A stretch of 64,000 nt of DNA. Origin: the human T2T-CHM13v2.0 reference genome, Homo sapiens. The stretch lies in assembly GCF_009914755.1 (NCBI RefSeq), contig NC_060936.1. One strand, 5' to 3'. The translations under genes and the position numbers were made by a program. Shown piece after piece: positions 1 to 64,000 of the stretch; the stretch's first letter is position 1; each line of letters starts with the position of its first letter. A model generated the notes under the pieces. That model had not been told where the DNA came from. It worked only from the letters and a program-made list of their open reading frames with translations, and did not search any database.

Positions 1-88
1 ACTGTACAGAAGAAAAGGTTTCATATCCCATTTTCAAATATACTGAAATATTATATGCTTTCGTGTATATTTAATATACTGAACTTAC

Positions 89-286
89 CATTTTCATCAT
101 CCTCATTAGACTCATCTAAAAATGGGTTGAAATCGTCATCATCTCCAGAACTCATGTTTTTAGAGCTCTCATAGTCACTTTCTTCATTATCAGAGGCATC
201 AGATTCACTTCCACTGTCGTCAGAATTGCTACCAGTAAGGCCACCTACTTTTCGTGCTTTTTTGGCTTCTCGAGTTATTTCTTCAC
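89..286 (-). CDS. SBNO1: SBNO1 exon 17 ([13 protein letters not shown]...[17 protein letters not shown]...NEDDEN), 198 nt; gene continues left of the window
   Basis: ggtag|GT ... G|gtaagt; phase 1-1; cumulative CDS 2323 nt. Confidence 0.93.
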
Positions 287-690
287 CTACCCTCCGCCAC
301 AAACAAGAGAGTCAGCCCAAATTCAATGTTTCTTAAGATCCAGTACATCACATTTAGTTCATGAATTAATTCAAATGAAAAGTGCAGAGGAAAAGTATTT
401 AGGTTAAGTCAAAAAACAAACAGAATTCACAAACCAGCACTAACCTTTTGGACTCCCATAAAAAATAAGGTTATAAACATTTATTCTGAAGAAGAAATTG
501 GATACAAAAGTACTAAGTCAAGACTGCCTTCAAGTGCACAAGTTTCAAAACATATTCAGGACAACAGAGTAAAAGCAGAACCTCTGGCATAGTCACAATT
601 TGACTGTGTATCAGATTTGAGAAGAGGCCTAATAATTACAGGTTTATAGACATGGAATACTTAGAAAATCAATAGAAAATCAATTTATAA

Positions 691-1023
<333 letters not shown>

Positions 1024-1753
1024 TAATTTTTAGTAGAGAAGGGGTTTCGCCATGTTGGCCAGGCTGGTCTCGAACTCCTGACCTCAGGTGATCCGCCTGT
1101 TTCAACTCCCAAAAAGCTGGGATTACAGGCGTGAGCCACTGTGCCCGGCGAGAAGTCAACTTCTAAAACCAAAACAGGGCTGGGCGAGATGGCTCACACC
1201 TGTAATCCCAGCACTTTGGGAGGCCTAGGTGGGTGCATTGCTTAAGCTCAGGAGTTCGAGACCAGCCTGGCCAACATGGTGAAACCCCATCTCTACTAAA
1301 AATACAAAAATTAGCAGGGCGTGGTGGTGCATGCCTGTAATCCCAGCTCCTTGAACCCAGGAGGCAGAGGTTGCAGTGAGCCAAGATGGTACCACTGCAC
1401 TCCAGCCTGGGTGACGGAGACGGAGACCCTGTCTCAAAAAAAAAAAAGAAAAAAAAAGAAAAGGCTCTTTTAAAGAAAACTACTGAAACACCCAGCTGTC
1501 TATATATTAAAGAACAGGTCTGACAATACAAAGACACAGGTTTTAGTTCCCATGCATCATTAACTATCTCTGTGAAACTAGGAAAACTCTTTAATCTTTA
1601 AATCTTTCTGTGCTTCAATGATCTCTGTCTATAAAATTGGAAAAATAAGACCTAATTTCGTATGGACCTCTGCCAGGTTATATGGTAGAATGTATATAGC
1701 CAAGTGCTTAACACACTGCCAACCACCAGTGAATTGCTCAATTCCTAATTTAA

Positions 1754-2113
<360 letters not shown>

Positions 2114-2233
2114 TAGCCAGGATGGTCTCGATCTCCTGACCTCGTGATCTGCCCACCTCAGCCTCCCAAAGTGCTGGGATTACAGGTGTGAGCCACCGCA
2201 CCTGGCCTATTTTTTCTTTTTTAAAGTGCTCAC

Positions 2234-2385
2234 CTTTCCGCTTCTTTATTTTATTTTCTTTACAAGGACTATCTCTTGGCGAACTGTTGTTACTTGGAGC
2301 TGTCAAATCGATTCCTAGTAAACTATAAAGTTTTTTCCTGTCTGGAGCAGGAAAATGTTTTTCAATGAGTGACTGCAACACACCT
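2234..2385 (-). CDS. SBNO1: SBNO1 exon 16 ([18 protein letters not shown]...KENKIKKRK), 152 nt
   Basis: ctacag|A ... G|gtgagc; basic NLS-like end. Confidence 0.95.
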
Positions 2386-2529
2386 CTGTAGGAGAGAAAC
2401 AGTGACAATTACTGCTTCAGTTGACAAAATAATTATATGTAAAGTATTATTAAATATATTGAAATATACTTTGTTCAGTTTTACAAAATACTGATAAACG
2501 AGCTCAAATAAATTTTAATTTTCTAGCCC

Positions 2530-2825
2530 AAAGCTGTCCAACTAAATAATAAGAATGCAAGCCAAACCACATACACAATTATTGTATTTTCTGGTAGCTT
2601 AAATTAAAAAAGTAAAAAATAAATAAAACTGGTGGAACTAATTTTAATAATACATTTTAACTCAATATACCATGTCAACACATATGTTTTATGTTATTTT
2701 CTCTTAAGGAGTCTTTGAAACCTGGCTCAGTACACATATAATAACATCTCAATATGGACCAGTCATTTCAACTGCTCAATAGCCACATGTGACAAGCGGC
2801 TGCCATTCTGGACACGGTAGTTCTA
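2530..2825. mobile_element. MER33/MER3-like hAT-Charlie element
   Basis: GCTGTCCAA...ACATCTCAATATGGACCAGTCATTTCAACTGCTCAATAGCCACATGTG...TGGACA; a related fragment lies at about 8700-8790. Confidence 0.6.
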
Positions 2826-2855
2826 GGCAATTATGTACAGAAAAATATAGATTAG

Positions 2856-3174
<319 letters not shown>

Positions 3175-3343
3175 TGAAAGGAGCATCTGAATGCATCCCG
3201 AGGCACAAAATAGTAGAGCAGCAAGTTTATTTTGCTCAGTTTACTACCAGAGTTTGAATGTGGAGGTTAGGCAAACTAAAAACAATGCCTAAAACATTTT
3301 AAAATCTATTTCTGAAGATCTCATGCTTATTTTCAACTTTTAA

Positions 3344-3541
<198 letters not shown>

Positions 3542-4053
3542 TAGTTGAGATGGGGTTTCACCATTTTGGCCAGGCTGGTCTCAAACTACTGACCTCAAGT
3601 GATGTGCCCATGTTGGCCTCCCAAAGTGCTGAGATTACAGCTGTGAGCCACCATGCTCAGCCAACTTATAAAGTAGACTTCGTTATATTAGGACAAACTA
3701 TAGTTACTGTTCCTGTGGATAACGGTAATTTCAAATACAGTACACTAAAACTGAATCTAAGCCAAGCTGTCACAGATTTCCAAGATGTACAAGATAAACA
3801 AAATCTAGCCCTTCTGTTAGTTCACATACTCTGTGTAATATTAGCAAAATGCTTAACATTTTAGGATTATGAGATTTCTGTTATTGTTTTCCAATAGATA
3901 CACTGTTACAGAAAAGCAGAAAACTCAGATCAAGAAAACTTAAAGATGATGCAGGTGAAACAAAAGTTTTGTCTCCAGGAAATGCCCACATTGGAACTAA
4001 GGTAAGGAAGAACTCAAAAAGAAACAAAAACATTAAAAGAACAAAAACATTAC

Positions 4054-4151
4054 TTGGCAGTTGAAACAAAATCATTCAATTCTCCCCCGCCCTCTTCCAA
4101 AGCTTCTAATGTTCTAGCTTCTCCTGTAGACTGCAGACCAATTACAACACA
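4054..4151 (-). CDS. SBNO1: SBNO1 exon 15 ([33 protein letters not shown]), 98 nt
   Basis: ctccag|TGT ... AA|gtaatg; conserved [10 protein letters not shown] motif. Confidence 0.95.
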
Positions 4152-4704
4152 CTGGAGAAAAAAGAAAACATGTTAATTATGAATAATAATGTTTGTGGCT
4201 TCTTACCAAGACATATTTTAAACATTTAGCTAAACAAAGATTTCAAACAAGAATGTCCTCATTATTATAAAACACAAATTTGTTTTACTTATTTCTTCTA
4301 CATATTTGAGACAGGTTATTTGTCAAAAATTTAGGCAGGAGATAGGATTACAGACAGTAGTAAGCATGAGTGAAGCCCCTGCCCTTGTACAGTTTATAGT
4401 ATCTTATGCTTTAAGTAGATAAATATTCATCGAAAAGAAAAAACCTTAACGCAATACACATCCATATGTTACCAGTGCTACCAGCTATGGATGACCAATT
4501 ATAGTGATGTTTACTTTGTTATACTTTTCTGAACTCTCTAAATTCTCTAAGCAGGCATTGCTTTTATAATTTTAAGAAATGTATTTTTTAGAAGTTTTAC
4601 TATCCTTTAGGAAAACCAGATTTTACAAGCAGAAAACCTCAGCACCCACAAAGACTAAACAACATAACCCCCCAAACAATCTCTTAATGAGTTCTTCTAC
4701 TTAC

Positions 4705-4887
4705 TTTTCCATTCTTGATTTCCTCTCGAGCTAGTTGCACAACCCTTTTAACTTTGGATGCTATGCATAAGTATTTGAAGAACCTCTGGTGAGCAGACCA
4801 GAACTGACCCCACATGGACTTCTTCATTCGTTGCTCAGCATCAATCAGATCTGCAGCTTGCTGAAACCGCTCTCTGGCGATGACCCA
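4705..4887 (-). CDS. SBNO1: SBNO1 exon 14 ([10 protein letters not shown]...[22 protein letters not shown]...EIKNGK), 183 nt
   Basis: cttcag|TGG ... AAA|gtaagt; signature Sno motif FWSAHQRFF. Confidence 0.96.
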
Positions 4888-5978
4888 CTGAAGATACATA
4901 ATCAACATTTCAGACACTTCATCTTTGAGTCTAGTTATTTAAAAATACCAATTAAATCAAAACAATGTTAAGTGCAAGACCATTTAATATTAATTTAATA
5001 AATCATCTTTAGTAACTTGGGAATCTATTTCTCAGGATACTCACACAGTTGTCTCAAGTTTCTTATTACCTAATGCAGTCATTTTAGAAAATAATGTGAT
5101 TTTAAGAACTATGCAACTGAAATAAATGGCTATAACTTATGAATTACCTTAACAAAATGAAAACATGGACAATCTGAAATATAAGAACATTGGTTAGGCC
5201 AGGCGCAGTGGCTGATGCCTGTAATCCCAGAACTTTGGGAGGCTGAGGCAGGTGGATTGCTTGAGCCCAGGAGTTCCAGATCAGGCTGGGCAACACTGTA
5301 AAACCTCATCTCTACCAAAAAATACAAAAACCAGCCAGGCACATTGACATGCGCCTGCAGTCCCTGCTACTCAGGAAGCAGAGTCTGGAGGACTCCTTGA
5401 ACCTGGGAGGTAGAGGTTGCAGTAAGCCAAGATCACACCACTGTACTCCAGTCTGGGTGACAGAGTAAGACCCTGCTTCAATTAAAAACAAAAACAAAAA
5501 AAAACACATTGGTTAAACAGCCTATCATCTGGTAACTCATCTGTTTGTTTTTGTTTTTTGTTTTTGTTTTTGTTTTGCGATGGAGTATCCCTCTGTTACC
5601 CAAGCTGGAGTGCACTGGCACCATCTTGGCTCACAGCAACCTCCGCCTCCTGGGTTCAAGCGATTCTCCTGCCTCAGCCTCCCCAAGTAGCTGGCACTAC
5701 AGGCGCACACCACCATGCCCAGCTAATTTTTTTTCGTATTTTTAGTAGAGATGAGGTTTCAACATGTAGGCCAGGCTGGTCTTGAACTCTTGACCTCAGG
5801 TGACCTGCTCGCCTCAGCCTCCCAAAGTGCTGAGGCATGAGACACCGTGCCTGGCTTCATCTGTTGTTTTATAGTAGAAATACATTCCCATGGGCAGGAG
5901 GCATCGCAATCGCCAAAACTAACAGAAACATTATCAGATACATTAAATAAACACTAGGAATTAAGAAAAATTCCTCAC

Positions 5979-6132
5979 CAGCTTGACAGCTTTGTTATAC
6001 ATTTTAACGTAGCTCTGAGAAAGAAGAACTTCCTCAATTTTGAAGGTCACTCCAGTAAAGCTCAGTTGTCGAGCAATGTACATTCCTCTAAGCTTCATAT
6101 CCATAGCAACTATTTCCATGGCACCAACTCCT
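5979..6132 (-). CDS. SBNO1: SBNO1 exon 13 ([35 protein letters not shown]...KAVKL), 154 nt
   Basis: attcag|A ... CTG|gtgagg; phase 2-0. Confidence 0.95.
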
Positions 6133-6259
6133 CTGAATAAAATTAAAACATACAGTAATTACCAATACAGTAGAATTTTAACATACAGAGAATGGGCTTT
6201 AGGAATAACACATTTCTTAGATTGCTACTGAGAAGAGTATATACCGTAAACTGCATTAC

Positions 6260-6365
6260 CTCCGTTCTACTGCTTGAATAAAATCACTGAATTCTCTAAA
6301 TGGAGTACCCTCACCCCATATGCCAAGACGGTTCATATAGGCCATGTTGCGTGGTTCAGAAGCAC
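6260..6365 (-). CDS. SBNO1: SBNO1 exon 12 ([36 protein letters not shown]), 106 nt
   Basis: tttcag|GT ... AG|gtaatg; follows a 79-nt intron. Confidence 0.95.
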
Positions 6366-6444
6366 CTGAAAATCCCACAAATGAAATATATTATAGTTGA
6401 AAAAATAACCTACAATATATATTTTTAAATAAATAAATACTCAC

Positions 6445-6580
6445 CAGTTGCACTAGCATAAACAACTCTGGCTTTTGGCAATTTGTTCTGAAGCTCTAAA
6501 ACTGCTAAGCCTGTCTTGGTTGGCTTTGAAGAACCAACAGGACATAAGTTTTTGGCTTTATGACACTCATCAAACACTAT
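6445..6580 (-). CDS. SBNO1: SBNO1 exon 11 ([45 protein letters not shown]), 136 nt
   Basis: atttag|ATA ... G|gtgagt; Walker B DECH and motif III SAT. Confidence 0.96.
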
Positions 6581-7286
6581 CTAAATGGAATGAGTTAAGG
6601 AATGTATCACATTAGTGTTAAGTAAGAATCTCCAGTCTTTCAAGAAGAGTTAACTTTTATTTCCCTGAGGCCTTCTGATTGCCTATTTCATGACTGCAAA
6701 TACAAAGGAAGTCCTATGGGCCTTTCCCCAGTTACATCCTCCTCCCTCTCTAGCCTCAAAGACATTCACTGAATTTGGAATTTAAACCAGCAGTTTGCCT
6801 CTAAATTAAAACAGAGAAAAGAACCCACTGCAGCAAGAAGTTGTTATCTGGTAACTTGTAAAAGTAGAAGCATGATTGGTAACCAACTTAATCAGCATTT
6901 CAAAAAGTGATGTTCCTCATGCAGGACAGTTAAAAGATATACTGTGAACAAGTTTGGGACCACTAAGTTCTAACAGTTTTCTTTCACTTAGTCTTCTCGG
7001 GTATTCTGCTATGTAAATATGCAATGTTAATCCTCAAAAGGGGAATACAGTATTCAGTATTCCTCATATCTATTAATATTTTTCTAAACCAGGAGATTAA
7101 ACATTGGTCTCCTATCTGACAGGTAAAAAACCGAATCAACTTTCCAATCCCTTTGGACTCTAGGTAATCATTAAAGTTTTCACTCCAGCAACTCGTTTAA
7201 TCTCAAGATTCCTGTTTCCCAAAGGTCTACCCTTTTATAATTTTCTTGTCGTTAAAAAATAGAAAAATATTTGCCATAAAGGATAC
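6581..7286 (-). other. SBNO1: U12-type (minor spliceosome) GT-AG intron of SBNO1
   Basis: 5' splice site GTATCCTTT; branch point TTCCTTAAC at 6602-6594, 11 nt before the AG; no long polypyrimidine tract. Confidence 0.92.
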
Positions 7287-7448
7287 CACTCCATCGAAGT
7301 CATCACCGCACCAATGCAGAAGTTGTTTTAACCTAGTTTTATACTTGCCGCCAGACTGGCTTTCACCAATAAGTGAAGAGTAAGTAGCAAAAATAACACC
7401 CTTTTTCACACTCCCATTATGTTTGGAAGAAATTTTTCCGTATTTAAA
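7287..7448 (-). CDS. SBNO1: SBNO1 exon 10 ([30 protein letters not shown]...WCGDDFDGV), 162 nt
   Basis: ttttag|TTT ... GTG|gtatccttt (U12-type donor); motif Ib-like ATYSSL. Confidence 0.96.
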
Positions 7449-7629
7449 CTAAAAAAGAAAAGAAAAGAATTTAGTTAATTAGTATACCTTTCTCTCTGAA
7501 ACATTCATCCCAACTAAACATTCACAAGCAGGAACTCTTGTTAGGCCCATGACAGGCTTCAGAAAACATAAAAGTACAGAGACGCAAATTTATTTGTATA
7601 AATGTACACAACACAAACACACAACTTTA

Positions 7630-7941
<312 letters not shown>

Positions 7942-8971
7942 TTAAATCCAGTTTTCAAAGTCTTAAAAACTTTTATCATCACAAAAAAAAACATTAAAAA
8001 CCAGACAAACTTCCCTATAAGAATAAAAAGTCACAATTTACAAACATTTATTGTGCACTTACTATATGCAAAACACTGTGATTAATTTCTGATACATAAG
8101 AATTATGAGTAATTGTTAATGTGCCTTTCTAATACTACTCTGAAATTTAAAAAAAAAATTCTAGATGCCACTTACATCCTTTTAGTTCTGAATTGTATAC
8201 AGTCATTCAAGACACAGTACTTTATAGCTACAAATCCACCCAGTAAAACCCACCCTAACAAGCCACTGTTTAGGGCAACACTGAATTCAACTTAGGACTC
8301 ACATGGGAAGTAGAGGTGCAGTTACTTATTTTCAAAGGGCTACTAGGGAGGCCCTTCCAGGAACCCTATCAGTCTATTTTAACCTTATAGCACCAACAAT
8401 TGGTGCATGCATAGTAAGTCAATAAAGATTTGCTAACTGAACCTTAACATTCTAAAACACACTGGCACACACTGTCTTTCAGCTTACAGAATTGTTTTCA
8501 TGTGAGCAGAGGTATGAGTAACTCAAGTCCATTAGCTGTACAAATACTGAAACCAGTCTGCCCAAGCCATAACTATCTACATCGCATATGATTTGGTGAC
8601 CTATAGTGCAAGGTATGCCACCTGTCTAAACTGCACCCTTATGGCATATAAACTATAAAAGAAAGATAAAAATAACACTGAAAATTGAGAGAATCAACTG
8701 GTGTGCACTGTACACTTGAGAGCACATCTCAATTTGGACTGGTCACTTACACTGTTCAATAGCCACATGTGATGAGTGGCTACTGCCTGTCAGTGTTTAG
8801 CATATAGGAATCCACAAACCAACAATAGTGGCTAGCACTCACTATGCTTTCTGTGGAGTAACATCAAAGTTTTCCAAAAAGTGTCCCCTTATATACATAG
8901 CTATTATTATTGTCATCTCACAGATGAGTCAATATTTATTGAATGACCAACTGAATAAAAAGATTTCATAC

Positions 8972-9062
8972 CTTATTTAACGAATGAACCAAAATGTTTT
9001 TTGCTCCAATATCCCTTAAATCTCTTTCAGCATCATACTTTAAGTCATTTGAAACACTAAAC
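8972..9062 (-). CDS. SBNO1: SBNO1 exon 9 ([30 protein letters not shown]), 91 nt
   Basis: ggcag|G ... AAG|gtatga; phase 2-0. Confidence 0.95.
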
Positions 9063-9322
9063 CTGCCAAAATATTAAAAAGCACAAATTAAATACAAATT
9101 ATATCATTCTAGAATTCAGGAATAAAATTAATAAAGCCAGGTCTTGACACTTAAAAAAAAAAAAAAAAGAAAAAGAAAATACACTTACTCATTAAAACCC
9201 ATCCCACTGAGTGCAGTGGCTCACACCCATAATCCTAGCACTTTGGGAGCCTAAGGCAGGAGGACTGCTTGAGCCCAGGAGTTCGAGACCAGCCTGAGCA
9301 ACACAAGAAGAGCCCGTATCTA

Positions 9323-9550
<228 letters not shown>

Positions 9551-9792
9551 TCACCCAGGCTGGAGTGCAGAGGAACAATGTCGGCTCACTGCAAGCTATG
9601 CCTCCAGGGTTCACGCCATTCTCCTGCCTCAGCCTCCTGAGTAGCTGGGACTACAGGCACCCACCATGACGCCCGGCTGATTTTTTGTACTTTTAGTAGA
9701 GACGGAGTTTCACTGTGTTAGCCAGGATGGTCTCGATCTCCTAACCTCGTGATCCGCTGCGCCTGGCCCACAGCCAGTTTTTAAACACTTAC

Positions 9793-9926
9793 CACAATGC
9801 TCGTTTTCTACTCAACAAATAATTTTCATAGATGATTCCTGCTATCGTCCTTCCTTTTCCTACACCGGCACCATCACCTATTAAGAAGCCAGCACGATCT
9901 CCATTAGGTAGGAAAGTTTCATGTTG
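9793..9926 (-). CDS. SBNO1: SBNO1 exon 8 ([45 protein letters not shown]), 134 nt
   Basis: tttcag|CAA ... TG|gtaagt; Walker A-like [10 protein letters not shown]. Confidence 0.96.
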
Positions 9927-10792
9927 CTGAAAAACAAAAGGCTGGTAATTAATATAATCCTTCAGATATTTTGGTGATCAATCTTTCATACACTGTTTTA
10001 GGAGTAGGAATATGTTGATGTTATGTTTTTTGTTTTGTATATGTATTTTGTGACTTTATTTTTACATAAATTTCATAGAGTTTTGGATTTTTTTTTGAGA
10101 CGGAGTCTCGCTCTGTCGCCCAGGTTGGAGTGCAGTGGTGCGATCTTGGCTCACTGCAATCTCTGCCTCCCGGGTTCACACCATTCTCCTTCCTCAGCCT
10201 CCTGAGTAGGTGGGACTACAGGCGCCCGCCACCACGCCTGGCTAATTTTTTCTATTTTTAGTAGAAACGGGTTTCACCATGTTAGCCAGGATGATCTCGA
10301 TCTCCTGACCTCGTGATCCGCCCGCCTCAGCCTCCCAAAGTGCTGGGATTACAGGTGTGAGGCACTGCACCCAGCCAAATTTTATAGTTTTGGCTTTAAT
10401 GTGGATACTTTCTTTTTTTTCTTTTTTTGAAACGGGGTCTCGCTCTGTTGCCAGGCTGAAGTGCAGTGGCACAATCTCGGCTCACTGCAACCTCTGAATT
10501 CCTGTTCAAGCTATTCTCCTGCTTCAGCCTCCCGAGTAGCTGGGATTACAGGTATGCACCACCACGCCCAGCTAATTTTTTGTATTTTTAGTAGACAGGG
10601 TTTCACCACGTTGACCAGGATGGTCTCGATCTCCTGACCTCATGATGCACCCGCCTTGGCCTCCCAAAGTGCTGAGATTACAGGCACGAGTCACCGCGCC
10701 CAGCTCAATGTGAATACTTTCTACATATTTACTGTATATTATCTCCTGCTACTCTTCCATGCACCAGGTAATGAAAGTTAACAAATTAGTGA

Positions 10793-11343
<551 letters not shown>

Positions 11344-11493
11344 TAACTCCTGACCTCAGGGTGACCCGCCTGCCTCAGCCTCCCAAAGTACTAGGATTGG
11401 GCCGGGCACGGTGGCTCACACCTGTAATCCCAGCACTTTGGGAGGCCGAGATGGGTGGATCATGAGGTCAGGAGATCGAGACCATCCTGGCTA

Positions 11494-11703
<210 letters not shown>

Positions 11704-12607
11704 TTACAGGCGTGAGCCACCATGCCCAGCCAAATTAAAAGTTTTATATCACACAAAATATGGAGGATAAATGGCTATTTTGGTCATTACTTATTTTACA
11801 GATACGGAATATGACTGAAATCATTTCAAGACAACTGCTTAACTCTACTCACATCATTTTAAAAGCCCACACAACACCCCACTGTCCAATAATATCACAG
11901 TTTATGCAATTACCCCCCAATAATGTGGATGCTCAAATCTTTTCCAGCTGGAGGGACAAAAGGTACAACAAATATCATTCTGCATATGTTCTTATCTAAC
12001 AGTTCCAGGGAACACACTCCTAGGAATGGGTATATATACACACACATATACATATATATAATTTTTTTTTTTTGAGACAGGGTCTCGTTCCCATCACCCA
12101 GGGTGGAGTGACAAGATCACAGCTTATTGCAGCCTCGACTTCCTGGGCTGAGGTGATTCCCCTACCTCAGCTTCCCGAGAAACTGGGACTATAGGTGCGT
12201 GCCACTACACTCAGCTAATTTTTTGTATTTTTCGTAGACATGATGTTTCACCATGTTACCCAGACTGGTCGCGAACTCCTGGGCTCAAGCAATCCACCCA
12301 CCTCAGCCTCCCAAACTGTTGGGATTGCAGACATGAGCCACTGTGCCTGGTCGATATACATATTTTTAATTTTAATAAATATTCCCAGTAAATTCCAAGC
12401 AAGTTATAACATTTGCCATTTCCACTGGAAACGCACTATCTGTATCTCTGCTACACTTCTAAAATTTAATTTTCCAACACATTAAACTTTCATAAATATT
12501 ACATTTACAAGGTTTTCATACAAGGAAAAGTTACCTTTAGATTGAAACAACTCTGTTATATAGAATAGGATAAAATAATTATTGTATTATGAAATATTAT
12601 TGCTTAC

Positions 12608-12768
12608 CTGGGCTGCATATGTAATTGCCTCAAGCTGCAATGCTGATAACCAGCCATTATCAATGGTTTCCTCAGAAATGGATGTTTTGTACCAAACATC
12701 AGGAGGAGTAACACTGGATAAAGAGCTGGTTTCCACTACAGCATCTGGATGACGTAGGCCAATTTTTA
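12608..12768 (-). CDS. SBNO1: SBNO1 exon 7 ([20 protein letters not shown]...[14 protein letters not shown]), 161 nt
   Basis: gtttag|TA ... CAG|gtaagc; Q-motif-like LSALQLEA. Confidence 0.96.
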
Positions 12769-13061
12769 CTAAACAAAAATGTAAAAACATTTTATTTTAA
12801 TTATTCTAAGTAATAACATTTCCAGTTTCATTATAAGATATTTCAATGTTTTTCTTATAACATAGAAAAATAATTAAAAAGTATTCACTCTGAGCTTCCA
12901 TAAAAAGTAACTGATGACAAAGTACTATCTATATTTGACTAAAATGATTTATCAACTACATATGGTTAAAACAGAGATTTGGGCCAGGTGGGTGGCTCAC
13001 GCCTGTAATCCCAGCACTTTGGGGGGCCAAGGTGGAGGGATCACTTGAGGTCAGGCGTTCA

Positions 13062-13367
<306 letters not shown>

Positions 13368-14114
13368 CTAGTAGTAACAGAACATAATGCCAGATTAAGG
13401 AGTTCAGTTACTTCAAGCATTCATTCAGTAAAACAAAAGTTTGCAATACAATTTTATTTTGAGGCTAGGCATGAAGGTTCATGCTTGTAATCTCAGCACT
13501 TTGGGAGGCCAAAGCAGGAGTATCATTTGAGGCCAAGAGTTCAAGACCAGCCTTGGCAATATAGTGAGACCCTCATCTCTACAATTAAAATCCAAAAATT
13601 AGCTGGGCATGGTGGTGGGACCTGTGGTCCGAGCTATTCAGGAGTCTGAGACAGGAGGATTGCTTGAGCCTTGTAGGCTAAGGCTGCAGTGAGCTAAGAT
13701 TGCGCCACTGCCTGGCTGGGCATGGTGGCTCACGCCTGTAATCTCAGCAGCTGGGAGGCCAAGGTGGGTGGATCTCCTGAGGTCAGGCATTCGAGACCAG
13801 CCTGGCCAACACGGTGAAACCCCATCTCTACTAAAAATACAAAAATCAGCCAGGCATGATGGTGCACACCTGTAATCCTAGCTACTCAAGAGGCTGAAGC
13901 ACGAGAATTGCTAGAATCCAGGAGGGATCCTGGGAGGTGGAGGTTGCAGTGAGGCAAGAGCATGCCACTGCACTCCAGACTGAGTAAAGAGCCAGACCCC
14001 GTCTTAAAAAGAACATATTTTACTTTGAAAAGTATTCGAAAGACAACTTGGCTATAAAATTTAACAACCAAGTCCCCAAAATGTACAACATGAATACATT
14101 AAAATAATGATCTG

Positions 14115-14315
14115 GAAGCTTTTTCTGTAAAGGGTCAGAGAATGATTTTGCCGTTTTAGGCCATCCTGTCTCTTGTACAACTACTTAACATTGCTGCTGT
14201 AGTGTCAACGCAGCCATAGATAATAAGTAAACCAATAAACATGTCTATGTTCCAATAAAACCTTATTTACTATAAAAAAGCGAGTGGTCCAGATTTAGTT
14301 TGCTGTCCTCTGGTT
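14115..14315. mobile_element. MER58A-like hAT-Charlie element
   Basis: TTTTCTGTAAAGGGTCAGA...CAACTACTTAAC...GCAGCCATAGATAATA...TGTTCCAATAAAACCTTATTTAC. Confidence 0.7.
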
Positions 14316-14950
14316 TAAAGGGCCATAAACTCTTTCAATCCTTTTGCAAAATGATTATTGGAATAAGAAAAACAGAATTTCAGATAGGACTTCTAAAATT
14401 CATTGTAGGTGAGCAGAAAAGGATGGAATCTTGAGTCTATCAGTAGTTGATAAAAAGAGAATTGTAGTTCAATTCAAATGGTATTATTAGTGGTTTTTTA
14501 TAGAAACCAAGACTACATGAAAGACAAATTCTAGACATAGATTTGTTTCCTGTAATGAAAAAGTGAAAATTTTATGCAAATATTAAAAACCTAATTTTCG
14601 ACTTCATACAGTGGCTGCTAAAAAAAGAACCATGTTATACAAAAGGGAGAAACAAAAACTATGGAATTCAAATAGCACAATTATTTTTATAATTTCAATG
14701 TTTTTACAATTTTAGACAAGTTGTATTAAATATCTTAGCTTTATATATCTTTACAATTACCTTTGATTTTTATAATCACTACTCCTATTAACAAAATTAA
14801 AATAAAATCCAAGCTTCTTTAGTTTTGGTTTTAAAAGACTTTGACCTAAAGCAAGATTCTAAATTTATATGGAAAAAAACAAAACAAAAAGAACCAAAGA
14901 AACCACAGGAAAACTTTGATGTAAATATCTGACAAATCCCGAAGACATAC

Positions 14951-15047
14951 ATTTTATTGGCATGTATTCTGCATAGGTTTCTGCATGACCCATTTCTTCT
15001 TCATCTTCTTCCTCTGGTTCATCATCTTCTTTTACAACAGGAACCTT
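14951..15047 (-). CDS. SBNO1: SBNO1 exon 6 ([32 protein letters not shown]), 97 nt
   Basis: ttgcag|AAG ... T|gtatgt; acidic tract followed by the conserved Sno ETYAEYMP motif. Confidence 0.95.
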
Positions 15048-18000
15048 CTGCAACACAGAAAGAGCACAATCAATCCCAAATCCAGGGACCAGACGCCCAG
15101 CCAACACACAGAAAAACTCTCTTGTAGGAACACCTACAAATTTCCATCATGGAAACATGACGCGCCACCTCAATACTCCCTAAAATCTGGGCCACACTTC
15201 GTGGCTTTCCTGCTTCTCCAATAATGAGCACAGACAATGAGGACCTACTCTGTCTCTTACCCACAAATGGGTCACAAGACTCCACGTCCTTCCGGCCACC
15301 ATCGTGTCAAGCTACTTTCCCCTTCAATACTGCCTATCACCCCTCCTTGATGCCCAGAACTCTCTCTGCACTCAGACTTCGCCTTCATTCTAGTTCCAGG
15401 AGAAAGAGCAAGCAGTGTGTCTGGCTCTTCCTAGTGCAAAACTGGAGTGAACCCTAGCAAAGGTGGATTGGCCCCAAAGGACCCTGCATCACCACAAGCA
15501 AGGCCTCTCAGTCTCACATTCCACCTTCTTCTCAGTTCACTTCTATTTGCCTGCTTTCCCGCATATCCTAAAACCAAAACCCCAGAAGACTGGAGTTTAT
15601 TTTAGAGGCCCTTATGAAGAACAGAAAAATTTACTTCAGACTTCTGTGTCTCCACAGATGCAATCGTGATCATATATAAGATGGCCATATAATTTATTTT
15701 CCAAACCCTGGCACATTTGAGTTGGGGAGCTATTGAGGATTACACTGAGAAAACAGAAGTAAACCCAGACTGTCCTCGGCAAACCAAGTGAATGGTCACC
15801 ACGGTTATGCTTCCCTTTTCTTCCTCTACAGGATCTTAAAGGAATAAAGGAAGATCCGGAATAAGCCACTTTTCACTACCAGTACAATCATTAGGCAACT
15901 GTTTATTAGCATGCACTTGTTCAGGGAAGAATATAAAGAAACTGTTGTGAAACTCAGTATGCCAAGGGAAGAGGACAACAAAAACCTACAGGTTAAGGCA
16001 AATTAAGGCAAGATCGAGACAGCATTAAAAGTGAAGGACAGGCTCTTTTTTCATTTACCTCAGAATCTAGAGCAGAATATGGTTGCAAATAGATAACAAA
16101 CGTGAAAAGGAAAAGAAGTGGGACATAACCATCCAATCAACATTAACCTATGGAGTCTTTAGATAAAATCTAAAAACTTGGAATGTTCTCAGAAATTATG
16201 CTAAAATAAAACTCAATTTCGGAAATTCGAGACAAAACAGGACTGGCCAAATGAATAGATTTGAATCCCAATTCTGCTGTTATTTAATTGTGTAGTCTGT
16301 TTTTTAATTTAGGCAAATTACCTAAATTCTGGGTCCTCTCCACCCCCACCGTCTAACCCTGTCCTCACTTATAAAATAAAAATGTATTCTATGTTAAGAT
16401 AAGCAGCCTCCTTTCTCCCTCCATCCTTTATTCTCCTACCTATAGTTTTTTAAAATCATCATAAAATTGATGATAATTGAATAACTGAAGGATAAGTTGG
16501 TAATACTGAAGGACCACTATATCCAGGGAACAAACAAGTAATACCTTGAAGCCAGGTGCATGTGAGATGGCAACTGACATCAAATTTAGGTCAAAGAGAT
16601 AACTCGGGTGAGGGAGACCACGGTACCTGGGAAATGTTTGCCCAACACACCATGTAGATGTTCACTACACAACGCTGGGCAAATCTTCCTAGATGGGGAA
16701 CGTGGGCCTGGGGTTGTCAAGTACTCCCATTTTTCAAAATAACCGGGAAATCAGGATTTGTATATGTCAGCAAACAAATTCAAAATTCTTCAAAATACCA
16801 TGAAGGCCAAACAAAATACATTTGTCAGCCAGGCATGGTGGCTCACGCCTGTAATCCCAGCACTTGGGCAGCAGGGGTGGGCGGATCACCTGAGGTCAGG
16901 AGTTCAAGACCAGCCTGGCCAACATGGCAAAACCCCGTCTCTACTAAAAAATACAGGCCAGGCACAGTGGCTCACGCCTGAAATCCCAGCACTTTGGGAG
17001 GCCGAGGCGGGTGAATCACGAGGTCAGGAGTTCAAGACCAGCCTGGCCAAGGTAGTGAAACCCCATCTCTATTAAAAAATACAAAAAAAAATTAGCAGGG
17101 CGTAGTGGCGGGCGCCTGTAATCCCAGCTACTTGGGAGGCTGAGGAAGAGAATTGCTTGAGCCCGGGAAGGGGAGGTTGCAGTGAGCCAAGACTGCACCA
17201 ATGCACTCCAGCCTGTGACAGAGCGAGACTCCATCTCAAAATAAATAAACAAAATAAAAGAAACAAAAATTATCTGGGTGTGGTGGTGGTGGTGGGGGGC
17301 GCCTGTAATCCCAGCTGCTCAGGAGGCTGAGGCAGAAGAATCACTTGAACCTGGGAGGCAGAAGTTGCAGTGAGCTGAGATTGCACCACTGCCCTCCAGC
17401 CTGGGTGACAGCAAGACACCGTCTAAACACACACATACACACACGCCCCCCCCCACCCCCGACTAGTTTGGTTGATGGGCTATCAGTTTGCAGTCTCTCT
17501 GAGATGTTACTTAACTGCTAAGCCAATAAGAAACTTTTGGTATATAATGGACTGAAATGGAAATGTGAGAACCACATAAAACATTTCTTGAAGAAATATG
17601 CATTCTTAGTTTCCAAAAATCACCTTCCAAGTGCTGTTGGTAGACAATCACTAAGTAAACTGGGTACCGCCAGTAGCACTATTGTTCTCCTGGTTCCCAT
17701 TCAAAACCTCAGCTACAGTTTGCTGCACTGTCTCCAATTCCATATTCTAGAACCAAGTCCCAAAATTCTTTTGGTATCGTTATGTACAGTCATCTCTTTT
17801 TTTCCTTTCCCCTCTCCGTTTTTCAATCCCCTCTGCAAGGTCTCTAGTACCCCTTCTTACTTCCCCCTTAGGTTAACCAACTTTCCAACCTCTCTCTTTT
17901 GCCTACTCCTACTCATCCCGAATCTGTCTTCCCTACCCCTTTACTCAGTCTGCACCCCAACTTCTCCTGAATCACTAACAGGTCCCTCCATGTCTACTGG

Positions 18001-18211
18001 CTCAATGGTGCTAGACTAAGTCCAAAGTCCTTCAAACTCAATTCAGCACAGGGCACCTTGGCCTCCCAGCACTTTGGGAGGCCGAGCTGGAGGGATCACT
18101 TGAGGTCAGGTATTCGAGACCAGCCTGGCCAATGTGGTAAAACCCCGTCTCTACTAAAAACACAAAAATTAGCCAGGGCTGGTGGCGGGCACCTGTAATC
18201 CCACCTACTCA

Positions 18212-18391
<180 letters not shown>

Positions 18392-18825
18392 CTACAAGCT
18401 AAGCTTCCTGGCTTATTTTCACCGAAGCACATACTCACTACCTCCCCTCTGTGCCCATTAATCCTTTAGCTCCCTTCCTAATATCCCACCTCAAAGTCTC
18501 GTCATACTCAAAACCCAAGCTCCATTATTCCCTCTCCATAAAGTCCACCAGGCCACTAGAGTTCAGGAAGGTCACCTCTTCCTCCAAATTCCTAACCTTT
18601 ATTGTGAGTAGCACATTGTATACCATTTGATGTACTTTTCATTATTACTACTTAATCCAGATGGTTGTCAAATTTTGCTTACTGAAGGTAGAATCATGTA
18701 ATAAATATACTTCTTGTAGAAACCTACTACATATTAACAATGTTATACATGGAGAATTTATTAAATAAATGTATGGAATCAATTGATCCAAAGCATACAG
18801 CATTTTCAAAATGTTAAGAATTCTA

Positions 18826-19110
<285 letters not shown>

Positions 19111-19519
19111 TCAAAAAAAAAAAAAAAAAAAAAAAAAGAATCACTCATAACCAGATCATTATATGATCTGTCAATGCATTATGAGCTTTCTATTCAAGTT
19201 CGGTCCTAAAATGAACACAGTTATCAAATACTTTTCGTTAACCCCACATTGTCTTTTTTTCTGCTCAGATGAGATTTTTAACAGTAAGATATCAGTACTG
19301 CATGTTAGTGCCACACTCCATCAGTCTGCAAGTTTTAACCACCCTGGTTAGTATCTATATTACTCCAGCGAGGCTTAAGCATATCCATTAGTTCCCACGC
19401 CTGTATAGCTTCTTCCCAACCCAAAAACAGCTTTCTGAGGGTTGTTCCATATAGAACACTTTTAGTTGAGTACACTCTCATACTACACAAAAATAAAGAC
19501 ACAGTTATTTGAAACTCAC

Positions 19520-19620
19520 CATGGTTGGGGAAAAACTCCTCATTTTCATGTCGTTTATCCACATTCTAGCTCCTTCTTTATTAGAAGACTCTTTCTTTAC
19601 TGTACCATTGCTTACATCAG
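19520..19620 (-). CDS. SBNO1: SBNO1 exon 5 ([34 protein letters not shown]), 101 nt
   Basis: cctcag|CT ... ATG|gtgagt; phase 1-0, keeps the frame. Confidence 0.92.
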
Positions 19621-20048
19621 CTGAGGAGGAAAAAGTCAAATTACATTTAGAAGAAAATTCTGAACTTATTTTCCCATTATTTAAAAATCCAGAAGTTTAA
19701 GGCTGCTGCGGTGGCTCACACCTGTAATCCCAGCATTTTTGGGACACCAAGGCGGGTGAATTACAAGGTCAGGAGTTCAAGACCAGCCTGGCCAAGATTG
19801 TGAAACCGCATCTCTACTAAAAATACAGAAACAAGCTGGGCGTGGTGGCGGGCACCTGTAATCCCAGCTACTCGGGAGACTGAGGCAGAGAATTGCTTGA
19901 ACCTGGGAGGTGGAGGTTGAAATGAGCCGAGATTGCACCACTGCACTTCAGCCTGGGTGACAGAACAAGACTTTGTCTAAAAAAATAAAAATAAAAAACC
20001 CAGAAGTTTACATATTTCAAAAACCAAAGAATGTCAATCTGCCTATAA

Positions 20049-20225
<177 letters not shown>

Positions 20226-20804
20226 TAATTTTTTTTTTAAGTAAAAACGGAGTTTCTCCATGTTGGTCAGGCTGGTCTTGAACTCCCAACCTCAGGTGAT
20301 CTGCCCACTTTGGCATCCCAAAGTGCTGGGATTACAGGCGTGAGCCACCGCACCTGGCCTCTATTACTAATTTAAATTAAGCACAGGCATGAAAACATGT
20401 AAACCCATGTGTCTTTATGGAAGTAAAGAATTAACTTTAGAAAACAACTCAAAAGGAACGTGTGCAAGGGAAGCTTGAAAATTATTTATCAGAAAGATAC
20501 CCAAAAGCCAGCATTACTTTGAGACACTTCATTTGACTCATTAAAAATAAACAAGGCCGGCGCAGTGGCTCACGCCTGTAATCCCAGCACTTTGGGAGGC
20601 CGAGGAGGCCCAGTCTCTACTAAAAATACAAAATTAGCCGGGCATGGTGGCGCATGCTCATAATCCCAGCTACTTGGGAGGCTGAGGCAGAGAACTGCTT
20701 GAACCCGGGAGGCGGAGGCTGCAGTGAGCTGAGATTGCGTCATTGAACTCCAGCCTGGGCAACAAGAGTAAAACTCTGTCTCAAAAAAATTAATTAATTA
20801 ATTA

Positions 20805-21032
<228 letters not shown>

Positions 21033-23238
21033 TCAATTTCATGTGATCTGGTGGTACTTACTAATTTTCAAGGCAAAATAATTATTTCTAGAAGAAGAAA
21101 AATCAATTTGGGAACTCCTTACTTCCTCCTGCTCCCAGAGTAAAGATCTAAACAATGAACACTTTCTTCTATACCACTGGTTTTCAAACTCTTTTAAATA
21201 TAGCAATAAAATCTCAGAATCCACTTATCAATCAGCAGAGCTACTTGACTGAATAGGGGTGGGAGGTATCCAGTCCAGAACCCCTGGAACCAGCCTTCAG
21301 CCTCCAAGAATCCCTGAAGTCCTCACAGTACCTGGAATTCTTGAGATAGAGGTGCGGAAATCACTGCCTTTAGGGAAGAGAGTGCTAACATCAGGAGAGC
21401 TGATCAGCATTTCATCTATTCTAGCAAAAGATGAAGAGTATTTGGGAGGACTATCACTTAGACTCCAAAACGAGTACAACTAATTAAAGTATTAACAGGC
21501 CAGGTGCTCACGCCTGTAATCCCAGAACTTTGGGAGGCCGAGGTGGGCTGATCACTTGAGGTCAGGAGTTCAAGATCAGCATGGCCAACATGGTGAAACC
21601 CTGTCTCTACTAAAAATAGCCAGGCTTGGTGGCTCATGCCTGTAATCCCAGCTATTTGGGAGGCTGAAGCAGGAGAATCACTTGAATTCAAGTGGCAGGG
21701 GTTGCAGGAAGCCGAGGTCGCGCCATTGCACTCCAGCCTGGGCGATGGAATGAGACTTCGTCTCACAAAAAAATAAAAAATAAAAATAAAGTATTAACTA
21801 AACAAGGAAACTAGAACAGAGATGATATTTGGGGGCATGGTTTGTTTATTTTAACTGTGAAAGAGCCAGTGATCAGCTCCTAGTTTTAAGACCAGAGAAA
21901 TTGTGACAGGTTAGAACCCAAAGGGGCAACAACCACACAGATAAGAAGTAGAACATGCAACACCTTGCTTTCTGCAGTTTCATATTTTCAATGTTTTTCC
22001 CCTTCAGTAAAAAGAGGACCATCTCCTACAACAAAAAACTTTGCTTGTCTTCAGCATTCACTTACCATCTTTTTTTTTTTTTTTTTTTGAGATGGAGTCT
22101 TGCTCTGTCGCCCAGGCAGGAGTGCAGTGGCGCCATCTCAGCTCACTGCAACCTCTGCCTCCTGGGTTCAAGCAATTCCCTGCCTCAGCCTCCCAAGTAG
22201 CTGGAATTACAGGTGCCCATCATCATGCCCAGCTAATTTTCATATTTTTAGTAGAGGTGGAGTTTCACCATCTTGGCCAGGCTGGTCTTGAACTCCTGAC
22301 CTCGTGATCCACCCACCTTGGGCTCCAAACGTGCTGGGATTACAGGCATGAGCCACCGCGTCCGGCCCATCTTTGTTTCTTAGTCCTGACCTAGCTTGAC
22401 AGTTTCTCAGGCTTCCATACATGGATAGTCTTGCTGTGCAGCCTGATAAATGTCTGCATTTGTCTTTTAAAAATCACTACCTTAAATGTGGGAGAATTTA
22501 CTGTACTAGATATCTTGTTCAGTCAGCTCCAAATCTATCCCGTTTTCTGTTGTGTTCTCTAAATTCTTCCCTCACAATGGCATACATCCACTCCTTTAAG
22601 TTATGATGGCATATGCTGATGTGAGGAGTACAATGCTCAGAAAGCCACTCATATAAGAAGCAGGCTTCCTCATTAAATCCAAAGACCGTAACGAGAAGCA
22701 TCTTCCACCAACTGTCGACCATCCCCAAGTCCCTTGCGAGTGATTCCAGAAACTGCCCTGCACCTCAGCCAGGTCAAGGTCACAGTGCTGCACTCCACGG
22801 CAGAAAATGGAATCAGTCCTAAGACAGCTAAAATGATTTCCCAACTTGCATCTCACTGCCAGGTTGCAGTCAGTTCAGGACAATGACCTTGAGAGGAGAA
22901 CCAAAAAACGAAAACCAAAAGACAAAAAACTACAGCCACAAGGACACAGTGGTATGGACCCAAACATAAAAACCAGATGATCTGAAAATTTTAATGACAT
23001 CTGTCACTTAAGGCAAAGTTCTACATCTTCCTATAAACACTTATCGCCCATTCTTTTAGAATGCTCTTAGCCCTCTATTTCATAAAAACACAAGCAGGCC
23101 AGGCGTGGTACTCACGCCTGTAATCCCAACAACACTTTGGGAGGCTAAGGTGGGCAGACTGCCTGAGCTCAGGAGTTCGAGACCAGCCTGGCCAACACAG
23201 TGAAACCCCGTCTCTATTAAAAATACAAAAATTAGCTA

Positions 23239-23424
<186 letters not shown>

Positions 23425-23789
23425 TCAGATTCTGCTTTCAAACAAGATCCACAGATGAGTCACAAGTAAACAGCTATTTGTAAAGGATTTGTAAAGGATT
23501 AAGAAAAATGTTAACTGACTACCTATAATATATAAAACTGGTAAGATTTCATGTTGCTAACGTAGCTACCTGATGATCCTAGAAATCACATTTCAAAGCT
23601 AAACAACCTACCCAAGGCATCTAAACTTTTGCTTCCCTTGAATTGTGTTAAAGACTGTAAGTACGCAAAATAATGCATATAACACCCTTTTATGGCCAGT
23701 TCTTTAAAAACCCAAGCAAATCGTTTAAAAAAACATGCTGACATAGCTTACCAGAGAGAGAAAGTTGATACTATTGAAAACAGACTTAC

Positions 23790-24102
23790 TAGCTGCTGTT
23801 GCTACTGGCTGAGCAATATTAGCAGGTGGCTTTAGTTTCATCAGTTCATTAAGACTATTATTTTTCAGTAGATCTTTAAGCTGAACTTGGTCTTTTGAAG
23901 GTGCAGAGGTCATGGCATTTCGTACTGTTGGTGCTGAGACTGACGGGCGTGTGCTTGCAGTAGTCTGGATAAACTTAGTTAAAGTGATGGTTTGCCTGTT
24001 GGTTGTTACAGGTGGTGTTTTAGTCATTACAATTGTAGATCCCAAGGGTGGAAGATGATTTATTTGATTCAGCACAAATGTTGTAGTAGATGGAGGCTGC
24101 TG
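23790..24102 (-). CDS. SBNO1: SBNO1 exon 4 ([16 protein letters not shown]...PVATAA), 313 nt
   Basis: Acceptor tag|CAG CAG (tandem). Donor GCTA|gtaagt. Thr/Pro/Ser-rich open frame; phase 0-1. Confidence 0.95.
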
Positions 24103-25008
24103 CTAGATAGAAAACAAAAAACACACCACTGAAAAATGCTTCATTCTCTAATGAAGCTTATATCCACAAACCTGGAAGGACAACTAAAAATCTAAAATGC
24201 ACTTTTATTATTGCTTTTTTTTTTTCTTTGAAGCAGTCTCATTCTGTCATGCAGGCTGAAGTGCGATCATAGCTCACTGCAGCCTTGCCCAACTGGGCTC
24301 AAGTGATTCTTGTACCTCAACCTCTGAAGTAGCTGGGACTACAGGTGCACACCACCATGCCCGGCAAATTTTTTTTAGAGATAAGAGTCTCCCTATGTTG
24401 CTCAGGTTGGTCTCAAACTCCTGGGCTCATGCCATTCTCCCACCTCAGCCTCCCAAAGTGCTGGGACTACAGGCGTGAGCCACTGTGCCCAGCCTTGCCT
24501 AAATATTAGTACTTCATTTCTGATTTGATTAGCTACAAATTACCAAGTTAAACGGACAACTTTGACGAAAAGAAGGTATAGTTGTAATATAACCCTTTCT
24601 ATAACTGTCAGGGATGGCAAGCATAAAATGGAACTATCCCACACAAACCGAAAATAACAGGACTAAGCCAGGCACAGTGGTGTGCACCTGCATTTCCAGC
24701 TAATTGGGAGGGTGACACAGGAGGTTCACTTGATTTTAAGACCAGCCTTGGCAAAATAGCAAGACCCCTCCCACCCCAATCTCCCCAAAAGACTAGTAAC
24801 AGAAAGTTTCTAATGCCTTGATTGATGACATTTTCACTTTTTTCCTCCTCAACACTATTTGCTATTTCTCCACTACTCCTTTAATAATGAGTCTTTAATA
24901 AAGAGTCTACTATTGGCCGGGCGTGGTGGCTCACACTTGTAATCCCAGCACTTTGGGAGGCTGAGGCGGGCGGATCACGAGGTCAGGAGATCGAGACCAT
25001 CCTGGCTA

Positions 25009-25266
<258 letters not shown>

Positions 25267-25414
25267 TCATCAATGACCGTGTTATATATCTTCACGTACA
25301 AATCTGTTTTTAAAAATATCTTTGTGGGGCTGGGAGCGGTGGCTCACATCTGTAATCCCAGCACTTTGGGACGCTGAGATGGGCACATTACCTGAGGTCA
25401 GGAGCTCAAGACTA

Positions 25415-25963
<549 letters not shown>

Positions 25964-25997
25964 TAACCAGGATGGTCTCGATCTCCTGACCTCGTGA

Positions 25998-26665
<668 letters not shown>

Positions 26666-26808
26666 CTGGAGAGAAAACAACATCAGACAAAAAATAAAGG
26701 ACAGCAGTAAATTCTGTTTCAAGGACAAGATTTGCATTTATTAAAAAATATCAAGTTTAACATTCAAACTGACGTTAAATCACTAACAGCAGATTTATAA
26801 TGTAATAA

Positions 26809-26949
<141 letters not shown>

Positions 26950-26975
26950 TGAGACCAGCCTGTCCAACATGGTGA

Positions 26976-27107
<132 letters not shown>

Positions 27108-27151
27108 TAATGTGGTGAAACCCTGTCTCTACTAAAAATACAAAAAATTCA

Positions 27152-27805
<654 letters not shown>

Positions 27806-28620
27806 TAACTTTTTGTAGAGACAAGGTCTTGCTACGTTGCCCAGGCTGGTCTCAAACTCCTGGGCTCAAGCAATCCTTCAGCCTCAGCCTCCCTAAGTGC
27901 TGGGATTACTGGCATGAGACACTATGCCCAGCCAGAATCTTACGTTTTTGCTTTCAGAGAATGTATATAATGAAATCACAGAAGAATATCCCTAAATAAT
28001 TAAACAACTATTAAGGAAATTAAAGATACTCCCACAAGAACACTAAACATCTCTTACACTATCTATACGTTTATAATAACATCAAAGCAGAAAATAATGT
28101 TTTGGTTTTCATTATTATTTTCTGCCTCATAAATCAAAATGAATACTCAACATAAAAATAACATTTGGCCGGGCACAGTGGCTCACGCCTATAACCCCAG
28201 CACTTTGGGAGGCTGAGGCAGGCAGATCACAAGGTCAGGAGTTCGAGACCAGCCTGAACAACATGGTGAAACCCCATCTCTACTAAAAATATAAAAATTA
28301 GCCAGGCGTCGTGGCCCATGCCTGTAATCCCAACTACTCAGGAGGCTGAGGCAAGAGAATTGTGAACCCAGGAGGCAGAGGTTGCAGTGAGCTGAGATTG
28401 CGCCACTGCACTCCAGCCTGGGTGACAGAGCAAGACTCCGTCTCAGAAAAAAAAAAAAATTAACACATGTATTTAAAATTAAGGCTTCACATGTATATTT
28501 AAAATTGGGCCAAGCTTGGCTCGCACCTGTAATCCCAACACTCTGGGAGGCCGAGGTTGGCAATCGCTTGAGCTCAGGAGTTCAAGACCAGCCTGGGCAA
28601 CATGGCAAACCCTGTCTCTA

Positions 28621-28776
<156 letters not shown>

Positions 28777-28841
28777 CTATCTTAAAAAAAAATACTGTAA
28801 GCGGAAATCACTAAGAAAGAGAGGCTTTGGAAAACTCTTAC

Positions 28842-28973
28842 CTGCTGAACTGACGGGGTAGGCATTGGAGTTGCAAGCCCTGCATCTCCACCATCAATAT
28901 CAAAGAGGTCATTCGGACTAATTCCACTCTCACTCAAAGCAGCAAGCAGTAAATCTTGCCCTGGCTCCACCAT
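28842..28973 (-). CDS. SBNO1: SBNO1 exon 2 (start codon; [10 protein letters not shown]...PTPSVQQ), 132 nt
   Basis: ATG is the first base after the acceptor (tttaaag|ATG). Donor CAG|gtaaga. 44 codons matching the SBNO1 N-terminus. Confidence 0.95.
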
Positions 28974-29069
28974 CTTTAAAGGGAAATATTAAATATTAAC
29001 ATAAAAAACAAAAAGTGACAAATATTAACTCCCCTCTAAATATAAACAATCCAACAATCTCTATTAGAC

Positions 29070-30350
<1,281 letters not shown>

Positions 30351-31256
30351 AAATCCATCACATTTAGCTTAAATACAAACTCAGAATGGAAGCGAGAATA
30401 TGAAGCACGTCAGAGAAAAAGTATGAGCTGATGAATGGTTAGAGTCAGGCCAAGAGAAAATAAAAAATAAACACCGAGCCCAGAAGACCTAAAGGATGAG
30501 TTCTATGGAGTTTGCCGGGGTGGGGGGCTAAAGCCAATTTAAAGCAAGTAGACAGATTTTAGTTTGGAAGTTTTTCCAACTATAATCTCAGGGGCCAAAC
30601 TATTCTGCTGCCATTTTATAGGGGGGAAAAAGAGCTTTCTAAATTTTAACTTTTCTCATTAATTTCCCTGAAATAACCAATTTACATATACAAACATACT
30701 TATGAAAAATCTGTACTCTTCTCAGAAAACTAATTTCATGTTACATAAATATACTAATTTTCAGCTAGTCCATTTGTTCTCAGACTGTGATAAAATTAAG
30801 TGTCAGTGTTTCATGATGTCCTACAAAAATGGCATTAGCCAAGAGTACGATCAGCATGACTACGCAGTTTCGCTCTTGTTGCCCAAGGTGGAGTACAATG
30901 GCGCGGTCTCGGCTCACTGCAACCACTGCCTCCCGGGCTGATGCTCCTGCCTCACCCTCCCAAGTAGCGCCCACCAACACACCTGGTTAATTTTTGTATT
31001 TAGTAGAGACAGGGTTTCACAATGTTGGCCAGGCTGGTCTCGAACTCCTGACCTCAGGTGAACCACCCACCTTGGCCTCCCAAAGTGCTGGGATTACAGG
31101 CCGTGAGCCACTGTGCCCGGCCTGAGCATGACTTCTAGCATGTAAGAACTGTTTCAGATGAAAGCATTTAACAAAGAAATCCTCTACTGCGTCTATGTCA
31201 CCTACGTTTGTGTATCATTTAGACAGATGTTCTAATGGAAACATGAGTGAGTCTAA

Positions 31257-31748
<492 letters not shown>

Positions 31749-33451
31749 TAAACATTACCATACTCAAGCCCAAAACAACCCTGAGTGAGATAGGTAATAT
31801 AATTTAAGAGCTGAAACTGAGGGTCAGAAAACTTAAATCATCTACCGAAGTTCACTCACGCAGGAAGTGGTAGAAGATTAGAAACTAGATAGTTCAAACT
31901 CCCAAAATCCACGAAGTTTTCTTTCCAATGAGTAGATAAAGTTGATGTTGGTAAACTACGATGTTTCATTATTTTATTTCAAAATAAACGCCAGATTGAG
32001 ATTAAAATTGGAGGGGGAATAAAGTATTAGACAGCAAGATATAAATAACATGAAGGAAATGAATGACAGAGTTAACAGGAGAAATGTCCCAATATAGATT
32101 TCAAATAAAGTTGTTTGCCTGATGACTTTTGATTCAAAAAAAAGACCAAGTTAACTAATTTTTCTAATATAGACACATTTGACCATACTTTTACAAATTA
32201 TCCTACTGCATAATACGAACAAGTACCTAGAGCTCTAAATCAATGCTTTTAACATTTTCAATCCATAAAATACTTCGTTAAGACTAAAATAGGGTCTTGG
32301 CCCACTGGCTACAGATAATCTTGACCCAGATTAATAGAACTCTGGAGACTATCAAAATGTCATCTCTTTAAAATAAATACTGGAAATGATTTATTTACAT
32401 TTGAAACAGAAGTACATTGTTTTAATCCAGTGACTTCCAAAACTACAGACCACAGAGCCCCTGCAGGCCACAGGATCCATCAGTCCATGAGCTATACACC
32501 AAGCCCTATCTAATAATATTCAAAAGTGTAGAGATGCCATTAATCAATGAAATGCATATTCACTGCAAACTATTATTCAGTTCATGAGAGCTTTCTGAAA
32601 TGTTTTCCTAACAATGAGCATTTAAGTACAAAAAAATTTTACTGAGAAACTTTTTGATGTTCATGTAAGAAAGAGAGCAACGGTTATAAATAACATTATC
32701 GGTGACCAGCTTAGAACTCACTCATAGGAATCACAATTTGACTTAGCCATTCCACAATGTATACTTGTATATACCAAAACATGTTATACACCATATGGAC
32801 AATTTTTACTGTTCAATTAAAATAAGTAACAATTTAAGACCCTCTAATCTGATGAATGACCTGGGAATAACAACGTCTGTAAAAGACACTGTCTTTTACA
32901 AGCTACTAATGAAAGAGATTTTAATCCTAATATATATCTTATACATAAATGGAATACTAGGGATCATTTCTCAGCCAAACGGGCACAAATTCTCTATTTG
33001 TTCTTTTTTTGCAGGGTGAAGGAGGGAAAGGGGATAGAGAGAGAACATCTATCCCATTCTCTAACTCCATTAGGCAAAACCCTTAGTATGTAATTATATT
33101 TCTATTCAGAAACTATTATAGACTCACAGAATTTTGGTGCTCAAACTGAGAGAGCCCTTAAAAACTTGTATTAGCCAATCTCCTCCTCATTTTACAAATA
33201 AGACCTGTTCATAGGAGGAAAAACATTTTCACTTTTAAGTCACAAAGCACCATATAAATGCTAAATACTGTTAGGTACAAGAGAACTGTGTTAGTGTGTC
33301 TACAAAGGAATTCATAGACCTCAGATGACATTTACCATGGAGCAGTCTGACAAACCCAAGTTACTAACCACGGAAGGTCTCTCTCTCAAACAATGGACAA
33401 AAAAAGAGTTCAATTTTTATCATAAATACATTTGAAAGCTGGGTGCGGTGA

Positions 33452-33784
<333 letters not shown>

Positions 33785-33925
33785 TGATCCGCCCGCCTGG
33801 GCCTCCCAAAGTGCTGGGATTGCAGGCATAAGCCACCATGCCCAGCTGAGACCCTGTTTCTTAACAATAAAATAAAAAATAATAAAAATAAAAAAACGCT
33901 GGGCACGGTGGCTCCCCTGAGGTCA

Positions 33926-34356
<431 letters not shown>

Positions 34357-34619
34357 TCAAAACAGTACGCCTATGAAAACTTCTATGATAAGTAAGACAC
34401 AAAGACACAGCAGTAGAGAAAAACTAAGAGCTAGTTTTGGCAGGAAGAGAATACTGAGAAACAATAGCCAACCAGAAGAATGGAAGGATATAGTTCCCAT
34501 TCAGAATACCAACACAGAAAGTTACCAAGGGGGACAAGGTTCCTCTTGCTGAGACCTAAAACCAATCTCTACAGCTCTGAGCAGACACCAGGGACATGTC
34601 CACAATAGCAGTAGCACAC

Positions 34620-34830
34620 CACAGTGGCTGAGGAGATCATGGAGTCGGACAAAATACCTAGGTTCAAATACTGGCTGCATTGCCCACTAGTAGTATGATA
34701 TGGTCAAGTGAGAACTTCTCTGACTCAGTTTCCTCATCTTAAAATAATACAAATAGAACTTCCTTCATAGGATTACTGTGTGAAGTAAATGTGATACTAC
34801 CTGGAGTAAATGTTAGCTACTAGCTAGCTA
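34620..34830 (+). mobile_element. MIR element (similar MIR-like fragments at about 1540-1720, 31780-31900, 60860-60950 and 61300-61400)
   Basis: CCTAGGTTCAAATACTGGCT...CTCTGACTCAGTTTCCTCATCTTAAAAT...CATAGGATTACTGTG core. Confidence 0.6.
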
Positions 34831-34959
34831 CTATCATTTTTATATATATTAGTATTTCATCCAAAAAAGATGTTTACTCCCATATCACTGATTCAGCACT
34901 TTATTCCCCAGAATACAAACTTTGTTAGCAATCCATTAAATAATTAACTTTCATACTAG

Positions 34960-35151
<192 letters not shown>

Positions 35152-36052
35152 TAGTAGACACGGGGTTTTACCATGTTGGCAAGGCTGGTCTCAAACTCCT
35201 GACCTCAATTGATCCATCCGCCTCGGCCTCCCACAGTGTTGGGATTACAGGCGTGAGCCACCGTGCCCTGCACATATCAATTATATAAAATACTAGTCCC
35301 TTTTTATCTTAAAGTGTTACTGCTACACATCCAACTTGACCAATCAGTTACTAAATTTAGAATAAACTGGTGGACATTTTTAAATGTGCACGGATACTAT
35401 CACTTAGCAAATATCTTCACCTTAGCTAATAACAAAAAGGATTTTTTTCTCCTTAGAGTGCTAAGCATGTCTGATTCGAGATTCAGCTTTATCTGTGCTT
35501 TTATGCAGCTGTGATATGACTGACATTTAGTTTAAGAATTTTAAGATAATGATCCAGTTAGAGATACAGTTCATCAACAAATATTAAGTGTCTACTGTGT
35601 GCAGTAGACACTTAAGAACATCAGGAGAAAGAAACAGCAGTTACAAAGAAGTTAGTTTACAAGAATTTCCTTTATCTAAAAGAATGTAATCTGGGCTGGG
35701 CATGGTGGCTCATGCCTGTAATTCCAGCACTCTGGGAGGCCGAGGCAGGCAGATCACTTGAGGTCAGGAGTTCGAGACCTGACCAGCCTGGTCAACACAG
35801 TGAAACACCATCTCTACTAAAAACACAAAAATTAGCCGGGCATGGTGGCGTGCCTGTAATCCCAGCTACTCCAGAGGCTGAGACAGGAGAACACCGGAAC
35901 CCAGGGGGTGAAGGTTGCAGTGAGCCGAGACTGCACCACTGCACTCCAGCCTGGGCGACAGAGTGGGACTCCGTCTCAAAACAACAAACAGTCAGGCATG
36001 GTGGCTCACGCCTGTAATTCTAGCACTTTGGTAGGCTAAGGCAGGCGGATCA

Positions 36053-36265
<213 letters not shown>

Positions 36266-36529
36266 TCAGAAACAAACAAAACAACAACAACAAAGAATGC
36301 AATCTGTACTTTTCAACACCTACCCTTCATAGGACCTTGCTTGGTAAAGTAACCCCCACTGCAAAACCTGTAGGAAGAAGATATTTACAAAGGAATGTGC
36401 AAATTATATACAAAGCCACAAAAGTCCTTTACAAAAGCAATACACAAATAATTGAGTTGGGGGGAATTAAACAACTTTCTTGATTATCACTAGTCAAATT
36501 CAGATGGTCAATTGTCTTGATTCTCACTA

Positions 36530-36874
36530 CAGGCTGAGTTTCCCGTATCTGAAACTTGGAACCAGAAGTGACTCAGGGTTTTTTGGATTTTGGAATACCT
36601 GTACATACATAATGAGATATCTTAGAGACTGGACCCAGGTCTAAACACAAAATACACTTATGTTTCATATACACCAGATACACATAGCCTGAAGATAGTT
36701 TTATACAGTACCTTAAAATGTGCATGAAACAAAGTTTTGACTGCATTTTGGACTGTGATCACTCACGTGAGGTCAAGAGTGGAATTTCCCACTTGTGGCA
36801 TCATGTCAGTGCTGAAAGTTTCAGATTTTGAACATTTCAGATTTTGAATCTTCAGATTAGGGATGCTCAACCCA
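36530..36874. mobile_element. Tigger4/MER46-like Tc1-mariner MITE
   Basis: TA|CAGGCTGAGTTTCCC...GGGATGCTCAACCC terminal inverted repeats; internal GGATTTTGGAAT repeats. Confidence 0.75.
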
Positions 36875-37011
36875 TATATGGGTGTGTTTTTTTCTTTTAA
36901 CCTTCAAGATAACCCATGAGTATCAAATGCTACCCATTATCCCTTTGTCACAATTTATAAACCAAGGCTTAGAAAAATGAAATACGGGCCAGGCGCGGTG
37001 GCTCACGCCTA

Positions 37012-37320
<309 letters not shown>

Positions 37321-37416
37321 TTACAAATTCAGAAGGTCTGACACCACATCACTCCAAGATCCTGTACTCCCAACCCTGTTCCAGTACTTTTCAAACTACT
37401 GATGACAACACATTAG

Positions 37417-37623
<207 letters not shown>

Positions 37624-38940
37624 TAGTACAGACAGGGTTTCACCGTGCTAGCCAGGATGGTCTCCATCTCCCGACCTCGTGATCAGCCCGCCTCAGCCTC
37701 CCAAAGTGCTGGGATTACAGGCGTGAGCCACCGCACCCAGCCTACTGTATCAGCATTTTAAAATAGCTCAGTATAGGCTGAGTGCGGTGGCTCACTCCTG
37801 TAATCCCAGCACTTTGGGAGGCCAAGATGAGATCACTTGAAGCCAGGAGTTCGAGACCAGCCTGGCCAACATATACACTGGCCAACATATACATATATGT
37901 CTCTACTAAATACACAAAAAAGGTAGCTGGGCGTGGTGGCACACACCTGTAATCCCAGTTACTTGAGATGCTGAGGTGGGAGAATCACTTGAACCCAGGA
38001 GGTGGAGGTTGCCAAGATCGCACTCGTGCACTCCAGACTGGGCAACAGAGTGAGACTCCGTCTCAAAAAAAAAAAAAAAGATATATATATAGTTGTATGG
38101 GTATATGTATACTAGGTCACAATGTAAACCGCATTTCTTACTGTGGGATGCAATAAAAATATTTGAAAAGCATGACTCTGATCTATATATTGCCTCCCAA
38201 TAAATAAGTTAATTTGATAGGTTTCATACCATATCTTATTCATAAAAGAGAATTCCTGATCTTTAAGAGCCCATCCTTTCCACTTAAGGAAATTTCAGTG
38301 GTATCCCTAAGGTTGTCTTAACACTTGGTGAGTTCAAGCCACAACAAATTGCATCTGTCAATCAGCATATAAAAACAAAGACAACTGCAAAAACTTTAGG
38401 ATTACATCATTTTAGATAGTTATTAATTGGTATTTAATGCTAAAGTAATTACTCTTAAAAATTATCTTTGGCCAGGCATGGTAGCTCAAGCCTGTAATCC
38501 CAGCAGTTTGGGAGGCCAAGCTGGTTGGTCACCTGAGGTCAGGAGTTCGAGACCAGCCTGGCCAACGTGATGAAACCCTGTATCTACTAAAAACACACAA
38601 AAAAATTAGCCAGGTATGGTGGTGGGCGCCTGTTAATCCCAGCTACTTGGGAGGCTGAGGCAGGAGAATCGCTTGAATCTGGGAGGCGGAGCTTGCAGGT
38701 GAGCCAAGGTTGCACCATTGCACTCCAGCCTCGGTGACAAGAGTGAAACACCATCTCAAAAAAAAAAAAAATGTATCTTTACACCAACTTTAGAAAGGCA
38801 AAGCATGGGAACCCACAGAGCCTCATGGAATGTGAGGTTACTCAGTAGGACTAGCCCTGAGTGTTCTCCATCTTCACAGGTGGCAAGTCACAAATCGAAG
38901 CTCAATTTAGATGCTAAGAAATGCCTAAACATATCTGTAG

Positions 38941-39069
<129 letters not shown>

Positions 39070-39536
39070 TAAGCCTCCAGAGTAGCTGGGATTATAGGTG
39101 CGGATCACCACACCCAGCTAATTTTTTGTATTTTTAGTAGACAGGGGTTTCATCGTGTTAGCCAGGATGGTATGGATCTCCTCACCTCGTGATCCACCAG
39201 CCTCGGCCCCCTCAAAGTGCTGGGATTACAGGCGTGCACCACCAAGCTTGGCCGAGACAAACCACTTTTTAAAGCATAAAATGAATCTGCATGCTGCCCC
39301 TTTTTCAACAGTATTTTCAGTAAGGCACTTAAAACCTACAGGTTGGGCACAGTGGCTCACACGTGTAATCCCAGCATTTTGGGACGCCAAGGCAGGCAGA
39401 TCACGAGGTCAGGAGATCGAGACCATCCTGGCCAACATGGTGAAGCCCCATCCCTATTAAAAATGCAAAAATTGGCCGGGCACAGTGGCTCACGCCTATA
39501 ATCCCAGCACTTTGGAAGGCCGAGGCAGGCGGATCA

Positions 39537-39836
<300 letters not shown>

Positions 39837-39844
39837 TCATCTCA

Positions 39845-40156
<312 letters not shown>

Positions 40157-40346
40157 TCACTTGAACCAAGGAGCGGGAGGTTGCAGTGAGCTCAGATCAC
40201 CCCACTGCACTCCAGCCTGGTGACAGAGCAAGACAGTCTAAAAAAAAAAAAAAAAAAATACAAAATTGCCTGACATATAACCGCATTCAATGAATGAATG
40301 AATGAATAGTAGGCCACTAACTCAGTGTCTCCCCTTCAGCAACTAA

Positions 40347-40448
<102 letters not shown>

Positions 40449-40761
40449 TGAGACCAGCCTGGCCAATATGGTGAAACCCCGTGTCTACTAAAAATACGAA
40501 AATTAGCCGGGCATGGTGGCACGCGCCTGTAGTCCCAGCTATTTGGGAGGCTGAGGCAGAATAACCGTTTTAACCCAGGAGGCGGAGGAATGCAGTGAGC
40601 CAAGGTTATGACACCGCACTCCAGCCTGGGCGAGAGAGCGAGACTCCACCTCAAAAAAAAAAGATTCTGCTGGGCGTGGTGGCTCACGCCTGCAATCCCA
40701 GCACTTTGGGAGGCCGAGGCAAGCGGATCACGAGGTCAGGAGATCGAGACTATCCTGGCTA

Positions 40762-41323
<562 letters not shown>

Positions 41324-43270
41324 TCATGCCTGTAATCCCACCACTTCGGGAAGCGGAGGCCAGAAGATTGCTTGAGGCCAGTAGCTGCCTCCCAACATGG
41401 TGAGACCCCCGCCTCTCAACAAAAAAATTAAAAAAAAAAAAATTAGCTGCTGTAGTGGTGCACATCTGTAGTCCCAGCTACTCCGGAGGCTGAAGTGGGA
41501 CGATCGCTTGAGCCCAGGAGTTCAAGCTGCAGTGAGCTATGACCACGTCACTGCACTTCAGCTTGAGCAACAGAGTGGGACCCTGTCTCAAAAATTTAAA
41601 AATAGCATAAATATTCCAAACGCAATTATATGGAATAAGTTGGAATGGAAGATAAAAAGCAGAAGCCAGAGAAAAAAAGTAAAGTCGTCTCCCATCGGAA
41701 AAATTTTGGAAACAACTTCTTTAAAAGATGAGAGAAAATGTTCCCTTGCTTGCAAAATTAATGTCCCACTCAAGTCACCAGTAGGAAATTCTGCTATCTT
41801 CTGTGCAACGATGATAGCTTTCCCTACGCTTATGAAAATCAATTCTGATTGCTAGAAAATATGGTGGAAAATAGAATCCCTCTGTACTGTCAGCTCGCAG
41901 AATTATCTGAAAGTGTTAAGTCAATTCCTGCTAGGGCACTCCGGATGACAGTTCTCTGCACCCTTCTGGATGACTCTTTAGAAACCATATTCCATCCCTA
42001 ATTCTGGCTGTCTAGAATATATGAAACATTTAACTCAACATAAAATGATAATAGCCAACTTTCAAAGGTCAAAGGGGACCAGTTTATAACCTTCCCTCAA
42101 CACGTGTTCAGTACAAACTTCCGGGTGCACTTACAATTGGCTGCGCAATTCAATGGATAAAAACGTTGCTTTATTTGTCTCTCATTTTCTGGCCCGTTCT
42201 TTTCCCACGTTTCTCAACCAGCGACTCCCCAAAACAAAAGCCTCCCACAGTAAACCGAGCACGCACATAAAAAGAGCTTCTCTGTGCGAGGATCAAGTTA
42301 GTGGTCCGCAAACATTAACCAAACAGAAGCACAAAGCAGGGGTGGGAAGGGGAGGAGCTGGATGCCAGGGTCAGGAAAGAAACAATCAGAAGGGTTTAGG
42401 AACATCCAAATCTCCTCAGCGGTTAAACCGACCCCAAACCACTTCTGGGAAACCACCGGTATCCACTGCTTTGGGGAACTCTGGATGCTCGTTATGCCAA
42501 ACGCTCTCAAAGTAAGCAAATCCCCAACTGCCGTTCCCCTCCATGGGTAATTCTTAGGGTCTGGGAGGTGAGCTCGCCCGCCGAGGCAGAACTAAGCGAG
42601 TCGCCTGGAGAGGCGTGAAGGGAGCCTGCACGTGTCCCCCGCGGCTTCCCCACCGCCCCAAGAGCGGGGCATGTACGAGACCGCGCTGTGGGGTTCAGAT
42701 TTAGGAAGGACGACCGCGTCGCCTGCCTCCCTCCCTCGCCCAGAGCCGGGAGCAATGCTGGGGCACGAAAGAGGACTTGGGAAGGATCCGGTCCTTACTT
42801 TCCCCGCGGGTCCCGGACCCGCAGCCCCCGGGTTGTGAGGCGGAAGCCAAAGGGGCGAACCCAGCGGAGCCGGCGTGCACAGACCCTGCCCCGCGGTCCA
42901 AGAGGGGTGCCTCCGGCCCGGGACAGCGGGGCTCCCGGAGCCCGAAAGCCCCACGAGCGGCGACAGCGGGGCCCGGCGCTGACGAACAGAGGAAGCGAGT
43001 ACAACGGCGCCGCCGTCGGGAACATGCCCCCGAGGGCCCCGGAGCGCGCGGCGGCGGGGGGCGGCAAGCGGCGAGGGAGGCCCCAAGCCGGGGCGAGGTG
43101 GCTGTCCCCCCAGCCTGGCCCCGCACGGCCCCCCGAGGAGGGTGGGAGTGGGAGGCTGTCCGGGAGGGGGAGTGTGGAAGGAGAAAAGGGCCAAGGGAAG
43201 GACTTACTTTCCCCGCGGGACCCGGCGCCAGGACAGCTCCTCCCGGGAGGTGTGAGTTTGAAGGACCAGA

Positions 43271-43350
43271 GGCGACTGGAGCGGAGGCGGCGGTGGCGGC
43301 GGCAGCAGCGGCGTCCTGCTCTGCCTACCTCCCCGCCGCCATCTTGACGC
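43271..43350 (-). ncRNA. MIR8072: MIR8072 hairpin overlapping SBNO1 exon 1
   Basis: Minus strand 43340-43321 reads GGCGGCGGGGAGGUAGGCAG, which I recall as mature miR-8072; it can pair with the downstream GCUGCCGCCGCC arm. Identification is from memory and it may not be a genuine miRNA. Confidence 0.6.
43325..43342 (-). other. uORF M-A-A-G-R-stop in a perfect TISU context (CAAGATGGCGGC)
   Basis: ATG GCG GCG GGG AGG TAG read directly; matches the TISU consensus SAASATGGCGGC. Confidence 0.7.
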
Positions 43351-45125
43351 CCCTCCCCCAGCCCCCCCGCCCCGCCGGGAGGGGCGGGGGAGGGGCAACG
43401 GATGAGGCGCCGCGCGCACGCAGCGCCCTCACGTGACTTCCTCCCTCCTCCCCCACCCGCCTCTCTGCGCCCCTCTCCGCCCCGCCTCCCTCCTAGGTGA
43501 AGGAAGATGATTTCCCCCCCATCTTGACCACCCCCCAGTCTTCGCCGCCAAAAACGGACTCCGCCGGCTATCCTCGGCCCGGTACCAGTTGTTGGATCCA
43601 AGAGAATTCCGGAACCCAAACGGTCCATTACCGCGGCTCTGGGGTGGGCGAGGGGTGAGGGGGCCGGGTTTCCGCGAAGGGGGAGGGGGAAGGCGAAGGC
43701 CACCTAGGAGAGTCACGTGACTACTGTTTCCGCAGGCGCTCACGGAGAGCTCGCGGTAATTCCGTTTCCCCGCCCTTTTTTCCCCGCGGCCTGTCGGGAA
43801 GAAGGTCCGCGTGCCAGGGCTATCGGGAGGTCGGCCGGAGGGCCGCGCGCATGCGCCCCGCGCCTGCTTTCAAACTCCGGCTAGGAAGGGCCTGGAGCTA
43901 TTTTCAGAACCTGTTAGGGTGGGGAGCTACGGCCCAGGAAGTTACCTAGCAGCGTTTCTGTCACTTGGAAGATCTCTTCATTACCTAGTTAGTCCTAGAA
44001 ACAAAATGTTTACATATTCATTGCTTGTTAGGCTCGCTCAAAGCACTTTATTGGCAGTGAAACCGCAAGTAACCCGGAGCCCTCGGCGCGACCACGGCTA
44101 GAATCAGAGCCTAAGGCGTGTGAGCTCGGCCATCCCACGTCTGTCTTCACGCTCATCCGCAAGCCCGACACACCGGGGCTCCCACTTAATGAATACTGAA
44201 GAGTAGGGCTGTCCCTACCGCTTCTCACTTCCTTGTTTTCATCTTTTCGTTATTATTAAGCGACCTAACACAATAAACATATTACCTTGTTGGTAACCCT
44301 TTTGTAAAGTCATTCTGAAAGTGCTGTTTGACTCCGTTGCTTGGGTAATAAGCACGCCTGGGTGATTCTTGCCCCCTACTGGCTGCGCATCCTACAAGCC
44401 TAGTGCTGAAAGCAAACCAAGTAGCTGGAACAGTTGGAGGTTACAGTGTGAACTCTTCCAGAGACAAAGTATTCGGGGAAAGAAAGGAAAAAGTAGGCAC
44501 AGAAAGAATAGGAAACTTCAGTGTTTGTACACATAGATATGTATTATATATCTATGTATACATTTATAAATATTTTTAAAGTGCTAACTAATCGCTTTAC
44601 TAATTACATTATTTCATTTAATCCTCTCACACACATAGAAAAAAAACCTATAAAGACAAAAATAAAAAATATTTTAGGCCGGGCGCAGTGGCTCACGCCT
44701 GTAATCCCAGCACTTCGGGAGGCCGAGGTGGGCGGACCACCTGAGGTCAGGAGTTCGAGACCAGCCTGGCCAACATGGTGAAACCCCATCTCTGCTAAAA
44801 ATACAAAATTTAGCTGGGGCTTGGTGGCGGGCACCTGTAATCCCAGCTACTCTGGAGGCTGAGGCAGGAGAATCGCTTGAACTCGAGACGGAGGTTGCAG
44901 TGAGCCGAGATCGTGCCATTGCACTGCAGCCTGGGCGACAGAGCGAGAATCCGACTCAAAAACAAAAAACAAAAAAAACCTTAGGCACAGGCCAGGTGTG
45001 GTGGCTCACGCCTGTAATCCCAACACTTTGGGAGGCTGAAACGGGGATCTCAGCCAGGAGTTTGAGACCAGACTTGGGTAACAAAGTGCAACCTCATCTC
45101 GACAAAAAAACATTTTTCTTTTTGA

Positions 45126-45275
<150 letters not shown>

Positions 45276-45558
45276 TAGTGGAGACGGGGTTTCACCGTGG
45301 TCTCGATCTCCTGACCTCGTGATCCACCCATCTCGGCCTCCCAAAGTGCTGGGATTACAGGCGTGAGCCACCGCGCCCGGCCCAACAAAAAACTTTTAAT
45401 TAGCCAAGTGTGATATATAGTCCCAGCTACTCAGGAGGCTAAGGTAGGAGAATCACTTGATTGCCCAGAAGTTTGAGGCTACAGTGAGCTATAATCGTGC
45501 CACTGCACCAGCCTGGGTAACAAAGCGAAACTATTTTTTTAATTTTTTTTTTTTTTGA

Positions 45559-45666
<108 letters not shown>

Positions 45667-45827
45667 TGAGTAGCTGGGATTACAGGTGCCCACCACCACG
45701 CCCGGCTAATTTTTTGTATTTTTAGTAGAAACGGCGTTTCACCATGTTAGCCAGGCTGGTCTCGAACTCCTGACCTCAGGTGATATGCCCGCCTCAGCCT
45801 CCCAAAGTGCTGGGATTACATGCGTGA

Positions 45828-46331
<504 letters not shown>

Positions 46332-46438
46332 TGAGGGTGAGGGACCTTTGGGACATCCTATTGGAGATACTTAGGAAGCAATTGAATCCTACAGCTTGGG
46401 GATCCAGATGGGGATTAATGTGAGACGGGATAAAACTA

Positions 46439-46751
<313 letters not shown>

Positions 46752-48726
46752 CTAGGAGAGAATGCAGAGAGGAGAGCCAGGGGCAGAGCTGAGGTTCTGT
46801 GTCTAAGAAGTGAGCACCAGGCCAGGTGTGGTGGCTCACGTCTGTAATCCCAGCACTTTCGGAGGCCAAGGTGGGTGGATCATGAGGTCAGGAGTTTGAG
46901 ACCAGCCTGGCCAACAAGGTGAAACCCTGTCTCTACTAAAAATACAAAAAATTAGCCGGGTGTGGTGGTGCACACCTGTAATCCCAGCTACTCAGGAGGT
47001 TGAGGCAGGAGAATCACTTGAACACAGGTGGCGGAAATTACAGTGAGTGGAGATGGTGCCATTGCACTCCAGCCTGGGCAACAGAGCAAGACTCTGTCTC
47101 AGCAACAACAACAAAAAAGAAATGAGCACCGGGCCGGGCACAGTGGCTCACGCCTGTATCCCAGCACTTTGGGAGGCCAAGATGGCAGGATCACGAGGTC
47201 AAGAGATCGAGACCATCCTGTCCAACATGGTGAAATCCCGTCTCTACTAAAAATACAAAAATTAGCTGGGTGTGGTGGTGTGTGCCTGTAATCCCAGCTA
47301 CTCAGGAGGCTGAGGTAGGAGAATCACTTCAACTCAGGAGGTGGAGGTTGCAGTGAGCCAAGATCGAACCACTGCACTCCAGCCTGGTGACAGAGCCAGA
47401 CTCCTCAAAAAAAAAAAAAGAAAGAAAGAAAGTGAGCACCCAGTGAGCATGAGAAAGGTCAATCAGAGAGGTCAAAGCAGAATCAAGGAGAGATTATATC
47501 ATGGATGCAAGGGAGTAGTCATCCCAGCAACACTTCTTCACCCTGGCAGCTGCACTTCTATGCAATAGCATCAACTATACCCAGTTTGCAGTTTTCCACA
47601 CACTCGCTGAATTAGCCTCATCACACCAAATCCTTCCCTGAGACACCAGGAGCAATCAGAGCCCCCATAAAGGTCACCCTCTAATTCAGAGACACTAGCA
47701 CCAGCGATGTCTAATGCAGCAGAGAGCACCAGTGTGTGGCTGAAGCATCTATTGGATTATTCAAGATGGCAAACACTGTGGTAGACAGTTGTTTTTGACT
47801 GCCCAGAATCTATGGTTCTTTCTTCAGAGAGCCGCATCTTAGTTTTATCTCCCTCTCTCAAAGTCCATGTGGTTTGGAGAGCACTAACCATGTCTCATGC
47901 ACATCACTCCAGATTGAGTGTGCAAGCCAGGTCTAGCTGATTAGAATACTGGATCCACAGCCATAGTGATCCGATTTGGTGCCGGGCCAGTGAGTCGCAG
48001 TTCTAATACTTTGCATTGAAAATATCAGGAAAAAGATACTCTCTTGCCTCTGATGTTGCTAAGACAGTGTTGGGAAGTTGGGGCAGAGGCCCTGTGGGGC
48101 AGGAGGCCACGCTGATAATGAGATCAACCCAGAAAACAGCAGGGCAAAGGAGTAGGTGGGGTGGGGAGGGACTGGATTCTGATGACATCTGCTGAGTCCT
48201 GGGACCCTGTCAAACCTGAAGCGATTTCTAACCCTGAGCTTTTTTGGTTTTTCAGTTTTCTTTTTTTTTTTTTTTTTTTTCAGACGGAGTCTCACTCCAT
48301 TGCTCAGACTGAAGTGCAGTGGCATGAACTCAGCTCACTGCAACATCTGCCTCCTGGATTTAAGCAATTCTCTGTCTCAGCCTCCCAAGTAGCTGGGACT
48401 ACAGGCACCTGCCATCATGCCTGGCTAATTTTTGTATTTTTAGTAGAGACGGGGTTTCACCTTGTTGGTCAGGCAGGAGGTCTCAAACTCCTGACCTCAG
48501 GTGATCCACCCACCTCGACCTCCCAAAGTGCTAGGATTACAGGTGTGAGCCACCGCGCCTGGCCCTGGTTTTCTTTTTATAGAGACAAGGTCTCACCATG
48601 TTGCCCAGGCTGGTCTCTAACTCCTGGGCTCAAGTGATCCTACTACTCTGGCCTCTGAAAGTGCTGGGATTACAGGTGGGAACCACTGTGCTCAGCCTTA
48701 ACTTTTTTGATATAAGAGTCAATACA

Positions 48727-48890
48727 GGGGGGAAGGGGGAGGGGAGGGATAGCATTAGGAGATATACCTAATGTAAATGACGAGTTAATGGGTGCAGCAC
48801 ACCAACATAGAGCATGTATACCTATGTAACAAACCTGCATGTTGTGCACATGTACCCTAGAACTTAAAGTATAGTAAAAAAAAAAAAAAA
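48727..48890 (+). mobile_element. 5'-truncated primate L1 (L1PA) 3' end with poly(A)
   Basis: GGGAGGGATAGCATTAGGAGATATACCTAATGTAAATGACGAGTTAATGGGTGCAGCACACC...AACTTAAAGTATA plus A-tail; flanked by AAGAGTCAATACA at 48714-48726 and 48891-48903. Confidence 0.9.
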
Positions 48891-48929
48891 AAGAGTCAAT
48901 ACAAAAATAAAAAGAAAAAACAAGAGTCA

Positions 48930-49091
<162 letters not shown>

Positions 49092-49245
49092 TCACGCCTT
49101 TAATCCCAGCACTTTGTGAGACTGAGGCGGGTGGATCACGAGGTCAGAAGTTCAAGACCAGCCTGGCCAAGATGGTGAAACCCCGTCTCTACTAAAAATA
49201 CAAAAATTAGCCAGGCACGATGGCAAGCACCTGTAATCCCAGCTA

Positions 49246-49497
<252 letters not shown>

Positions 49498-49500
49498 CTA

Positions 49501-51362
<1,862 letters not shown>

Positions 51363-52177
51363 AATTAAAAGTCAATACCTTCCCTTATTTTCTTGAATCA
51401 GATTGAGTTGAGTTTCCCTTGTATGCAATCCAAAACAATCCGGAACAATACAGATACTAACTAAATTACAATGTTGAAAGTTTCAATTATACATTTAAAT
51501 TAAGCTTTACAAGTTTTTATCGGCCCCAATTATCTACCTTTTTTGAGTATGGACTGATATTAACTCAAATTGTCCCAAGAAAGTAGGCTTTCCCACTGTC
51601 TGTTGTCTGTTGCCCAGGCTGAACTGGAGCACAGTGGCGCGATCATAGCACCTGTAGTCCCAACTACTCGAGACCCTGCCTCAAAAAAAAAAGTTAGAGA
51701 CCATCCTGGCCAACATGGTGAAACCCCGTCTGTATGTACTAAAAATACAAATATTAACCAGGCATGGTGGCATGCACATGTGATCCCAGCTACTCGGGTG
51801 GCTGAGGCAAGAGTAGCTGGGATCACAAAATCGCTTGAACCTGGGAGGCAGAGGTTGCAATGAGCCGAGATCATGCCACCAGGCAACAGAGTGAGACTCT
51901 GTCTCAAAAAAACAAACAAACAAACAAAAAAACAAAACCCATGGACGATTTTTATGTTTTTATAATGGAAACATTGCTGTTAATGTTTGTAAACTTTCCC
52001 TTAAAAAATCACATTTAAAATATCTAAACACTTTGTTTTGTTTTTTGAGACAGGGTCTTGCTCTGTCACCCAGGCTGGAAGAAGTGGTGAGATCATGGCT
52101 CACTGCAGCCTCGAACTCAGGGGCTCAAGCAATCATTTCAACCTCAGCCTCCTGAGTAACTGGGACTACCGGGCTAA

Positions 52178-52573
<396 letters not shown>

Positions 52574-52966
52574 TGAAGTGATCCGCCCACCTTGGCCTCC
52601 CAAAACGTTGGGATTACAGGCATGACTCACTGTGCCTGTCCAAATTTGTAACTTTTTTTATGGAGACAAGGTCTCGCTGTGTCACCCAGGCTGATCTTGA
52701 ATTCCCGGCCTCAAGTGATCCTCCCCCTTTAGCTTCCCAAAGCACTGGTATTACAGGTATGAGCCACCACACCTGGCCTTAAAATACCTAAATTAGGCCA
52801 GGCGCGGTGGCTCATGCCTGTAATGACAGCAGTTTGGGAGGCCGAGGCGGGTGGATCACCTGAGGTCCGGAGTTCAAGACCAGCCTGACCAACATGGAGA
52901 AACCCCGTCTCTACTAAAAATACAGAATTAGCTGGGCGTGGTGGCACATGCCTGTAATCCCAGCTA

Positions 52967-53098
<132 letters not shown>

Positions 53099-53119
53099 TT
53101 ATTTTTTAATAACACTCTT

Positions 53120-53539
53120 GCTGTGGGTTGCATTATGTCCCCCACAATTTCGTATGTTGAAGTCATATCCTAACCCCCAGTACCTCAGAATGCGACCTTA
53201 TTTGGAGATGTTTTTACAGATCTAATCAAGTTAAAATGAGGTCATTGGCCTTAATCCAACGTAACAGTGTTGTAGAGGGAGAACACTATGTGAAGATGCA
53301 GGCGCAGATCTGGGTGATACTTCTACCTTCTACGAGCCAAGGAATGTCCGATTGTCTGCTCACCGCCAAAAGCTACGGGAGAGGCATGCGAGGGACCACT
53401 GCTCATAGCATTTGGAGGAACCAACCCGCCAACACCTTGATTTTGAACTTCTGCCCCCCAGAACTGTATGACAATACATTTCTGTGGCTTAAGCCACTTA
53501 GTTTGCAGTACTTTGTTACGGTAACCAGCAAATCATACA
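53120..53539 (+). mobile_element. MaLR solo LTR (MLT1A/B/C-like)
   Basis: ATGTTGAAGTC...TAACCCCCAGTACCTCAGAATGCGACCTTATTTGGAGAT...ACACCTTGATTTTGAACTTCTG...CCAGAACTGT...TACTTTGTTACGG. Confidence 0.8.
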
Positions 53540-53656
53540 TCTATTAAGAACATCTCCCAGAACCAAAATGATGATATTCATTCATTCCTTCAAACTCACC
53601 AATTTAAGATTAAAAAAAGAAAGAAAGCCTACACAGGAAAAAATTAAGAAAAATCA

Positions 53657-54010
<354 letters not shown>

Positions 54011-54027
54011 TTATAATAAAATGATAA

Positions 54028-54345
<318 letters not shown>

Positions 54346-54471
54346 TAATTTTTTTTTTTGAGATGGAGTTTCACTCTTGTTGCCCAGACTGGAGGGTCGG
54401 CCAGATCTCGGCTCACCCCAACTTGCTCTTCCCGGGTTCAAGTGATTCTCCTGCCTCAGCCTCCCAAATAG

Positions 54472-54645
<174 letters not shown>

Positions 54646-54772
54646 TAGCCAGGATTGTCTCGATCTCCTGACCTCGTGATCCACCTGCCTTGGTCTCCCA
54701 AAGTGCTGGGATTACAGGCACGAGCCACTGTGCCCTGACTTTTGTTTTTGTTTTTGTTTTTGTTTTTTTTGA

Positions 54773-54931
<159 letters not shown>

Positions 54932-55464
54932 TAGTAGAGACGGGGTTTCTCCATGTTGTTCAGGCTGGTCTTGAACTCCAGACTTCAGGTGATCTGCCCG
55001 CCTCGGCCTCCCAAAGTGCTGGGATTACAGGCGTGAGCCACAGGCCTGGCCCTGGCCTGATAATTTTTAAAACTGTAAGGAATTCCCAATATATTGTACA
55101 ACTAGTTTGATAATGCCTTTCCTTTAAGAGAAAATGTGAGGAGAAAAGTAGCTATATCCATTTGACAGAGAAGCAAAAAGCCTGATTGTGCATAAAAGCT
55201 ATTTGGGGTTGAATGCAGTAGCTTACACCTGTAATTGTAGTACTTTGAGAGGCCGAGGTGGGAGTCGGCTTGAACCCAAGAGTTCAAGATAAGCAACATG
55301 GCGTGACCCTGTCTTTTTTTTTTTTTTTTTTGAGATGGAGTCTCACACTCTTGTCACCCAGGCTGAAGTGCCGTGGCATGATCTCAGCTCACTGGGGTTC
55401 AAGTAATCATCCTGCCTCAGCCTCCTGTGTAGCTGGAATTACAAGTGTGTGCCACCACATCTAA

Positions 55465-55681
<217 letters not shown>

Positions 55682-55683
55682 TA

Positions 55684-55875
<192 letters not shown>

Positions 55876-56579
55876 TTACAGGTGTGAGCCACCGTGCCCG
55901 GCCCTAATTTTTGTATTTTTAGTAGAGACAGGGTTTCACCATGTTGGCCAGGCTGGTCTCGAACTCCTGACCTCAGGTGATACGCCCACCTCGGCCTCCC
56001 AAAGTGCTGGAATTACAGGCGTGAGGCATAGCACCTGGCATATTGTACATACATTATACATATTAATATATGTGTGTATATAGAGAAAGGTACTTTTAGG
56101 CCAGGCATGTTGGCTCAGGCCTAAAGGAGGTTGGAGAAGCACTTGAAGCCAGGAGTTCAAGACCAACCTGGGCAACGTACTGAAACCTGGTCTCTATTAA
56201 GAAAAAAAAAAAAAAAAAGAGGCGGGCACAGTGCCTGACGCCTGTTAATCCCAACACTTTGGGAGGCCGAGGCGGGCAGATCACGAGATCAAGAGATTCA
56301 GATCATCCTGGCCAACATGGTGAATCCCCATCTCTACTAAAAATACAAAAATTAGCTGGGCATGGTGGTGTGCAGCTATCATCTCAGCCACTGGGGAGGC
56401 TGAGGCAGGAGAATCACTTGAACCCAAGAGATAGAGGTTGCAGTGTGAGCCAAGATCGCGCCATTGCACTCCAGCCCGGTGACAGAGTGAGACTTCATCT
56501 CAAAAAAAAAAAAAAAGAAAGAAAGAAAAAATGAAGATAGTAACATATATTTATATATATTTGCACATCCTCTATCTCA

Positions 56580-56610
<31 letters not shown>

Positions 56611-56612
56611 AA

Positions 56613-56776
<164 letters not shown>

Positions 56777-56867
56777 TAGTAGAGACAAGGTTTCTCCGTA
56801 TTGGTCAGGCTGGTCTCGAACTCCTGACCTCAGGTGATCCACCTGCCTCTGTCTCCCAAAGTGCTAG

Positions 56868-57064
<197 letters not shown>

Positions 57065-57625
57065 TAGAGACTGGGTTTCGCCATGTTGGCCAGGCTGGTC
57101 TCGAACTCCCAACCTCAAGTCATATTCCTGCCTGGGCCTCCCAAAGTGCTGGGGTTACAGGCATGAGCCACCACGCCCAGTGTCGATAATTATAATTTAT
57201 GTACTCTTTGCAATAAATTAGTATTCATATTTACAATCTATGAATCTACCCTTTGCTTAAAACCATTTAGTGGCTTTCCATTGGACTGGAGTAAAAATAT
57301 AAGTCTTACTAGTGCCCTTCTGTAAGTCAGCATCCAGTTAGGAAAACAGAGAGGTTAAAATAGGAAATTCATTAAACGGGTGACAGAGGACTGAGAAGGC
57401 AGAAAGGGAACACCGAGGCAATGTAAATAACAACTAGAGGAAGCAGCTACCACCTCCAAAGCTGGAGATAAAAATAAAAACAAGTTGGGGTTAGCACAGC
57501 TAGCAAAATCGGAGGAAGAGCCCCGGAGAGCTCGTTCTCACCCCTCTAAGAAAGAGGCACATAGCCAGGCGCTGTGATTCATACCTGTAATCCCAGCACT
57601 TTCAGAGGCAGAGGTGGGCGGATCA

Positions 57626-58013
<388 letters not shown>

Positions 58014-58780
58014 CTACTGCCAGAGGCAGTGTTATTACTGAGGGGAACATGCTAGGAATAGTAAGCAAACAGGCAAGAACAAGTCCCCTCTCTTCCTCCT
58101 GCCTCCCAGACTGCTTCTATCTGCTCTCATTGGAAGAACCTAACATTAACTGAGAACGGGGAATTATGGTTTGCTGCTCTGTATCACAGAACAGGGTAGA
58201 AATGTGGATATTACCCAGGCTGATCTCAAACTTCAAACTTATGAGATCAAGCGATACACCTGCCACGGACTCCCAAAGTGCTGGGATTACAAGCATAAGC
58301 CACCAGGCCTGGCCTGCCTTTTTTCCTTATAGCATTAATCACTATTTATAATGATCTTTTGGGCTGGGAGCAGTGGCTCATGCCTGTAGTCCTAGCAATT
58401 TGGAAGGCCAAGGTGGGCAGATCACTTGAGGTCAGGAGTTTGAGACCAGCCTGGCCAACATGGCAAAACCCCACCTCTACTAAAAATACAAAAATTAGCT
58501 GGGTGTGGTGGCGGGTGCCTGTAATCCCAGCTATCTGGGAGGCTGAGGCAGGAGAATCGCTTGAACCCGGGAGGCTGAGGTTGTGGTGAGCCAAGATCCT
58601 GCCACTTCACTCCAGCTTGGGCGATAGAGCAAGACTCTGTCTCAAAAAATAAATAGGCCGGGTGTGGTGGCTCACCCCTGTAATCCCAGCACTTTGGGAG
58701 GCCGAGGTGGACTGATCATCACCTGAGGTCAGGAGTTTGAGACCAGCCTGACCAACATGGAGAAACCCTTGTCTCTACTA

Positions 58781-58968
<188 letters not shown>

Positions 58969-59213
58969 TTAATTAAATTAAATAATCTTTTGGATGGGCG
59001 TGTGGCTCACGCCTGTAGTCCCAACACTTCGGGAGGCCAAGGCAGGTAGATCATTTGAGGTCAGGAATTCAAGACCAGCCTGGCCAACGTGGTGAAACCC
59101 CTTCTCTACCAAAAATACAAAAATATGCCCGGGCGCGGTGGCTCACGCCTGTAAGGCAAGCGCTTTGGGAGGCTGAGGCGGGTGGATCACTTGAGGCCAG
59201 GAGTTCAAGACTA

Positions 59214-59636
<423 letters not shown>

Positions 59637-59918
59637 CTAGCACTTTGGAAGGCTGAGGCAGCTGGATCACATGATGCCAGGAGTTTGAGACCAGACTGGC
59701 CAACATGGAGAAACACTATCTCTATTAAAAATACAAAAATTGGGCTGAGCGCAGTGGGTCACGCCTGTAATCCCAGCACTTTGGGAGGCTGAGGCCGTCA
59801 TATCAATTGAGGTTAGGAGTTCGAATCCAGCCTGGCCAACATGGTGAAACCCCATCTCTACTAAAAATACAAAAATTAGCCAGCCATGGTAGTGGGCGCC
59901 TATAATTCCAGCTACTCA

Positions 59919-60023
<105 letters not shown>

Positions 60024-61405
60024 TCAAGAAAAATAAAAATAAATAAACAAAATGATCTTTTTTTTCTTTTTTCTCTTTTTTTTTTTGAGATGGAGTCTCT
60101 CTTTGTCGCCTAGGCTGGAGTGCAGTGGCGTGATCTCGGCTCACTGCAAGCTCTGCCTCAGCCTCCCGAGTAGCTGGGACTCCAGGTGCCTGCCACCACG
60201 CCCGGCTAATTTTTTTTTTTTTGTATTTTTAGTAGAGATGGGGTTTCACCGTGTTAGCCAGGATGGTCTCGATCTTCTGACCTGGTGATCCGCCCACCTC
60301 AGCCTCCCAAAGTGCTGGGATTACAGGTGTGAGTCACCACACCCAGCCTTAAAATTATCTTTTAAATAATGCCTTGTTTCTTCCCTAAAAGAATGCAAGG
60401 AAGGAGCTGTGTCTACTTTCCCTTCGGATCCTTGGGGGATCCAAAACAGCGGCAGGCATAGAGCTCAATAAATGTTGAAATAATCAATTTTGGAGAAAGC
60501 AAACACCTCTCTCTCTATATATATTTTTTGTTTGTTTGTTTGTTTGTTTTGAGACAGAGTCTCGCTCTGGTGCCCAGGCTGGATTGCAGTGGGACGATCT
60601 TGGCTCACTGCAACCTCTGCCTCCCGGGTTCAAGCACTTCTCCGCCTCAGCCTCCTGAGTAGTGAGATTACAGGCACGCACCACCACGCCTGGCTAATTT
60701 TTGTATTTTTAGTAGAAACGGGGTTTTCACCATGTTGGTCAGGCTGGTCTTGAATTCCTGACCTCGTGATCCACCTGCCTCGGCCTCCCAGAGTGCTGGG
60801 ATTACAGGTGAGAGCCACTGCACACTGCCACACTTCCACATATTTATGGAAGCTGTAAGGCATGTTGGAGATTACGGCACCAGCTCCTTCATTTGACAGG
60901 TAGGGAAATGGAAGGCCAGAGAGCTGAACTGATGTGCCAAGTGACACAGTGACTTTGTGACAAAAGTGTCCTTTTCTACCTTTCCCAGTGCTTTCACATA
61001 TATCATTTTATTTTCCTTTCCTATTTTCCTGGTGCTTTGGAAGAGTCTTTGGGCAATGGTTGGGTCTCCAAAACTTTTTCAATTACCAAAGAGACAGGAT
61101 GGATTAGTGACCTCGTCCCACACCCCTGGGAGGGGCCCCAGGGAAGAGCAGTAGTAACTGGACGCCTTCCCTGAGTCCAAAGCAGACACTCCAGGACACC
61201 TGATTCTCTGGGAACATACTGACTGAGCCCCCTCTCCCAGAGGGGAACAGCGAATACTTGCTTCCCTCGGGATAAGGTAGCCATTTAGTGTTTGAACAGT
61301 GGAGAGACTGACCCAGGCCCTGCAATTACATTGCTGGGTGACCTTGGGCAGCGCGTAAGTGACCCGCTTCCTCTATTGCCCCATCTGTAAAATGGGTGGG
61401 TGTGA

Positions 61406-61720
<315 letters not shown>

Positions 61721-61836
61721 TAATCCACCCGCCTCGGCCTCCCAAAGTGCTGAGATTACAGGCGTGAGCCACCGCGCCCGGCCGGGTTTTGAATACTGGA
61801 ATATTCAATAAACCTTTTTTTTTTTTTTTTTTTTGA

Positions 61837-61959
<123 letters not shown>

Positions 61960-62239
61960 TAGGATTACATGCATGCGATACCACGCCCGGCTAATTTTGT
62001 ATTTTTAGTAGAGACTGGGTTTCTCTATATTGGTCAGGCTGGTCTCGAACCACGGACCTCAGGTGATCCGCCCGCCTCAGCCTCCCAAAGTGCTGGGATT
62101 ACAGGCATGAGCCACCGCGCCCGGCCAAAACCTTTCAAACCTGAGAATGAATGGATCAAACTGCTGGAGAGGTCGGTGTGCTGGAGTTGCTAAACTGCTG
62201 GGAGACTCAGGTTTCCCAGCTCTTAAGGGAAGATCGAGG

Positions 62240-63330
62240 GGTCAAAGGTCGGGTTCCGGTCAAGCCCACAGAGAACCGGAAGTCCCAGATCCGGTCGGCT
62301 CGGAGCCCAGGGCTCCAGCCGGGCTACTCACGCTCCGGAGGCGGAGCTTCAGCAGCGGGAGGGGGAGGAATCTGGGGCCTCCCAATGGCAGCTCGGGTGT
62401 CTTCCATCGCAGCCATTCAACGTCTGGCGACGGTCAAATTTAAACACCCCTCCCACCTCCTCCGCCGGGACCTGTCGGGAAAGCGTTTGCAGTTATTGCG
62501 GCGGCTGGACACGCCCCGCCGCCGAAGAGGCGGGAGAAGGGCGGGGCCTTTCTCCGAGTTGGCCTATCACTACGGGCAGCCTGCGGAGAGGCGGGAGGCG
62601 GCGCCAATCGGGGCGAGCAGCTGGAGCCCGGCGGAGCAGTTGGCTGAGTTGTTGCAACTTTTTTCGAAAGCTGGGTTTCCCGGGAGATCCCAGGCGGTGA
62701 CAGAGTGGAGCCATGGCTAGAGGTATTTGCCCAAGTGGCCGGCACCGGAGCGGCTGGGTCGGGGGTCGTGCTGGAGGGGTTGCCGGGGTGGAGGCAGCGG
62801 CTGCGGGGAGGCGTCCTCCTCGGGTGGCTCGGGGCAAGCTTGGGGACCCGCGTGGGGGGAGAGGGGGTGCTGCTGCGGAACCCGCCGGCCCCCCCTTGCG
62901 GCTCCAGATGCCCCCAGAAACCCTTCCCACTGCCGTGCTTCTGTTTCCCTTCTATGAAGTGAACACCTGCGGGCCTGCCTCTCCACGGCAGCAGATCCAT
63001 ATGTCAGAGCTCTTTGGAAACTAAAGCGCAGGGCACCTCCAGGGAATAGGTGTTATTGATAGAAGTGGGGCGGGGGCAGGAGTGAGGCTTCGCCCACTTT
63101 GGGGCCCTCTCTCTTTGGGAAAGGAGGTGATCCCGAGGCGAAGGCGCAGATCGATAACCTGCATATTGGGGTGCGCGTCAGGGTGGACACCGCAGCAGGC
63201 GCCTTTCCTCCCTCCCCACGTCCTGAGTCAGCTCTGCGCCGCTGGAGCGAAGGCCGGGCCCCGCTGGCCCACTTTGGGGTAAAACGGGTTCCTGGCATCT
63301 CGCGGGCGCGGTCGTTCGCCCCGCATCTGG
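62240..63330. promoter_or_regulatory. KMT5A (SETD8) promoter CpG island
   Basis: GC- and CpG-rich. Contains ETS ACCGGAAGT (62275-62283), GC boxes near 62511-62548, CCAAT (62604-62608) and CHR-like TTCGAA (62663-62668). Confidence 0.85.
62713..62722 (+). CDS. KMT5A: KMT5A/SETD8 first coding exon (MAR+G, 10 coding nt); histone H4K20 monomethyltransferase; remainder outside the window
   Basis: GCCATGG Kozak, then ATG GCT AGA G|gtattt. Matches the MARG... N-terminus of SETD8 and the recalled head-to-head SBNO1/KMT5A arrangement. Only 10 coding nt are visible. Confidence 0.8.
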
Positions 63331-64000
63331 TCAGGACTTCGCCCCCCGGTAGATGGCTTGGGTGGGCTTGTACAGCCCTGGGAGGCGATGCCCTGTCTGA
63401 AGTCCTCTGCATACTTAGTTGGCTGTCAGGACAGTGCCTCCCAGGTATGCGGCAAAGAGATCTCCAACCGCTTGGTCATTTCCAGCCACTGCGTCTCCTT
63501 CACGCCAAAGGGCCAAAAACTTGAGCGTGAAAGTTGAGTAGAATTAGTATTAAAAAAAAAAAAAAGTTTTGGTATTATATTTTTCTCAAAATTTCAAGGC
63601 TTCAAGTGTTAGTAGGAATTTGCTTTAGTGCAGTATGCTCCCTATAGCAATAATAATGAATAAAATAATGATTCATTCAGTAAATATCTATTGGGTCCCT
63701 TTGTTTTCAGGCCCTGAAGTCAGTTGCATCATCTATTCTCCTAGCATCCCTAGAGGTTCTTTTGGGATAAGACTTACCCAGAGCCTGATGAAAAAATGAG
63801 GCATAGTAAACTTCAGGTTAAAGAGCTTCATCACTCAACTCTTGGAGAAAATTAATACTAATATTTTTCCTTTGAAAAGTGTTAAGCATCTAAAAGTATA
63901 TTTAACATTATCTGACTAATTTATCTGACAAATTTTAATAAAACTATGCTTCCTGGGTTCATTTTTCTCATCACAGCAAAATCATTTAAACTACTTGTTT

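What the first reader, a model, noticed from the sequence alone, without database searches (positions are those of the whole stretch)
43208..43346. TISU-context ATG in SBNO1 exon 1 is in frame with the main ORF and blocked by a single TAG: uORF switch, readthrough N-terminal extension or vestigial coding exon
Seen: the minus strand has CAAGATGGCGGC at 43346-43335, a perfect TISU consensus (SAASATGGCGGC) that is also a YY1 site. From this ATG (43342) to the donor (43208) is exactly 135 nt, so it is in frame with the exon-2 ATG. It reads MAAGR*AEQDAAAAAATAASAPVASGPSNSHLPGGAVLAPGPAGK|MVEPGQ, with one stop (TAG, 43327-43325). The stop sits inside the GC-rich MIR8072 hairpin, and an in-frame CTG in good context (GTCCTGG, CTG at 43231-43229) lies 8 codons before the ATG. 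Known: TISU drives efficient cap-proximal initiation with little leaky scanning and usually marks the main start codon; downstream RNA structure can promote UAG readthrough. Inference: ribosomes may be captured by a 5-codon uORF so that SBNO1 needs reinitiation, or a 45-aa Ala-rich extended proteoform exists through readthrough or existed ancestrally. Caveat: the frame match is a 1-in-3 chance, and GC-rich DNA is stop-poor.
Basis: partly seen in the sequence, partly recalled or inferred. Interest (0 to 1): 0.8.

Follow-up and report, generated by a model that had tools for sequence, protein, structure and literature searches.

The report
Five-codon TISU upstream ORF in SBNO1
The start-like ATG at the very beginning of the SBNO1 messenger belongs to a common promoter and translation motif and opens only a five-codon upstream reading frame, an ordinary arrangement rather than a hidden longer protein.

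Summary
The sequence observation is correct in every coordinate. The minus strand carries CAAGATGGCGGC at 43346-43335, 12 nt from the annotated SBNO1 start. Its ATG is 135 nt from the donor and in frame with the exon-2 ATG, with one TAG after five codons.

The motif is real: 643 genomic copies against 4 for the reversed control. The frame match and the "single stop" carry no signal. The other two frames of exon 1 have no stop at all, and 51% of shuffles of this frame have none.

No evidence supports a coding extension:
- No protein in two very large libraries carries the peptide.
- 99 of the 120 best SBNO1 relatives start at MVEPGQ, and the extended models do not convincingly resemble the human peptide or each other.
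- GC3 is the lowest codon position.

UAG-GCAGAG matches no known readthrough context, and no structure follows the stop.

The original TISU paper already describes TISU ATGs that are followed by a stop and proposes that they inhibit the downstream start. Best reading: a YY1/TISU core-promoter element whose ATG opens a five-codon uORF, with reinitiation 117 nt downstream. Translation was not testable here. This is a new member of a known kind, of low interest.

The parts
43335..43346 (-). TISU / YY1-type 12-mer CAAGATGGCGGC, at +9..+20 of the annotated SBNO1 transcript
   Evidence: 12 of 12 match to SAASATGGCGGC; 643 genomic copies against 4 for the reversed control.
43325..43342 (-). Upstream ORF: ATG GCG GCG GGG AGG TAG (MAAGR*), five sense codons plus the stop
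43208..43324 (-). 117-nt stretch between the uORF stop and the exon-2 ATG after splicing. It gives 39 in-frame codons with no sign of coding.
   Evidence: stop statistics; GC by codon position 0.82/0.76/0.63; no protein match.
43229..43231 (-). In-frame CTG, with G at -3 and G at +4, eight codons before the exon end. A possible minor non-AUG start; untested.
43271..43350 (-). GC-rich hairpin annotated as MIR8072. The stem begins at the G of the uATG, and the TAG lies in the 5' arm.
   Evidence: -43.8 kcal/mol, z -2.13, 9 of 200 shuffles fold as well; no Rfam family reaches its gathering score.
43208..43354 (-). SBNO1 exon 1 (non-coding, 147 nt, 72% G+C), followed by the donor GTAAGT at 43207-43202
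   Evidence: Hub annotation.
28971..28973 (-). Main SBNO1 start codon, the first three bases of exon 2. After splicing its context is GAAAATGG, with A at -3 and G at +4.
   Evidence: 99 of 120 relatives start here.

Best explanation
The 12-mer is a TISU/YY1 core-promoter element of the CpG-island, TATA-less SBNO1 promoter, which it shares head to head with SBNO1-AS1. On transcripts that start at or near the annotated site, its AUG lies 12 nt from the cap and opens a five-codon uORF (MAAGR).

Inferred mechanism: some cap-recruited 40S subunits initiate there, translate five codons and terminate at UAG-G. Because the uORF is so short and 117 nt remain, they mostly resume scanning and reinitiate at the exon-2 AUG, which has a strong context. 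Other ribosomes reach the main AUG in two ways. Some bypass the uAUG, which is embedded at the foot of a stable hairpin. Others translate transcripts that start downstream of it.

The net effect would be a modest, constitutive dampening of SBNO1 translation. The in-frame relation to the main ORF and the single TAG are coincidences of GC-rich, stop-poor DNA. The 39 codons between are untranslated leader, not a protein extension.

Shown here: the sequence anatomy, the reality of the motif, chance-level frame statistics, and the absence of a coding or readthrough signature. Inferred, not shown: YY1 binding, TSS usage, uORF translation and reinitiation.
For: Sequence and annotation:
- 12 of 12 match to the TISU consensus, with the ATG at +13 of the annotated start (hub annotation). 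The leader of 12 nt equals the median reported for TISU genes.
- The motif is strongly over-represented in the genome: 643 copies against 4 for the control.
- The setting is CpG-island-like: GC 0.74 and CpG o/e 0.76.

The class is already in print (Elfakess and Dikstein 2008, passages read):
- The TISU ATG is the ORF start in 64% of 554 genes.
- In the rest it is out of frame or followed by a stop, and the authors propose that it inhibits the downstream AUG. WBP11 is their example.

My own sample of the genome's sites gives a similar picture. I examined 88 of the 643 sites, and 27 of them are island-like. In 10 of those 27 the motif's ATG meets a stop within 15 codons, and in 12 of 27 within 20.

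Against a coding reading of the 39 codons:
- Frames +1 and +2 have 0 stops and 51% of shuffles have none.
- GC3 is the lowest of the three codon positions, 0.63.
- There are 0 hits for the peptide in the word-indexed library of 5.8 billion proteins (147 candidates, none at E<=10).
- There are 0 hits at E<=0.001 among 1.84 billion representatives.
- 99 of the 120 best SBNO1 relatives start at MVEPGQ.

[quoted passage not shown] The penultimate codon here is AGG.
Against: There is no direct evidence that this uAUG is translated, that the main TSS lies upstream of it, or that YY1 binds here.

The uAUG is embedded at the base of a -43.8 kcal/mol hairpin that starts 5 nt from the cap. Elfakess 2011 found that a structure 6 nt downstream of a cap-proximal TISU AUG cut TISU translation by about 60%. 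Capture by this uORF may therefore be weak.

In my sample, 0 of the 27 island-like sites had an ORF as short as five codons, so SBNO1 lies at the short extreme.

The mouse, pika, alligator and turtle gene models show in-frame open sequence upstream of MVEPGQ. An open frame in exon 1 therefore recurs across species, although the sequences are not conserved.

Orthologous DNA could not be fetched, so conservation of the motif, the TAG and the frame was not tested at nucleotide level.
Confidence: 0.6

Rival explanations
1. Transcription-only element. The 12-mer works as a YY1-binding core-promoter element. Its ATG is rarely or never used by ribosomes, because TSSs are dispersed, some falling downstream of it, and because the AUG is cap-proximal and buried in a stable stem. 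SBNO1 is then translated by ordinary scanning, with no meaningful uORF effect.
For: Elfakess 2008 shows that TISU mutation lowers transcription from all TSSs, and that TSSs lie both upstream and downstream of TISU in PSMD8 and WBP11. The stem begins at the G of the AUG, -43.8 kcal/mol. Structure close to a cap-proximal TISU AUG reduces its use by about 60%. The setting is a CpG island, the kind of promoter that typically has broad TSS use (the link to broad TSSs is established knowledge, recalled).
Against: TISU was defined by its ability to capture ribosomes at leaders of about 12 nt with little leakage, and the annotated leader here is exactly 12 nt. The hairpin is only modestly more stable than shuffles of the same composition (z -2.13). 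The whole exon is not more stable than its shuffles (z -0.29).
Confidence: 0.3
2. Extended proteoform by UAG readthrough. Ribosomes starting at the TISU AUG read through the TAG and make SBNO1 with a 45-residue Ala-rich N-terminal extension.
For: The ATG is in frame with the main ORF, and only one stop intervenes.
Against: UAG followed by GCAGAG fits neither UGA-CUAG nor UAG-CARYYA, the contexts that support efficient readthrough. The hairpin includes the stop in its 5' arm, so it is already melted when the stop is in the A site (inference from the geometry). The 109 nt that begin 9 nt past the stop fold worse than 199 of 200 shuffles (z +2.59). No protein carries the peptide. GC3 is the lowest codon position. 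The frame has more stops than the other two frames.
Confidence: 0.02
3. Vestigial coding exon. SBNO1 once began at the TISU ATG, and the TAG is a later disabling change.
For: In 64% of TISU genes the motif's ATG is the main start. Two reptile gene models start with MAA.../MAG... and run open into MVEPGQ: Pelodiscus with 86 residues and Alligator with 41.
Against: 99 of the 120 best relatives, including monotreme, marsupial, bird and turtle entries, start at MVEPGQ. In 10 pairwise comparisons among the five tested extensions (bat, mouse, pika, alligator, turtle), 106 to 295 of 300 shuffles scored at least as well. Against the three human frames, the best of 15 tests were a 16-residue, 5-identity match (pika, 4 of 300 shuffles) and a Gly/Arg-rich 11-mer in a different frame (alligator, 6 of 300). 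Automated gene models take the longest open frame, so the extended models are a selected subset.
Confidence: 0.03
4. Minor non-AUG proteoform. Scanning or reinitiating ribosomes occasionally start at the in-frame CTG (43231) and add eight residues to SBNO1.
For: The CTG is in frame, has G at -3 and G at +4, and no stop follows it before the main ATG.
Against: No data support its use. It lies only 24 nt before a strong-context AUG. The peptide has no database match. Such in-frame near-cognate codons are common in GC-rich leaders (established knowledge, recalled).
Confidence: 0.08

Closest known systems
[quoted passage not shown]
   Same: A perfect consensus at about +10 to +20 of a TATA-less, GC-rich promoter. 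The ATG is followed by a stop before the main start. The authors already propose that such elements compete with, and inhibit, the downstream AUG.
   Different: SBNO1 is not named in that paper's main text as far as I read it, and its gene lists were not visible to me. Here the uORF has only five codons, and its AUG sits at the foot of a stable hairpin that is annotated as a miRNA precursor.
Canonical TISU genes such as PSMD8 and RPA39, where the motif's ATG starts the protein
   Same: The same motif, the same distance from the cap (median leader 12 nt; 12 nt here), and the same dual role in transcription through YY1 and in translation.
   Different: In SBNO1 the frame closes after five codons, and the conserved protein starts in exon 2.
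Short uORFs that permit reinitiation, including the DENR-MCTS1-dependent subclass (Bohlen 2020, PMC7494916, passages read)
   Same: A very short uORF with a strong start context, followed by a long (117 nt) stretch before the main AUG.
   Different: The penultimate codon is AGG, not the ATG, CTG or GCG that confer DENR dependence. No special factor dependence is predicted.
Mammalian programmed stop-codon readthrough, as in OPRL1, OPRK1, AQP4 and MAPK10 (Loughran 2014, PMC4132726, passages read)
   Same: An in-frame open stretch follows a stop codon.
   Different: Those cases have UGA-CUAG, conserved across vertebrates, and a conserved coding signature after the stop. Here the stop is UAG-GCAG, belongs to a uORF, has no downstream structure and shows no coding signature.

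Membership tests
TISU element | Sequence SAASATGGCGGC with an invariant ATG | tested here: met
   CAAGATGGCGGC at 43346-43335 (-), a 12 of 12 match.
TISU element | Located downstream of the TSS, up to about +30, giving a very short leader (median 12 nt) | tested here: inconclusive
   It lies at +9..+20, with a 12-nt leader, relative to the RefSeq exon start 43354 in the hub annotation. No CAGE or 5' RACE data were available to confirm TSS usage.
TISU element | TATA-less, GC-rich promoter setting | tested here: met
   GC 0.74 and CpG o/e 0.76 around the motif, and GC 0.71-0.78 across 42800-43500. No TATA-like run is visible in the 60 nt upstream of 43354. That TISU is enriched in TATA-less promoters is stated in the review read.
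TISU element | The motif's ATG is the start of the main ORF (true of 64% of TISU genes, so typical rather than strictly defining) | tested here: not met
   A stop follows five codons. 99 of 120 SBNO1 relatives begin at the exon-2 Met. This places SBNO1 in the 36% class described.
TISU element | YY1 binding and an effect on transcription | not testable with these tools
   It would need ChIP or EMSA and promoter mutagenesis.
Translated uORF | An upstream AUG with an in-frame stop before the main AUG | tested here: met
   ATG at 43342 and TAG at 43327-43325, with the main ATG 117 nt further along the spliced mRNA.
Translated uORF | Ribosome initiation at the uAUG | not testable with these tools
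   Four searches pairing SBNO1 with TISU, uORF, 'upstream open reading' or 'ribosome profiling' each found 0 papers. The one supplement text I could search held no SBNO1.
Programmed stop-codon readthrough | A leaky stop context (UGA-CUAG, or UAG-CARYYA) | tested here: not met
   The stop is UAG followed by GCAGAG. The motifs are as given.
Programmed stop-codon readthrough | A stimulatory RNA structure starting a few nucleotides 3' of the stop | tested here: not met
   The stop lies inside the 5' arm of the hairpin. The 109 nt from 9 nt past the stop have MFE -34.7 kcal/mol against a shuffle mean of -43.4, z +2.59.
Programmed stop-codon readthrough | A conserved protein-coding signature after the stop | tested here: inconclusive
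   There are no protein matches, GC3 is the lowest codon position, and the orthologue models do not convincingly resemble the peptide. No nucleotide alignment of mammals could be made.
Non-AUG N-terminal extension | An in-frame near-cognate codon in good context with no stop before the main AUG, together with evidence of its use | tested here: inconclusive
   The sequence criterion is met by the CTG at 43231. Its use is not testable here.

The most novel reading that the evidence does not exclude
A fraction of ribosomes that start at the cap-proximal TISU AUG read through the uORF's UAG and fuse the leader to the main ORF. This would give a primate-specific SBNO1 proteoform with a 45-residue Ala-rich N-terminus, that is, a uORF joined to the main ORF by readthrough.

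A less radical variant is that the TISU uORF makes SBNO1 output depend on reinitiation capacity. It would then respond to energy or eIF2 stress differently from ordinary scanning-dependent mRNAs. I put that variant at about 0.15.
Probability: 0.02. Interest if true: 0.65.

Novelty: new member of a known kind. Interest (0 to 1): 0.2.

Why it matters
If the uORF is translated, SBNO1 joins the roughly one third of TISU genes in which a very strong cap-proximal start codon sits ahead of the real one. SBNO1 is a Notch-pathway chromatin helicase. Its protein output would then depend on reinitiation and on where transcription starts, not on plain scanning. That is useful for interpreting 5'UTR variants and for reporter design, but it is an expected arrangement. 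The main practical value of this check is negative. The in-frame relation and the single stop should not be read as a hidden proteoform. Similar 'in frame, one stop' observations in GC-rich first exons should be discounted unless the frame has fewer stops than its two neighbours.

Tried and rejected
- Earlier findings of this scan were not open.
- Rfam: no family reaches its gathering score around the site. The best hit is mir-343 on the opposite strand, 26.3 bits against a threshold of 70.
- Retrocopies as fossils of the mRNA 5' end: exon 1 and exon 2 each match only their own locus in the window's genome, so this gave no TSS or ancestral-state information.
Conceptual N-termini of database gene models served as a weak proxy.
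- Peptide searches: the 39-residue query was below the size limit. The 45-codon reading with X at the stop found nothing among proteins of 80-2000 residues. The 39-residue peptide found nothing in the representative library.
- Literature: SBNO1 paired with TISU, uORF, 'upstream open reading' or 'ribosome profiling' gave 0 papers each. These searches cover main texts only.
- Supplements: the one file searched held no SBNO1. The next request was answered 'closed', so lists of TISU genes and translated uORFs were not seen and may name SBNO1.
- DENR-dependent reinitiation was considered and set aside, because the penultimate codon AGG is not among the dependent codons.
- The hairpin as a readthrough stimulator was rejected on geometry and on the fold of the downstream RNA.
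- Window-level motif significance was uninformative at up to 1 mismatch: 0.64 expected, and 49 of 100 shuffles have a match.
Full report
**1. The observation**

Read on the minus strand, the SBNO1 first exon starts at 43354 according to the hub's RefSeq annotation. It carries CAAGATGGCGGC at 43346-43335. The ATG is at 43342-43340, the codons that follow are GCG GCG GGG AGG, and TAG is at 43327-43325. The exon ends at 43208 and is followed by GTAAGT. Exon 2 begins exactly with the ATG at 28973.

The 135 nt from the ATG to the donor translate as MAAGR*AEQDAAAAAATAASAPVASGPSNSHLPGGAVLAPGPAGK. A script confirmed that:
- this is the only ATG in the 147-nt exon;
- the exon is 72% G+C;
- an in-frame CTG lies at 43231 in the context GCTGTCCTGG.

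**2. What exceeds chance and what does not**

The 12-mer itself is a real genomic signal. In the window's own genome it occurs 340 + 303 times, against 2 + 2 for the same letters read backwards. Within the 64-kb window alone, the consensus with up to one mismatch is expected 0.64 times by chance. The significance therefore comes from the genome-wide excess and from the position at +9..+20 of the annotated transcript, not from the window.

The frame argument carries no signal. The in-frame relation is a 1-in-3 event. The ATG frame is the only one of the three exon-1 frames that has a stop at all; frames +1 and +2 are fully open. Among 20,000 shuffles of the 132 nt after the ATG, 51% have no stop and 35% have one. 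"Blocked by a single TAG" is therefore slightly worse than the typical outcome for non-coding DNA of this composition.

**3. Is the 39-codon stretch coding?**

Several independent checks say no.

- G+C by codon position in the ATG frame is 0.82/0.76/0.63, so the third position is the lowest. From general knowledge, GC-rich human coding exons usually show the opposite. With 39 codons this is weak evidence.
- The 45-codon reading, with X at the stop, found no protein among 147 word-sharing candidates of 80-2000 residues in a library of 5.8 billion proteins.
- The 39-residue peptide found 0 proteins at E<=0.001 among 1.84 billion cluster representatives read in full by HMMER.
- The first library does hold vertebrate SBNO1. 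The exon-2 peptide retrieved 427 proteins at E<=0.001, of which the best 120 were listed. Of those 120, 99 begin exactly at MVEPGQ.

The other 21 listed proteins fall into four groups:
- One or three extra residues: 3 entries.
- Metagenome-derived fragments that read in from the intron: 11 entries.
- An Ensembl-type bird model with the same intron read-in: 1 entry.
- Six gene models with longer N-termini: a mouse 'partial' entry (20 residues), two pika isoforms (24), a bat (17), alligator (41, starting MAGH) and soft-shelled turtle (86, starting MAAD).

I then compared five of these extensions (one of the two pika isoforms) with the human frames and with each other.
- In all 10 pairs among the five extensions, 106 to 295 of 300 shuffles scored at least as well.
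- Against the three human frames, the best two of 15 comparisons were weak. One was an ungapped 16-residue match with 5 identities between pika and the human ATG frame (4 of 300 shuffles as good). The other was a Gly/Arg-rich 11-mer between alligator and a different human frame (6 of 300).

Exon 2 is 89% identical between human and pika. An extension of about 31% identity is not under protein-level constraint.

The MAA/MAG starts of the two reptile models are compatible with a conserved ATGGCGG-type element at the SBNO1 start. This is only a hint, and such models are a selected subset, because gene predictors take the longest open frame.

**4. Readthrough**

The stop is UAG followed by GCAGAG. 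Loughran et al. 2014 (PMC4132726, passages read) list the contexts that give efficient readthrough as UGA-CUAG and UAG-CARYYA. Neither is present.

The 80-nt stretch annotated as MIR8072 folds at -43.8 kcal/mol, with z -2.13 and 9 of 200 shuffles as stable. Its main stem runs from the G of the AUG onward, and the UAG lies in its 5' arm. A ribosome with UAG in its A site has already melted that arm, so the hairpin cannot act as a downstream stimulator. That last step is an inference from the geometry.

The 109 nt that begin 9 nt after the stop fold worse than shuffles: -34.7 against a mean of -43.4 kcal/mol, z +2.59, with 199 of 200 shuffles folding at least as well. No feature of known programmed readthrough is met.

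**5. What it is**

The element fits TISU as defined by Elfakess and Dikstein 2008 (PMC2518114, abstract and passages read):
- the invariant ATG in SAASATGGCGGC;
- a position downstream of the TSS, up to +30;
- a median leader of 12 nt, and the annotated leader here is exactly 12 nt;
- dual action on transcription, through YY1, and on translation.

That paper reports that the motif's ATG is the ORF start in 64% of 554 genes. [quoted passage not shown] WBP11 is their worked example.

I checked the base rate myself. Of the first 100 of the 643 genomic sites listed, I read 88. I dropped 12: six on contig 2 that sit in closely paired duplicates, and the last six listed on contig 3.

- 27 of the 88 lie in CpG-island-like DNA, defined as GC>=0.55 and CpG o/e>=0.6 over 312 nt.
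- Among those 27, the ORF opened by the motif's ATG closes within 10 codons in 4, within 15 in 10, within 20 in 12, and within 5 in none.
- SBNO1 (5 codons, GC 0.74, o/e 0.76) is thus at the short end of a common class.
- The other 61 sites lie in low-GC DNA with recurring downstream peptides. They look like interspersed repeat families rather than promoters.

**6. Likely mechanism (inferred)**

On transcripts that start at about 43354, the uAUG is 12 nt from the cap in the context TISU was defined by. Ribosomes that use it make MAAGR and terminate.

Bohlen et al. 2020 (PMC7494916, passages read) found uORFs "generally permissive for reinitiation". Dependence on DENR-MCTS1 was tied to penultimate ATG, CTG or GCG. 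The penultimate codon here is AGG, so I predict no special factor dependence.

After termination, 117 nt remain before the main AUG, which after splicing has A at -3 and G at +4. By the classical rules for reinitiation, which I recall and did not look up, a very short uORF and a long spacer favour efficient reinitiation. The expected effect is a modest dampening.

Two features should weaken capture further. First, the AUG sits at the foot of a stable stem. Elfakess et al. 2011 (PMC3177215, passages read) found that a structure 6 nt downstream of a cap-proximal TISU AUG reduced TISU translation by about 60%, and left open that eIF4A may be needed when the AUG is embedded in structure. Second, TISU promoters use several TSSs on both sides of the motif. 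A transcription-only role is therefore a serious rival, which I put at 0.3.

**7. What could not be done**

No CAGE, Ribo-seq, ChIP or mammalian alignment is reachable with these tools. Retrocopies that might have preserved the mRNA 5' end do not exist in this genome. Four literature searches pairing SBNO1 with TISU, uORF, 'upstream open reading' or 'ribosome profiling' each returned 0 papers. They cover main texts only. Published gene lists may therefore already name SBNO1.

**8. Verdict**

This is a new member of a known kind, the TISU ATG followed by a stop. Interest is low (0.2).

Noticed in passing
window 43271-43350 (-): The annotated MIR8072 precursor starts 5 nt from the annotated SBNO1 cap site, and its mature product (43340-43321) begins at the G of the uATG. 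The stem is simply GGC-repeat against GCC-repeat pairing (z -2.13), and no Rfam miRNA family reaches its threshold. It looks more like a promoter-proximal 5'UTR fragment than a classical miRNA gene. That is my inference; its biogenesis was not examined.
   Followed up: partly
G000 sites sampled as L001-L088: 61 of 88 sampled perfect 12-mers lie in low-GC, CpG-poor DNA, and the downstream translations recur. For example, MAASL(L/F)FSDL... is seen about 7 times, MAAPSSLL... about 9 times, and MAAVQSSLG... 4 times (these tallies are my own counts from the listing). A large share of genomic 'perfect TISU' sites therefore sits in interspersed repeat families, not in promoters. The families were not identified.
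   Followed up: partly
window 43429-43436: The palindromic E-box-like TCACGTGA, plus G-rich GC-box-like runs (43362-43375), lie between the SBNO1 start (43354, -) and the SBNO1-AS1 start (43455, +). This is a compact bidirectional CpG-island promoter about 100 bp wide.
   Followed up: no
proteins P0082 and P0092: The alligator and soft-shelled-turtle SBNO1 gene models begin MAGH... and MAAD..., with 41 and 86 residues upstream of MVEPGQ. This suggests that an ATGGCGG-type start-of-transcript element may be old at this gene, while the sequence behind it is not conserved. It could not be checked at DNA level.
   Followed up: partly
window 43208-43316 (-): The 3' two thirds of exon 1 fold markedly worse than shuffles of the same composition (z +2.59). 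It is a C-rich, G-poor stretch that may stay unstructured once the 5' hairpin is opened.
   Followed up: no
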